In this document: positions 1 through 64,000 of the stretch, one piece after another
How positions within the stretch are numbered: the stretch's first letter is position 1
Layout: each line of letters starts with the position of its first letter
NCBI GenBank assembly: GCA_963769025.1
Contig: CAVYKI010000002.1
Location: forward strand, 32,001-96,000
DNA: 64,000 nt
Source of the DNA: an uncultured Verrucomicrobiae bacterium
GTDB lineage: Bacteria; Verrucomicrobiota; Verrucomicrobiia; Chthoniobacterales; Chthoniobacteraceae
Reading direction: 5' to 3'
Notes under the pieces: model-generated
Told to the model about the DNA's origin: nothing
What the model saw: only the letters and a program-made list of their open reading frames with translations
The model's database searches: none
Made by a program: the position numbers and the translations under genes

Positions 1-1670
1 CCGCGCTTGCCGAGCGTCTGAAAACGGAGCGCGCCGCCGTGCCGCTCGACGATGCGCGAGGCGATGGAAAGCCCGAGGCCGGTGCCGCTCGCCTTCGTGG
101 TGAAAAACGGATCGAAAAGCCGCGCCTGCACCTCCGGCGGGATGCCCTTGCCGGTATCCTTCACCTCGAGCGTCACGGCGTTCCATGCGCGCTCGCCGAA
201 TCCGACGCGCCGCTGCCGGGCGCGCAGCGTGATCGCGCCATCGCGGCCGATGCTCTCGGCAGCGTTGCGGATGAGATTGATGAGCACCTGCTTGATTTGC
301 TGACGGTCGGCGCGCACCGGCGTTTCCACGGCCTCCGAGATCGAGAGCCGGATCGCGGATTTTTTCATCTGCTCGTCCAGCAGTTCGCGCACTTCCCGCA
401 GCAGTTCCGCAGGCGAAACCGGCTCGAAGACCGGGTCGCCCGGACGCGCAAACTGCAAAAACTCGCGCACGATGCGCTCCAGACGCCCGATTTCCTCGGA
501 GATGAATTCGCCGTCCTCGGCTTCGGGCGACCCTTTGGGGAGCCGCTTTTGGTGGGTGTAAAGGCGTGCCTTGATCGCCGTCAGCGGATTGCGAATTTCG
601 TGCGCAACGCCCGAGGCGAGCACGGCGAGGGACGCGAGTTTTTTCGACTCCACAAGCGCCGCGTTGCTCATCGCTGCGCTGACCAGTCCCGCCATGAGTT
701 GCGCGACGCGCACGTCGCGCCCGCCAAATGCGTGCGGCTCGCTGGAGAGGACTTTCAGCACGCCGGCCGCCGGGCCGTCGTGATACAGCGGCACCACGAT
801 CATCGAGCGCAGGCCGACCTTCCGGCAGGCCGCGCGGTCCACCTGCGAAGCGGTCCTGGTTTCGTCGCATCGGAAGATTTCGCCCGTGCGGAAGCACTCG
901 CGCGCGAGGCCCGAGGCGATGCCCAGCCACACCGGGACGTGCCGCGTGGCGATGCCGGTGGCGAAGCGGGAGACGAGTTCACTTTGCTCCAGCAGATCGA
1001 TCGCGGCACCGCTCGCGTGGGTGAGTTCCTGTGTCTGCTGGGCGATCAGAGTCATCACCTCCTGAAAGTCCCTGCCGCTGCCGGCGATCTCGCGCTGGAC
1101 GGCGATGATCGTGGAGAGCCGCCCCGCGTCCTCTCGCAGAGCAGCGTCCACTCGCGCCAGTTCCGCGGTTCGCTCCTCCACGCGCTTTTCGAGTTCCTCA
1201 CGTGCCTGCTTGAGTTCCCGCTCGATGCGCTTGCGCTCGGTGATGTCGCGCACGGTCGCGATCACGGCCCGGCCTTCGTGCGTTTCCACCGGGCTGAGCA
1301 TGATGTCCACGGGGAACTCCGTCCCATCCCTGCGCCGGGCCGACAATTCCAGCCCCGCGCCCATCTCCCTCGCGTGCGGCGCGGCGGCGTAATTGCCCCG
1401 GTGCTGCGTGTGGCGCTTGCGAACGTGCGAGGGGATCAGCGATTCGACCATCTTGCCTGTCAGCTCCTTGCCCGTGTAGCCGAACATCGTCTCAGCCCTG
1501 TCATTGATGCGCGCAATCCGCCCTTTCGCATCGACCAGCAACATCGCATCGGGTGCGAAGCGAAACAGCGCGGCGAGCGTGTCGTTGAGCACCTGCAGGC
1601 CATCGGCACGCGCAGTCCCGGTGACTTGGGCGCGGCCCTCGCGGGCCGGATTCTTTCGGGAATTCTTCAT
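1..1670 (-). CDS. PAS-GAF sensor histidine kinase (3' end runs off the window)
   Basis: Manual minus-strand translation from ATG at 1670: PAS (FAPDAMLLVD...RRDGTEFPVDIMLSP...VRDITERK), GAF, H-box (GVAHEIRNPL), N-box (QVLINLIRNA), G boxes (DTGKGI, FDPFFTTK, GTGLGL). Absent from the ORF track because there is no stop inside the window. Confidence 0.93.
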   Translation of the reverse strand, partial: MKNSRKNPAREGRAQVTGTARADGLQVLNDTLAALFRFAPDAMLLVDAKGRIARINDRAETMFGYTGKELTGKMVESLIPSHVRKRHTQHRGNYAAAPHAREMGAGLELSARRRDGTEFPVDIMLSPVETHEGRAVIATVRDITERKRIERELKQAREELEKRVEERTAELARVDAALREDAGRLSTIIAVQREIAGSGRDFQEVMTLIAQQTQELTHASGAAIDLLEQSELVSRFATGIATRHVPVWLGIASGLARECFRTGEIFRCDETRTASQVDRAACRKVGLRSMIVVPLYHDGPAAGVLKVLSSEPHAFGGRDVRVAQLMAGLVSAAMSNAALVESKKLASLAVLASGVAHEIRNPLTAIKARLYTHQKRLPKGSPEAEDGEFISEEIGRLERIVREFLQFARPGDPVFEPVSPAELLREVRELLDEQMKKSAIRLSISEAVETPVRADRQQIKQVLINLIRNAAESIGRDGAITLRARQRRVGFGERAWNAVTLEVKDTGKGIPPEVQARLFDPFFTTKASGTGLGLSIASRIVERHGGALRFQTLGKR

Positions 1671-1875
1671 GGTTTTGGTGCGGGCAGGATGAGTGAAGGA
1701 TTCGCGCCTGAGGAGCTAAGCAACTTGGCACCTGATGGCAAGGGACTTACCACATCTTCCGTCCCCTACGGTTTCATGGGTAGTCGCAACGCACTGTGCC
1801 TCAAGAGCATGGGACTCTGTCGCCTCGGCGGCATGGGGGAAGCTAAAGCGATGGGCGACGAAACGATCCCAATCC

Positions 1876-2034
1876 ATGCAAATGCATCTCAGCCCTCGCA
1901 ACCTCCGGCTCAGCGGTGCCATCCACGCCTACATCGCGGAAGTGGGCGACAAGCTCGCCCGCCAGCTCCGCAAACGGAAAACGCGCCTCGTGGATAAGCG
2001 GCGCAAATCCTCGCCCAAGGAGAGCCGGCGATGA
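1876..2034 (+). pseudogene. Internally deleted ribosome hibernation factor (HPF/RaiA-like) remnant, 52 aa
   Basis: MQMHLSPRNLRLSGAIHAYIAE resembles the HPF N-terminus and is joined directly to VGDKLARQLRKRKTR, which resembles the HPF C-terminal helix. The middle of the domain is missing. Confidence 0.6.
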
Positions 2035-2468
2035 AAACGAAAGTCCTGCTCGTGGACGATGACGCCTCGGTTGTCGCCGCGCTCGGAGGCATGTTGCGCT
2101 CGGAGGGTTACGAGGTGATTCAGGCATTCGACGGCCGCGAGGCGCTCCAGCACTTTCGCGCCAGCGGCGGCACCGACCTCGCCCTGCTCGATCTCTGCAT
2201 GCCGGTGAAAGGCGGGTGGGACACCTTTGAGCAACTCACCACGATCAACCCGCTGCTGCCGATCATCGTCATCACCGCGCGCCCCGGCCAGTATCCGATG
2301 GCCGTCGCCGCCGGAGTCGCCGCGCTGATGGAGAAGCCGCTCGATATTCCACTGCTCCTCGAAACCATGCGCAAGCTTTTGGGCGAACCGCCCGAGACGC
2401 GGCTGGCGCGGATCGCAGGGCGGTCCCCGCGCACTCTTTACCTCGAATCGCCGGACCCACGCGTTTGA
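2031..2468 (+). CDS. Single-domain response regulator (receiver)
   Basis: VLLVDDD, DLALLDLCMP, IIVITA and MEKP receiver motifs. Confidence 0.92.
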   Translation: MKTKVLLVDDDASVVAALGGMLRSEGYEVIQAFDGREALQHFRASGGTDLALLDLCMPVKGGWDTFEQLTTINPLLPIIVITARPGQYPMAVAAGVAALMEKPLDIPLLLETMRKLLGEPPETRLARIAGRSPRTLYLESPDPRV

Positions 2469-2962
2469 AACGCAACCCTCACACCCTCCAAGTGCAACCA
2501 AAGTTCAAATCCACGAGCAACCTCAGCGACAACCTCGCCGCCTACAAAACTTACGCCGCCGAGGAGGGGATCAATCTCGAACGCTTTGTCGAGCGCGGTG
2601 GCCGGCTGCTCGGTGCCAAGGCCTTCTCGGCCCTGCCCGGCGGACTCGCCGTGTTCCGGGAGAAAATCAGTTCGCTGCACAGGAAGCATCCGCGGCTCAG
2701 CCGTCAACTCGGGTTCCTCGCGAGCTACTTCGAGTCCGCTCCCAAGAATCTTCCGGAGGCCGTCCTGAATGAAACGGCCTTTGCACTGCTCTATGCGGTG
2801 CAGGACAACGATCTGCTGCCGGACGACATGCCGGAGGTGGGGCACGTGGATGATGCAGCCGTCGCCGAGATCGTGCTCACCCGGCACTCCGCAATCTTCG
2901 AGCAGCACTGCGCCGGGCACGGCATCGAGTGGGCCGCACTGAAACCCGAAAGCCAGCCATGA
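2465..2962 (+). CDS. YkvA/DUF1232-like protein
   Basis: FALLYAVQDNDLLPDDMPEVGHVDDAAV matches the DUF1232 D-x-I-P-D...G-x-x-DD pattern. Overlaps both neighbours by 4 nt. Confidence 0.7.
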   Translation: MKRNPHTLQVQPKFKSTSNLSDNLAAYKTYAAEEGINLERFVERGGRLLGAKAFSALPGGLAVFREKISSLHRKHPRLSRQLGFLASYFESAPKNLPEAVLNETAFALLYAVQDNDLLPDDMPEVGHVDDAAVAEIVLTRHSAIFEQHCAGHGIEWAALKPESQP

Positions 2963-4278
2963 AGGACACACCCATCAAGCCCATCGTCTGCGGCACGGAC
3001 TTTTCCGAATGCGCGGCGCAAGCCGCCACCGTGGCCGACGCGCTCGCGCGGCGGCTGGACGCTCCGCTCGTTCTTGCCCGCAGCGCGGATGAGCGCGGTG
3101 CGTTCCCCGAGCACCTGCGCACGCGCCTCGTGAATGAAGATCGCCCGCGGCTCGCGGAGCAGGCGGATCGGTTGCGCGGCCTCGGCCTGGCCTTCGAGGA
3201 AAAGCTCCTCCGCGGCGTGCCGGATGACGGCGTCGCGGCCTTCGCCGGGCAGGCAGGCGCACAACTCGTGGTCGTCGGCGCATCCGGCAAGGGTTCGGCG
3301 TGGGCTGGGCGCTGGGTGCTCGGCAACATCGCGGAACGAATCGCCGAAACGTCATCCGTGCCGACGCTGGTCGTGCGTGCGTCGGAAAAGTTGCTGGACT
3401 GGACGCGTGATGGACGTCCGCTGAAGGTTTTCATCGCGGTGGATTTCACGGCGACCTCCGAGGCGGCGCTGCGCTGGCTTGCGGACTGGCGGCAGATCGG
3501 GCCGTGCGAGATCACGCTCGGCTACGTCCATCGCCTGCCGGAACCGCGGGGCGATATCGCGATGTTCGAGGGACTGGGAATGACCGCCATGACGGCGAAA
3601 ACCCGCGAGGAACTGGAGCGCGATCTCCGCGAGAGGGCGGTGCGGCTGCTCGGCGTGGAGCCCGCGATCCGCGTGGTGCCGGCATCGGCGCGGGTGGACG
3701 CGCACCTCATCCAGCTCGCCACGGAAGCGGGGGCGGATCTGCTCGTGCTCGGCGTGCATCAATGGCACGGCCTGCAGCGCGTGTGGCACGCGTCCATTTC
3801 GCGGCGCATCCTGCATCACGCGCCGATGAGTGTCGCCTGCGTGCCGGTGCCGACCGCGCAACGCGGCGCGGCGGCGTCCATCCCGACATTTGATCGCGTG
3901 CTCGTGGCGACGGATTTTTCCGAGCGCGCCGGCCACGCGATTCCCTACGCGTATGCTGCGCTGTCGCGCGAAGGCGCGGTGTGCCTCGTCCACGCCATCA
4001 AGCCGGGCGAGGTGAAAGGTGATTCGGAGGCGCGACTTCGCGCACTCATTCCCGCCGAAGCCGAGGAGCGCGGGGCAACGACCGAAACGCGGATCATCGA
4101 GGCTGGCGATGCGGCAAAAGCGATTTGCGAGGCGGCGGAACGGTTCGGCACGGACCTCGTGTGCATCGGCTCGCATGGCCGCTCCGGCCTGGCGGCGGCG
4201 GTGATGGGTTCGGTCGCCCAGGCAGTCATCGCCCGAAGCCCGCGCCCCGTGCTCGTCGTCCGCCCGCCGCTGCCGTGA
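2959..4278 (+). CDS. Universal stress protein (three Usp domains)
   Basis: Repeated IVCGTDFS / FIAVDFT / LVATDFS starts and GxxG...GSVA...PVLVVR ends. Confidence 0.92.
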   Translation: MKDTPIKPIVCGTDFSECAAQAATVADALARRLDAPLVLARSADERGAFPEHLRTRLVNEDRPRLAEQADRLRGLGLAFEEKLLRGVPDDGVAAFAGQAGAQLVVVGASGKGSAWAGRWVLGNIAERIAETSSVPTLVVRASEKLLDWTRDGRPLKVFIAVDFTATSEAALRWLADWRQIGPCEITLGYVHRLPEPRGDIAMFEGLGMTAMTAKTREELERDLRERAVRLLGVEPAIRVVPASARVDAHLIQLATEAGADLLVLGVHQWHGLQRVWHASISRRILHHAPMSVACVPVPTAQRGAAASIPTFDRVLVATDFSERAGHAIPYAYAALSREGAVCLVHAIKPGEVKGDSEARLRALIPAEAEERGATTETRIIEAGDAAKAICEAAERFGTDLVCIGSHGRSGLAAAVMGSVAQAVIARSPRPVLVVRPPLP

Positions 4279-4406
4279 CCGTTTTTCAAATCCAAACTCC
4301 ACCATTCCCATGAAACGCCAACCCATCGCCAAATCGAAAGCGCGCAAAGCCGCGCGCGCCTGGCCCGACGCCTTGGAAACGCCGCGCCGTGGCCAATCCT
4401 GATGCC

Positions 4407-5330
4407 ATGAAAACCATCGTCATTGCCTACGACGGCTCGGAGTGCTCCGAGGCCATCTTCACCGAACTCCAGCACGCCGGTCTGCCGCCCCGACTGGACG
4501 CGCATGTGGTGGCGGTCGCCGAACTGTGGGCAGCCATTGCGACCGATCCGGGCATGTGGGCGCCCATGTCGGCGGACCCCCCGTTTGTGCGCTCCTCCGA
4601 GACGGAGAAGCTGGAGGCGATGCGCCGCGCAGGCGCGCTCGCCGGACGGGGAGCCGCGCATTTGCGGGCGGCATTTCCAGCATGGTCAGTGGTGCCGGAG
4701 GGACCGGTCGGCTCGGTGGCGAACGCAATCGTGCAGCGGGCGCGGGAAGTTTCTGCGGATTTGATCTTCGTCGGCTCGCACAGCCGCTCCGCAGTCGGGC
4801 GTTTCTTCCTCGGCAGCGTCTCGCAGAAAGTCGCCTCAGAGGCGAAATGCTCGGTGCGCATCTGCCGCCCGCGTCCGTCTTCGGGAACCGCGCCGCGGCT
4901 GCTGCTGGCGGTGGATGGTTCGGCGCCGTCGGAAGCCGCAGTGCGCGCCGTGGCTGAACGCACATGGCCTGCGGGCACTGCGGTGGCGGTGATCAACGTC
5001 ATCGAGCCCCGGCTCCGGGCGGAGGTGGGCGACCTTCCACCGGAATATGCCGTCGAAATCCTGCGCCAGCATGAGGCGAGGATCGACTGGCTCGAAGCGA
5101 TGGGAACCGCCGCGCACCAACTGCTCGAACGCGCCAGCCTCGTTCTCGAACGTCAAACGCTCGACGGTGAACCAAAGCACACACTGCTCGAATGGGCGGA
5201 ACGCTGGAACGCGGACTGCATTTTCATCGGCGCCTCCGGCCTTCAGCACCCCGACAGCAAAACGCTCGGCACCGTGGCCTCCGCCCTGGCCGTGCGCGCC
5301 CATTGCTCGGTGGAGATCGTGCGCCAATGA
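4407..5330 (+). CDS. Universal stress protein (two Usp domains)
   Basis: IVIAYDGSE, DLIFVGSHSRS...LGSVSQKV, LLLAVDGS, AHCSVEIVR. Confidence 0.92.
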   Translation: MKTIVIAYDGSECSEAIFTELQHAGLPPRLDAHVVAVAELWAAIATDPGMWAPMSADPPFVRSSETEKLEAMRRAGALAGRGAAHLRAAFPAWSVVPEGPVGSVANAIVQRAREVSADLIFVGSHSRSAVGRFFLGSVSQKVASEAKCSVRICRPRPSSGTAPRLLLAVDGSAPSEAAVRAVAERTWPAGTAVAVINVIEPRLRAEVGDLPPEYAVEILRQHEARIDWLEAMGTAAHQLLERASLVLERQTLDGEPKHTLLEWAERWNADCIFIGASGLQHPDSKTLGTVASALAVRAHCSVEIVRQ

Positions 5331-5373
5331 CCGTCGCACCATTTCTCGAAGAACAACACAACCCAACAGCCCC

Positions 5374-5706
5374 ATGACGACGAACAGCAAAGCGAAAACC
5401 AAAAAGACCGGCGCATCAGCCACCGGTGCAGCCCGCCAAATCAAGCCGATCCGTCTGAGCCTGCATTGCCCGGAAGCCCACACCGTCTGCCTCGCGGGCA
5501 GCTTCAACGACTGGCAGCCCGATCATCTCCAGAGCGACGCCGAGGGGGAATGGAGCGTCGAACTGAGCCTGCCCCCCGGCGACTACGAATACCTTTTCGT
5601 CGTGGACGATCGCTGGCTGCCCGACCCCGCGGGCGCGGAGAGCCGCCCCAATCCCTTTGGTGGCGAGAACTCCGTGCTGCACGTGCCGGGCGCAGAGCCG
5701 CAGTAA
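5374..5706 (+). CDS. Glycogen-binding CBM48 / isoamylase early-set domain protein
   Basis: VCLAGSFNDW...GEWSVELSLPPGDYEYLFVVDDRWLPDP...NPFGGENSV. Confidence 0.88.
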   Translation: MTTNSKAKTKKTGASATGAARQIKPIRLSLHCPEAHTVCLAGSFNDWQPDHLQSDAEGEWSVELSLPPGDYEYLFVVDDRWLPDPAGAESRPNPFGGENSVLHVPGAEPQ

Positions 5707-5719
5707 CGCACGCACTCTC

Positions 5720-6445
5720 ATGACCACGCCGCCAAAGAAGTCCAAACCCGCCCGCGCATTGATGGACGGCGCGAAACGCGCCCGTCTCAAACGGAGGCTG
5801 GCCGCGCACGAGAACGGACGCTGCCGGATCGTGCTCACGGGCGGTCCCGGCGGCGGGAAGACCACGGCCGCGGATCTGTTTCGCCGGGAAATTGGCGAGC
5901 GCGTGGTCATCGTCCCGGAGGCCGCCACGCTGGTTTTTTCGGGCGGCTTCCCCCGCTGCACGGCGAGGCCCGGCATCCTCGCGGCCCAGCACGCCATCTT
6001 CCATGTGCAGCGCAATCTGGAGGATGTGCAATCCTCGCGCTACCCGGATCGCATCCTCCTCTGCGACCGCGGCACCGTGGACGGTGCGGCTTACTGGCCC
6101 GGAGCTCCGCACGAATTTTTCGCCACGCTCGGCACCACGCTGGAGCACGAGCTCGCGCGCTACGATGGCGTGATCTTTTTTGAAAGCGCGGCAGTCGGCG
6201 GCATGCGCATCGAGGGCGGCAACCCCGTGCGCAACGAGTCCATGGAACAGGCCGCTGCGCTCGATGCAAAGCTGCGCAGTCTGTGGGCGCATCATCCGCG
6301 CTTCGTCCTCGTGAGGCACAACCCTTCGTTCTTTAAGAAGATCAGCTTCGGCCTCGCCGAACTCGACACCATGGTGGCCGAACTCGCCGCCCGGCGAAGC
6401 TCCGCGACGGCAGGAAAACCAAACCGACAACTTAAAAAATCATGA
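5720..6445 (+). CDS. AAA_28 (NadR/Ttd14-like) P-loop ATPase/kinase
   Basis: RIVLTGGPGGGKTT Walker A, VPEAA, LLCDRGTVDGAAY. Confidence 0.8.
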   Translation: MTTPPKKSKPARALMDGAKRARLKRRLAAHENGRCRIVLTGGPGGGKTTAADLFRREIGERVVIVPEAATLVFSGGFPRCTARPGILAAQHAIFHVQRNLEDVQSSRYPDRILLCDRGTVDGAAYWPGAPHEFFATLGTTLEHELARYDGVIFFESAAVGGMRIEGGNPVRNESMEQAAALDAKLRSLWAHHPRFVLVRHNPSFFKKISFGLAELDTMVAELAARRSSATAGKPNRQLKKS

Positions 6446-8859
6446 GCACATCCAAGTCACACCCGTTCATCAAATGGTTCGCCGACATCCGCATTGAGGA
6501 CGTTCCCTTGGTCGGCGGCAAGAATGCCTCGCTCGGCGAGATGGTGCGCGAACTCGCCAGCAAGGGCGTGAAGGTGCCCGACGGTTTCGCGATTACGGCG
6601 GAGGCGTTCCGACATTTCATCTGCGAGGCAAAACTCGACGAGCGCATCCGGGCGACGCTCTCGGACCTCGACACGCATGACATGGCGAATCTCAGCCAGC
6701 GCGGCCACGAGGTGCGGCAGGCCATTCTCGGCGCGGCGCTGCCGGCGGATTTGCAGGAGTTGATTGGGTCAGCTTATCGGCAGTTGCAGGGCGAAGCGAA
6801 GACGCCGCTCGATGTCGCGGTGCGTTCGTCGGCGACGGCGGAGGATTTGCCGGACGCGAGCTTCGCGGGGCAGCAGGAGACATATCTCAATGTCCACGGC
6901 ACTTCGGCGCTGCTGGAGACGTGCAAGCGCTGCTTCGCGTCGCTCTTCACCGATCGCGCGATCAGCTACCGCGTGGACAAGGGCTTCGATCATTTCAAGG
7001 TCGCGCTCAGCATCGGCGTGCAACGAATGGTGCGCTCGGACCTCGCGTGCTCGGGCGTGATGTTCACGATTGATACCGAGAGCGGCTTCCGCGACGCGGT
7101 GATGATCAGCGCCGCCTACGGGCTCGGCGAAAACGTCGTGCAGGGCTCGGTGACGCCGGACGAATACACGGTCTTCAAGACCACGCTGAAGACCGGGCAT
7201 CGGCCCATTCTGCAAAAGACGATCGGGAGCAAGGAATTCAAACTCATCTACGACACCGGCGGCGGAAAGATGGTGAAGAACGTACCCGTCGCGGCGGGTG
7301 ATCGTGCGAAGCTCGCGCTCACCGATGACGAGGTGCTGGAACTCGCGCGCTGGGCCTGCATCGTCGAAGACCACTACTCCGCCAAGCGCGGCCAGCACGC
7401 ACCGATGGACCTGGAGTGGGCGAAGGACGGGCACACCGGCGAGCTTTTCATCGTGCAGGCGCGGCCCGAGACCGTGCAGTCGCGCAAGGATCTCGACGTA
7501 CTCGAGACGTATCGCCTCGAAAAACGCAGCACGGTGCTCGCGAGCGGGCGCGCCGTGGGCGCAAAGGTCGCCACCGGCAAGGTGCGCGTCATCCAGAGCG
7601 TCGCGCATATCGGGCAATTCCAGGCGGGCGAAGTGCTCGTGACCGACAAGACCGATCCCGACTGGCAGCCGATCATGAAAAAGGCGGCGGCCATCATCAC
7701 CAATCGCGGCGGACGCACCTGCCATGCCGCCATCGTGAGCCGCGAACTCGGCGTGCCCGCCATCGTCGGCACCGAGCACGGCACCGAGGCGCTGAAGGAC
7801 GGCCAACTGGTCACCGTGAGCTGCGCGGAAGGCGACACGGGCTTCGTCTATGAGGGCGAGCTGCCGTTCGACGTGGAGCGCACGGACCTCAAGTCGCTCG
7901 GCAAGCCGCGCACGAAAGTGATGATGAACCTCGCGAACCCCGAGGAGGCGTTTGCGATTTCCTTCATCCCGAATGAAGGCGTCGGCCTCGCGCGGATGGA
8001 GTTCATCATCAGCACGTATATAAAAATCCATCCGCTCGCGCTAATTGACTTCGCGAAGCTCGCCGACGCGGGTGCGAAAGCGGAAATCGAGAAGCTCACC
8101 GCGGGCTACAGCGACAAGCCGCAGTTCTTCGTGGACAAGCTCGCGCAGGGCGTCGCGATGATCGCCGCCGCGTTCCATCCGAAGGACGTGATCCTGCGGC
8201 TGAGCGATTTCAAATCGAACGAATACGCGAACCTCATCGGCGGCAAAGCGTATGAGCCCAGCGAGGAGAATCCAATGATCGGCTTCCGCGGTGCGAGCCG
8301 CTACTATCATGAGCGCTATCAGGCCGGCTTTGCGCTGGAATGCCGCGCGGTGAAAAAGGTTCGCGATGAGATGGGTCTCACGAACCTCAAGCTGATGATC
8401 CCCTTCTGCCGCACCATCGAGGAAGGCCAGCGCGTGCAGGTCGAGATGGAAAAGCACGGACTCAAGCGCGCCCAGGACGGGCTGGAGATTTACGTGATGT
8501 GCGAGATCCCCAGCAACGTCATCCTCGCGGAGGAATTCGCCGACATCTTCGACGGCTTCAGCATCGGTTCAAATGATCTCACGCAGCTCATCCTCGGCGT
8601 GGACCGTGACAGCGAGATCGTCGCGCCCATTTTCGACGAACGAAACGCGGCGGTGAAAAAGATGATCGCGCAGGTCATCGCCACCTGCCGCGCGAAAGGC
8701 CGCAAGATCGGCATCTGCGGCCAGGCCCCGAGCGATTACCCGGAGTTCGCGCAGTTCCTCGTCGAACAGGGCATCGACAGCATCTCGCTCAATCCCGACA
8801 CCGTGCTGAAGACGACTCTGGCGATTTTGGAGACTGAGGCACGGACGAAGGGCGCGTGA
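6442..8859 (+). CDS. ppsA: Phosphoenolpyruvate synthase
   Basis: VGGKNASLGEM, VAVRSSATAEDLPDASFAGQQET, GGRTCHAAIVSRE (phospho-His), EENPMIGFRGA, FSIGSNDLTQL. Confidence 0.97.
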   Translation: MSTSKSHPFIKWFADIRIEDVPLVGGKNASLGEMVRELASKGVKVPDGFAITAEAFRHFICEAKLDERIRATLSDLDTHDMANLSQRGHEVRQAILGAALPADLQELIGSAYRQLQGEAKTPLDVAVRSSATAEDLPDASFAGQQETYLNVHGTSALLETCKRCFASLFTDRAISYRVDKGFDHFKVALSIGVQRMVRSDLACSGVMFTIDTESGFRDAVMISAAYGLGENVVQGSVTPDEYTVFKTTLKTGHRPILQKTIGSKEFKLIYDTGGGKMVKNVPVAAGDRAKLALTDDEVLELARWACIVEDHYSAKRGQHAPMDLEWAKDGHTGELFIVQARPETVQSRKDLDVLETYRLEKRSTVLASGRAVGAKVATGKVRVIQSVAHIGQFQAGEVLVTDKTDPDWQPIMKKAAAIITNRGGRTCHAAIVSRELGVPAIVGTEHGTEALKDGQLVTVSCAEGDTGFVYEGELPFDVERTDLKSLGKPRTKVMMNLANPEEAFAISFIPNEGVGLARMEFIISTYIKIHPLALIDFAKLADAGAKAEIEKLTAGYSDKPQFFVDKLAQGVAMIAAAFHPKDVILRLSDFKSNEYANLIGGKAYEPSEENPMIGFRGASRYYHERYQAGFALECRAVKKVRDEMGLTNLKLMIPFCRTIEEGQRVQVEMEKHGLKRAQDGLEIYVMCEIPSNVILAEEFADIFDGFSIGSNDLTQLILGVDRDSEIVAPIFDERNAAVKKMIAQVIATCRAKGRKIGICGQAPSDYPEFAQFLVEQGIDSISLNPDTVLKTTLAILETEARTKGA

Positions 8860-8876
8860 GTGCGTGAGCGGGTCGC

Positions 8877-9659
8877 CTACGGAGTGAGAAGCGCGCCCGC
8901 GTTTCTCCACAACATGTAGGCGGCGACGAGCCACATCCCGGCGGCGAAGACCTGCCGCAGTCGGGAAGCCGAAAGCCGCGTGCGAAGTCCCGAACCCGCG
9001 AGCATTCCGGCGAAGCTGCCGGCGACGAAGAGCGCGCTGAGCAGGGGCGGAAAGTGTGCCCCGTGCAGCAGGTGCGCGGTGACGCCGGAGATGGCGATGA
9101 GGAAAATGACGAGCAGCGACGTCGCAACCGCGCGGTGGATCGCCATGCCGGTGACGAAAACGAGCGCGGGCACAATGATGAAGCCGCCGCCCACGCCGAA
9201 AAGTCCCGAGAGCACGCCCGCCGACGCGCCCGCGCCAATCAGCCGCGCGTAGCAGCCGGGGTGCAGTTTGCCATCGCCGCGCGCGACACACGGGCCGGTG
9301 GCGAGCGCGTCGCCGCTGCGGCCCGCCCACATGCGCCAGCCCACGACGAGCATCAGCAGCGCAAATGCGGTGAGCACCAGCGCGGGCGCGAGGTGTCTCG
9401 CGAGCGCGGCACCGGCGGGTGCGAGCGCCATGCCTGCACCGGCGAAGACGAGGCCGGAGCGCCATTCGAGATCGCTCCGGCGCAGCGTGGCGCCAAAGCC
9501 GGCGGTGAGACCCACGGCGGCGAGACTCAGCCCGGCGGCGGTGCTGACCGGCTGGCCCAGGCCGTAGATGAGCAGCGGCACGGCAAAGATGGAGCCGCCA
9601 CCGCCGGTGAGTCCGAGCGAGACGCCGATGAGCAGTCCGAATAGCAGCGGCGCGAGCAT
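8877..9659 (-). CDS. Sulfite exporter TauE/SafE (TSUP) family
   Basis: GLTGGGGSIFAVP and GLFGVGGGFIIVP duplicated motifs in a hydrophobic 260-aa protein. Confidence 0.9.
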   Translation of the reverse strand: MLAPLLFGLLIGVSLGLTGGGGSIFAVPLLIYGLGQPVSTAAGLSLAAVGLTAGFGATLRRSDLEWRSGLVFAGAGMALAPAGAALARHLAPALVLTAFALLMLVVGWRMWAGRSGDALATGPCVARGDGKLHPGCYARLIGAGASAGVLSGLFGVGGGFIIVPALVFVTGMAIHRAVATSLLVIFLIAISGVTAHLLHGAHFPPLLSALFVAGSFAGMLAGSGLRTRLSASRLRQVFAAGMWLVAAYMLWRNAGALLTP

Positions 9660-9666
9660 TGCCGTC

Positions 9667-11083
9667 TCAGTGGGTCAGCGCGTGCTCATTCGCGATGCGT
9701 TCGCAGTCGGAGCAGGTGCCGTCCACATGCACGACGTCGAACGCTTCCGCGAGCAGGAATGACGCAGCGAGCGAGGCGCGCTTGCCCGAGCCGCAGTGGA
9801 TGTAGAGCCGATGCCCGCACGGCACTTCGCCGAGCCGCGCCTTGAGCCGCGTGTAGGCGATGTTCACCGCGCCCTCGAGATGGCCGACGGCAAACTCCGA
9901 GGCGTTGCGCACGTCGAGCACGAGGCCGCCGTCGAGCGCGGTGCGATTCCACTGCGCGAACTCGATGCGCTCCGTGCGCGCAGTGAATTGCCCTTCGCTC
10001 GCGAGGTCGTCCACCAGCGCCCAGCCGCCGATGCGGTCGAAGCCGATGCGGTAGAGCTGGCGCGCGGCGTCTTCCACCGCGCTCTCCTTCTCGACGACCA
10101 GGAACACGTCGTCCTCCGGCGCGAGATACGAGCCGGAGGAGGTCGAGAAAAACGGCCCCGGCATCGGGGCGTGGAGCGCGCCGGGCAAATGTCCGGCGGC
10201 AAAGGCGGCGCGATCGCGCGCGTGTGTCGAGCACGCGGCCGGTCCACGTGTGCGCGTCGCTCTTCCGCGGCTGCGGCACACCGCCCGTGATGGCAATGCC
10301 ATCGCGGTTCACCTGCTTCATCCGCGCGAAGTAGAGCGGCGGCTCGGGCTGGCCGGAGAGGATGAATTTCACAAACTCCTCCTCGCTGCCGGTGAGCGCG
10401 CGGCGCAGCGCGCCGTTGAACTTCCGCTCGTAGCCGAGCGTGGACGACGGCACCGCGCCGAGCGCCTTGCCGCAGGCCGAGCCGGCACCGTGCGCGGGCA
10501 GGATTTGCAGGTGATCGGAAAGCGCGGCGAATTTTCGCAGGCTCGCGTAGAGCTGTCGCGCGCCGGGCTCCTGCGTGCCGGAGACGCCCGCCGCCTGCTC
10601 CAGCAGATCGGGCCGGCCCACGTCTCCGACGAAGATGAAATCGCCCGTGAACGCCAGCATCGGCTCGTCCGCGCCGCCGCCGATGTCGGTGACGAGATAG
10701 CTCACATGCTCCGGCGTGTGCCCCGGCGTATGCACGGCGGTGAACTCGATCTTGCCGACGCGAAACTTGTCACCATCGCGGAGCACGACGCGCCCCGCGT
10801 GGCCTTTCGCCCACTCGCTCTGCCAATGCGGGCCGCCTTCGCCGGAGACGTAAATTTTCAGCGCCGGATCGGCCGCCGCGAGTTCCTGCGCGCCGCTGAC
10901 GAAGTCGGCGTGAATGTGTGTCTCGGCGACGGCGGTGATGCGCAGTCCTTCCTGCGCGGCGATGGCGCGGTAGCGGTCAATGTCGCGCTCGGGGTCCACG
11001 AGGATGGCCTCGCCGGTACGCTGGCAGCCGACGAGGTAGGCGTATTGCGCGAGGTGCGGATCGAAGATTTGGCGGAGCAGCAT
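9667..11083 (-). CDS. MBL-fold persulfide dioxygenase with two rhodanese domains (Blh/CstB-like); frameshift near 10220-10250
   Basis: MLLRQIFDPHLAQYAY, ETHIHADFVSG, HTPGHTPEH, GDVGRPDL, HGAGSACGK in one frame. GHLPGAL...LDVRNASEFAVGH...HCGSGKRA continues in another frame. Confidence 0.88.
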
Positions 11084-11127
11084 GGGAGTGTGGAGTTGAG
11101 TGTTCGACTTCGTGAAAGGGCGGGAGA

Positions 11128-11712
11128 TCAGGCGCAGCACGAGGGCTTCGCTCCGTTCGCGGGAGAGCTGGCCGCGGACTTCGGCGCGCGATTCCACGGC
11201 GCCTTCGCGATCAGCAATCCCATGCCGCACCAGTCGGTGATGCCTGCAAACATCAGCCCGGCACCGACGAAACCAGCGAGCCAGATGAAGGCTGGGTTCA
11301 CGAACTGCGCGAGCAGAACACCGGTGAACACGATGGCACCCGCGGCAATGCGCACCTGTCGCTCGAGCGACATCACCTTGCGCCCGCGTTTGGCCGGAAG
11401 CCCGGCCTCCGACCAGGCGAGCATACCGCCTTCGAGAATGTGCAGGTTGGTCATGCCCGCCGCCGCGAGTTTCTCCGCCGCCTTCTTCGCGCGGGAGCCG
11501 CTGCGGCAGATGAGCACACATGCGTCCGCGGTCCGTGCTCACGGGCTACTGCGACGGGCTCGACTTCATCGAGCGGCACCAGTCGGGCGCCGTCGATGTG
11601 AAGTTCGCCGAACTCGATTGGCGTGCGGACATCGAGGAGGATCGGGTGATTCCCCGCGCTGGAGCGCCGCGGAAAGCTGCTGGGGAGAGATTGGAGCGGG
11701 AATGGTATTCAT
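11128..11712 (-). CDS. Rhodanese-DUF2892 (YgaP-like) membrane sulfurtransferase; two compensating frameshifts
   Basis: LLDVRTPIEFGELHIDGA in a shifted frame, then ICRSGSRA, LEGGMLAW, SLERQVRIAAG, FAGITDWCGM. Confidence 0.85.
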
Positions 11713-11740
11713 GACTTTGTTGATTGTGTTGAGTGGGCTG

Positions 11741-11756
11741 ATATACTTGAGCATAT
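11741..11756. promoter_or_regulatory. Putative ArsR-family operator in the divergent promoter
   Basis: ATATACTTGAGCATAT is a 12/16 imperfect palindrome in the AT-rich 58-bp gap between the rhodanese gene and the ArsR gene. Confidence 0.55.
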
Positions 11757-11770
11757 ACGCAGTTACGAAT

Positions 11771-12121
11771 ATGGCAACAAAGAAACGCGCGAACCCAAAC
11801 AAACTCGACCGGGCAGCACTCGAACGGCTGGCGGAAATCTTCCGCGCCTTCGGCGACGCCACCCGCCTCGCGCTCCTGCAGGAATTGAAGAACGGCCCGA
11901 AGAACGTGGGCGAACTCCTGACCGCCACCGGGACCACGCAGGCGAATGTTTCCCGCCAGCTCAAACTCCTGCACGCCGCCGGCCTGCTGCACCGCACGGA
12001 GGACGGGCCTTACGTGCTCTACAGCATCGCGGACGACGTGGTGATGGAGATGTGCAATGCAGCCTGCCGGAAACTGAGCCGCGCCGTCGCTCACCATGGC
12101 ATACCGGAGTTTTTCAGTTGA
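11771..12121 (+). CDS. ArsR/SmtB-family repressor
   Basis: FRAFGDATRLALL...KNVGEL...TQANVSRQLKLL...GLL...YSIAD, with a C-terminal CNAAC. Confidence 0.9.
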   Translation: MATKKRANPNKLDRAALERLAEIFRAFGDATRLALLQELKNGPKNVGELLTATGTTQANVSRQLKLLHAAGLLHRTEDGPYVLYSIADDVVMEMCNAACRKLSRAVAHHGIPEFFS

Positions 12122-12141
12122 CCGGCGCTCGGCAGCCATAT

Positions 12142-12263
12142 CCCGAGCGACTACCCGATTTGCGCAGTTCCTCATCGAGCAAGGCATCGCCAACCTCTCG
12201 CCCAATCCCGATACTGTGCTCGATATGAGGCTGCCCATCGTGACCGCCGAAGCTGTAAAATGA
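12142..12263 (+). pseudogene. Decayed copy of the ppsA 3' end
   Basis: Translates PSDYP(fs)FAQFLIEQGIANLSPNPDTVLDMRLPIVTAEAVK*, compared with ppsA PSDYPEFAQFLVEQGIDSISLNPDTVLKTTLAILETEA (8728-8859). Confidence 0.85.
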
Positions 12264-12266
12264 CTC

Positions 12267-14981
<2,715 letters not shown>

Positions 14982-14984
14982 ATC

Positions 14985-15984
14985 ATGATCACGACCTCCG
15001 TCTTCGACACCAAACCCTACGACCGTGAAAACCTCGCGCAGACAGCCGGCGCGGAGCGCATCACGTGGCGATTCCACGAATTCCGGCTGAGCGCCGAGAC
15101 CGCTCCGGCGGCCAAGGGAGCGCAGGCGGTGTGCATCTTCGTGAATGATCAGCCGGATCGTGCGTGCCTGGAGATTCTCGCTTCCCTCGGGGTGAAGCTT
15201 CTCGCGCTGCGCTGCGCGGGATTCAATAACGTGGACCTCGCCGCCGCGAAGTCCGCTCGGCATCGCGGTCACCCGAGTGCCGGCCTACTCGCCGCATGCC
15301 GTCGCCGAGCACGCCGTGGCGCTGCTGCTTACGCTGAATCGAAAAATCCACCGCGCATCGAACCGCGTGCGCGAGTTGAATTTCTCGCTCAGCGGCCTCG
15401 TCGGCTTCGACCTTCATGGCAAGACCGTCGGCATCGTCGGCACGGGCAAAATCGGACAGATCGCCGCGCAGATCTTTCGCGGCTTCGGCACCGAGGTGCT
15501 CGCCCACGATCCCTTCCCTGCGGTGGACTGGGCGGCCGAACACGCTGTCCGCTACGTGGATCTCGATACGCTGCTGGCGACGAGCGACATCATTTCGCTG
15601 CACGCGCCGCTGACCCCGGAAACGCTCCGCCTGCTCAACGAGAAGACGATTGCGCAGATGAAGCCCGGCGTCTTCATCGTCAATACCAGTCGTGGCAAAC
15701 TGATCGACACCAGCCCGCTCATCGCCGCGCTGAAGTCCGGCCATGTCGGCGGTGTCGCGCTCGATGTGTACGAGGAGGAGGAAGGCATCTTCTTCGAAGA
15801 CCTCTCCGGCCAGGTGCTGGCCGATGACGAACTTGCGCGCCTGCTCACCTTCCCAAACGTCCTCATCACCGCGCATCAGGCATTCCTAACGCGCGAGGCG
15901 CTTGGCGAGATCGCGCGCGTGACTGCGGCGAACATCCTCGCGTTCGAAAAAGCCGAGCCATTCCTGGAGGGAACCACGCTATGA
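14985..15984 (+). CDS. ldhA: D-lactate dehydrogenase / 2-hydroxyacid dehydrogenase; frameshift near 15255
   Basis: CIFVND, LRCAGFNNVDL, then VPAYSPHAVAEH, GTGKIG, NTSRG, LDVYEEE, TAHQAFLT. Confidence 0.88.
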
Positions 15985-16076
15985 AGCCACGCCGGGTCAC
16001 GGTCGCTCTTGCGTCAAACGCGCAAGGAGATGCTGTCGGACTTTGACCCCCAATCAGCCTTCGCCGACCATTCCGC

Positions 16077-16361
16077 GTGCATTTCAAACGCTACTTTGTC
16101 GAAGGCCTCGCCCAGGCGTCCTATCTCATCGGTGACGGCGGGGAGGCTGCCGTCATCGATCCCAAGCGCCTCGCCGAGATCCCGCACGACCGCGCACTGG
16201 CCGTGATGTGCGGCAGCGGCTACCGCAGTTCGATCGCGGCGAGTCTGCTGCAGGCGCGAGGTTTTGCGCAGGTGGAAAATGTGATGGGCGGCATGGCCGC
16301 ATACCTCGAAGCAGATTGTCCGGAGTGGCATCCCGCCGACCTGGTCTTCGGCGCGGAATGA
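16077..16361 (+). pseudogene. Internally deleted MBL-fold/rhodanese gene remnant
   Basis: MBL N-terminus (FVEGLAQASYLIGDGGEAAVIDPKR) is fused in frame to a rhodanese C-terminus (LAEIP...MCGSGYRSSIAASLL...NVMGGM). No HxHxD motif. Confidence 0.7.
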
Positions 16362-16454
16362 GGCGGCAAGCCTCGATCGCACCACTGCCGCCGCGCCGGA
16401 ACGCCAATGAGCTCTTGATGCATCCGATCCGTCGCACGCTTTCCATTCGCTAAA

Positions 16455-17457
16455 ATGGCTCGAATCAAAATCGCAGTGCTCGGCGCAGGCAACATGGGGT
16501 CCGCGATGGCTCACGCGCTCGCTGGAAACGGACACGCCGTGGCGCTCTGGGATTTCTTTCCCGAAGTCGTCCGAAGCATCCGCCGCCACGGCGAGAATCG
16601 GCGCTTCCTCCCCGGCATCCGCCTGCACGCCGGGGTCCGAGCCATTGCCGACGCCACAGAGTGTGTCGCTGGCGCAGCGCTCGTTGTGATCAGCGTGCCG
16701 TCGGCTTTCGTTTCCGCGACGCTGGCCCCGGTCGTGCCCGCGCTGGAGAAAGGCGCGGTCCTGCTGAATCTCGCGAAAGGTTTCGCACCACGGACGCGGG
16801 AACCATTGCCATTCGTCATGGGCCGTATGGCACCGGGGCATCCGTGCGTGCATCTGGCCGGACCGGCGATCGCCAATGAAATCGCACGCGGCCTGCCTGC
16901 ATCCATCGTCTTGGCGGCCGGAAGATGAGCGGGTCGCCAGACGCGTCGCCGGTTGGCTCGTCGGCCCTGCATTCATCGCCACTACCTCGACGGACGTGCC
17001 CGGCGCGGTGCTCGGAGGCATCCTCAAAAATGTCTATGCCATCCTCCTCGGCGCCCTCGAAACGCTGAGCGGCGGTTCACGCAATCTCGAAGCCGCGGCG
17101 CTCAGCGCCAGCGTGCATGAGATGGCCGCCATCGCGGGCGCGCACGGTGGAAAAGCGGCCACGCTATTCGGATTGGCGGGGCTGGGGAATTTGGTCGCGA
17201 CGGGATTCTCCCGCGACAGCCACAACCGTAAGTTCGGCCAGTTGCTCGCTTCAGGGAAAGCCCGGACGGAGATTGAAAAGGAGATGCGCTGGCTTCCGGA
17301 GGGCGTGCGTGCTGCGAGCGCTGCCTGTGCTCTCGCCCGCTCCGGAAAGGTGCGCGCGCCCGTGGCAGGATTGGTTCACCGTTGGATCGCGGGCAGCACT
17401 CCTTCGCTTGATGGCATTGTCCGCGTTATGCAAAGCGCACGGGTGAAGGTCTCCTGA
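16455..17457 (+). CDS. gpsA: NAD(P)H-dependent glycerol-3-phosphate dehydrogenase; frameshift near 16920
   Basis: IAVLGAGNMGSA, ENRRFLPG, LAKG, LAGPAIANE, then LKNVYAI, GLAGLGNLVAT, SHNRKFG, EGV. Confidence 0.85.
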
Positions 17458-17460
17458 GTG

Positions 17461-19051
17461 ATGTCTTCCGCCGATTTGATTTTCGCAGCAGGGCCGATTC
17501 TGCTGCTCGTCTTCTTGATGACGAAGAAGAGGCCGATGCCCTCCGCGCGCGCACTGCCGCTCGCGGCGCTCGTGGCCTACGTGGCGCGGCTCGCGTGGTT
17601 CGGTACGGATGCCACGCTCGTGAACGCCTCGGTGCTGGCGGGATTGCTGGTCGCGCTGACTCCGATCCTCATCGTATGGGGCGCGATCTTTTTCTTCCGC
17701 ACGATGGAGCACTGCGGGGCGATGGAAACGATCCGCCGTTGGCTCAATCACCTCTCCCGCAATCGCGTCGCGCAGGTCGTCATCATCGGCTGGTCGTTTC
17801 AGTTTCTCATCGAAGGCGCGAGCGGCTTCGGCACACCCGCTGCGCTCGCCGGGCCGTTGCTGGTGGGCCTCGGCTTTCCGCCGCTGCGGGTGGCGATGTC
17901 CTGCCTCATTCTGAACAGCGTCCCCGTCTCATTCGGAGCGGTCGGCACGCCGACGTGGTTTGGATTCGGGCAGCTCGGATTGAGCGCGGAGGAATTTCGC
18001 GCCGTGGCATGGAAGACCGCGCTCATCCACTGCGCCGCCGCATGCGTCATCCCGCTGCTGGCGTTCCGTCTTTTGCTGAGTTGGCAGGAAATCCGGCGCA
18101 ATCTCGCGTTCATCTACCTCGCGCTCGCGGCGAGCATGGTGCCGATGTTCCTGCTCGCGCTGGTGGACGATGAATTCCCCACCGTCGCCGGCGGCTTGAT
18201 CGGACTGCTCGCCGCCGTGTGGCTCGCGCGTCATCGCATCGGCCTCGCCGATGAAAAGGATGCCGCCGTGGAAACGACCGCAGCGCCCTCCACTCGCGAG
18301 ATCGTGAAGGCGCTCTTTCCGATTTGGGGCACCGTGCTCGTGCTGCTCGCCACGCGGATTCCCTCGCTCGGTCTGCGCGGACTGCTCACCGCCGCCGCGC
18401 CCGCGTGGGAATTTGGACTCGGCAGCCTCGGCACTTTTTCCATCAGCCCCGCGCTTGGTGCTGAGCCTGCGCGGGATTTTCGGCACGGACACCGACTGGA
18501 CGCACCAGCTTCTCTACGTCCCGTCGTTCATCCCCTTCGTCCTGATCTCGCTCATCTCGTGGCGACTGCTCGCCGCACCGCCCGGCACTCCGGGAAAGGT
18601 GTGGCGCGAATCCGCCGAGCGAATGCGCAATCCGATCTTTGCGCTCCTTGGCGCATTGGTTTTTGTGCGCCTGATGATGGTCGGTGGCGACAAGTCCTCC
18701 GCCATGCTCATCGGACACTCGCTGGCTTCGGTCACCGGCGGCTGGTGGCAATACCTCGCCTCCTACCTCGGCGCGCTCGGCTCGTTCTTCGCCGGGTCGT
18801 GCACCATCTCGAATCTCACCTTCGGCCCGATTCAGGACTCCATTGCCACGCGGATGGGCTTCGATCGCACGACCATCCTCGCCCTGCAATCCGTCGGCGG
18901 CGCGATGGGCAACATGGTCGCCATCCACAATATCGTCGCCGTGTGTTCCGTGCTCGGCCTGGGCAACGCGGAGGGCGCGATCCTCAAAAAGACGATCGGT
19001 CCGATGCTGCTCTACGGTGTTATCGCCGCCGTCATCGCCGGGTTGATCTGA
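17461..19051 (+). CDS. lctP: L-lactate permease (LctP family); frameshift near 18455
   Basis: LIEGASGFGTP, PVSFGAVGTP, GSFFAGSCTISNLTFG, QSVGGAMGNMVAIHNI. Confidence 0.88.
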
Positions 19052-19130
19052 ACATCATGAAATGGAGCAACTGGCTCGTGCTTGGAAGGAATCATGGCAA
19101 AGCCACAGCGATCCTGCCAAAGTTCAGACC

Positions 19131-19490
19131 ATGAAACTCACGCCCTTCATCCTCCCCGCACTTTCCGCCGGCCTTCTGCTTTCCTCCTGCGAAAAGCCGG
19201 CGCCTGGGCCGGACGCGCAGAAGGTTGACTCAAAGCCCGAGAAAAGCACGCCAGCCGCGTCCGCTGCTGTGGAGTCCCCGGCGATCGATGCCGACAAGCT
19301 GCTGCAGGGCTTCAGTTCCGCGGGGCCGGAGGAGAAAAGCCGCGTCGGAAAGGCCGCGCAGGCGATTCGCGCGGAAAGCTACTCCGCCGCCCGGGAGATC
19401 CTGGAACACCTGCTCAAAGAAGGCCACCTGACTCCCGAGCAGAAGGAACTGGTGACCGGATTTGTCGCTCAGCTTCCGAAGGCGAAGTAG
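19131..19490 (+). CDS. Hypothetical lipoprotein
   Basis: MKLTPFILPALSAGLLLSSC lipobox. Confidence 0.65.
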   Translation: MKLTPFILPALSAGLLLSSCEKPAPGPDAQKVDSKPEKSTPAASAAVESPAIDADKLLQGFSSAGPEEKSRVGKAAQAIRAESYSAAREILEHLLKEGHLTPEQKELVTGFVAQLPKAK

Positions 19491-19589
19491 CACAGGAGTG
19501 CCAATGGAGCCAATTGCTCCAGCGCTCGCCATTCTTCTCCGCACTGAAACGTTCGTATTCCGCGCGCCACTGCGCCGTCATTCATTTCC

Positions 19590-21257
19590 ATGAAAGCATC
19601 ATCCCAGAAAACTATCATCATCGTCGGTGGCGTCGCGGGCGGCGCTTCTTGTGCAACGCGTCTGCGCCGCATGGATGAAAATGCGGAGATCATCGTCCTT
19701 GAACGCGGGCCGTTTGCTTCGTTCGCGAATTGCGGGCTGCCATATTTCGTTGGTGGCGTCATCGAGCAGGAGGACGATCTGCTCGTCGCCAAAGGCCCCC
19801 TTTTCAAAGACCGTTTTGCCATCGACCTGCGCACAGGACACGAGGCCGTGGCGATTGATCGCGAAGCGCGGGTGGTGGAGGTGCGCGATCTCGCTTCGGG
19901 GAAAAGTTACCGCCAGCACTACGATGCGCTGGTCCTTGCGCCTGGTGCAGCGCCGCTCCGTCCGCCGTTGCCGGGCATTGATCTGCCGGGCATCTTCACG
20001 GTGCGCAGCATCCCGGACAGCCGGCACATCAAGGAATGGATCCGGCACCACGTTGCGAAGTCCGCAGTGATCGTCGGCGGGGGATTCATCGGACTGGAGA
20101 TGGCGGAAAATCTCAGGCACCTCGGGCTCGATGTGACTGTGATCGAGATGCTCCCCCAGGTCATGCCGCCGATGGATGCGGAGATGGTCGCTCCGGTGCA
20201 TGCGCATCTCGCCGCGCATGGAGTGAAGCTTGTGCTGGGCGCGACCGTCGCGGGATTTGCTGCAAACGATGCCCGCATCGATGTGCAGACGAAGGAAGGC
20301 GCGACGCACCCCGCCGATGTCGTCATTCTCGCCATCGGCGTCCGTCCGGAGACGGCGCTCGCCAAAGCCGCCGGACTCGCCCTCGGCGAACGCGGCGGCA
20401 TCCGCGTGGACGAACAGATGCAGACTGGCGACCCGCACATCTGGGCGGTCGGCGATGCGGTGGAAGTGCGCGACCGCATCACGGGCGCGTGGACGCTGCT
20501 CGCGCTCGCCGGTCCCGCAAATCGCCAGGGACGCATCGCCGCCGATGCCATTTGCGGACGGCCTGCGGCATTTCACGGCACGCAAGGCACGGCGATTTGC
20601 GGCTTCTTCGGCCTCGCCGTCGCCTCCACAGGCGCGAGCGAAAAGGTGCTGCAACGCGCGGGCATCACGGACTACGAGAAGATCTACCTGCACGCCGGGC
20701 ACCACGCCGGCTACTATCCCGGCGCGGAGAAAATTCATCTGAAGCTGATTTTCCGCACTACGGATGGCCGCGTCCTCGGCGCACAGGTCGTCGGCAAGGC
20801 GGGCGTGGACAAGCGCATCGATGTCCTCGCGATGGCGATCCAGAAAGGCGCGACCGTTTACGATCTCGAAGAAGCGGAACTGTGCTACGCGCCGCAGTTC
20901 GGCACCGCCAAGGACCCGATCAACTTTGCGGGAATGATCGCCTCCAATCATCTGCGCGGCGATGACCCGGTCCTGCACTGGCAAAGCTCGCGGCTCGCGA
21001 CCTTCGAGCTGCTCGATGTGCGTGACCCGGACGAATTCGCCGACGGCCATGCGCCGGGTGCGCGCAATCTCCCGCTCAATACGCTGCGAGACTCACTCGG
21101 CGAGTTGTCCAAGGAGCGACTGCTCGCAGTTTACTGCGCGGTGGGCGCGCGCGCGCACAATGCCGTGCGCCTCCTTCGCCAACACGGCTTCAACGCCGTG
21201 AACCTCTCCGGCGGCTACACCACCTTTCGTCACGTCACCGCCGAAACCCCGGGATGA
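19590..21257 (+). CDS. CoA-disulfide/persulfide reductase with C-terminal rhodanese (CoADR-RHD/Npsr-like)
   Basis: GGVAGG, SFANCGLPY, GGGFIG, YAPQF, LDVRDPDEF...YCAVGARA. Confidence 0.92.
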   Translation: MKASSQKTIIIVGGVAGGASCATRLRRMDENAEIIVLERGPFASFANCGLPYFVGGVIEQEDDLLVAKGPLFKDRFAIDLRTGHEAVAIDREARVVEVRDLASGKSYRQHYDALVLAPGAAPLRPPLPGIDLPGIFTVRSIPDSRHIKEWIRHHVAKSAVIVGGGFIGLEMAENLRHLGLDVTVIEMLPQVMPPMDAEMVAPVHAHLAAHGVKLVLGATVAGFAANDARIDVQTKEGATHPADVVILAIGVRPETALAKAAGLALGERGGIRVDEQMQTGDPHIWAVGDAVEVRDRITGAWTLLALAGPANRQGRIAADAICGRPAAFHGTQGTAICGFFGLAVASTGASEKVLQRAGITDYEKIYLHAGHHAGYYPGAEKIHLKLIFRTTDGRVLGAQVVGKAGVDKRIDVLAMAIQKGATVYDLEEAELCYAPQFGTAKDPINFAGMIASNHLRGDDPVLHWQSSRLATFELLDVRDPDEFADGHAPGARNLPLNTLRDSLGELSKERLLAVYCAVGARAHNAVRLLRQHGFNAVNLSGGYTTFRHVTAETPG

Positions 21258-21793
21258 AAGCCGCTGCCAGGCTCAGCTTCGCCGTGGTGGGCTGTGCCGG
21301 CCTCGCGGGCTTCGTGCTGTGGTGGCTCGCAGATCACCGGCGCGGCATCGCATGGGCAGTTTCCGTCGTGCGCGCCCGCTTTCCCGACGTGTCTCATCTG
21401 TCCCCGTCATCGCTCGACGCCTGGCTGCACGGAGCGCAACGCTCCGCACCGCAGGTCGTGGACGCGCGTTCGGAGGAGGAATTCGAGACGAGCCATCTGC
21501 CCGGTGCCCGGCGCATGGATCCCGAATCCACCGCGTCAACCGCCCTGGCCTCACTCGATGCAGAGCGTCCTGTGGTCATCTACTGCTCCGCGGGTCATCG
21601 CGCCGCGACTCTCGCCCGTCGCCTGCAGGGTGCCGGTCGCCATGACGTATGGAATCTGGAAGGTGGCATTTTCGCCTGGGCGAACTCGTCCCTTCCTCTC
21701 GAAAGCGCCGGACAACCCGTGCATCGCGTGCATTTTTACATCCGCATTTTTTCCCGGCTGTTGAAGCCACAAAAACGTCATTCCTCACCATGA
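21254..21793 (+). CDS. Membrane-anchored rhodanese-domain protein
   Basis: N-terminal TM segment, VDARSEEEFETSHLPGA, YCSAGHRA, NLEGGIFAW. Confidence 0.85.
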   Translation: MKAAARLSFAVVGCAGLAGFVLWWLADHRRGIAWAVSVVRARFPDVSHLSPSSLDAWLHGAQRSAPQVVDARSEEEFETSHLPGARRMDPESTASTALASLDAERPVVIYCSAGHRAATLARRLQGAGRHDVWNLEGGIFAWANSSLPLESAGQPVHRVHFYIRIFSRLLKPQKRHSSP

Positions 21794-22077
21794 TGAAAGG
21801 GATTCCGGCGGCATAAGGCATCGCGGCAAAGCCGGGGGCGCGGATGTGTTGTCAGTGAGAGTGATCGCTTTTCGGCTCGGGGAACTGGGACGCGTGCAGC
21901 CTGCGATTAACCTTCGAATTCAATGTCGAACACCACAGCGCGAACTGGGCCAGCGACTCGAAGCCCTCGTGCAATCCTGGCGCGCCGCCGCCCGCCGCCG
22001 GTGAAGCTGCGCGATGGCATCGCGCGGCTGTTTTTCCGTGCTTGTGAAATGAAGCACGCCAGATTCACCCGCTGCCG

Positions 22078-22740
22078 ATGAGTGATCCCGAACATTCGCC
22101 CCTGCCTGCCGACTCCGACACGCCCGCGCCGCCTGCGCTTTTGTCGTCTGATCTCTCGGCTTTGCGGGCTCGTTCCGCCGGAAAGCCGCTCACCGTGGAC
22201 GAGCTGGAGAAGGCGCTCAAGGGCCGCGGATTCGCGATGCTCCTGCTGTTGCTCGCGCTGCCGTTTTGCATCATTCCCGTGCCGGGCCTCTCCACGCCAT
22301 TTGGCATCGCGGTCTTCCTCATCGGCATCCGGCTCGCCGCCGGACGGAAACCGTGGCTGCCGGCATTTGTGCTGCGAAGGAGCATCCCTCCCGCGGCGCT
22401 GGCCAGGATTCTCGACGGCGGCATCCGCTTCGCGCTCACGATGGAAAAATGCGTCAGGCCGCGGATGCATTTCCTCCAGCGCTGGCCGGGCATGATGAAC
22501 TTGATCGGCCTCGGCATCACCTCAGGCGGGCTCCTGCTCCTGCTGCCGCTGCCGATTCCTTTCACCAACACAATCCCGGCGTGGGCCGTGGTGTTCCTGA
22601 CTGCCGGCATGATGGAGCGCGACGGCCTGCTCGTCTTGCTCGGCCACGTGATGACGCTCGTCTCCTGGGCGTACTTCGGCCTGTGCTGGCTGCTCGGCGT
22701 CAAAGGCTTTGACAAGCTGCTCGACGCTCTCCGGGGTTGA
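22078..22740 (+). CDS. exoD: ExoD family membrane protein
   Basis: RGFAMLLLLLALPFCIIPVPG, KPWLP, PIPFTNTIPA, ERDGLL. Confidence 0.85.
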   Translation: MSDPEHSPLPADSDTPAPPALLSSDLSALRARSAGKPLTVDELEKALKGRGFAMLLLLLALPFCIIPVPGLSTPFGIAVFLIGIRLAAGRKPWLPAFVLRRSIPPAALARILDGGIRFALTMEKCVRPRMHFLQRWPGMMNLIGLGITSGGLLLLLPLPIPFTNTIPAWAVVFLTAGMMERDGLLVLLGHVMTLVSWAYFGLCWLLGVKGFDKLLDALRG

Positions 22741-22759
22741 ATATCCACGCGCACCCGCT

Positions 22760-24328
22760 TTACGGCGGCGTGCCGGGCCTGAGGCGTCCGCTCTTTTCAA
22801 ACCACTCCATGAAGGTATCCGCGGACGCGTTGGAATTGAGGATCGCGGTGCCGCCGAGTTGCTCGATCTGTGCGGCGTGAGCGGCTTCAAAGACACGCGT
22901 CACCACGGGCACGCCGGGAGCGTGGCGGAGCACTTTTGCGGCGTCTTCCACGCGCCGCATCGAGGCGATGATGAGCTTCGCCTCTCTCGCGCCGGCCCGC
23001 TGCAGGGTCTTTTCATCCGAGCCGTCGCCGGGCAGGCACGGGATGCCAGCGCTTTCCATTTGGGCGATCACGGCGGGATCGTCATCCACGACAAGAATCT
23101 CGTGCCCCCCGGACCGCAGCGGTTTCACCACCCACATCCCGGCGGCGCCGAAGCCGAGCAGCAGGACGTGGCCGCGCGGGGCGCCCTCGGCGCGCAGTCG
23201 CCTCCGCAGCGGATGCAGGTGCAACAGCCAGCGCGTGACGCGGTCGGTGGCGACAAACGGGGTGAGCGTCATCGTGAGCACGGCGAGCAGCGCGATGACA
23301 CTGAATACCTCCGGCGCGATGTGCCCAAGGTGGAGGCCGGTCAGCCCGAGGATGAGCGAAAACTCGCTGGTCTGCGCGAGCAGCAGGCCGCTCTCGATTG
23401 AGGCCCGCGAGGAGAGGCCGCATCTTTCCGCGACCGCGGCGACGAGCAGCGGCGTGCCGACCAGAAAGATCGCGGCGAGCGCCAACGCCTTCAGGAGCAG
23501 CGCGCCTCCGGGCAGGATGAGGCTTTCGCCGAGCGCGATGAAAAAGACCGCGCCGAAGAAATCCGAGAACGTGGTCAACTGGCCCCGCACCACGCCGCTG
23601 AGGGGAAATGCCGAGAGCGCGAAGCCGGCGAGGAATGCCCCGGCGATGGCGGGAAGGCCGAGTGCGGAGGCCAGGCCGAGGAAGAGGAAGAGCGTCGCGA
23701 GCACGGTGAGCAGGAGCGTTTCCTCGTCGGGCCGTTTGCGTAGGAGAAGCCAAGGCAGCACCCAGCGCTGGCCGATGACCGCCAGCGCGCCGAGCAGCGC
23801 CGCGCCGCCGAGACCGGCGGCCATGGCAGGCGGTCCGCCGGGACTGCGCGCGAGGACGACGATGGCCACGATCATCGCGAGGTCCTGGATGAGTTGCACG
23901 CCGACGACCAGCCGTGCGAATGGCTCAAAGGTAAGCTGCCGCCGCCGCAGTTCGCGGAGTGCCACGAGAGTGGAACTGGTGGAGAGCGCGAGTGCGAGAT
24001 AGAGCGCGGTGGTCGGCTCGAAGCCGAGCAGCCGCGCGACAAAAAAGGCGCTCAGGCCCGACACGCTGAAATGCACGGCTGCGACCCACGCGGCCGCCCG
24101 GCGCTGCGACGCAAAGCGGCGCGGATTCAGCTCCACGCCCGCGGCGAAGACGAGGAAGGCCAGGCCGAGTTCGAGCACATTGCGGAGCGATTCCCGCGGC
24201 GGGGTGAGACCGAGCAGCGAAAGACCGAGGCCGGTGCACAGCAGGACGGGAAGCGCCGGCACGCGCAGCCAGCGCGCGACGCCGAGGCCGAGCGCGGCGA
24301 GCAGCAGGATGACGGCGAGCGCGCTCAT
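22760..24328 (-). CDS. CPA2 cation:proton antiporter with TrkA-N domain
   Basis: ELGLAFLVFAAGVEL, LSTSST, LIQDL, AQTSEFS, LLGFG...VVDDDP...GDG. Confidence 0.88.
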   Translation of the reverse strand: MSALAVILLLAALGLGVARWLRVPALPVLLCTGLGLSLLGLTPPRESLRNVLELGLAFLVFAAGVELNPRRFASQRRAAAWVAAVHFSVSGLSAFFVARLLGFEPTTALYLALALSTSSTLVALRELRRRQLTFEPFARLVVGVQLIQDLAMIVAIVVLARSPGGPPAMAAGLGGAALLGALAVIGQRWVLPWLLLRKRPDEETLLLTVLATLFLFLGLASALGLPAIAGAFLAGFALSAFPLSGVVRGQLTTFSDFFGAVFFIALGESLILPGGALLLKALALAAIFLVGTPLLVAAVAERCGLSSRASIESGLLLAQTSEFSLILGLTGLHLGHIAPEVFSVIALLAVLTMTLTPFVATDRVTRWLLHLHPLRRRLRAEGAPRGHVLLLGFGAAGMWVVKPLRSGGHEILVVDDDPAVIAQMESAGIPCLPGDGSDEKTLQRAGAREAKLIIASMRRVEDAAKVLRHAPGVPVVTRVFEAAHAAQIEQLGGTAILNSNASADTFMEWFEKSGRLRPGTPP

Positions 24329-25959
24329 CGGGTGAGGAATCCCATGCGCTCCAGTTCGCGGTTCATCAGTTTCACACCGTCCACTTTCGGAATCATGAGG
24401 TAGTCGGCGTCCACCTTGAGCAGGTTGTCCGTCTGGGAGAGGTCCACGACGTGGATCGCGCAGGGCACGCCGAAACTGCGGCAACGGTAGGCGAGCAGGT
24501 CGTTCGCCTCCTCGATTCGCAGCGCGGCGACGAGCAGCTTCGCGTGCGGCAGGCCGGCTTCCTCGAGCACCGCGAGGTAGTCGGCGTTGCCCATCATCGT
24601 CTCGCACGGCAGACCGGCCAGCTTCGCGGGATCGGTGTCGATCGCCAGCACGCGCTCGCCGCTTTCAATCAGCCGCTGAGCGAGGATGCGCCCGAGCGTG
24701 TTCATGCCGACGATGATGACGTGGCCGCGCCGCGCCGGCTCCGCGCGCGGCTCGTCGTTGATTTGCGCCGCGCCGAAGATTCGCAGCAGGCGGAGCTTTC
24801 GCGCGAGGCGGTAGAGCTCGTGGTTGTAGAGAATCATGTAGGCGGAGATGGCGATGGTGGCCACGCCGACAAGCGCGGTGATGGAAAGGATCGAGGGTGC
24901 GATCAACCCGGTGGAGACGCCCATCGCGGCGAAGATGAATGAGAACTCGCTGATCTGCGCCACCGTGACGCTTGTCAAAAAGGAGGTCCGCTCGCCGTAA
25001 CCCATGCGGGCGATGATCCACATGAAGATGAGCGGATTGCCGATGAGCACGAACAGCGAAAGGAGCAGCGTGGCCCCGGCGTGTTCCGCGGCGGCGCCGA
25101 GTTCCATGCGGATGCCGAGCGAGACAAAGAAGACGGCGATGAAGAAATTCATCAGCGGATGGACGCGGCGGCGAAGTTCCTGATTGTACGGCAACTGCGC
25201 GAGGCTGATGCCTGCGAGAAACGCGCCGATCTCCAGCGACAAGTGCAGCGCCTGCGCCGCCAGCACGATGAGGAAACACCACGACAGGCTCCACACGAAG
25301 AGCATCTCCGGCGAACGCGCCGCCCAGACGAACGGCCGGGGCAGCACGTAGCGCGCCGCAAGCAGCACCGCGGTGAGCAGCACGGCCATGCCGCCAAAGG
25401 CCACCCCCAGCCCGCGCGCGACCGCGCCAAAGCCCGGCTCCGCATCCGCGCCGAGACCCGCGAGGAAAGTCAGGATGAGGATCGCCACGAGATCCTGGAC
25501 GAGAAAGATGCCCACGGCGATCCGACCGTAGAGGCTGTCGAGTTCCTTCTTTTCATCGAGCAGCTTCACCACCACCACCGTGCTGCTGAAGGTGAGCGCG
25601 GTGGCGAGAAAGGTCGCCTCCATCATCGTGAACCCGAGCCCCCAGCAGAACGCGAAGCCACCCAGCGCCGTGAACGCCACCTGGCCCAGCCCGGCGACGA
25701 TGGCCACCTTTCCCACATCGCGCACTTTGGCAAAGCTCAGCTCCAGTCCGACGACAAAGAGCAGCAGCGCGATGCCCGCCTCGGAAATGTGCGCCAGCGC
25801 CTCGGTGACTTTGACCAGCCCCGCCAGTGGCCCGAGCACCAGCCCCGCGAGCAGGTACGCGACAATGGCGGGCATCTTCACGAGCCGCGCGAGCAGCGCA
25901 AACAACGCCGCCGTGACGATGAGGATGCCGAGGCTGCGCAGGAACGTCTCGTCGATCAT
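24325..25959 (-). CDS. CPA2 cation:proton antiporter with TrkA-N domain (KefC/NhaP-like)
   Basis: EAGIALLLFVVGLEL, FSSTVVVVK, LVQDL, AQISEFS, IIVGMNTLG. Confidence 0.92.
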   Translation of the reverse strand: MIDETFLRSLGILIVTAALFALLARLVKMPAIVAYLLAGLVLGPLAGLVKVTEALAHISEAGIALLLFVVGLELSFAKVRDVGKVAIVAGLGQVAFTALGGFAFCWGLGFTMMEATFLATALTFSSTVVVVKLLDEKKELDSLYGRIAVGIFLVQDLVAILILTFLAGLGADAEPGFGAVARGLGVAFGGMAVLLTAVLLAARYVLPRPFVWAARSPEMLFVWSLSWCFLIVLAAQALHLSLEIGAFLAGISLAQLPYNQELRRRVHPLMNFFIAVFFVSLGIRMELGAAAEHAGATLLLSLFVLIGNPLIFMWIIARMGYGERTSFLTSVTVAQISEFSFIFAAMGVSTGLIAPSILSITALVGVATIAISAYMILYNHELYRLARKLRLLRIFGAAQINDEPRAEPARRGHVIIVGMNTLGRILAQRLIESGERVLAIDTDPAKLAGLPCETMMGNADYLAVLEEAGLPHAKLLVAALRIEEANDLLAYRCRSFGVPCAIHVVDLSQTDNLLKVDADYLMIPKVDGVKLMNRELERMGFLTR

Positions 25960-25983
25960 GGCGTCGCGGAAAAAGAACCGAGG

Positions 25984-26126
25984 CTATTCATACCCCATGA
26001 CCTCGCTGACGACGTCCTCCAGCGTGACCAGCCCGGTGCTCCGGGCGCCGCGTCGCGCACCAGCGCCATGAAGCAGGGAAACGAAGCGAAGTTCGCGACG
26101 GCGCAGCCAAGCAAAAGGATATGCAT
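25984..26126 (-). pseudogene. CBS-domain (hemolysin/CorC-like) gene remnant
   Basis: MALVRDAA(fs)RSTGLVTLEDVVSEVMGYE* resembles the CBS-pair C-terminal motif MAIVVDEYG-x-x-GLVTLEDI-EEI-G. Confidence 0.55.
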
Positions 26127-26465
26127 GGCGCAGTGAATCAAAGGCCAGGCCCTGCTGCGATGCTGTTGTGCCGTCAGGCACCTTTAAATGCGTGAGCGCC
26201 CTGGTTTCGCGCGACCAGATGGTGACGATCGTGCTCTGCTGATCGTCAAGGCGGGCCGTGCGGTCGCAATAATTGCAGAGATAAGGGCGGGTGCAGCGTG
26301 CATCTCACGGTTCTCAACAGGAAGGCGCCCGCCCGCGCCGCCGTGAATTCCACACAGGTGAGGCATCGGTAGTGCGTGCCGCTCAGATTGCCGCCACGAC
26401 GCTGCAGAATGGTGAAATCGCCACGCTGAAATTCACCGATGCGTGCGCCTCACACACCGCGAGTA

Positions 26466-27491
26466 CTACTCCTTCTGTTTGGTGCCGGGGCGTGGGAGGT
26501 CGCGGAGGAGCGGTTCGATGGCGTGCATGATGTCGTCGATCGCCTCGCGGTTGCCCGCTTCCTTGGCCTCACGCAGACGTTTGAGCGCACCTTCGAGACG
26601 CTCGCGCAATTCGGGGTTGTCGGTCCGTTTGGCGACCTCGCCGATTGCTCGCATCCGCTTTTCCAATCCTTCGGCGCCAGCGGGAGCCGAGCCTTCATCG
26701 GGGCGCCTGGCTTCCGAGGCGCCGCGTGAAGGTTCCTGGTTCTCACGCAGTTTTCCCATCTGCTTCTGGAGCCGCTCGCGCTGCTCGGGGTCGGTGGTGC
26801 GCTCGATCGCTTCCGCGATTTCGCGCATCTCCTGATCGATGCCGTCACGCTTCCGCTCGGAGCCTTCGGCACGTTTCGCCTTCTCCGGCTCACGCGAGCC
26901 GCGCTCTTCGCGGAGATGACGCAGCATTCCTTCGAGCTGCCTTTTCGCTTCCTCCCCACGGCCGTGCTTCACCGCTTGCTCGACCTGTTCCAGCTTTTCC
27001 ACCAGTTCGCGGGGGGGCTCACCACCCCCGGACCGCTTCCCAATTCCCCGTCTTACCTGCTCGAACATTTCGCGCACATCGCCCCCAGCCGCGCCGCCGC
27101 GTGAAGTGACGGCCTTCTTCGCGAGGCCCTGCACTTTTTCAAATTGCTCGGGCGTGAGCACCTTGCGCATCGCGATCCGTGCGCGAAACTGGAGCATCTT
27201 CATCTCGTTCTCCGCCTGGAGCAACCTCTCGAAGCTGCCCATCACCTTATCCTGATCGACGGGATTCTGCGCGACCTCGATCTTCTCACCGCTTTCGCGC
27301 AACTCCTCGGCGATGCGATCCATCTCGCGCACTTGGTCCTCGTTCAGGCCGAGCGCTTCGCGATTCTTCAGGTAAAAATCGAGCGGGAGAAAAATAATGC
27401 CGTGTGCGACGGTGGCGCGCGATGGCTCCGCCGCGTGATGGATCAATCGCGTCAGCAGAGTCGCGACCAGGCAGAGCAGGGGAGGGGGCAA
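26466..27491 (-). CDS. Secreted helical protein with a Spy/CpxP-like N-terminal domain and a charged coiled-coil tail (start uncertain)
   Basis: REALGLNEDQ...VLTPEQF LTxxQ-like motifs and an E/R/K-rich helical C-terminus. Confidence 0.6.
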   Translation of the reverse strand: MPPPLLCLVATLLTRLIHHAAEPSRATVAHGIIFLPLDFYLKNREALGLNEDQVREMDRIAEELRESGEKIEVAQNPVDQDKVMGSFERLLQAENEMKMLQFRARIAMRKVLTPEQFEKVQGLAKKAVTSRGGAAGGDVREMFEQVRRGIGKRSGGGEPPRELVEKLEQVEQAVKHGRGEEAKRQLEGMLRHLREERGSREPEKAKRAEGSERKRDGIDQEMREIAEAIERTTDPEQRERLQKQMGKLRENQEPSRGASEARRPDEGSAPAGAEGLEKRMRAIGEVAKRTDNPELRERLEGALKRLREAKEAGNREAIDDIMHAIEPLLRDLPRPGTKQKE

Positions 27492-27534
27492 GTGCGCAGA
27501 TTCGAGCTCATGAAGGGGGATTTGCCGTGGTGGG

Positions 27535-29073
27535 TCAGCCCTTCAAGGCATCCTTCGCGCGCTGGGTAACGTCGTTGTCCGGCATCTGCGTGCCGTGCAG
27601 AAAATGCACGGAGGTTGCAAGCAGGTGAGGGCGCCAGCGCGGGCTGACCCAGTCGCGGTTCTCGAAAATCGCGATGGGGAATTTGATGTCATGTGCATTG
27701 ATCGTCGCCTTTGTGATGAGCAACCGGCGCGCAGTGGCGACGAATTCGCCCGAGTCGCCGTGCAGCTTTCCATAGGCGAGCGCGAGTTGGGACGCCTGAT
27801 CCTGGCCCGAGCGATCCTCGATCTCCTGTTGGAACGGACGTGGCGGCAGCAATGCGAAGATGCTTCCCAACGCAGCACCGGGCGCGGGCGGAAGCTCCAC
27901 TTGCGCCATGTCGGTCAGCTTCATGTCACGCAGCATCCCGCGATCCGCTTCGTTTTTTGTGAATGCCGCCGCCCATGCTGCCGCCTGAAGCACGATGAGG
28001 AATCGTGTGCGCCCGTCCGCGCAGACCTTGAAGAGGTGATGCAACGCATTGCTGGCGGTGTTGGAGTGCAGGGCGCGGTTGGCGATCCGGATGTTGCCCA
28101 GTTTGAAACGGATCATGAATTCCCCGCAGGCGAGGTGCACCGCATCCCATACCGTGCCTGCCTGGACCCAGCGCTCGGAGAGCCCGCGGGCCACCCACTG
28201 GCTGACTTGATTCCAACTGCCGAGACGGATGATCCGGAGCAGTTCGAGGGTCGCCTTTTCATCGCTGCGGCTGTCCGCCCAGTCGGGCGGGAGCTTCTCG
28301 AAGCGCTGCTTCACCTGCTCGCGGTTGAAGTCATACGACTGGCCCTCCGTGCGCTTGGAATTCCACTGATGCAACTCGCGGACGAGATAGCGCAGCGTCG
28401 GCTCGGCGTGCTGCTCGCCAATGACGCGCAGCGTGCGCCACGCGTTCGACACCGCGATGGGCATGTGTCCGATGAAACTCCAGTCGCGCGCCGCGTAGTG
28501 GCAGAACCGCTGCAGCGCGGCACCGGTGCCTTCGCTCCGCGCGAGCGCAATCACCGCCCTCTCGGCGCGTTCCTGTTCCCAGGCATCCATCGCCGCGTGG
28601 AATTCGGCAGCCGCACTTTCCGACGGTGGCAGCGGCCCCGCGAGTGGCGGCGCGGGCTTTTCCTTAAACCGCGCGATGTGCTCCTTCACCACGTCCACCG
28701 CCCAGAACAGCGGCAGCAGTCGCTCGCCGGGTTGGACCTGGCTGCTCAGTTCCAGCGCGGCATGAACGAGGTAAACCGTGTGATGTCCGTCGTGCCGCAT
28801 CGCGTGCAGAAACGCCGCCGCCATCAGCTCCCGAAACGGCACGCCCTTCCGCAACTGGCCCGCGAGCATCTCCACGCACTTCTCGCGCGGCGTGTTCTCG
28901 ATCAATTTCACGAGCGGCAGAATCTCCGGACGCAACTGCACAAGGTCGGGCGTCACCACCGCCTCCGCCGCCGTCAGCGGACTGAACGGCAGCAATCCTT
29001 GGAGACTGCCGATGCCAACGGCGGTGCCGGTCAGGCGGAAAAAATTTCGCCGATTGATGTCTGGGTTTCTCAT
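27535..29073 (-). CDS. Tat-exported hypothetical protein
   Basis: NRRNFF twin-arginine signal and a long ORF with repeated His motifs (DGHHTV, IGHMPI, ALHSNT, NAHDIKF). Confidence 0.7.
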   Translation of the reverse strand: MRNPDINRRNFFRLTGTAVGIGSLQGLLPFSPLTAAEAVVTPDLVQLRPEILPLVKLIENTPREKCVEMLAGQLRKGVPFRELMAAAFLHAMRHDGHHTVYLVHAALELSSQVQPGERLLPLFWAVDVVKEHIARFKEKPAPPLAGPLPPSESAAAEFHAAMDAWEQERAERAVIALARSEGTGAALQRFCHYAARDWSFIGHMPIAVSNAWRTLRVIGEQHAEPTLRYLVRELHQWNSKRTEGQSYDFNREQVKQRFEKLPPDWADSRSDEKATLELLRIIRLGSWNQVSQWVARGLSERWVQAGTVWDAVHLACGEFMIRFKLGNIRIANRALHSNTASNALHHLFKVCADGRTRFLIVLQAAAWAAAFTKNEADRGMLRDMKLTDMAQVELPPAPGAALGSIFALLPPRPFQQEIEDRSGQDQASQLALAYGKLHGDSGEFVATARRLLITKATINAHDIKFPIAIFENRDWVSPRWRPHLLATSVHFLHGTQMPDNDVTQRAKDALKG

Positions 29074-29262
29074 CGTGCGAGGGTGCTTGCTTCGAGTTTG
29101 ACGCTGGTTGGTCGCATCTGGCTGGCAACGCTCACGCAGCTTTGGAAACCCCAAAACGTTCCGGTGATAGGGACTGAACTCCAGGTCGGGGATGCCGAAA
29201 TGAGCAGACGAGGGCCAGGGCTTTCATTGGCAACGCAGAGTTTTTACAGAGCTGGAGCAGGG

Positions 29263-31389
29263 CTATTCGATGCGATAGGCGCCGGCTGCCATAGGCGCCA
29301 TGTTAAGAGCGATTGAGCCATTGGTGACAGACAGTTTCGTGCCGTCCGCCAGATTGGTCGCGGTTGCATTGCCGATGCCCTCGATCCGGACGGTTGCCTG
29401 CTCGGGGCCGCGCGAGTCATTGGCGATGATGAGGAACTTCTGCTTCCCGGACTGCTTGAAGGCGACGTGGATCGCGCGGTTGTGTCGCGTGAACGTGACG
29501 CATTTCTCGTCATTGGGGATGAGCAGTACGTTTTCGATGGCGACCAGTTCCTTCATTGCAGTGCGGAGGATTTCGAGGTCCGCCGGGCTGTTCTTTGTGC
29601 ACCAGAGCTTCTGTCCCTCGGGCGTTTCCCGCCGGTAGTCCCATGCATAGATGCCGATGCCATCCGCTCCCGCTGCGATGCTCAGGTAGAGCATGCAGCG
29701 CAGTTCGGTCAGGGCCGGGCGTTTGTCGTCGCCCGGGGAATCGTATTGGTCGAGCAATGTCCAGACGGGTTTCAGATTCGCGACCGCCCGTCGTGCCGCA
29801 ATCGTCGCATCGGCGACCATCCGCAGTGAGACGAGCGGAATGGGGTACGGGTCGCACGCCAGGAAATCGAGACCCTCCGCAGTCTCGCTCATGCGCGAAA
29901 GATTGTTTTGCGGACAAAGGATCGGGACTTCGGCATTGATCATTTTGATCGCGTTGTAGCTGTCGATCATCTTGTCGAGGGAAACGCCCCAGGGCTCGTC
30001 ATACGCGGCCCACGCACCGAGAGCGGGATGATCCTTGAAAAGAAAAACGGGCCCGAGCACCGATATGCGGGCCGGGATGATCAATTGGATGCCCGCCTTT
30101 TGGGCTGCGTCCAGGGCGCTCTTCATATGGGCATGTTCCGCTGCGGACTTTCTGCCGAAATCGAGAAACGGACTGCCCGGAGCGCGCGGCGTGATGTAGT
30201 GAAAACCCATGTCCGCGATCTGTTGGAAGTCCTCCGGATAGGCGTGATACATGACGAACGGAAAGATGGTCTTCCCGTTCACCGAGATGCGCCTGTCCGG
30301 ACGGATGATGATCCGCTTGTCCGCGGCCACGCTGCCGTTCGTCACGCGCGTCATGCGTGAATACACCTCCTTGTGCCCGGCACTCACGCGCACGTGGATG
30401 TTGAAGTAGTCGTTGTTCCAGCCTTTGCGCTCCAACTCGACGAACTTGTCTTCCGGCCCCGTCAGCGTCCCGCGATAGGCCACCATCGCCGCTCCGGTGG
30501 GATACTCCCACGTCACGGAAGTTTGCAGCGGATACGGAAGGTCTGAACCCAGGTGGGTATATTGCAACACCACGCGCTTTTGATACGGCAGCTGATGCAC
30601 GTAAACCTCCAGCGGTCTCGCCGGTCCGATGGCCCGCGCGACACCCGAAACACGCACTGGCCCCACCAGCACCTTGTTCCTGCCTTTGAACAGCAGCAAG
30701 GGCGCGGCGGGATCGACCTGCATGCGCGCGTCATCGCCCGTCCGCGTCAGATACCGGACGCGATCTTCGCTGCCGTCGATCCATGTGCGAATCACACGGC
30801 GATCCGCGTCGTAAGTCACCGCCAGATGCGCCCACTGACCGGTGGGGATGGAAGTGGCGCCGCCAAATGCCTCATCGTTCACCGGCGAGTAATTGAGTTG
30901 GCGCTTGTCGGTCGTCACCATCGGGTATCGGGGAAAAACCATGCGCTGATTGTCCAAGGCGAGCGTCTTGTTGAGCTGGAAGGCGAAGGAACCGTCCTTC
31001 GCTGCGACGCTGCCCCACGCGCTCGTGCCATCGGCGGGAGACGAGGCATTCAGCCACGCTTCAATCGTGAATCCCTTCTCGAAACGGAACCGCCCGCCAT
31101 CCTCGACAGAGATCCAATGTTCCTCATCCGCCGCACATTCAACGGCGTGTCCAAACGTGTCGTCGGCCACGATCCTGGTGCCATAACTTTTCACGGCCGC
31201 TCCATGGGCAGCATCTTCCAACTTCGAACCGTCCTCGCTGACTCGCAGAAGCAACTGCGTTTGCCCATCCAGCAAAGGCATCAGCGATCTTTTCGCTTCG
31301 GCGCCAATAGTGACGGTCGCTCCAAGCACAAGCACGCTGGCGAGCCGGAGAGCGAGTGCGGTGGAAACCAAGAAGGTTCGAGTTTTCAT
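29263..31389 (-). CDS. Secreted LamG-domain protein with a glycoside-hydrolase-like TIM barrel
   Basis: Signal peptide, FTIEAW...WAHLAVTYD...WIDG (LamG), [22 protein letters not shown]. Confidence 0.7.
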
Positions 31390-31531
31390 GGGAGGGGATG
31401 GGTAAAGAGAAACGCGAGTGGCGGAATCCGCACAGGAACAGCAACCCGTGATCGGGGTCTAACCGGACAGCAGCGACACCCCGAACGGTGCCGTGTCGTT
31501 CGCTGACGATTGAATTTTTTCACGTTGCAGA

Positions 31532-32955
31532 TCACACGAGAATTTTCCGCAACACGTCGCCCGCGACATCGGTGAGGCGGTAGCGGCGGCCGTTGTGGAA
31601 ATAGGTGAGCCTGTTTGTGATCGATGCCGAGCAGGTGCAGCATCGTGGCGTGGAGGTCGTGGACGGAGACGCGGTCCACGGCGGCGCGGTAGCCGATGTC
31701 GTCGAGTTCGCCGTAGCTCACGCCGCGCTTGATGCCCGCGCCGGTCATGAACATGCCGAAGCCGTTCGGATTGTGGTCGCGTCCGCCGTTGCCCTGCGAG
31801 ACGGGCATGCGCCCGAATTCGCCGCCCCAGATGACGAGCGTTTCGTTGATGAGTCCGCGTGCGCTTGAGGTCGGTGAGCAGCGCGTGAATCGGCTTGTCG
31901 GTCGCGCGGCAGTGGCCGCGGTGATTGCCGTTCAGGTCGCTGTGCGCGTCCCATTCGCCGTCGCTGTAGACCTGCACGAAGCGCACGCCGCGTTCGACGA
32001 GCCGGCGCGCCATGAGGCATTTCGAGCCGAAGGAGCGCGTCTCATTTTGGTCGATGCCATACATCTCGCGCGTGGCGGCGGACTCGGTGCTGAAGTCCAC
32101 GAGGTCGGTCGCCTCCGCCTGCATGCGATACGCGAGCTCGAAGCTCTGGATGCGCCCGAGCAATTCCGCCTCGCCGGGACGCTGCCTGCAGATGGCGCTC
32201 GTTGAGCTTCGCCATGCAGGTCGAGCTGCGCGCGCTGGTCGTCGCGCGTGACATCGCGGGGCCGCGTGAGATTGATGACCGGCGTGTCGCCCGGGCCGGA
32301 AGAGCGTGCCCTGATACGTGGTCGGCAGAAAGCCGGAGCTCCAGTTGAGGTTGCCGCCCTTCACGCCCTGATTGTTCCCGAGCACGACGTAGCCCGGCAG
32401 GTTGCTGTTCTCCGAGCCGAGGCCGTAGGTGATCCACGAGCCCGCGCTGGGAAATCCGGGCCGCGGGATGCCGGTGTTGATTTGATAGAGCGCGGGGACA
32501 TGGTCGTTCGACTCGCTGTAGAATGATTTCACGAACGCGAAGTCGTCCACGTGCTTCGCGACATTCGGGTAATGCTCGCAGACCCATGCGCCCGACTGGC
32601 CGTATTGCTTGAACGAAAACGGCGACTTCATCAGCGGCCCGGGATTGCCGTTGAACACATCAATCTCGATGCGCTGGCCGTCGCGCTTGGTCAGTTCCGG
32701 CTTCGGATCGAACATGTCCACCGCGCTCGGCGCGCCTTCCATGAACAGCCAGATGACCGACTTCGCCTTCGCCGGAAAATGCGCGACGCGCGGCGCCATC
32801 GGATTGAGCGCATCCGGCGCGGCGGCGAGCAGGCCGTTCTTCGCGAAGAGGTCGGCGAGCGCGAGCATGCCGAAACCCGCGCCGGCCTTTTTCAGAAAAT
32901 CGCGGCGAGTCGTGAAGGGCTCGAAGCGTCCGCAATGCTGCTGGGTCGGGTTCAT
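31532..32955 (-). CDS. DUF1501 protein (several frameshifts)
   Basis: TRRDFL Tat motif, [41 protein letters not shown]. Confidence 0.85.
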
Positions 32956-32961
32956 GGGGCG

Positions 32962-35581
32962 TCAGTCAATGTAGATGAATTCGTTCAGTCCGAAGAGCGA
33001 CTGGCAGAAGTCGGTGAGTGCGAGACGTTGCGCGGCGGCGAACGGTTCCTTCGCATCGCGCTGCGCGCGGGCGGCGGTCTGCGCTGCGATGAATGCGCGG
33101 GCGTCGGCGAGTTCGTCGGGAGCGGGTCCGCGGCTGAGGCAGAGTTGGAACGCAGCGCGAATCTGCGCGTCCACATCACCGCCGGCGTCGGCTCGCAGTC
33201 GCTTCGCGAGTTCCTCTGCGCGCATCCGCACGAACGGGTCATTCAGCAGCGCCAGCGCCTGCGGGGCCACGGTCGTGTTCATTCGGCGGCCGCAACTCTG
33301 CTGCGCATCCGGCGCGTCGAACGCCTGCATGAGCGGATACTGCACGACGCGCTTGTGAAACATGTAGATGGTCCGCCGCCGCGTCTCCGGCGTGTCCTTC
33401 GCATCGCGCGGATAAGGGTCCTTCACATTGCGCGCCTGCAGCGCTTCGGCGGGAATCGGCGGCTTGAAGCTCGGCCCGAACACCGCCGGGTTCAGCGTGC
33501 CCGCGACCGCGAGCATCGAGTCGCGCAGGATTTCCGATTCGAGCCGCAGCGGACGCCGACGCCAGAGCAGGCGGTTCTCGGGGTCGATCGCGCATTTCTT
33601 TTCGTCGAACGCCGACGCCTGCTGATAGGCCGCGCTGTTCACGATGAGCCGGTGCAGATGCTTCACGCTCCAGCCGCTGCGGATGAACTCGCCCGTGAGC
33701 CATTCGAGCAACTCGGGATGCGTGGGCAGCTCACCGCGCGTGCCGAAGTCGCTCGACCGTGCGCACGAGGCCTTCGCCGAAATGATGCTGCCAGACGCGG
33801 TTCACCATCACGCGCGCGAGCAACGCGCCCGCGCCGTGGTCGAGGTCGGTCATCCAGTCCGCCAGCGCGCGACGCTGCTGCGTGCTGTCGTCGCGGAGCT
33901 TCGATGCGCGCGCGGTCTTCCAGTAGTCGTCCGGCAGTCTTGCCCGTTCATCAGCACGGTGAGAAAACCGAGGTCCATCTTCTCATTGCGCGCCATGAAA
34001 TTCGCCGCGCTCGAAGAACCACGACTCCCGCGGCTCCGGCGCGAAGTCGGCGAACGCGAACGCTGTCGGCAGCGCGGCGGGTTTGCGCTTCGCGATGGCT
34101 TTCACGCGGCCATCGAGTTCCTCCCAGCGCGCCTTTTGCTTCGGTGGAAAACGCGCGACGTAATCCGCATCCTCGACCTTCAGTTCCTTCTTGAAACGAT
34201 TCGCCAGTTTCTTCCCCTCGGAACCGTCCGGCTTCTCCGTCAGCAGCTTCTTCTCGTCGTCCGAGAGCCGCAGCTTCGCAATCTTGGCCGCGCGCACGTG
34301 AATCCACAAACGGCTCGCGCGCCTTCTTCAGCCACGCATCGCGCTCCTTCACCGCCGCGTCGGATTCCGGCTGCCACTTCGCCAGTCGCGGCGCGTTGCG
34401 CCTTGACCTCGGCCTGCGATGCGAGCGGCACCTCGGCGCGGTCGCCGCTGTTGAAGACGCGCATGAGCCGGTAGTAGTCGCGCGTCGGCAGCGGGTCGTA
34501 TTTGTGGTCGTGACACCGCGCGCACGCCAGCGTGAGCCCGAGCATCGCCTGGCCCGTGGTCGAGACCATGTCGTCGAGTTCGTTGGCGCGGTTGCGGAGC
34601 TTTTCCTCCTCCATCTGCTTGTCGGGCAGGATGGAATTGACGCCCGCCAGCGATGAAGCCCGGTCGCCGCGATGGCATCCGGCTTGTCCGGCGCAATCTC
34701 ATCGCCCGCGAGCTGCCAGCGCACGAACTGGTCGAACGGCATGTCGTCATTCAGCGCGCGGATGACGAAGTCGCGGAAGCGATACGCATTGGGCCGGTCG
34801 TTGTCGCTCTCCATCCCGTTGCTGTCCGCGTAGCGCGCCACATCGAGCCAGTGCCGCGCCCAGCGCTCGCCGTGTGCGGACTCGCGAGCAACTCATCCAC
34901 GAGCGCGCGGACGGCGTCGCGCGATTCGCCGATGCGCGAACTCCAGCGCGTCATCTCCTCCGGCGTCGGCGGCAGACCGATGAGGTCGAAGTAAATCCGC
35001 CGCACGAGCGTGCGCGCATCCGCCGGGGCCGATGGGGAAATCTTCTTCGCCTCCTGCGCGTGCCGGATGAACTGGTCCACCGGAGTGCGCGCCCATGCTG
35101 TGTCCTTCACCATCGGCGGTTCAACCGCAGCCAGCGGGAGAAACGACCAGTGCTTCCGGTCCGCATCCGTCACCTTCATCTCCGCGCGGACTGTTTTGGC
35201 TGTCTCTTTGCCCGACTCCGGCCACTCAGCACCGGCATCAATCCACTGCTGGAGCAGTGCGATTTGTTTCGCTGTGAGCGGCTCCCCGCCGCCTTTGCGG
35301 GGCGGCATCCGCTCGTCTTCGTCCTTCGATGTCACCACCTGAAACACCCCGCTCTCACTCGCGTGCCGCGGCACGATGCCGCGCTCCCCAGAATCACCGC
35401 CCTTGAACGCCGACGCCTTTCAGTCCAGCCGCAGCCCGCCCTTCTGCTTCTCCAGCCCATGACACTTCACGCAGTGCTCGGTGAACAACGGCTCGATGTC
35501 CCGGCGAAACTCCACCACCGATGCTGTCACGGGAAACACCAGCGCGACGGCTGTCGCCAGAAATGTAAGAGGACGATTCAT
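32962..35581 (-). CDS. Planctomycete cytochrome c / DUF1549 / DUF1553 (PSD1) protein (several frameshifts, one in-frame TGA)
   Basis: [72 protein letters not shown]. Confidence 0.85.
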
Positions 35582-35633
35582 GATGTAGCAGCCCAGAGCG
35601 GAAGGTGCTGCGGGGGCACGCAACCTCGCATCG

Positions 35634-37027
35634 CTAAACGAGGATGTCCTTCACCACGTTGCCGAACACATCGGTGAGCCGGTAGTCGCGGCCGCCGTGG
35701 CGGTAGGTGAGCTTCTCGTGGTCGATGCCGAGCAGGTGCAGGATCGTGGCGTGGAAGTCGTGCACGTGAACTTTGTTCTCCGCGACGGTCGCGCCGATCT
35801 CGTCGGTGGCGCCGTAGGCGATGCCGCCCTTCACGCCGCCGCCGGCCAGCCAGGAGGAGAAGCACGCGCTGTGATGGCCGCGGCCCTTCGTGCCGTCCAC
35901 GCCGGGCGTGCGGCCGAATTCGGTGGTCCAGACGACGAGCGTGTCGTCGAGCATGCCGCGCTGCTTCAGATCGCGGAGCAGGCCGGCGATGGGCTGGTCG
36001 ATGTTCTTCGCGTGCTTGGCGTGCTCGGCCATGTCGCCGTGCTGATCCCAGTTCTTGCTGCTGCTGCCGTCCACCAGTTCGATGAACCGCACGCCGCGCT
36101 CGGCCAGTCGGCGGGCGACGAGGCATTGCCAGCCGAAGCCTTCGCTCTCGCCGCGCTTCAGGCCGTAGAGCGCCAGCGTGTGCGTCGGTTTCCTTTTCCA
36201 GCGTCGAAGACCTCGCGCGCCTCGGTCTGCATGTGGAAGGCGGTCTCGAAGGTGCGGATGCGCGCGGCGAGATCGCGTGTCGCCGGCGCGCGCGTGCGAG
36301 GTGGCGGTTGTTGAGCACGTCGGCGAGGCCGAGTTCGAGTTCCTGCAGGCCGCGCTGCTGCGTGCGGCGGTCGAGATTGGCGATCGGCTCCTTGCCGCCG
36401 ATCGACGCGCACGCCCTGATGATACGCGGGCAGGAAGTCGTTGTTGAAAATCTGCGTGCCGGCGTAGGGCATCTGCGGCGCGAGCGCGACGAACGACGGC
36501 AGGTTCTGATTCATCGTGCCGAGGCCGTAGCTGACCCACGAGCCGATGCTCGGCCGCGAGAAGAAGAACGAGCCGGTGTGCATGCCGAGCGTGGCGTTGT
36601 AGTGCTCGTTGTCGTCGCCCTTCATCGAGCGGATGAGGCAGATGTCGTCCATGCACTCGCGCAGATGCGGGAAGAGATCGCTGACCATCGTGCCGCACTT
36701 GCCACCGGGCCGGAACTCCCAGCCGGGCTTGAGCAGGACGCGCTGCTGATTCGAGAGGCCGCCGCCGACGCCGGTCATCTTGCCATCGGCGGCGAAGAGC
36801 TCGGGCTTCGGATCGAACGTGTCCATGTGCGACACGCCGCCGTTGGAGAAGATGAAGATGACGCGCTTCGCCTTCGCGGGAAAATGCGGCTGCTTCGGCG
36901 CGAGCGGGTCGGCGGTTGCGGCGGCGGATTCCGCGAGCAGGCTCGAGAGGATGCCCGGCATCAGCAGCGAGCCGCCGACAAGCGAGCGGAGGATTTCGCG
37001 GCGATGGAAAAGGCGGGGTGAGTTCAT
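35634..37027 (-). CDS. DUF1501 protein (frameshifted)
   Basis: [59 protein letters not shown]. Confidence 0.87.
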
Positions 37028-37039
37028 GGGTGGCGCGGG

Positions 37040-39988
37040 TCAGTCGAGGTAAACAAATTCGTTCAGGCGGAAGAGCACGCGGACGTAGGCGCGCCACGCT
37101 TCGGCTGTCCGCCTTGTCGGCGGGCAGGTCGTCGCTCGCGAAGTTGCGCGCGCGCGCTGGCGAGAAATTTCTCCGCGGCGGCGCGTTCGTCGGCGGCAGG
37201 CGGGCGGGCGAAGAGCAGCTCGTAGGCGCGCTGGATGCGGGCGGCGTCGTCGCTGGCGTGCGAAGTGATGCGCTCGGCGACGCGCTTGGATTGCTCGTGG
37301 ACGAACGGATCGTTGAGCAGGTAGAGCGCCTGCAGCGGCGTGGTGCTCGTCGGTGCGCGCGGGCGTGCTGGCGGACGGATCGGCGCCGTCGAAGATGGCG
37401 AGATACGGATGCCGCTGGATGCGCTGCGTCATCAGATACACGCTGCGGCGGTTGCTGTCGATAGACGGCCTTGAAGGGATTGTGCTGCGTGAAGTCCCAC
37501 TCGTGCGCGGCGGAAACGGATGCGGGCCGGCGGGCGTGAGGTCGAGGTTGCCGCCGAGCGCGAGCAGCGTGTCGCGGATGGCTTCGGCATCGAGCCGCCG
37601 GCGCGGAAAGCTCGCGAGCAGCTCGTTCGCCGGGTCGCTGCGCGATCGCGTCGGCGTCGCGCGCGCGTGGCGATGCTGATACGTGCGCGAGAGCATGATG
37701 AGCCGGTGCATCGCCTTCACCGACCAGCCGCCGTCGCGGAACTTCGCGGCGAGGTAATCGAGCAGTTCGGGATGCGTCGGCGGCTTGCCCTGTTTGCCGA
37801 AATCATTCGGCGTCGCGACGATGCCGCGGCCGAAGTGATGCAGCCAGATGCGATTGACCATCACGCGCGCGGGGAGCGGATTGTCGTTGGCCGAGAATCC
37901 AGTCGGCGAGCTGCGCGCGGCCGCTGGACTTCGTCGCCGGGCGGCAGTTCCGCGCCGCCCAGCACGGTGAGGAAATGGCGGCGGCACCATCGTCGCCGGG
38001 CTTGGCCGGATCGCCCTTCTGCTGGACCGGCACATCGGAAATTTTCGCGGCGTCGGCGACGGCGTACGCCATCTCGAAGGGCAGCGATTTTTTCTGCACC
38101 TTCGCGAGCGCCTGCTCGGCTTCCTTCAGCTTCGCCTGCGGCCGCCTCCTTCTTCTCGCCCTTCCCCTCCTTCACGGCATTCTTGAGCTTCGCCACCTCG
38201 CTGTCGAGCCGCGCGCGTTCCTTCTCGCGCTCGCGTTGCGTGGCCTCGGCCTCGGCGAGTTTTTCCGTCGGCACCAGCGGCACGAAGTCGCGCTGCTTCT
38301 TGTCCAGCTCGATGCCCGGCCACGGGTAGCGCGTGCTGTGGAAGATGCCGTAGAGCGCGTAGTAATCCTGCTGCGGTGATGGGATCGAACTTGTGGTCGT
38401 GGCAGCGCGCGCAGCTGACCGTGAGGCCGAGGAAGGCTGCGGCCCGAGGTTGTCGATCGTGTCCTCGATCGTGAGGTGCTGCGGGTAATCGTCCACGCGC
38501 GAGCCGAAGCGGCGCGCGTTCGCGATGTAGCCGGTGGCGATGATGCGCTCGTAGCGTTCCTCCTCGGTCGCGCCGCCGCGCAGATCGCCCGCGAGCTGCT
38601 CGCGCACGAACTGGTCGTAAGGCAGGTCGCGGTTGAACGCGGCGATGACCCAGTCGCGGTAGCGATGCATCTGCGGAATGGGATAGTCGGAATTGTCGCC
38701 CGCCGTGTCGGCGTAGCGCACGACATCGAGCCAGTGCCGGCCCCAGCGTTCGCCGTAGCGCGGCGAGGCGAGCAGGCGATCGACGACGCGCGCGAAGGCG
38801 TCCGGCGACGCGTCGGCGACGAACGCCGCGACTTCCTCCGGCGTCGGCGGCAGGCCGATGAGGTCGTAGGTGGCGCGGCGGATGAGCGCGCGCTTGTCGG
38901 CATCGGCGGCGGGCTTGAGCTTCGCTGCCTCGAGCTTCGCGAGGATGAAACGGTCCACGTCGTTCGCGGGCCACTTCGTGTTCTGCACCGCGGGCGGCTT
39001 CGGTGCAGCCAGCGGGCGGAACGACCACCACTCGCGCGCCTTGTTCCAGTCGATCGCCGATCCTTCGCCTTCACCGCGGCGACGGTGTCGTCGCGCGCGG
39101 ATCGGGCGCGCCCATCCGCACCCACGCCTCGAGCTCGGCGATGACGCTCGGGCGGCGAGCTTCTTCTTCGGCGGCATCGCGAGGTCTTCGTTCAGCGTGG
39201 CGCACGCGCCTGGATGAGCAGGCTCGCATCGGGATCGCCGGGCGTGATGGCCGGGCCGGTGTCGCCGCCCTTTTGCACGCCCGCGCGCGAGTCGAGCACG
39301 AGGCCGCCCTTGATTTTCTTCGCGCCCGCGCTGTGGCACTCGTAGCAGGTCTCCACGAGCACCGGGCGGATCTTGCTCTCGAAAAACGCGATCTGATCGG
39401 CAGTCGGCGCGGCGGCGAATTGCGCGCGCGTTCGCGCTCGGGAACCGCGCCGTCGCCCGACCAGACCTCGATGCCCGAAAGATTCGCCGCGCCGTGGCTG
39501 GCGCCCTGCGCGCCGAGACCGTCAGCCTGCCGTCCTTCACGCTCGCGCGCGCCACGGGCCGAGCCGTTTCCACATGCCCGCCTCGCCGCTGTAAAATCCT
39601 GGCACCACGACCTGGTCATTCACGAGCAGATCGAACTGCTCGTTGTGGTTGTCCTCCCACACGTAGAGGAAGACCTGATACGCGCCCGGCGGCGACGGCC
39701 GGTGAATTCGAGGCTCACCTTGCCGCCCCAGACGCTGCTGCGAATCATCTGCGCGCGCGCTCGGCGTCCGTCGGCCGGCTTGAGCACGACCTTCTGGTTC
39801 TCAAACGTCTTGCCGTTCGCCTTGAAATCCTTCGCATCCGCGCCCGCCTCCCACGCGTGCCCGTCGATCGTCACCGCCGGACCGTTGAGATTGATGCCGC
39901 GCAGAAACTTCGCATCCGCCGCATCGACGGAGGCGAGGCCGCTCATCCAGAGGAGCGAGAGGAGAAGGGTAGGGGAGGATCGTGGCAT
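37040..39988 (-). CDS. Planctomycete cytochrome c / DUF1549 / DUF1553 protein with an extra N-terminal beta domain (many frameshifts)
   Basis: [63 protein letters not shown]. Confidence 0.83.
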
Positions 39989-40186
39989 GGCTACTGGCAG
40001 AACTCCGCCCGGCTTGAGGTCGGCTGGCGGAGATCCGATCGATGAATCCCGACTCTAGCCCATCCGACGCAGCCTGCTAGGACACGATTGCATGGACTTT
40101 GGACGATCCTGCCGCCCTTCGGGGAGCACCCGTCCGAAAGTGGTGCTGGCGTCCCACCGGTCGCCAGTTTGCCGCGGGGAGGTTTC

Positions 40187-41182
40187 CTACCCTCCCGTCG
40201 TGGTGCGGTCGGTGCGAAACTTCACGGGCGACATGCCGAATGCGCCTCTGAAGCGTTTGTTGAAATAGCTCTGGTCCGAGAAGCCCACCTCGCATGCGAT
40301 CTCCGCGACGGTGCGATCCGTCTCGCGAAGCAGGCGCGCTCCGTTGGCGAGTCGCACGTGGTTCACGTAGTTCACCAGCGTCATTCCGGCGACGCGCTTG
40401 AACTTCTTCATCAGCTGCGACGCGCTCATTCCCGCGATCCGTGCCGCGGCATCCACGCTCAGCTTCTCCGCGTGATGCTGCTGGATGTGATCAAAGAGCC
40501 TCTTGAGCTGAATCGAGCGCTGCTGCTGCTGCATGAACTCCCATTTCATCACCTCCGAAGCGCGGAAGCGTTTCGCCAGCACAAAGAGCAGTTCGAGCAG
40601 GAACGCCTTTGTGCCAGCCTGGAAAAACGCGCGCTCCTTTCCAAAGTAGCATCCCAGCAACTGCGCCAGCACACGCCACGCTTGCGGGGCCTCGGCGTCC
40701 GACGTCTTCATCACGTGGGCATGCGGTCCGGACCGCGAATAGAACGGCAGCAGGAACGCATAGTCGTGCGACGGCGAGCCGAGGCTGTAAACGAACTCGG
40801 GCATGAAGCTCACGACGATGACGCGCGTGTCGAAGCCGGGGAAATCGACAACGTGATGCAGCTTCAGATTGTCCACCACGAGCAGGTCGCCACGTTCCAG
40901 CGACACCTCCTGCTCCCCCATGCGAAAGCGAGCCGGTCCGTCCAGCGGGAGGAAGAGCTCGAGCCGTTCATGCCACGTCCCGCCGCGGGTGTGGCGGCGC
41001 GAGGTGAAGCGGAAGAGCTTGATTGAAAAAGGAAACTCCGTGTCCAGCGGCACCGTGTAACGCCCGCGTGCATCGAGTTGCGCCGCGATATCGTGCGGCT
41101 CAAACTTCAAGCTGCGGCAGACGGCGAGCAGCTTGCGCCGTGCCGCATTGGCTTTTGGAGTCGAGTGGGAGCTGGGCGGCAT
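40187..41182 (-). CDS. AraC-family transcriptional regulator
   Basis: Cupin WHERLE and C-terminal HTH EIACEVGFSDQSYFNKRFRGAFGMSP. Confidence 0.92.
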   Translation of the reverse strand: MPPSSHSTPKANAARRKLLAVCRSLKFEPHDIAAQLDARGRYTVPLDTEFPFSIKLFRFTSRRHTRGGTWHERLELFLPLDGPARFRMGEQEVSLERGDLLVVDNLKLHHVVDFPGFDTRVIVVSFMPEFVYSLGSPSHDYAFLLPFYSRSGPHAHVMKTSDAEAPQAWRVLAQLLGCYFGKERAFFQAGTKAFLLELLFVLAKRFRASEVMKWEFMQQQQRSIQLKRLFDHIQQHHAEKLSVDAAARIAGMSASQLMKKFKRVAGMTLVNYVNHVRLANGARLLRETDRTVAEIACEVGFSDQSYFNKRFRGAFGMSPVKFRTDRTTTGG

Positions 41183-41306
41183 GCGGCAGCGACTCTAGGC
41201 ATTGCAGGCCGATCACGGCGAGCCGGTTCGCATAGGCGGGCGCATGCAGGGCTGGCGAGGCTCCATCTCGCGGGGTGATAAGACAGGTTTGAGCGCGATG
41301 GGATGC

Positions 41307-42965
41307 TCACGGCTTGCTGAGCGAGTGCAGGTATTCCTCGAGGTTCGTGTAGCCGTCGCCGTCACGGTCCTTGTTGCCGTCCGCCGCATCCTGCGGGTTG
41401 AGACCATGGGTGGTCTCCCACTCGTCGGGGATCCCGTCGTTGTCGGAGTCCTTCGGATGCGCTCCTCCGGCAAGTTTCGGATGACCGCCGACATCGCGCG
41501 GCGAATCGATGATGCGGCCTTTGCCGGTCCGGACGTCGCTGACGATCCGCGCATCCACCGCATCGCGGCGCGGGAGTGTCGCGCCCACACCGGCGAGCAT
41601 GGGCTCGAGATTTTCCGCCGCGGGCGTCCGTGTCACCGGCGCGGTCGGAAATGGCGCGGCGGCCTGCTGCGTCTTGGGAGCGGGTTTGCTGTCGTAGCCC
41701 ATGCCGACGATGTCCCACTCGTCCCCGTCCGCGGCCGTGCGGTGCGGAGTGATGTTGTCCGCGACGAAGAGCTTCTTCGAGCCCGCCTGCGCTACCTGGC
41801 CGAGGATGATTTCGCGTGATTGCGATTCGGTCGAAGGCCCGCGCAGGTAGCGGTTGCCGGCGAAATTCACGTGGGTTTCGAAGCCGTGCCGGTCCTGAAT
41901 CTCGACGGGAATCTTGCCCCAGTTGTAAACGACGTTGTTGATGAAATCGTGCGTACCTCCGCCGGAGATGAGCGGGTTCCGGAAATCGTGATGCGCGAGC
42001 AGGCAATGATGCACCGTCACGCGGTTGCTGCCGTCGCCGATGAGCAGCCCCGCGCTGTGCGTCTTCTTCGGATGCCGCGCGCGGTTGAGCGCCTCGCTGA
42101 TGATGCACCACGAGAGCGTGATGTCGCGCGGCGCATACCACGTCTGCACCGTCTCGTCCTCGCTCCAACTGAACGAGCAATGGTCCGCGACCACATTGTA
42201 AACCTCATCGCGCCCGCTGCCGGTGTTGAGGATGCCGAGCGCGTCGTTGTTTTCGGGATCGCCCTTGCCCTCGTCACCGGGCCGGATGCGGACGTGCTGG
42301 AGCAGGACATCGTGCGTCATCACCGCGAGTCCGGCATTCCTGATCGAGATGCCGTCGCCGGGCGCGGTCTGCCCTGCGACGGTGACGAAGGGATGCTGGA
42401 TGTACAGCTGATCCTTCAATTCAATGACGCCGCCGACGCGGAAAAGAATCGTTCGGGGAAACGGCTGGTTCAACGCCTCACGAAGCGTCCCCGGCCCGTC
42501 ATCTTCCAGCGAAGTGACGAACAGCACCTTGCCACCCCGCCCCGCAGCGGTGCGCGTGCCAAATCCCTCCGCACCGGGAAATACCGGACGCCCTCCGTCC
42601 GGCGGGAGCGGTCGCGGCCCCGCCGACTTGATGGCGGCCCGCTCGGATGCCTTCATCGCCATCGGGATGGCAATGACTCCCACGAACGCCACCACCATGA
42701 GTCCGCCACCGACGACCGCAATCCACGCGAGCCGCGTCCCCGCACCCGAGCGGAGCCGGCGAAGGCCGAGGACGAGCGCGAGCAGCGGCGCCACCAGCAT
42801 GACGACGTAGGTAGCCGGTCCGAGCACCTTCATGATTCCGTGAAAAAGGCGGCTGAACTTGAGCAGGTAGAGCGCGGCAAGAATCCAGAAGACCAAGGAA
42901 AGCCCCAGGGAAATCCCGAGCACCGTTGGGCGTTTGGCTGGCGCGGGGAGATGTGAATGGGGCAT
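41307..42965 (-). CDS. Membrane-anchored pectate lyase (PL1-like)
   Basis: FPGAEGFG...GRGG, GPGTLR, TVAGQTAPGDG, DHCSFSWSEDE, DSDNDGIPDEWE. N-terminal TM helices. Confidence 0.88.
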   Translation of the reverse strand: MPHSHLPAPAKRPTVLGISLGLSLVFWILAALYLLKFSRLFHGIMKVLGPATYVVMLVAPLLALVLGLRRLRSGAGTRLAWIAVVGGGLMVVAFVGVIAIPMAMKASERAAIKSAGPRPLPPDGGRPVFPGAEGFGTRTAAGRGGKVLFVTSLEDDGPGTLREALNQPFPRTILFRVGGVIELKDQLYIQHPFVTVAGQTAPGDGISIRNAGLAVMTHDVLLQHVRIRPGDEGKGDPENNDALGILNTGSGRDEVYNVVADHCSFSWSEDETVQTWYAPRDITLSWCIISEALNRARHPKKTHSAGLLIGDGSNRVTVHHCLLAHHDFRNPLISGGGTHDFINNVVYNWGKIPVEIQDRHGFETHVNFAGNRYLRGPSTESQSREIILGQVAQAGSKKLFVADNITPHRTAADGDEWDIVGMGYDSKPAPKTQQAAAPFPTAPVTRTPAAENLEPMLAGVGATLPRRDAVDARIVSDVRTGKGRIIDSPRDVGGHPKLAGGAHPKDSDNDGIPDEWETTHGLNPQDAADGNKDRDGDGYTNLEEYLHSLSKP

Positions 42966-43189
42966 CGGGTAGAGGGGAAACCGTCTGTGTGTGGAGACGT
43001 TTGGTCGCTGCCTCGGGTTTCATCGATTTCGGAATGCGCGCCTACGAATCAAACCCATGCGCAAGATCATCCCGATCGGAGTGGCATTCAGTCGAATCGG
43101 CCAAAGTTGTAACCGCAACCCCGGGGGCGGCGTCTCGCACCGTGCACAGGAAAGGCTCCAAACCCTCCCGACCCGTTGCCGCAGCTCCC

Positions 43190-43780
43190 ATGAAAAAACT
43201 GTTCACGTTGCTCACATTGTCCTGCTCACTCGGCGTCGCCACGGCTCAGGAGCTTCTATCCCCGGAGGAATTGCAGAAATTCGTACCGCGATTTGTCGAG
43301 CGTGCGGCTGACCAGGAAAATCCACCATTCAAGGCCGCGGTGGACGCGGCGAAATCGGTCGGGATGAAGGTCAAGGAATATGGTGCCGTCATCCTGCCCG
43401 CGAAGGATCTCTCGAGGGAGGCGCTGGCCAAGGCGGACAAACAAATCGTGCCGGTCGGACACCTGTGGATGAAGAAGCTTGCTCCGGCGGTAAGTCCCGA
43501 GAAATTGCGCGTCGTGTCGGTTCACCTGGACAATGCCGACCACTCGCTGGTGCTGTTCTATCTCGGCATGCGGACGACGGATGCCGGCAATGCTGAACTC
43601 GTGATTTTCGGCAAGGACAAGGATCCGATCGCCACGCTGCCTTTGACCAAAATCGAGCGCAGCCAGGACGCGCCGGTGGGGCTTCACATGCAGGCGGGCA
43701 CCGCTTCGCTCGGAGAAATCGAGATCAACATCCTCGGCCAATACCGTGCCCGGCTGGCGGTGGACGAGTTCGCGCCGTAA
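43190..43780 (+). CDS. Secreted hypothetical protein
   Basis: MKKLFTLLTLSCSLGVATA signal peptide. Confidence 0.65.
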   Translation: MKKLFTLLTLSCSLGVATAQELLSPEELQKFVPRFVERAADQENPPFKAAVDAAKSVGMKVKEYGAVILPAKDLSREALAKADKQIVPVGHLWMKKLAPAVSPEKLRVVSVHLDNADHSLVLFYLGMRTTDAGNAELVIFGKDKDPIATLPLTKIERSQDAPVGLHMQAGTASLGEIEINILGQYRARLAVDEFAP

Positions 43781-43887
43781 CGGAGATGCAGCGCGAGGAA
43801 AGGCTCGCGATACGCTCCTGAACGCAGCATGAGACTGGTCCGCGACCCGGGGCGACGCTCCGTGGTCGCAGTGCAGCAAAGCCATCC

Positions 43888-44346
43888 ATGAGCGAACCCA
43901 CTCCCCCGGCGTGTCAGTTGCGCGTCCATTCCGACCACACGGAAAAGGCCACGGCCTACGTGCGCAAGCAACGGCTGGAGATCGGCAGACCGCACACGTT
44001 CGATGAGAAATACGAGGCCATCACGGCGCTGGAGGCGTTCGCGGGTGCGCTGGCGGCCGACATCATCAACGGCCTGCACCTGCGGGCGCGGCAGCGCAGG
44101 ATCGCGATTGAGCGCATCGAGGGCGTGGTGAAAGTCTGGCTCAGGAACGCGCTGACGTTTCTCGCCGTGGTCGGCGAAGAGGGCGATCCTTCGATTGAGA
44201 CGGTGACGGTGCAGCTCTATGTCAGCTCGCCGGAAACCGAGGAACTCGTGCGGTCGTTATTGGATGAAACGCTCAGGCGTTCACCGCTCCACCTGACGCT
44301 CTGCAAGGCGGCGAAGGTGACCGTAAACTTTCAAGTGACCATCTGA
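43888..44346 (+). CDS. OsmC-like protein lacking the usual catalytic Cys
   Basis: TALEAFAGALAADI...RRIAIERIE...RRSPLHLTL OsmC-fold pattern. Confidence 0.7.
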   Translation: MSEPTPPACQLRVHSDHTEKATAYVRKQRLEIGRPHTFDEKYEAITALEAFAGALAADIINGLHLRARQRRIAIERIEGVVKVWLRNALTFLAVVGEEGDPSIETVTVQLYVSSPETEELVRSLLDETLRRSPLHLTLCKAAKVTVNFQVTI

Positions 44347-44396
44347 CGCGACGGCGAATATTCCCCATCCCCTGAACTCCATGAAACCCCAGCACC

Positions 44397-45557
44397 ATGT
44401 ACCGACTCACTGTTGAACAATCCGCCCTCGTCGCGCGGTCGCGCGACATCGCGGAGAACCAAGTTGCCCCGCACGCGGCCCGTGTGGATGAAACCTCAAC
44501 CTTCCCCGGCGAATCCGTGCAGGCACTCGCGAAGGCCGGCTTTCTCGGCCTGACGATTCCGCAGGAACATGGAGGCTTGGGACAGGGACCGCGCGTGGTG
44601 TGCGCGGTCGTGGAGGAGATCGCGCGGCGGTGCAGTTCCACGGCGATGATTTACATAATGCATCTCGCAGGCGTCGCCTGCTACCTCGCGGCACCGAGGA
44701 AACCGGAGGCGGCGCTCCGCGATGCGGCGGCAGGACGGCATCTCAGCACGCTGGCTTTCAGCGAAAAGGGTTCCCGCAGTCATTTCTGGGCGCCGGTGAG
44801 CAAGGCGTCGCGCCCGGCGCAAAACGGGTCGGTGAATGTCTCCGCGGAGAAGTCATGGGTCACTTCCGCCGGTCACGCGGACGCGATGGCGGTCTCGACG
44901 CGATGGGATCGCGGCACGGAGCCGATGCAGTCGATGATCTATCTCGTGATGCGGGACGATCCCGGCGTCAGCGTCAGCGGCACTTGGAATGCGCTCGGCA
45001 TGCGGGGCAATCAAAGCGCGCCGGTGCGGCTTGAAGATGTGGCGCTGGATGAACCGAGTCGTGCGCTGTGCGAGCCGGGCAAGGGATTTGAAATGATGCT
45101 CGGCGTGGTGCTGCCGCTCTTTCACGTGTGCCAGGCAGCCATCGCACTCGGCATCTGCGAAGCGGCAATCTCCGCCACGCAGGCGCATCTCACCGGCGCG
45201 AAGCTGGAGCATCTCGATTCGCGCTTGTGCGACCTGCCGAATCTCCGCGCGCAACTGGCGCGGATGCGACTGATGACCGATCGCGCGCGGGCGCACCTGG
45301 TCTGCACGCTCGACGCGATGGAAAGCGGCCGCGCAGACGCGCAGGTGCTCGTGCTGGAGATCAAGGCGTCGGCCAGCGAGACCGCGGTGGATGTCACCGA
45401 TCTCGCGATGCGCTGCTGCGGAGGCGCGGCGTTCAGCAAGCATCTCGGAATCGAGCGTGTCTTCCGCGATGCGCGTGCGGCCGTCGTGATGGCCCCCACC
45501 ACCGATCATGCGCACGAATTTCTCGGGCGCGCGCTCTGCGGCATGGAGCTCTTCTAA
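44397..45557 (+). CDS. Acyl-CoA dehydrogenase-family flavoprotein
   Basis: GLTIPQEHGGLG, LAFSEKGS, KSWVTSA, LGMRGNQS, CGGAAF...ERVFRDAR. Confidence 0.9.
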   Translation: MYRLTVEQSALVARSRDIAENQVAPHAARVDETSTFPGESVQALAKAGFLGLTIPQEHGGLGQGPRVVCAVVEEIARRCSSTAMIYIMHLAGVACYLAAPRKPEAALRDAAAGRHLSTLAFSEKGSRSHFWAPVSKASRPAQNGSVNVSAEKSWVTSAGHADAMAVSTRWDRGTEPMQSMIYLVMRDDPGVSVSGTWNALGMRGNQSAPVRLEDVALDEPSRALCEPGKGFEMMLGVVLPLFHVCQAAIALGICEAAISATQAHLTGAKLEHLDSRLCDLPNLRAQLARMRLMTDRARAHLVCTLDAMESGRADAQVLVLEIKASASETAVDVTDLAMRCCGGAAFSKHLGIERVFRDARAAVVMAPTTDHAHEFLGRALCGMELF

Positions 45558-45569
45558 CATCACACCTCG

Positions 45570-46391
45570 ATGAATATACCCAAGCCCATCATCGTCGGCG
45601 CGGTCCTCTACGATCCGAAGGTCTCGGTCATCTGGGACATCATCCGCGATTTCTTCGAGGCGAGCGGCTGCCCGATGGATGTCGTCTTCTACACGAACTA
45701 CGAATTGCAGGTGAAGGCGCTGCTCGACGGCCATCTCGACATCGCGTGGAATTCCCCGCTCGCGTGGCTCGATGCCCAGCGGCAATCCGGCAACCGCTGC
45801 CGTGCGATTGCCATGCGCGACACGGATCGGGATCGCGTGTCGCATTTTGTCGTGCGCACCGATGGCGACGTCCGCGAACTGGCTGACCTCCGCGGCAGGA
45901 CGATCGCCTGTGGTGCGAAGGACTCACCGCAGGCGACATTGATCCCTCTTGGCTTGTTGCAGCGCGAAGGCATGGAGCCGGGACGCGATTTCATCGTGCG
46001 CCGCTTCGATGTGCTCGTCGGCAAACACGGCGACCATATCGGCGGCGAGGGCGACGCTTTTCAATGTCTCGCCAGCGGCGAAGCGGCGGCGTGCGCGATG
46101 CTGGATCTGAATTGGGACGCTTGGACGAGGGACGGTCGCATCGACAGCCAGCGGTTCCGCATTCTCGCCACGACGGATCGTTTCGATCACTGCGTCTTCG
46201 CGGTGCGCGAAGACTTCGATGCCGGTGCCGAGCAGCGCTGGCTGAAAGTGCTGTTCTCAATGGACTACGAGAATCCGAAGCATCGCGAGATGATGGACAT
46301 GGAAGGTCTCAAGGAGTGGCTGCCGGGGCGCACGAGCGGATTCGGTCCGCTCGGCGAAGCGGTGGAGCGGCAGCACTTTTTCTCCGCGTGA
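45570..46391 (+). CDS. PhnD/SsuA-fold binding protein without a signal peptide
   Basis: LDIAWNSPLAW, DLRGRTIACGAKDSPQATLIP, GKHGDH. Confidence 0.8.
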   Translation: MNIPKPIIVGAVLYDPKVSVIWDIIRDFFEASGCPMDVVFYTNYELQVKALLDGHLDIAWNSPLAWLDAQRQSGNRCRAIAMRDTDRDRVSHFVVRTDGDVRELADLRGRTIACGAKDSPQATLIPLGLLQREGMEPGRDFIVRRFDVLVGKHGDHIGGEGDAFQCLASGEAAACAMLDLNWDAWTRDGRIDSQRFRILATTDRFDHCVFAVREDFDAGAEQRWLKVLFSMDYENPKHREMMDMEGLKEWLPGRTSGFGPLGEAVERQHFFSA

Positions 46392-47536
46392 ACGCGCTCC
46401 CGCTGTTTCCCGTCACCACGGTCGGGAGCTGGCCGCGCCCAGCGGAATTGCTGCGCGCGCAAAAGCTTTGTCGCGAGGGCCGCATGGCGAATGAGGAATT
46501 TCAGCGGCTCGCGGACGACGCGGTGCGCCACGCCGTGCAGCGGCAGGAGGAAGCGGGCGCGGACATCGTCACCGATGGCGAGCAGCGCCGGGATAATTTC
46601 GTCTCCTTCGTCGCGACGCGGTTAGACGGCACGCGGCTCATGACGCTCCTCGAAATGCTCGACATCATCGAGGACAAGGCGGGCTTTGAACGGCTGCTGC
46701 AGACGCTCGACGTGCCCGCATATTCCATCAGCAACGCCACATGCACCGGACGCGTCTCGCGCCGGCAATCGCTCGCCGCGGACGACGCGCGATTTTTACA
46801 AAGCGTGACGCGGAAGCCGATCAAAGTCGCGCTGCCCGGTCCCTACATCCTCACGCGCTCGATGTGGGTGAGGGAGGCCAGCGGCGCTGCCTATGCGAGC
46901 AAGGAGGAGCTCGGCGCGGATGTCGTGCGGGTGCTGCGCGAGGAGATTGCGGAACTTTTGCAAATGGGCGTGGACTTCATCCAGTTCGACGAGCCGGTGC
47001 TCACCGAACTGGTCTTCACGCAGGGACAGACGCGCACCTTCATGTGTGCCGCGCTCTCGTCGCGCAAGGATCCGGCGGCGGAACTCGACTTCGCCGTGCA
47101 ACTGCTGCGCCGTGTGGTCGAAGGTTTCAGCGGCACGCGGTTCGGGCTGCATGTGTGCCGCGGCAACTGGAGCCGCGACGAGTCCACGCTCTTGCGCGGC
47201 AGCTACGATGCGCTTGCGGCGACGCTGAACAAGATGCCCGTCCAGCAGCTGGTGCTCGAATATTCCACCGACCGCGCGGGCGATCTGATGCGGTTCGATG
47301 CGCCGGAACTCGGTCTCGGTGTGGCCAACCCGCGCTCGGATGAGATCGAGTGCTCCGACGAGATCGCGCGTCGCGTCGAGCGTGCGCTGAAGTTCTATCC
47401 GGCCGAGGCGATTTTTCTCAATCCGGACTGCGGCTTCTGCACGTTCGCAAACCGTCCCGTGGCGCACGATGACGTGGCAACGGCCAAGCTCAGCGCGATC
47501 GCGGAGGCCGCGCGAAAGCTGAGGGGAGAGCGTTGA
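46388..47536 (+). CDS. Cobalamin-independent methionine synthase II-family (single catalytic barrel) Zn enzyme
   Basis: VGSWPRP, DIVTDGEQRR, IQFDEP, LHVCRGN, NPDCGF. GTG start overlaps the upstream stop. Confidence 0.87.
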   Translation: MNALPLFPVTTVGSWPRPAELLRAQKLCREGRMANEEFQRLADDAVRHAVQRQEEAGADIVTDGEQRRDNFVSFVATRLDGTRLMTLLEMLDIIEDKAGFERLLQTLDVPAYSISNATCTGRVSRRQSLAADDARFLQSVTRKPIKVALPGPYILTRSMWVREASGAAYASKEELGADVVRVLREEIAELLQMGVDFIQFDEPVLTELVFTQGQTRTFMCAALSSRKDPAAELDFAVQLLRRVVEGFSGTRFGLHVCRGNWSRDESTLLRGSYDALAATLNKMPVQQLVLEYSTDRAGDLMRFDAPELGLGVANPRSDEIECSDEIARRVERALKFYPAEAIFLNPDCGFCTFANRPVAHDDVATAKLSAIAEAARKLRGER

Positions 47537-47638
47537 CGGGCGCGGCGGTCGCCGTCGAAAGCGGGAAACAATCTCAGGCAGGGCGTGTTTATTCCGTCAT
47601 ACAAAACGCCCGTGCACGCCACTAATCCCTAACGAGAC

Positions 47639-49235
47639 ATGAAATCACGCTTCTCCCGCTTCGCATTGCTTTCCCTTTCCGCACTACTCCTGCTCGGCCC
47701 TGTTGCGGGGCTTCGTTCGGCTTCTCCCGTGGAATCACCCGAGGCTCTGCGTCAGGAAATCGCCGCGATCCAGCCGCCAAAGCTCGTGTGGCGCGAGATC
47801 GACTGGAACTACTGCCTGCTCGACGGCATCGCGAAGGCGCGTGCGCAGAAGAAACCCATCCTGCTCTGGGCCTTCATCAATTCCGACCCTGCGGAAGAAC
47901 GCTGTTGAGTCTTCGCCGGTGCCGCCCGTGAGGCGGTCTTCTCCAACTCCGAAGTGATCCGCCGTGTACAAGACGGCTTCATCCCCGTCTCCGTCGCCGC
48001 TGGGCACATGACGCGCCCGGCTCCGGAACTCGAGAGGCAGCTCCTGAACGCGATCGGGAAATCCGGGCCCGCGCCGCAGGGCATCGCCGTGCTCAATTCC
48101 GACGGCCAAGTGCTCGACTGGGTGCTGACCTTCCGCGACGACCCCGCGGTGCTCGAAGTTTCTCGATCACGCGAACAAGCAATTCAGCGAGCATCCGGAT
48201 CGCAGCAAGCCGTTCCAGACCGAGCGGTATCAGCAGTTCCCCGAGCGGACGCGTGAGCCGATGGCGGCGCATGATCTCGTCGTCCCTGCCGGGGCAAAAC
48301 ACGGCCCGGACGATCGCTGCCCCGCCGATTCCGTCTATTCGGCGGGGACTGTGATTGCGAAGGTCGTAGGACGTCGCATCAACCCTGACGGAACGGTGAT
48401 GACGGGAGCCGTCAACCAGGAGGACTACGCGCAGGATCGTTTCATCATCGACCCCGCCCAGCAGGAGGAACTTGCCGACGCGCTCGCGAAGGCGAATGGC
48501 AAGCGCGCCATCGTGCCGAATGCAATCGCCACCGCGTGGACCACCTACGCCTACATGGGAATGCTCGATGTGCGTCCCGTGAAAAATCCCGCCGGGCTCA
48601 AGACGGAGCGCAGCGAGATCGAATTTTGGGCGGAGCCCGATGCGAAAAATCCCGGCTGGATTCGCATCGGCGGCCGCACCGATGTGCTCGTCGGCGACCC
48701 GGACAAGGGAGCGAGCCGCGCGAAGATGGGTAACAGCGTCAAGCTCGAGTGGACCGGCTTTGCGAAGCTCGAAAACCGTCGCATCACCAACCTGCTCCTC
48801 ACTGCGGATGGCGAGGAATCGCTGCGCTGGGGCACGACTGCGCCGATGGGGCAGTCCCAGCCGCAAGTCGGCAACCGCCCGCCAGAGGTCGCCGCCCTGC
48901 TCGGCGGACGCCCCATCCTGTGGAGCGGTCGCGTGCGTTACGGCATCATTGGCGAGCCTGCGAAGGCGGAGCAAATTTCCGCCACGGCCGTATCGTCGGC
49001 CAGCGGCGCGGGGGCCGGCGGGCAGGCTGCCATCCGAGACAAGATGCCGCGGCTCATGCAGCTCATGCAACGCGGCGGCGGGGCAGCGAGGGAGACCATC
49101 GGACCGATGATGCAGGAGTTTCAGAAACTGATGCGCGAACAGAAATTCGACGAAGCCTCGAAGCACCTGGACAAACTCCTCTCGCAACTCGATGCCGCCG
49201 CGGAAGCGCCTGCGAAGGAACCGGGGCCCCGTTGA
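47639..49235 (+). CDS. Secreted SelN-like thioredoxin-fold selenoprotein (U90 at TGA 47906-47908; +1 frameshift near 48155)
   Basis: Signal peptide, then WREIDW...GIAKARAQKKPILLW...EERC-TGA-VFAGAAREAVFSNSEVIRRVQDGFIPVSV in frame. Hairpin 12 nt downstream of the TGA. Confidence 0.78.
47921..47937 (+). promoter_or_regulatory. Putative bacterial SECIS
   Basis: GCCGCC-CGTGA-GGCGGT; the loop starts at +19 after UGA. Confidence 0.65.
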
Positions 49236-49321
49236 ATCGCGAAGGGGATATGCTCCGTGTCCATCGCGCTGACGAAGTTTCCTGTGCGCCGACGCTGTAT
49301 GTGCATCCCACCACTGCCAGC

Positions 49322-50524
49322 TCATTTCGATCCGTCGCCCGGCGGGCGGGTGAGTGATTCATCGAGCGGCGCGCCCGTGAGTGTCCGGAGGAATGCCTCC
49401 AGGTCCGCCTTTTCCTCCTCGGTGAAATGCCCCGTCTGGAGCGTTTCCTCGCGATGCCCGAAGACCGGCAGGCCCGGCAGGTCCGAGTAAAAATCGAGCA
49501 CATCGCGCAGCGTGGCGAAGCGGCCGTCGTGCATGTAGGGCGCGGTCTGTGCGACATTGCGCAGCGTGGGGGTCTTGAATTCGCCGAGATGGTTCGGCTT
49601 CACGACGAGGTAGCGGAGCTTGATGTTGGTCTCCGGGCTCCGGTCGTCGCTGAGCGTTCCGAGGCCGTTGAAGCGGTCATCGCGGACTTCGAGGATTCCT
49701 TCGAACCGTCCCTGATCGAATGCGGCAGGGAGACCGATGTTGTGGAATTCGCCGTCGGAAAAATTCGGCCCGGAATGGCACAGTACGCATCGACCGCGGC
49801 CGGTGAAGAGCGTGAGGCCACGTAGCGCCGCTTCGCTGATCCGCGCGGATGAGTCCGGCGCTTTCCCTTGCCGCAGTGCAGCGACGAACCGATCGAACAC
49901 CGAGCCCGTACTGATGATGCGGCGCTGATAGGCCTCGATCGCCTTGCCGAAGTTGGAGAGCAAACGATCCGCTGCGGGAGTGCGGGCTTTTGCATCCGCG
50001 GGCAGCGGGCCGAAGATCGCCTCGTATCCGGATTTCAACGCGCCGTCGCCGGAGAGGACTGCGAGAAGGTGTTCCGGCGAGGAGCCCATTTCCGCAGGGT
50101 GGAGCAGCGGATGCACGGCCTGCGCCCAGAGGGAATCCGCGCGCCCGTTCCAGAAAAACCAGCGCTGATGCGCGACGTTCCAGAGCGGCATCGCGTGGCG
50201 TTCGGTCACTCCAAGTCCGACGGAGAGCGGCTTCGGATCGGCGAAGCCGTGCGCGGGATTGTGGCAGGTGGCGCAGGAGATTTTGCCGTTCGCCGAGACG
50301 CGCGGGTCGAAGAAGAGGCGTTGGCCCAGCAGCGCCGCGGCGGGGTTGTCGGCGACGGCGTTGGTCGGGCTCGGAGGAGTGGCGGGCAGCGGTGAGAGCT
50401 TGAGGATCTCGCGCATCGCACCGGCGCTGAACTGCACGGGGACAACCTCCGGCTTCCGGTCGCATCCCGCACCGGAAGACACCGCCAGCCCGATGGCGAC
50501 GATTGCCAGGCTGCGCCCGGTCAT
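49322..50524 (-). CDS. Di-heme cytochrome c peroxidase/MauG-family lipoprotein
   Basis: LGQRLFFD, CATCH, FFWNGRAD, CVLCH, FKTPTLRNV...APYMHDG. Confidence 0.92.
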   Translation of the reverse strand: MTGRSLAIVAIGLAVSSGAGCDRKPEVVPVQFSAGAMREILKLSPLPATPPSPTNAVADNPAAALLGQRLFFDPRVSANGKISCATCHNPAHGFADPKPLSVGLGVTERHAMPLWNVAHQRWFFWNGRADSLWAQAVHPLLHPAEMGSSPEHLLAVLSGDGALKSGYEAIFGPLPADAKARTPAADRLLSNFGKAIEAYQRRIISTGSVFDRFVAALRQGKAPDSSARISEAALRGLTLFTGRGRCVLCHSGPNFSDGEFHNIGLPAAFDQGRFEGILEVRDDRFNGLGTLSDDRSPETNIKLRYLVVKPNHLGEFKTPTLRNVAQTAPYMHDGRFATLRDVLDFYSDLPGLPVFGHREETLQTGHFTEEEKADLEAFLRTLTGAPLDESLTRPPGDGSK

Positions 50525-50982
50525 TCGATCGAGACCGGAAAGAACGCCCGCTCCTTTGTGGTTCCCGCTGAAACCTCGACCATAATCGACCACTCGCCTG
50601 CCATGTGGAAGAGCATGCCGTTTGCGCGGTAGCGGTTTCCTCCCTCGTGGATGGTTTCCGGTTTGGTGTTCATCCCGTGGCCGTGGCTCGGCATGTCGGC
50701 GTCCACCGCGACGCTGTTCGGAGCGCCTGCACCGGCGCCCGCTTCGAGGACGACGCCGATCGAAAAATGTTTGTTCGTCGTGATGCCGCCGCCCTCGGGC
50801 TGGATCGTCACGGTGAAATTCCCGCCGTCAGTCTTGCGCTTGGCAGGCCAGATCGCGGGAGCGTTGGGAGCGCCCGGCGGTGGGAGTTGTGCCGTTTCGG
50901 AGGTTTTCTTGCAGCCTGCGCCAGTCGCTGCAATCAGGATGCTGAGGAAAGCCGGAAGGCAGGCGCGAAAGGTGGTTCTCAC
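50521..50982 (-). CDS. YtkA/FixH-like lipoprotein
   Basis: Lipobox GAGC, DADMPSHGHGM, FHMAGEW. Overlaps the peroxidase start by 4 nt. Confidence 0.8.
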   Translation of the reverse strand: MRTTFRACLPAFLSILIAATGAGCKKTSETAQLPPPGAPNAPAIWPAKRKTDGGNFTVTIQPEGGGITTNKHFSIGVVLEAGAGAGAPNSVAVDADMPSHGHGMNTKPETIHEGGNRYRANGMLFHMAGEWSIMVEVSAGTTKERAFFPVSIE

Positions 50983-51045
50983 GGTGTTGGAGAGGGACTG
51001 TTCGCAGGTATTGCCCGATGTCCAGACTCAGTGTTCCTCAGCAAT

Positions 51046-52573
51046 TCAGGATTTCTTGCCGGGGACTTTGCGCTGCGTGCGCTTCGCCCATTCCTCGTAG
51101 GCGGTCTTCAAGGTGCTGACCATTTCCGGATGCGCGGCTGCCACGTCCTTCATCTCGGTGCGATCACTTCCGAGATCGAAAAGATGCCATTCCTTCGCGC
51201 GGTTCAGCTTGTCCCACACCAGCTTCCAGTTTCCGCGACGGATGGCTGCGTTGCCGGACCATTCCCAGCATAGATCGCCCTCGCGTTCCGCAGCAGCGGT
51301 CCCGCGCAGCAGCGGCATCAGCGTGCGTCCTTCGAGCGGACGCGCGGTCTTTCCTTCGACCTTCAATTCGCCCTTCGCCCCGGCGAGTTCCAGGCACGTC
51401 GGCATTACATCGAGAATGTGCGCGACCACATCGCAGCGGCTGCCGGGGGCGATCTTGCCGGGCCAGCGCGCGATCATCGGCGTGCGAGATGCCGCCCTCG
51501 TTCACCCAGCTCTTGTAGCGGCGGAACGGCGTGTTCTGCGCCCAGCCCCACGACGGTCCGACGGCGGTGTAGGTGCTCGCAATTCCCGGCTGCTGCGACG
51601 GATCGCGCCCGCCGGGTTCCTCGGTGCAGCCGCCGTTGTCGGAGAAAAAGAGAATCAGCGTGTTGTCCGCCACGCCCGCTTCATCGAGCGCCTTCAGCAG
51701 CCGGCCGATGTTCTGGTCCATGCGATCCACCATCGCCGCATACGTCGCCATGCGCAGGTCCTCCCATTCCTGGTTCGCACCGCCCCACGCGTACGCCTGC
51801 GAATCCGTCTCCGAGAGCGCGGGCTGCGCGCTGAACAGATGCAAGTCCTGCTGCCGCTGGTAACGCTGCTTCCGCATTTCCTCCCAGCCCATGCGATACT
51901 TGCCGCGATACTTCGCGATGTCCTCCGGCGGCGCGTGCAGCGGATAGTGCGGGGCGGTGTAGGCGAGATGGAGAAAGAACGGCGTCTTCGCCTGCGCGGA
52001 ATCCTTCACCGCACTGATGGCGCGATCCGTGAACGCGTCGGTCGTGTAGAACCCCTCGGGGAATTCCGTGATCAGCCGGTCGTCCTCGCCGAAGACGCGC
52101 ACCTTGTTTCCCTTCGCTTCCGGGTCCGGTTGCGCGGGGTTGAAGAAATTGCAGCAGCCATCCATCAGCCCGTAGTAGAAATCGAAACCGCGATCGTGCG
52201 GGCGCTGCGGCGCCTTCGATCCGAGATGCCACTTGCCGCACAGCGCCGTCCGGTAGCCCTGCGCCCTCATCGCCTCGCCGATGGTCGGCATGTCCAGCGG
52301 GATGGACGATCCATTCCCGCGCGGATACATGCCGGAGAGCAGCGCCGCGCGCGTCGTCGTGCATTTGGCGTTGTTGTAGAATTGCGTGAACCGCATCCCT
52401 TCCTTCGCCATTCGGTCGAGATTCGGCGTGTGGATTTCGCCGCCGTAGCAGCCGATGTCGGAGAAGCCCATGTCATCCGCCATGATGACGATGACATTCG
52501 GCCTCGCCGCATCCGCGAGCGCAGGCAGCGCGCTGAGACCCAGCGCGAGGACGGTCAGGAAGTTGGTGATCAT
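51046..52573 (-). CDS. Arylsulfatase (FGly-dependent); frameshift near 51485
   Basis: PNVIVIMADDMG, CTTTRAALLSG, GKWHLG, APHYPL, SDNG. Confidence 0.9.
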
Positions 52574-52660
52574 GGGGGTGATGTTAGTACCTCCCTGCAA
52601 AAGGACGAATACGTTTTCGGCGATGTTTCCGCATGGCCGTGTTGAAACTATCGCGAGCAG

Positions 52661-52730
52661 GGGTCACGCAAAGGCGCGAAGGCGCGAAGAGTCCGGCATT
52701 CCTTTGCGCCTTCGCGCCTTTGCGTGATCC
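52661..52730. repeat. REP-like inverted repeat
   Basis: GGGTCACGCAAAGGCGCGAAGGCGCGAAG...CTTTGCGCCTTCGCGCCTTTGCGTGATCC: about 29-bp arms with 2 mismatches and an internal 8-nt AAGGCGCG repeat. Confidence 0.85.
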
Positions 52731-52802
52731 AAAAACTGCAACCCGGAGCGAAGCTCGGCATCATTTTGAGAAAGGAAAAAACCTTCTTCAGTCCGTCCGG
52801 TC

Positions 52803-53885
52803 CTACTTTTTGGCCTGGAGCTTTTGGATGAGGAACTCGCGCAGTCCGCCCTCGCCGTCCTGCGTCACCGTGCATTCCAAGCCGAACTTGGTCATCGCTT
52901 CCTTGAGCTTCTGCCCGAGCCGGATGTGATGCACCCACACGCCTGCATTCGTGGAGGCATCCACGGGCACATCGCCTTTGCCATAGACCATGAAGACCGG
53001 CACGTCGTCCGCCGTGAGATGAGTGATCGGCGAGGCGTCGTGCATCAGCTTCAGCACGCGCTCGGACTTCCAGTCCTCGGGCGATTTCACGGCGTAGAAA
53101 TCCGTGAGCGCCGGGTGCGGTTCGAGATTCGGCACGCCGAACCATTCGCTGAACGTCCGCATGTCGTAGGTGGACTGCCCGTTCGTCGTGCCCGCCGCGA
53201 CGAGGCGCGTGGACTGCCGCGCCATGGGATCGCTCGCATCCGGCTTCGCGAGGTCGTCGTGAAACGCGAGCCACAGCGAGATGCCCGCGCCCGCCGAGCC
53301 GCCGTAGCTCGCGACGCGCGTCGCATCGAGGTTCCACTCGCCGGCCTTGCTGCGGATCGTTTGCAGCGCGCGTGCGCAGTCCATCATTGCGATGGGATAC
53401 GGATTCTTGCCGCCCTGCGTGAGCCGGTAATTGAGCGAGGCAAATGAGATGCCCGCATCGAGGAACGGCTGCGCCGCCGACGCGGAAATATTCTTGTCGC
53501 CGCCGCGAAAACCGCCGCCATGGATGTGCAGGCACAAGGGCGTCGGCATGCCGTCCTTCGACTTGGCGAGCCAGATGTCGAAGACCTGCTGCGGGTCATC
53601 GCCGTAGGCGAAGTTCGCGTGCGTGGGCGCGAGTCTTCCGGCGTTGCCGCGCTTCGGCGCATCCGTCCGCTCGGGCCGTTTGCCATCCTGCTTCTGGCGA
53701 AATTCGCGCGCCTCCTCTGCCGTGAGTTTTCCATCCTTGTTCGCGTCGCTCCCGGGAAAGCGCTTGAGGAGCATCTCAAGCCGCTCTGCGCCCGGCTCGC
53801 GCGTGCGCCTTTCCTGCGCGGCGCCCCAGTCGGCGGAGAGAAGGGTGAGTGAAATGGCGAATGCAATTCGGGCGGGAGTCTTCAT
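52803..53885 (-). CDS. Secreted alpha/beta hydrolase (BD-FAE/HSL-like) with an EF-hand-like motif
   Basis: DANKDGKLT, IHGGGF, GGSAG. Confidence 0.88.
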   Translation of the reverse strand: MKTPARIAFAISLTLLSADWGAAQERRTREPGAERLEMLLKRFPGSDANKDGKLTAEEAREFRQKQDGKRPERTDAPKRGNAGRLAPTHANFAYGDDPQQVFDIWLAKSKDGMPTPLCLHIHGGGFRGGDKNISASAAQPFLDAGISFASLNYRLTQGGKNPYPIAMMDCARALQTIRSKAGEWNLDATRVASYGGSAGAGISLWLAFHDDLAKPDASDPMARQSTRLVAAGTTNGQSTYDMRTFSEWFGVPNLEPHPALTDFYAVKSPEDWKSERVLKLMHDASPITHLTADDVPVFMVYGKGDVPVDASTNAGVWVHHIRLGQKLKEAMTKFGLECTVTQDGEGGLREFLIQKLQAKK

Positions 53886-54004
53886 GGAGTGGAGGTCTGG
53901 AGGGTGTTATTGAAAAGCACCGGGGCGAGATTACGAAACCCCCTGGCGGGTCAAACGTCGCAACCATTTTGCGAAGCGAATGGCATGCGGCGAAAACAGC
54001 GACG

Positions 54005-55963
54005 TCATTCCTGACCTGATCCAACCAACGCTCCGACCTGCGCAGCCACGGCTTCGTCGAAGTTTTTCAGGGCCTCGCGGAGCTTCGCGGGATCGCTGCC
54101 AAGCCGCTTGAACAGGTCCTGCGCATAGGCGAAAGCCGACTGAAAACAACCGTCGCCATCGGCATCCAGCCAGATGGGATTCGTCGAGCCGATGACGCGC
54201 GGCACAAACGCTTTGCTGCTCGGCTGGTAGGGTCGCGGGATTTCCCAGAACGGCTCGGTGACGCCGGGGCCGGTCGCGATGACGACGAGATGGACATCGT
54301 GCGCGGGCTTCGGGATCTGCCAGGCGATGCGCGCTTTTTCACCGGCACGGTGGTCGTCCTGGATCTTCTGTTCGCGGATCATGATGCCATTGGCATAAAG
54401 CGCGACGTGATCCGCCTTCACCCACGAAGGACCGAGCACGGTGGCTTCCACTTTGATCGTATCGCCGAGGTCCGTGGCCAGATCGCCGACGGTGAAGCGA
54501 TCGTTCACGCGCAACTGCGCCAGCAGTCCGAGGCTGACGAGCAGGCGCCCCTCGCGATAGCTGCGCCACACTTCGTCGAGATCGAGATTCGCGGGATCGG
54601 CATCCTTCGCCGCCACGTAGGTGCGGCCCTGTCCGAGGATGAAACGGTTCACGTCATGGCTGTCGCTGGACGCGATGGCGGCGATGCGGTGGCCACGATT
54701 CAGCAGGGCAAACCAGTCGCGGTACAGCAGGTGAATGTCGGACTGCATCGCCGCGGAGGTGACGACCTCCATCGCATCGATGTCCAGCGCGGCGGCCTGG
54801 CGATGCTCGCCGGTCTTCGGTTTGAATTGCGTGCCGCCGAGCGGAATGAACCCGCTGTGCATGTCCCGCGGATGATTCAGCGTGATCACTTTCACGCCCG
54901 GCGTCGCGCGGATCGCCGGCAGCAGCTTCGTCCAGTCGTCGTCCATCTGGTTCACGACCTTCGCGCCGGGCTGGATGGGAAACGCATTGAAGTGGCCGTG
55001 CTTCGTCGTGACTTCGTTGCCGATGACCGGCGTGAATCGATCCGCCACGCCCGCGCTGGATGCGAACGGCGCGTAATCGGTGTGATGATTGTGATCGGTG
55101 GCGACGGCCAGCTCGATACCCTCGCCCGCAATCGTCAGCATGCGTTCCTCGATCTTCGCGTCGCCATGGCCGCTGTGGGTAAGCGTGTGGATGTGGCTGT
55201 CCGCCGCGATCCAGCCGTCCGTCGGTACTTCGCGGCGAAGCTTGAGCGCCACCGGCTTCGTTTCGCCGGCGGCGACATGGAGCGCCGTGCGCTCGACGCT
55301 CCACTCAAAACCGCGACCTGCGTGCAGGATGTAGTCTCCAGCGGGCAGTGACAACTGCGCCCTGCCATCGCGGGTGTAAACGACGCCGACACGCACTGCG
55401 ACATCGTGCACAGGTTCGGCGCGGAGCGGTTGCAAGGTGCCGTCCGTTCGGGTCAGCGTCAGACGGCATGGCATCGCCCTTCCAGTCGCGGCGTCCGACA
55501 CCGTCACTTCGATTTTCGCGCCGCTCAGCACTGCGCTCACCGGCTTCGCGGCAATGGCGATCGGCCCGATTTCGATGTCATCCAAGACGAGCGGCGGCTC
55601 GATGCTCAGCACATTTTCACCGTCGAGCAAAAGGCCCGGCGCGATCGGCAGGAGAATCTCCATCGCTGCTTCGGCTGTCACGAGCGTTCCGAGTTTCCGC
55701 CCGTTGAGCATCACCGGCCACGACAGTTTCACATCCCGCTGCCAGATGCTCAGCGTGTGCTCCACCGCATTCCGCTTCGCCTGAAACCGCAGCTCGATCC
55801 GCTCCGCATCCACGGCGCGATCCTTGAACGATTCCCATTCCCACTGTCCGGGTTTTCCAAGATGCAGACGGTTCGATTCCAGCACGGTCGCGGTGCCGGG
55901 GTCATCCGCGTGCAACGGCATTGCTGCGAGGACAAGCAGGCAGGGGAGGATCAGAAAATTCAT
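54005..55963 (-). CDS. Secreted PHP-type metallohydrolase (CehA/McbA-like)
   Basis: DSHIHT, ATDHN, GNEVT...GHFN, NHP, SSDSH. Confidence 0.82.
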   Translation of the reverse strand: MNFLILPCLLVLAAMPLHADDPGTATVLESNRLHLGKPGQWEWESFKDRAVDAERIELRFQAKRNAVEHTLSIWQRDVKLSWPVMLNGRKLGTLVTAEAAMEILLPIAPGLLLDGENVLSIEPPLVLDDIEIGPIAIAAKPVSAVLSGAKIEVTVSDAATGRAMPCRLTLTRTDGTLQPLRAEPVHDVAVRVGVVYTRDGRAQLSLPAGDYILHAGRGFEWSVERTALHVAAGETKPVALKLRREVPTDGWIAADSHIHTLTHSGHGDAKIEERMLTIAGEGIELAVATDHNHHTDYAPFASSAGVADRFTPVIGNEVTTKHGHFNAFPIQPGAKVVNQMDDDWTKLLPAIRATPGVKVITLNHPRDMHSGFIPLGGTQFKPKTGEHRQAAALDIDAMEVVTSAAMQSDIHLLYRDWFALLNRGHRIAAIASSDSHDVNRFILGQGRTYVAAKDADPANLDLDEVWRSYREGRLLVSLGLLAQLRVNDRFTVGDLATDLGDTIKVEATVLGPSWVKADHVALYANGIMIREQKIQDDHRAGEKARIAWQIPKPAHDVHLVVIATGPGVTEPFWEIPRPYQPSSKAFVPRVIGSTNPIWLDADGDGCFQSAFAYAQDLFKRLGSDPAKLREALKNFDEAVAAQVGALVGSGQE

Positions 55964-56114
55964 CTCGCGTCCATGTTCCGCCACCGCGGCGGGAGCGTCG
56001 AGGTCTCAGTCGGGGCTTCGGGATTCCGGCAGTAGAGCGACTGTGGCCGCAACTCGCTCGTTCCCGTCCGGAATCCAGCTTGATGCGCTTCATTCCCGGT
56101 GCGACCACGGTCCG

Positions 56115-57179
56115 ATGCACGAGTCTTCCCCAGACCGCCCCTGCCCGCCGTCCCCGAATCCCATCGAGCCGCCTCCGCGGAGCGCTGTGAACCGCCGCGA
56201 AGCGCTGCGCACCGCTTTCGTCGCAGCCGCCGGTGCAGCCGCGATCGGGACATCGCACGCCCAGCCAGTTTCCACGGGCAAGCCTGATGCGCGGCGCGGC
56301 GCGCTGAGACGCTACGACATGAAAAAGTCGATCAACCTCTGGGCGTTCCCGTATCCGGAGCGCATGACGCTCGAGGAATGCCTCCGGCTCGCGAAGGACG
56401 CGGGCTTTGACGGCATCGAGCTCAACTACGACCTCGACAACGATCTCTCGCCGAAATCCGGAACCGCCGAGTATCACGCGATTCGGCGGATGGCGGACAA
56501 GATCGGGATCGAGATCAGCGGCCTTTGTTCGTTCCTGTTCTGGCCGTATCCGCTCACGAGCAACGACGCCGCGAAGCGCGCGCGCGGCATCGAACTCGCC
56601 GGCAAGATCGCGCAGGCCGCCCACGATCTCGGTGTCGAGAATGTGCTCGTCGTCCCCGGAGCCGTGCACATCCCGTGGCGCACCGATCACGAGCCGGTCC
56701 CGAACGACGTGTGCGACCGGCGCGCCCGCGAAGCCGTTGCGCAGCTCGTGAAACAGGCCGCGAAACTGAAGGTGTGCCTGAACATCGAGAACATCTTCTT
56801 CAACGGCTATCTCATGACGCCGATGGAGATGAACGCGTTCGTGGATCACTTTGGCAGCGAGCACGTCCGCGTGCATTTCGACACGGGCAATATCTCGATG
56901 TTCCAGTTTCCGGATCACTGGGTGCCGATCCTCGGCAAGCGGACGAAGAACGTGCATCTCAAGGAATTCACGAAGAAGGGCACCGACTTCTCGCTGGAGA
57001 CTTTTCGTCCGCTGCTCGATGGCACCACCAACTGGCCGGCCGTCACCGAGGCGCTCGATCAGACCGGCTACCGCGGCTTTCTCACCTTCGAATATTTCCA
57101 TCCATACCCGCACTACCCCGAGGCGCTGATCTACCAGACCAGCGATTCGCTCGACCGCATCCTCGGGCGCAAGTCGTGA
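56115..57179 (+). CDS. Tat-signal sugar-phosphate isomerase/epimerase (AP-endonuclease-2 TIM barrel)
   Basis: NRREAL, AGFDGIEL, IENI, FDTGN, VHLKE, LTFE. Confidence 0.88.
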   Translation: MHESSPDRPCPPSPNPIEPPPRSAVNRREALRTAFVAAAGAAAIGTSHAQPVSTGKPDARRGALRRYDMKKSINLWAFPYPERMTLEECLRLAKDAGFDGIELNYDLDNDLSPKSGTAEYHAIRRMADKIGIEISGLCSFLFWPYPLTSNDAAKRARGIELAGKIAQAAHDLGVENVLVVPGAVHIPWRTDHEPVPNDVCDRRAREAVAQLVKQAAKLKVCLNIENIFFNGYLMTPMEMNAFVDHFGSEHVRVHFDTGNISMFQFPDHWVPILGKRTKNVHLKEFTKKGTDFSLETFRPLLDGTTNWPAVTEALDQTGYRGFLTFEYFHPYPHYPEALIYQTSDSLDRILGRKS

Positions 57180-57258
57180 GGCAGGAGCAGACGAGGCAGC
57201 ACGGGTCCGGTGAGCGGAACCTTGAAGTCAGCACGCGACGGCTTAGGTTTTCACAGAC

Positions 57259-57495
57259 ATGGCACCTCAAATCGTCATCGAATACTGCGCTGTTTGAAAT
57301 TATGAGCCGAAAGCCGTCAGTTTGGCGGAGCGACTCGGGCAGTTCAAAGAGCGGCTGGGCGGAATTAAACTGCTTCCGTCGAGCGGCGGCGTGTTCGAGA
57401 TCAGTGTCGGCGGAGAGAAAATCTACTCGAAACGCGAGACGGGAGAGTTCCCCGACTTCGACGCCATCGTCGCTGCGGTCAAAGCGAAGCTCTAG
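57259..57495 (+). CDS. Rdx-family (SelW/SelT/SelH-like) selenoprotein, U13 at TGA 57295-57297
   Basis: MAPQIVIEYCAVUNYEPKAVSLA...PSSGGVFEISVGGEKIYSKRETGEFPD shows the YCxxU and G-x-FE-I Rdx motifs. Lies directly upstream of selC. Absent from the ORF track. Confidence 0.92.
57306..57326 (+). promoter_or_regulatory. Putative bacterial SECIS
   Basis: GCC-GA-AAGC-CGTCA-GTTT-GGC; the loop starts at +18 after UGA. Confidence 0.5.
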
Positions 57496-57536
57496 CGCCG
57501 CGGAGTCGGCGGCAGGGGAGTCGGTCCATTTTCCAC

Positions 57537-57633
57537 GGAGAGTGAAGGGTGCCTGGTGGCCCTCGCGGTCTTCAAAACCGTTGTCGGTCCGTTCTGCGGG
57601 CCGAGGTGGGTTCGATTCCTACCCTCTCCGCCA
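57537..57633 (+). tRNA. selC: tRNA-Sec (anticodon UCA)
   Basis: GCGGT-CTTCAAA-ACCGT anticodon arm (TCA at 57572-57574), long D stem with TGGT loop, long variable arm, GTGGG-TTCGATT-CCTAC T arm, GCCA end. Lies 12 nt upstream of selA. Confidence 0.96.
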
Positions 57634-57645
57634 CTCGCCACGCGC

Positions 57646-59001
57646 ATGAGCGGAAACACAAAGCTCCGCGCCATCCCGTCGATCGAGAAGCTCGTGCAGG
57701 CGCTCGGCCCGCTCGATGTACCGCGGCCTCTGGCAGTCGCTGCCGCGCGGAGGGAAGTCGCGGCACTGCGCAAGGAAAAGGAGGTGCCGGATTTTGCAGA
57801 CGTGGTGCAGCGGCTGGCGGCGGCTGTGGAAAGTCTGCGCCGGTCGCGGATCCAGCCGGTGATCAATGGCACGGGCATCCTCCTTCACACGAATTTCGGC
57901 CGCGCGCCGCTCGGCCCGGCGGTGGTCGCGGCAATCTCGGCGGTCGCGGCTGACTACAACAATCTCGAATACGACACCGCCACGGGCGCGCGCGGCGATC
58001 GCGCGGCGTACCTGGAGCAATGCCTCGCGGCGCTCTGCGGCGCGGAGGCGGCGACAGTGGTAAACAACTGCGCGGCGGCGCTGGTGCTGGCGCTGCGGCA
58101 TTTCACGAAGAAGAAGCCCGAGGTGATCATCTCGCGCGGTGAATTGATCCAGATCGGCGGCGGCTTCCGCATCCCGGAAATCCTCGAGGCGAGCGGTGCG
58201 CGCTTGCGCGAGATTGGCACGACGAACAAAACGACGCTGGCGGACTACCAAAAGGCGATCGGCCCGGAGACCGGGATGATTTTGAAAGTCCACCGGAGCA
58301 ATTTTTTCATGGGCGGATTCGTAGAGGCGCCCGATTCCGACGGGATTGCCGCGCTGGCGAAGAAGCGGCGTGTTCCTTTCGTCGAGGATCTCGGCAGCGG
58401 CGCGATTGCCGCGACGGAGAAGCTGGCACCAATCGCGCACGAGGCGACCCCCTTGGAAGTGCTCAGGCACGGCGCGGATCTGGTGATGTTCAGCGGCGAC
58501 AAGCTGCTCGGCGGGCCGCAGGCGGGCATCCTTGCCGGTCGCGCGCGACATATCGCGGCGCTGAAACGCGAGCCATTCTATCGCGCGCTGCGCTGCGACA
58601 AGCTCATCCTCACGGCGCTGCAAACGACCGCGGAACTGTATCTCACCGGCGCTCACGACGCGATGCCGATGCTCGCGATGCTGCGCGTTTCCAATGACGA
58701 CCTTCGCGCGCGTGGCGAAAGACTCGTCGCGGCACTCGCAGGCCTGCCGCTCTCGGCGCGCGTCGGCGAAGGCATGGCGCAGGTCGGTGGCGGCACCCTG
58801 CCGCAGGCGGAGATTCCGTCCGTCACGCTCGATCTCGCACCTGCGAAGATGCCGCTCGATGAATTTGCCGCGCGCCTCCGCGCAGGCGCGCCGCCGGTCA
58901 TAGGCTACATCTCGGGACGGCGGCTGAAGCTCGACCTGCGCACGATTTTCCCGCGGCACGATCCGACGCTCGTCGAGGCCATCCGCAAGGCATCCGCGTG
59001 A
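57646..59001 (+). CDS. selA: L-seryl-tRNA(Sec) selenium transferase
   Basis: VINGTGILLHTNFGRAPL, VNNCAAA, SRGELIQIGGGFRIP, EIGTTNKT, EDLGSG, FSGDKLLGGPQAG. Confidence 0.97.
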   Translation: MSGNTKLRAIPSIEKLVQALGPLDVPRPLAVAAARREVAALRKEKEVPDFADVVQRLAAAVESLRRSRIQPVINGTGILLHTNFGRAPLGPAVVAAISAVAADYNNLEYDTATGARGDRAAYLEQCLAALCGAEAATVVNNCAAALVLALRHFTKKKPEVIISRGELIQIGGGFRIPEILEASGARLREIGTTNKTTLADYQKAIGPETGMILKVHRSNFFMGGFVEAPDSDGIAALAKKRRVPFVEDLGSGAIAATEKLAPIAHEATPLEVLRHGADLVMFSGDKLLGGPQAGILAGRARHIAALKREPFYRALRCDKLILTALQTTAELYLTGAHDAMPMLAMLRVSNDDLRARGERLVAALAGLPLSARVGEGMAQVGGGTLPQAEIPSVTLDLAPAKMPLDEFAARLRAGAPPVIGYISGRRLKLDLRTIFPRHDPTLVEAIRKASA

Positions 59002-60923
59002 TGGAGGTGCGGCACTTCATCGTCGCCACCGCGGGTCACGTCGATCACGGCAAGAGCGCGCTGGTCACGGCGCTCACCGGGGTGGATCCGGACCGGTTGC
59101 CGGAGGAAAAGGCGCGCGGCATCACGATCGAACTCGGCTTCGGACATCTTCGGCTTGGCGACTTCGAGATCGGGATTATTGACGTGCCGGGGCACGAGGA
59201 TTTCGTGAAGAACATGGTCGCGGGCATGGGCGCGGTGGATGCCGCTCTTTTTGTCGTGGCGGCTGACGATGGGTGGATGCCGCAGACGGAGGAACATCTG
59301 CACATCCTCGGCTACCAGGGCGTGCGGCACGCGGTCGTCGCGCTGACGAAGATCGATCTTTGCGCGGATGAGAAGACGGCCATCGCCGCCATCCGGGAAA
59401 GGCTGCGCGGCACGCCCTTCTCCACCGCGCCGATCGTGCCGACCTCCATCGTCACGGGGCGGGGGATTGACGAGTTAAAGGGCGCACTCGCGAACGTGCT
59501 TTCACACACGCCTCCGTCGCGCGACATCGGCAAGCCGCGCCTTTCCGTGGACCGGGCGTTCACGTTGCGCGGGATCGGCACCGTGGTGACGGGCACGCTG
59601 AGCGGCGGCGAACTGAAACGCGGACAGGCCGTCGTCATCCAGCCTGTGGGCCTGAAGGCGCGCATCCGCGGAATCCAGAGCCACAGCCGCGAAGTCGAGA
59701 CCGCCGGGCCGGGGACGCGCACTGCGCTCAACCTTTCCGACATCGCGCTCGCCGCGCATGGCCAGCAGGGCGTCGAGCGGGGCAATGTGATTACGCTCGA
59801 AGCGCTCGGTGCGCCGGTCGCGCGGATGGATGCGGTCCTCTCGCGTTCTGCTCGCTGCGAGACCGGCAAGGGCAAGCCTGCGCTGAAAAATGGCGCTCGC
59901 GTCCGCGTCCATCACGGGAGCGGCAATGTGGCGGCACGCGTCGCGTTGTTCCGCGTGCCGGCCGTGGCGCCGGGCGGGAATGTGCTTGCGCGGCTGAAGC
60001 TCGAGCAGCCGTGGTTTGTGTGCGAGGGCGATCGTTTCATCCTGCGCGACTGGTCGGAGACCGTGACGCTCGCGGGGGGGATCGTTCTGGAGACTGCTGC
60101 GCCGGTCCGCTTCCACGCGCCGCCGCACCAGCGATTGCTGGCGCAGCGCGCGGCGGCGCCGGCGGATGTGGAGGTGTTTGTCGCCACGCAGGTCGAGCGG
60201 GATGGAATGGTGCGTGCCGCTTCGCTCCTTGCGGACTCGATCTTCAGCGCGCGTGAAATCGCCGCCGCCGCGGCACGCCTCGTGGAAGGCGGGCGGGCGA
60301 TCCAAGCCGGGGAATTCATCGCGTACGGGGATTGGTGGAAGGCCGTGGTCAAGCGCGCCGCGGACGCGATCGACGCCTGCCATGCTGAGCATCCTGAGCA
60401 CGCGGGGCTGCCGGTGAACGAACTCCGCACATTGCTCAAACGCGAACTTCCGGAGTCCGGCACGTTCGATGCCTTCGTGCGCGATCTCTGCCGCGCCGGC
60501 TTTTCGCAGAGCGGCCCCACGATTGCCCGCGCGTCGCACCGCGCGTCGCTCCCGCCGCATCTCGAGTCGGCAGGCGCGCGCATCCGTGCCGCGCTCGCCG
60601 TCAAGCCATTCGACCCGCCGCCGCGCCGCGAACTGGCCACGGATTCGCTGTCGCAGCAGGCGTTCCGTTTTCTGCTGGAGAAAGGCGAGGTCATCGAGTT
60701 GCCCGGCGAGGTCATTCTCACGAGCGCGGGTTTTGCGCGGATCAAGGAAGTGATCGCACAGTTCATCCGGAAGAACGGCCCCGCGACGGTGAGCCAGTTG
60801 CGCCAGGAACTCGGGACCACGCGCCGCGTGATGATGCCCGTGCTCGAGCGTCTCGACCGTGAGGGTTTCACCGTGCGAGCAGGCGACCTGCGATCGCTGA
60901 AGGCTGCGAAACCGACGGCATAG
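58998..60923 (+). CDS. selB: Selenocysteine-specific elongation factor
   Basis: TAGHVDHGKS, EEKARGITIELGF, DVPGHEDF, MPQTEEH, and a C-terminal winged helix ELGTTRR..PVLERLDREGFTVRAGDLR. Confidence 0.96.
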   Translation: MMEVRHFIVATAGHVDHGKSALVTALTGVDPDRLPEEKARGITIELGFGHLRLGDFEIGIIDVPGHEDFVKNMVAGMGAVDAALFVVAADDGWMPQTEEHLHILGYQGVRHAVVALTKIDLCADEKTAIAAIRERLRGTPFSTAPIVPTSIVTGRGIDELKGALANVLSHTPPSRDIGKPRLSVDRAFTLRGIGTVVTGTLSGGELKRGQAVVIQPVGLKARIRGIQSHSREVETAGPGTRTALNLSDIALAAHGQQGVERGNVITLEALGAPVARMDAVLSRSARCETGKGKPALKNGARVRVHHGSGNVAARVALFRVPAVAPGGNVLARLKLEQPWFVCEGDRFILRDWSETVTLAGGIVLETAAPVRFHAPPHQRLLAQRAAAPADVEVFVATQVERDGMVRAASLLADSIFSAREIAAAAARLVEGGRAIQAGEFIAYGDWWKAVVKRAADAIDACHAEHPEHAGLPVNELRTLLKRELPESGTFDAFVRDLCRAGFSQSGPTIARASHRASLPPHLESAGARIRAALAVKPFDPPPRRELATDSLSQQAFRFLLEKGEVIELPGEVILTSAGFARIKEVIAQFIRKNGPATVSQLRQELGTTRRVMMPVLERLDREGFTVRAGDLRSLKAAKPTA

Positions 60924-60975
60924 TCGCGCCGTTCGCCGCCTTGACGGCAGCCGGCTTCTGGCGTTGCCTTGACTC

Positions 60976-61632
60976 ATGAAAGCGTTCCTCCCTCTCGCTC
61001 TCGCCGCGGTTTTTGTCGCCGCTGCTTTTCCCGCTTCTGCGCAGCAACGGCCGAGGAAGGGCGACCTTCGCATGCCGGACACCGTGCGCGTGGGCGACGC
61101 GGCACCGGACTTCAAACTGAAAACACTCGATGGTTCGCGTGAAGTGCAGCTCTCCAGCTTCCGCGGCAAGCGGCCGGTGGTCCTTGTCTTCGGGAGTTAC
61201 ACCTGACCCCCTTTCCGGAGTCAGGTTGGCTCCATCGAGCAGCTCTACGCGGACTACAAGGACAAGGCCGAGTTCTTCATGGTCTATATCAAGGAGGCTC
61301 ATCCCACCGACGGCAGAGTGTCGCCAGGCAATGCGCGCGGCGGGATCTCCATTCCCGATCCGAAGACGTATGCCGAGCGGGCCGATGTCGCGCACAAGGC
61401 ATGCACGGAACTGAAAATCACCCTCCCGTGTCTCGTGGACGGGATGAACGATGCCGCGAACAAGGCCTACGCCGCGTGGCCGGATCGGATCTACGTCGTG
61501 GATGCCACCGGGAAGATCGCGGTGAGAGGCGGGCCGGGGCCGTCCGGTTTTGCGCCTTCGATCACCGAGACGCGGGTGTGGCTCGGCAAGATGTTTGGGC
61601 CGAAAGGCGCGGCGTCTCCCGGTTCCCGCTGA
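60976..61632 (+). CDS. Secreted iodothyronine deiodinase-like (peroxiredoxin-fold) selenoprotein, U77 at TGA 61204-61206
   Basis: Signal peptide, GDAAPDF...RPVVLVFGSYT-TGA-PPFR...FFMVYIKEAHPTDG...LVDGMND...YAAWPDRIY. The ORFs 60976-61206 and 61279-61632 are in the same frame. Confidence 0.93.
61217..61233 (+). promoter_or_regulatory. Putative bacterial SECIS
   Basis: GGAGTC-AGGTT-GGCTCC, beginning 10 nt after UGA. Confidence 0.72.
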
Positions 61633-61649
61633 CGCACTTTCCGCGGCGG

Positions 61650-62714
61650 TCAGTCTTTGCCGGAATAGCGGACCGAGATCACCGAGGGGCCGCTGCGGAC
61701 GATCTTGCCGATAACCGCAGCGCAGGGAGTGAGATGTTTTTTCAAGAGCGCCAGCACGGCGGAGAAATTCTTCTGCGCGACGCAGAGAAGGAGGCCGCCG
61801 CTGGTCTGCGCATCGGTAAGCAGCGAACGGAAACGCTCCGGCGTGCGATCCCAATCGGTGATCGCGTTGGCCGTTTCTTCATTCTGCCTGCTGCCGCCGG
61901 GCACGCATCCTTCGGCGATGAGCGAAAAGATTTCCGCGCTGATCGCCGGGACGGATTCGGCGGTGATCTCCGCACTCACGCCGCTCGCGCGACACATCGA
62001 GGCGAGATGCCCGAGCAGGCCGAAGCCCGTCACATCCACCGCCGCGCGGACGAGTTCCTTTTCCGCAAGCACCGCGCCGCTGGAATTGAGCTGCGACATC
62101 AGCGTGATCACCTTTTTGCCCAGCGCTGCGGAAGCGATCTGCCGTTTGATTCCCGTCGTGGCGATGCCGGTGCCGAGCGGCTTTGTGAGCACGAGCAGAT
62201 CGCCTATGCGGGCGCGGGCATTTGTCAGCATCCGCCTGGGCGAAACGAGCCCGGTGACTGCGAGGCCATAGATCGGCTCGGGATTCCGGATCGTGTGGCC
62301 GCCGACGATCGTGCAGCCCGCCTCGCGTGCCTTCATTGCGCCTCCGCGCAGGATGGCGGCGATGGCATTCGGCGGGACGAGATCCGGCGGGATGCCCATG
62401 ATGTTCAGCGCGGTCAGCGGACGCCCGCCCATCGCATACACATCGGAGAGCGCATTGGCCGCCGCGATTTGCCCGTACTGCCGCGGGTCGTCCACGACGG
62501 GCGTAAAGAAGTCCACCGTCTGCACCAGCGCGATGTCGCGGGTGAGACGCCAGACGCCTGCATCATCGGCCGTGGAGGAGCCGACGAGCAGCCTGGGATC
62601 GTCGATGCGTGGAAGCTGGCGCAAGACTTGCGCCAGGGCCTGTTGGCTCAGCTTGGAAGCTCAACCGGCACAGGACGACAACTCGGTCAGACGGAGAATT
62701 GGTTTGCGGGACAA
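61650..62714 (-). CDS. selD: Selenide, water dikinase (selenophosphate synthetase), Sec form: U18 at TGA 62663-62661
   Basis: TTG start, MSRKPILRLTELSSCAGUASKL, DDAGV, VQTVDFF, AANALSDVYAMGG, GGHT, DVTGFGLLGH, DAQTSGGLL. Confidence 0.96.
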
Positions 62715-62715
62715 A

Positions 62716-62731
62716 TGGATCACCTCCTTTC
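62716..62731 (-). promoter_or_regulatory. Extended Shine-Dalgarno of selD
   Basis: Minus strand GAAAGGAGGTGATCCA-T-TTG is complementary to the conserved 16S rRNA 3' tail (TGGATCACCTCCTTTC). Confidence 0.8.
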
Positions 62732-62830
62732 GATTTCCAAAAGACCGCTGGTCCGCCGAAAGCCAAGGAGAAACCTCGGCCCGGAGAATTCCCGTTTGAC
62801 GGCCCCGTGGGACGAATCGACCGTGGAGCC

Positions 62831-64000
62831 ATGAAAGCAGCCATCGCCCTCACGTTGTTCGCCGCTCTCGCATGGACGCACGCCAACGGCGCGACGCTGA
62901 ACGAGGAATTGTCCGGTTTTTCCAAGCGCTTCGAAGCCGCCCAGCCGTCCGAAAGCCAGCAGGCGATCTGGAAGCTCGACTGGGAGGATCACCTTTCCAC
63001 CGCCCTCGCGCGCGCGAAAACCGAGCGCCGGCCGATCCTTTTCATCCACGTCACCAACATCTCCGGCCCGTCCTACTTCGGTGCCGGGCATTGTTGAGCA
63101 AATGCCGACCACGTGAGAGGCAGTTGCCTCTCCCACAGTGACGCGATCGAGGCACTCAGAGGATTCATTGTCACGTCTTGGAGCGGTCACACCGACATGC
63201 GCGATCCGAAGGACATGCCGCCTGAAGTTGCGCGTGTGCATGCCACGGCCGCGGGCACGCGTGTGAAAGGCAACATCAAGTGCTTCATCCTCGCACCCGA
63301 CGGCGAGGTCGAGGCGGTGTTCAATGCGTTCCCAAACAACGATGTCACCTCCTTCGGCTTCGACGCGGACGAAGCCGGTCGCTACTTTGCGAAGAGCATC
63401 CGGCATTTCTCGAGCGGACTGAAAATCCCCGATCCCGCGAAGAAGGATTCGCGACTTGCGCTGCCGAAGACCCTCCAGGACGGCACGCCGGCAGACGCGC
63501 GGCTCGTGCTTCATGTTTCGCCAAAATCGCAGCCGTCCCAATACCGCGCCGCCGTGGCCGAACCGTTGCGGCTCGGAATCGAGGCCCGTTCCGCGCTGAG
63601 TGGAGGGGGGAAGCCGGTGAAGGAATCGGGCACGGTCGCGGCCAGTTCGCTCGCGACCGTGCTGAAGCTTTTCTACCCGCCGGCGATCATGCAGGAGACC
63701 GGCGAGATCAGCGCGGTCGCAGGGACGCTCAATCTGAGTCCCATCGGCGCCAACAGCGACGGCGCTTGGGCAAAACTCACCGGTTCCGCGACGCTCACGC
63801 TGGACGATGGTGCGGACACGAAGTTCCCCGTGGAAGTGGACGCGCTGGTGCTCACGGATCCGGCCAGCGGCGCGTTCAAATCCGTGCGCGGCATTCTCAA
63901 TGGCGTTTGTCCGAAAGTGGCTGGCAAAAGCGGACCCGGACGGACGCATCAACTGGAAATGACCGGCACTTTCACGAGCCTCGACGCGGATTCGAAGTGA
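62831..64000 (+). CDS. Secreted SelN-like thioredoxin-fold selenoprotein (U89 at TGA 63095-63097)
   Basis: Signal peptide, IWKLDW...ALARAKTERRPILF...GHC-TGA-ANADHVRGSCLSHSDAIEALRGFIVTSWS...CFILAPDG. Single frame from 62831 to the stop at 64000. Divergent from selD. Confidence 0.85.
63098..63127 (+). promoter_or_regulatory. Putative bacterial SECIS
   Basis: GCAA-A-TGCC...(CGTGA)...GGCA-G-TTGC hairpin directly after UGA. Confidence 0.5.

Follow-up and report, generated by a model that had tools for sequence, protein, structure and literature searches.

The window, by which we mean the whole 64,000-nucleotide stretch of DNA analysed, ends on a gene whose reading frame contains an internal TGA codon and which lies in the neighbourhood of a selenocysteine (Sec) synthesis and insertion cluster (Table 1). 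In the ORF listing this gene appears as two table-11 open reading frames, 62609–63097 and 63113–64000. These share a single frame (offset 504 nt), whose closing TGA is made up of the final three bases of the window. The ORF list and the sequence bear out the initial annotation, which had described one frame split by TGT-TGA and a 389-residue readthrough protein with U89; all of the residues that it quoted are present in the translation. The gene starts at ATG 62831 and not at GTG 62609, which opens the longest ORF, because homologous 88-residue N-terminal pieces begin at the same Met and carry a signal peptide. Automatic annotations give two genes every time and label both halves as 'hypothetical proteins'.

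Table 1. Features of the Sec gene and of the surrounding sel genes in the window
Feature	Position	Strand	Evidence or remark
tRNA-Sec, selA and selB block	57537..60923	+	ARAGORN, Rfam, Pfam
tRNA-Sec (selC)	57537-57633	+	ARAGORN; Rfam RF01852, 63.7 bits
selA	ORF to 59001	+	Pfam SelA 1.7e-115
selB	58998-60923	+	Pfam SelB domains
selD, divergent, itself Sec-containing	61650..62714	-	NCBIfam TIGR00476, 1.3e-112
Sec gene, whole	62831..64000	+	389 codons, then TGA stop 63998-64000; translated with TGA=U
Signal-peptide-like leader, residues 1 to ~20	62831..62890	+	Hydrophobic 10-mer
Thioredoxin-fold domain, ~residues 40-195	62948..63415	+	AlphaFold2 model, Foldseek, weak Thioredoxin_7 matches
Cys88 codon TGT, candidate resolving thiol	63092..63094	+	Directly before Sec
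Sec codon, in-frame TGA (U89)	63095..63097	+	Same column is TGA in 6/6 DNA sequences
SECIS-like hairpin	63113..63133	+	Folding; stem 63115-63121 with 63126-63132, loop AGUU 63122-63125
C-terminal beta-rich domain, ~residues 205-389	63443..63997	+	AlphaFold2 model, family alignment

All four of selA, selB, selC and selD are found inside the window. The selD gene has its own Sec codon (TGA 62661–62663, in the motif SCAGUASK) and a probable TTG start at 62714, and a neighbouring deiodinase-like gene matches the AhpC-TSA and Redoxin models of Pfam. TGA is the ordinary stop codon of the Sec gene and of both of these neighbouring selenoprotein genes, which indicates that the code is not reassigned; global TGA reassignment was rejected for this reason. 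The proposed setting of the gene in a sel cluster, divergent from selD, holds for the window, but a position beside selD is peculiar to this genome (0/5 related loci), and a Pfam analysis of 30 ORFs flanking the related loci found neither a recurring partner nor any sel gene.

The related loci, five in number and drawn from Verrucomicrobiota and Planctomycetota, encode full-length homologues that are colinear with the Sec protein at 31–78% identity. Each of them keeps an in-frame TGA at the codon-89 column, and the check for TGA or Cys at this column that the initial annotation had suggested gave TGA in 5/5 and Cys in none. Coding conservation is evident on both the N- and the C-terminal side of the TGA, in the window and the five loci as well as in the family alignment; the loss of coding conservation 3′ of the TGA that had been named as a sign against readthrough was thus not seen. 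The stretch from the TGA to the first downstream start, residues 90–94, is conserved in all six sequences, and the downstream starts picked by gene callers scatter over positions 92 to 153.

The same break runs through the protein collections. None of 182 retrieved family proteins spans the Sec column, residue 88 is the last one in each of the 35 N-terminal fragments that were aligned, and the last three residues of 44 N-terminal pieces are GHC (39), GHT (3), GQC (1) or GHG (1). Searching 1.84 billion representatives with a family profile yielded 210 matches at E<=1e-3; among the best 150 of these, N-terminal pieces stop at profile position 85 and C-terminal pieces begin at position 90 or beyond. 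Full-length Cys forms were sought at 31–685 residues, and none of the 35 matches was more than a fragment, coverage of the query reaching 76% at most. Since two collections, with 1.84 and 5.8 billion proteins, yielded no Cys-containing version, selenium seems to be indispensable to the family.

Downstream of the Sec codon, folding confirmed the hairpin that had been noticed after the UGA. It begins 18 nt after the UGA, has the sequence GAGAGGC-AGUU-GCCUCUC at 63115–63132 and is extended by a closing pair, G63113–C63133, with U63114 bulged. The hairpin occupies the same place in all six sequences, where 97.9% of its cells are paired versus 50–69% when the partner is slid, and two of its pairs show compensatory changes (AU to CG and CG to GC, in either direction). 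Among the three verrucomicrobial genes, 8/8 codons within the hairpin are identical versus 106/244 elsewhere; synonymous change is suppressed within the hairpin codons. The folding energies are unremarkable when taken alone (z from -2.2 to +0.3), and an Rfam scan at E<=1 over 57000–64000 returned only the tRNA-Sec and no SECIS family.

The conserved TGA, the covarying SECIS-like hairpin and the presence of selC, selA, selB and selD in the window uphold the claim of a genuine selenoprotein, and we predict from these sequence data that UGA89 is decoded as selenocysteine in a SelB-dependent bacterial selenoprotein. That the TGA is instead a true stop, separating an 88-residue secreted peptide from a 295-residue protein or marking a pseudogene, would agree with the two genes called by every automatic annotation and with the unexceptional energy of the hairpin by itself, but is barely tenable given that the TGA cuts a thioredoxin fold between beta1 and alpha1 which is nevertheless modelled as one domain (pLDDT 92), that residues 90–94 past the TGA are conserved at all six loci while the called downstream starts vary, that the C-terminal piece has no leader of its own and that the arrangement is kept across two phyla in at least 182 sequences.

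The protein is predicted to be exported. Its leader, MKAAIALTLFAALAWTHANG, is hydrophobic (Kyte–Doolittle 10-mer maximum 2.52), with a probable cleavage site near THA/NG, and hydrophobic leaders with a KD of at least 1.8 were present in 62/69 family N-termini, in agreement with the signal peptide proposed at the outset.

The AlphaFold2 model of the Sec protein (pLDDT 92.0, pTM 0.89) contains a thioredoxin fold with the element order beta-alpha-beta-alpha-beta-beta-alpha: beta1 69–75, alpha1 90–99, beta2 113–119, alpha2 131–140, beta3 149–154, beta4 160–165 and alpha3 179–193. A Foldseek search with this model, a check recommended by the initial annotation, matched the thioredoxin fold, the nearest solved structures being DsbH 2ju5 (E 6.2e-4), Bab1_2064 7tkv, the Thioredox_DsbH domain, DsbD-gamma 1vrs/1uc7, ERp19 1sen and AGR2 9i3u. 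Foldseek probability was 1.00 for 2ju5, 7tkv, 1vrs, 1uc7 and 1sen, E-values ranged from 6e-4 to 4e-3, and target TM was 0.58–0.64 for single-domain targets. Sequence-based matches were weaker: Thioredoxin_7 was detected in 18/121 members, in every case short of the gathering score and with a best E of 0.012, and the window protein had no Thioredoxin_7 match against Pfam-A at E<=1. When the family profile was run against PDB sequences, the single match was Thermus thioredoxin 2lst at a non-significant E of 0.95; in this alignment, which is weak alone, Sec89 falls on the first Cys of CPYC. The model places Sec89 at the N-terminus of helix alpha1, the site of the attacking cysteine in CxxC oxidoreductases.

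Conservation is concentrated around this site. Residues G86, H87, R96, G97 and L100 are 96–100% conserved, His87, two residues before Sec, is present in 40/41 sequences, and the family motif reads G-H-[C/T/G]-U-A, the window protein having C88-U89-A-N-A. At position 88, 37 of 41 sequences have Cys, 3 have Thr and 1 has Gly, and Cys88 (90%) is the sole cysteine among columns reaching 75% conservation. The description of a thioredoxin fold with an adjacent C-U pair is therefore correct for the window protein, while the pair as a family trait is limited to 37/41 sequences. The Sec protein has no Cys at U+3, and so neither CxxC nor CxxS, and Asn148 fills the cis-Pro position of classical thioredoxin-fold oxidoreductases in 76/84 sequences. 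The C-terminal domain (~185 residues) has its own conserved residues (L211-P212, R224, E244, Y282-P283-P284, G298, G318 and R353-G354); it had no Pfam match, and Foldseek matches to it reached a probability of only 0.08–0.25.

With the Thioredoxin_7/DsbH-type proteins (2ju5, 7tkv, 1vrs/1uc7, 1sen and 9i3u), the Sec family shares fold and element order, a redox residue at the alpha1 N-terminus, a lead-in of the form W...A...A.xExRP followed by beta1, and an exoplasmic location in the periplasm or ER lumen. It differs from them in having Sec for Cys and C-U-A-x-A for CxxC/CxxS, a ~14-residue loop between beta1 and the active site, Asn for cis-Pro and an additional ~185-residue C-terminal domain, and its matches are below Pfam cut-offs. 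Thioredoxin-fold selenoproteins as such are a known kind. Table 1 of PMC13188914 lists Trx7/PDZ NF041199, SaoT, VPGUxxT, HUIPC, thiol:disulfide interchange, DsbA-like and DsbG-like proteins as thioredoxin-like selenoproteins; many of these resemble the present family in being exported with Sec in a redox motif, but their motifs are UxxC, CxxU or others, and they are covered by NCBIfam/Pfam models of their own. The CU-motif families of the same catalogue (CopZ form 2, SaoL, HgcA, SaoC, MbdU and KCU-star) are not named as thioredoxin-like in its table.

The family was also compared with those already described. Pfam-A and NCBIfam 20.0 scans of the readthrough protein at E<=1 returned noise only, and no match was found to the modelled families among the 119 tabulated in the 2026 catalogue PMC13188914, with entries modelled only in CDD/PANTHER compared by table alone; this agrees with the initial annotation, which had placed the protein outside the bacterial selenoprotein families that it could name. 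By term search, the accessible text of PMC13188914 does not mention Verrucomicrobia or Planctomycetes, and that of the BSepDB paper (PMC13326102) does not contain SelN, SelenoN, Verrucomicrobi- or Planctomycet-. Table S9 of PMC4807772 has no obvious equivalent, and literature searches found no description of a bacterial SelN relative or of this Sec family. In the ESM Atlas, the C-terminal ORF matched unnamed Planctomycetota clusters only (score 0.95–0.96), with no named family above 0.84, and a cluster look-up of 10 diverse members returned just 'hypothetical protein' and 'Planctomycetota bacterium'. Longer fused forms (686–2000 residues) were not found at E<=0.01, which is weak evidence according to the tool itself. 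Two independent family representatives (P0139 and P0141) have sigma-70 region 2 and region 4 and a hydrophobic segment before the module; most members, including that of the window, are plain secreted proteins with no signalling domain. These results indicate a new, apparently Sec-only selenoprotein family of Verrucomicrobiota and Planctomycetota.

The initial annotation had likened the protein to eukaryotic selenoprotein N (SelN, SELENON). A D-x-x-G turn, one of the features in view here, is also common in thioredoxin-like folds. The idea that the thioredoxin domain is a specific bacterial relative of SelN, closer to it than other Thioredoxin_7-type proteins and sharing an exoplasmic C-U centre, draws on the fact that both proteins carry Cys right before Sec and are located in an oxidising exoplasmic compartment. 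SelN resides in the ER lumen, and its SCUG motif lies in a thioredoxin-like region (PMC12839072); the Sec family is likewise exoplasmic with Cys-Sec in such a region. Positions cited as shared are also highly conserved in the family (R96 at U+7, 96%; L100 at U+11, 98%; W117 at U+28, 86%), and with the first model Foldseek also listed the UAS domain structure 2dlx, at rank 48 (E 0.06), although it was not among the matches listed for the second search. Three of the resemblances cited for SelN are, however, generic to Thioredoxin_7, namely Leu at U+11, the distance to the following strand and the lead-in [RK]-A-[KQ]-x-E-x-[RK]-P. Each of them can be traced in the 2lst alignment; as Leu U+11 and the beta2 spacing occur in a Thermus thioredoxin, these two do not discriminate for SelN. 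We regard a specific relationship as doubtful, since DsbH, DsbD-gamma, ERp19 and AGR2 are closer solved neighbours and no entry described as SelN was among the ~50 Foldseek matches listed. The family also has H-C-U-A and not S-C-U-G flanks, with only the C-U pair shared (37/41 family sequences), and a ~14-residue loop between beta1 and Sec. SelN has an EF-hand and a type II anchor, whereas Pfam scans found no EF-hand in the Sec protein or in the members, the family leader is short and looks cleavable, and the bacterial family has a C-terminal domain of its own and a bacterial SECIS inside the reading frame. Sec appears to be obligatory in this family.

As to function, we consider it fairly likely that the exported 389-residue Sec protein serves in the periplasm as a selenol oxidoreductase, cycling via a Cys88–Sec89 selenenylsulfide; substrate and reductant are inferred, as are the redox cycle and what Cys88 does in it. 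The cell's own SelA, SelB, SelC and SelD, together with the hairpin 18 nt past the UGA, would decode UGA89 to give a protein of two domains, a Thioredoxin_7/DsbH-type fold carrying Sec and a family-specific beta-rich C-terminal domain. The U89 selenolate would then attack an oxidised substrate (a disulfide, sulfenic acid or peroxide), Cys88 would resolve the intermediate into a vicinal selenenylsulfide, in the manner of the GCUG end of thioredoxin reductase, and an external reductant would regenerate the enzyme, while the C-terminal domain may hold the substrate or a partner. The vicinal Cys-Sec pair of thioredoxin reductase can form such a selenenylsulfide. Although this pair is common to both proteins (motif: PMC12839072), in the Sec family it is internal, at a thioredoxin-fold active site, and not on the flexible C-terminal tail of a flavoenzyme; Pfam detected no FAD or NAD domain in the Sec protein. 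The selenenylsulfide cannot be a universal mechanism because Cys88 is replaced by Thr or Gly in 4/41 sequences. Further points against this reading are that the five loci have no conserved neighbour gene hinting at a reductant or pathway and that the active site has Asn148 in place of cis-Pro in 76/84 sequences and no Cys at U+3.

Alternatively, His87-Cys88-Sec89 may bind or sense metals, metalloids or redox signals, which would make the protein a periplasmic sensor or chaperone and not a turnover catalyst. The near-invariant His87 fits such a site, as do the absence of both cis-Pro and CxxC and of a nearby reductant gene, and the sigma-70 regions and hydrophobic segment of P0139 and P0141 have the layout of a membrane-tethered signalling protein. 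Most members, however, are plain secreted proteins with no signalling domain, the fold neighbours are all thiol–disulfide oxidoreductases and no metal-handling genes recur in the neighbourhoods, so that we judge this reading unlikely.

We give a similarly low probability to a GPx-type periplasmic selenol peroxidase, in which Sec alone would be oxidised to selenenic acid with the aid of the conserved Asn76, Trp117 and Asn148, residues that may be compared with the Sec/Gln/Trp/Asn tetrad of GPx, and be reduced by external thiols. Such an enzyme would account for those members in which position 88 is Thr or Gly, and the model topology suggests that Asn148, at the cis-Pro loop, and Trp117, at the end of beta2, may both lie near the active site. 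Neither the Sec protein nor the members matched the GSHPx, AhpC-TSA or Redoxin models of Pfam, which argues against a GPx or peroxiredoxin, and the presence of Cys88 in 90% of sequences favours a two-residue redox centre.

Here we have described a selenoprotein family that is set apart by a Cys-adjacent Sec, export, the apparent lack of a Cys version and a C-terminal domain that no solved structure matches with confidence. As its gene is split in every annotation, current databases do not show the family, and selenoproteome counts leave it out; with a family model, hundreds of gene calls would be put right. We also put forward, as a tentative and rather doubtful proposal, that the SelN catalytic domain has its bacterial counterpart, and perhaps its origin, in these Sec-obligate exoplasmic Thioredoxin_7-type modules with vicinal Cys-Sec. 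If this were true, PVC bacteria would be a tractable model for the still undefined chemistry of SelN, and the sigma-fused members would show that the module can be a redox sensor, echoing the sensor role of SelN. Should the link with SelN hold, a human disease protein with poorly defined substrate chemistry would become approachable through a bacterial family.

The TGA at 63095-63097 is a selenocysteine (Sec, U) codon. The table-11 ORFs 62609-63097 and 63113-64000 share one frame, which confirms the split gene described in the initial annotation: TGT (63092-63094) immediately precedes the TGA, and readthrough with TGA as U turns 62831-64000 into a 389-residue protein with U89, whose TGA stop coincides with the final three bases of the window. 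The sole correction concerns the start, which is the ATG at 62831, the start also seen in homologous N-terminal pieces of 88 residues.

A scan of GTDB genomes recovered five related loci (two from Verrucomicrobiota, one of these a Chthoniobacteraceae MAG, two from Gemmataceae and one from Planctomycetales), with full-length identities to the window protein of 31-78%. The anticipated conservation of the TGA was found in all five, at the same column and with the frame running on through it, in the motif S/T/A-G-H-[C/T]-U-A-[N/T]-[A/V]-D-[H/L]-V-R-G. A word-indexed search yielded 12 relatives, every one a C-terminal piece, 262-300 residues long, with 66-76% coverage of the query. We then searched a profile of the window protein and the five locus sequences against 1.84 billion representatives, which gave 210 matches at E<=1e-3, 154 of them at E<=1e-10; each of the best 150 of the 210 ends at profile position 85 or begins at 90 or later. 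The last residues of 44 N-terminal pieces are GHC in 39, GHT in 3, GQC in 1 and GHG in 1. Residue 88 is the end of all 35 N-terminal pieces in a 121-row alignment, and 79 of 80 C-terminal pieces begin at position 92 or beyond; for the other, MAFFT put the first residue upstream of the query start. An HMM of the six full-length proteins matches all 182 retrieved family proteins, and the Sec column is spanned by none of them. A Cys form was absent from a second indexed search with a deep alignment (35 matches, coverage at most 76%) and, as weak evidence, from a search among longer proteins. Judged from these sequences, the family appears to be Sec-only within the collections searched.

The 7-bp hairpin already noticed 3' of the TGA (63115-63132, loop AGUU, onset 18 nt past the TGA) is found at the same place in each of the six DNA sequences. 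Standard pairs fill 97.9% of 48 pair cells, as against 50-69% with the 3' partner slid by 1-3 columns; two pairs show changes on both sides (AU<->CG and CG<->GC), and the observed covariation score was matched by 7 of 500 shuffles. Codon identity among the three verrucomicrobial genes is 8/8 for hairpin codons versus 106/244 for identical-residue columns elsewhere, which points to constraint at the RNA level. Folding energies by themselves are unexceptional, with z from -2.2 to +0.3, and no Rfam SECIS model matches; the case for the hairpin lies in position and covariation. The E. coli fdhF SECIS has a G-U in its apical loop; GU is likewise present in the AGUU loop and in that of a 9-bp hairpin following the selD TGA.

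Features of the sel cluster and its surroundings, and forms of the hairpin 3' of the Sec codon (L003-L005, related GTDB loci)
Feature	Position	Strand	Description
Di-haem cytochrome c peroxidase gene	49325-50593	-	CCP_MauG, 2.6e-44; about 7 kb upstream of sel cluster; YtkA-like gene adjoins
tRNA-Sec	57537-57633
selA and selB			sel cluster of the window
Deiodinase-like selenoprotein gene	60976-61635	+	between selB and selD; second split selenoprotein gene; U77 is TGA at 61204-61206
selD	61650-62714	-	divergent from selenoprotein gene; itself a selenoprotein, SCAGUASK, TGA at 62661-62663
Hairpin, three verrucomicrobial genes			GAGAGGC-AGUU-GCCUCUC
Hairpin, L003			GCGGGGG-AGUU-CCCUCGC
Hairpin, L005			GCGAGGG-AGUU-CUCUCGC
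Hairpin, L004			GAGAGG-CUACAC-CCUCUC

The divergent placement of selD within the sel cluster was also correctly described. The N-terminus of selD lies outside the longest table-11 ORF, with a probable TTG start at 62714. As the longest selA ORF (GTG at 57556) begins inside the tRNA-Sec gene, the ATG at 57646 is the more likely selA start, in a selC-selA-selB unit. The deiodinase-like protein is exported, contains GSYTUPPF and matches Pfam T4_deiodinase (1.7e-34) and NCBIfam deiodinase_rel (208.7 bits, under its cut-off of 250). In one Gemmataceae locus (L005), the next gene downstream (9013-10899, plus strand) overlaps the end of the selenoprotein gene by 20 nt, and its product combines a CotH kinase domain with EF-hands; this neighbour, seen in one of five loci, is probably a coincidence, of note since eukaryotic selenoprotein N (SelN) has an EF-hand.

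AlphaFold2 reached pLDDT 77.2 with six sequences, and pLDDT 92.0 and pTM 0.89 with the 121-row alignment. The proposed thioredoxin fold is present in the model at residues 40-195 (beta1 69-75, alpha1 90-99, beta2 113-119, alpha2 131-140, beta3 149-154, beta4 160-165, alpha3 179-193), and U89 is there predicted immediately ahead of alpha1, the site of the attacking cysteine in CxxC proteins. Foldseek against the PDB gave thioredoxin-fold neighbours for both models, namely DsbH (2ju5, 6.2e-4), the Thioredox_DsbH protein 7tkv, DsbD-gamma (1vrs, 1uc7), ERp19 (1sen) and AGR2 (9i3u); a UAS domain, one of the comparisons suggested, surfaced among the matches listed for the first model only (UBXD7, 2dlx, rank 48, E 0.06). 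Pfam matches among the 121 members were weak Thioredoxin_7 in 18 (best E 0.012) and Thioredox_DsbH in three, with no further family matched by more than one member, and the sole PDB sequence match, 2lst (E 0.95), aligned the Sec column to the first Cys of CPYC.

Conserved in the thioredoxin-fold domain are P39, D50, W51, A58, E65, R67, P68, N76 (83%), G86, H87 (98%), C88 (90%), R96 and G97 (96%), L100 (98%), W117 (86%), G158 and F164, together with N148 (90%) at the cis-Pro position. Cys88 is the sole cysteine in columns reaching 75% conservation, and the window protein's C99, C151 and C360 occur in the verrucomicrobial branch only. Residues 205-389 form a beta-rich domain, with Foldseek matches only at probability 0.08-0.25, in which L211-P212, R224, E244, Y282-P283-P284, G298, G318 and R353-G354 are conserved. 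The metagenomic representative P0083 (221 aa) consists of a leader, an N-terminal helix and the C-terminal domain, without the thioredoxin-fold domain; the C-terminal domain is thus able to exist without the Sec module. Another, P0092 (350 aa), is a C-terminal piece whose frame runs on into another N-side-like module (...RKPILLWIFIDRPADDARC), which ends right after Cys; this may be a further Cys-Sec selenoprotein in tandem, its loop being shorter.

Export was likewise upheld: the leader of the window protein, MKAAIALTLFAALAWTHANG, is hydrophobic, as are those of 62 of 69 N-termini (six full-length proteins and 63 N-terminal pieces) on a heuristic threshold of KD at or above 1.8. The other seven comprise two without a leader, three just below the threshold and two with a non-hydrophobic leader, which suggests a wrong start.

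A bacterial relationship to SelN had been proposed partly from the lead-in before beta1, Leu at U+11 and the spacing to beta2. These resemblances are not specific to SelN, being general to Thioredoxin_7-type proteins and present in the 2lst alignment too; the weak Thioredoxin_7 match of one representative (P0150) comes from this lead-in, and the D-x-x-G turn is common in thioredoxin-like folds. Taking the SelN residues as the initial annotation gives them, the specific resemblances left are the C-U pair, Arg at U+7 and Trp-Ser at U+28 and U+29. According to PMC12839072, SelN is a type II glycoprotein of the ER membrane that carries an EF-hand; its SCUG motif is lumenal and belongs to a thioredoxin-like region. 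By that description, the bacterial family, a possible relative, shares its exoplasmic location, thioredoxin-like fold and C-U pair, but has H-C-U-A without the flanking S and G and lacks the EF-hand and membrane anchor.

The best-supported reading of the family protein is a periplasmic selenol oxidoreductase: the architecture is evident, and the cycle is proposed from the position of Sec in the fold and the known chemistry of Cys-Sec pairs. U89 would attack the substrate, Cys88 would resolve the intermediate to a vicinal selenenylsulfide, an external reductant would recycle the enzyme and the C-terminal domain would provide specificity. The motif comparison with thioredoxin reductase draws on PMC12839072. 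Against a simple cycle of this type, Cys88 is missing in 4 of 41 members, Asn replaces the cis-Pro, and no recurring neighbour among the flanking genes scanned around the five loci points to a reductant. Alternatively, the module could serve in sensing or metal binding, as indicated by the His (H87, 98%) next to Cys-Sec and by its fusion behind ECF sigma domains in two representatives. These metagenomic N-terminal pieces (P0139 and P0141) combine sigma-70 regions 2 and 4, a hydrophobic segment and the module in one ORF ending ...GHC before TGA, a layout suggestive of sigma factors tethered to the membrane and bearing a selenoprotein domain in the periplasm. A further possibility for the module is a one-residue selenol peroxidase using N76, W117 and N148.

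The window protein matched no model of Pfam-A or NCBIfam 20.0, the Atlas neighbours of the C-terminal ORF are unnamed clusters (54, 120 and 739 members, mostly Planctomycetota), and family proteins are named "hypothetical protein" throughout their sources. In line with the initial annotation, the protein appears to fall outside the catalogued bacterial selenoprotein families: none of the 119 in Table 1 of a 2026 review (PMC13188914) fits by motif or domain, including its CU-motif entries CopZ form 2, SaoL, HgcA, SaoC, MbdU and KCU-star. Nor did the literature searches turn up any paper that describes it. We regard these proteins as a new family of thioredoxin-fold selenoproteins that has two domains and is apparently Sec-only.
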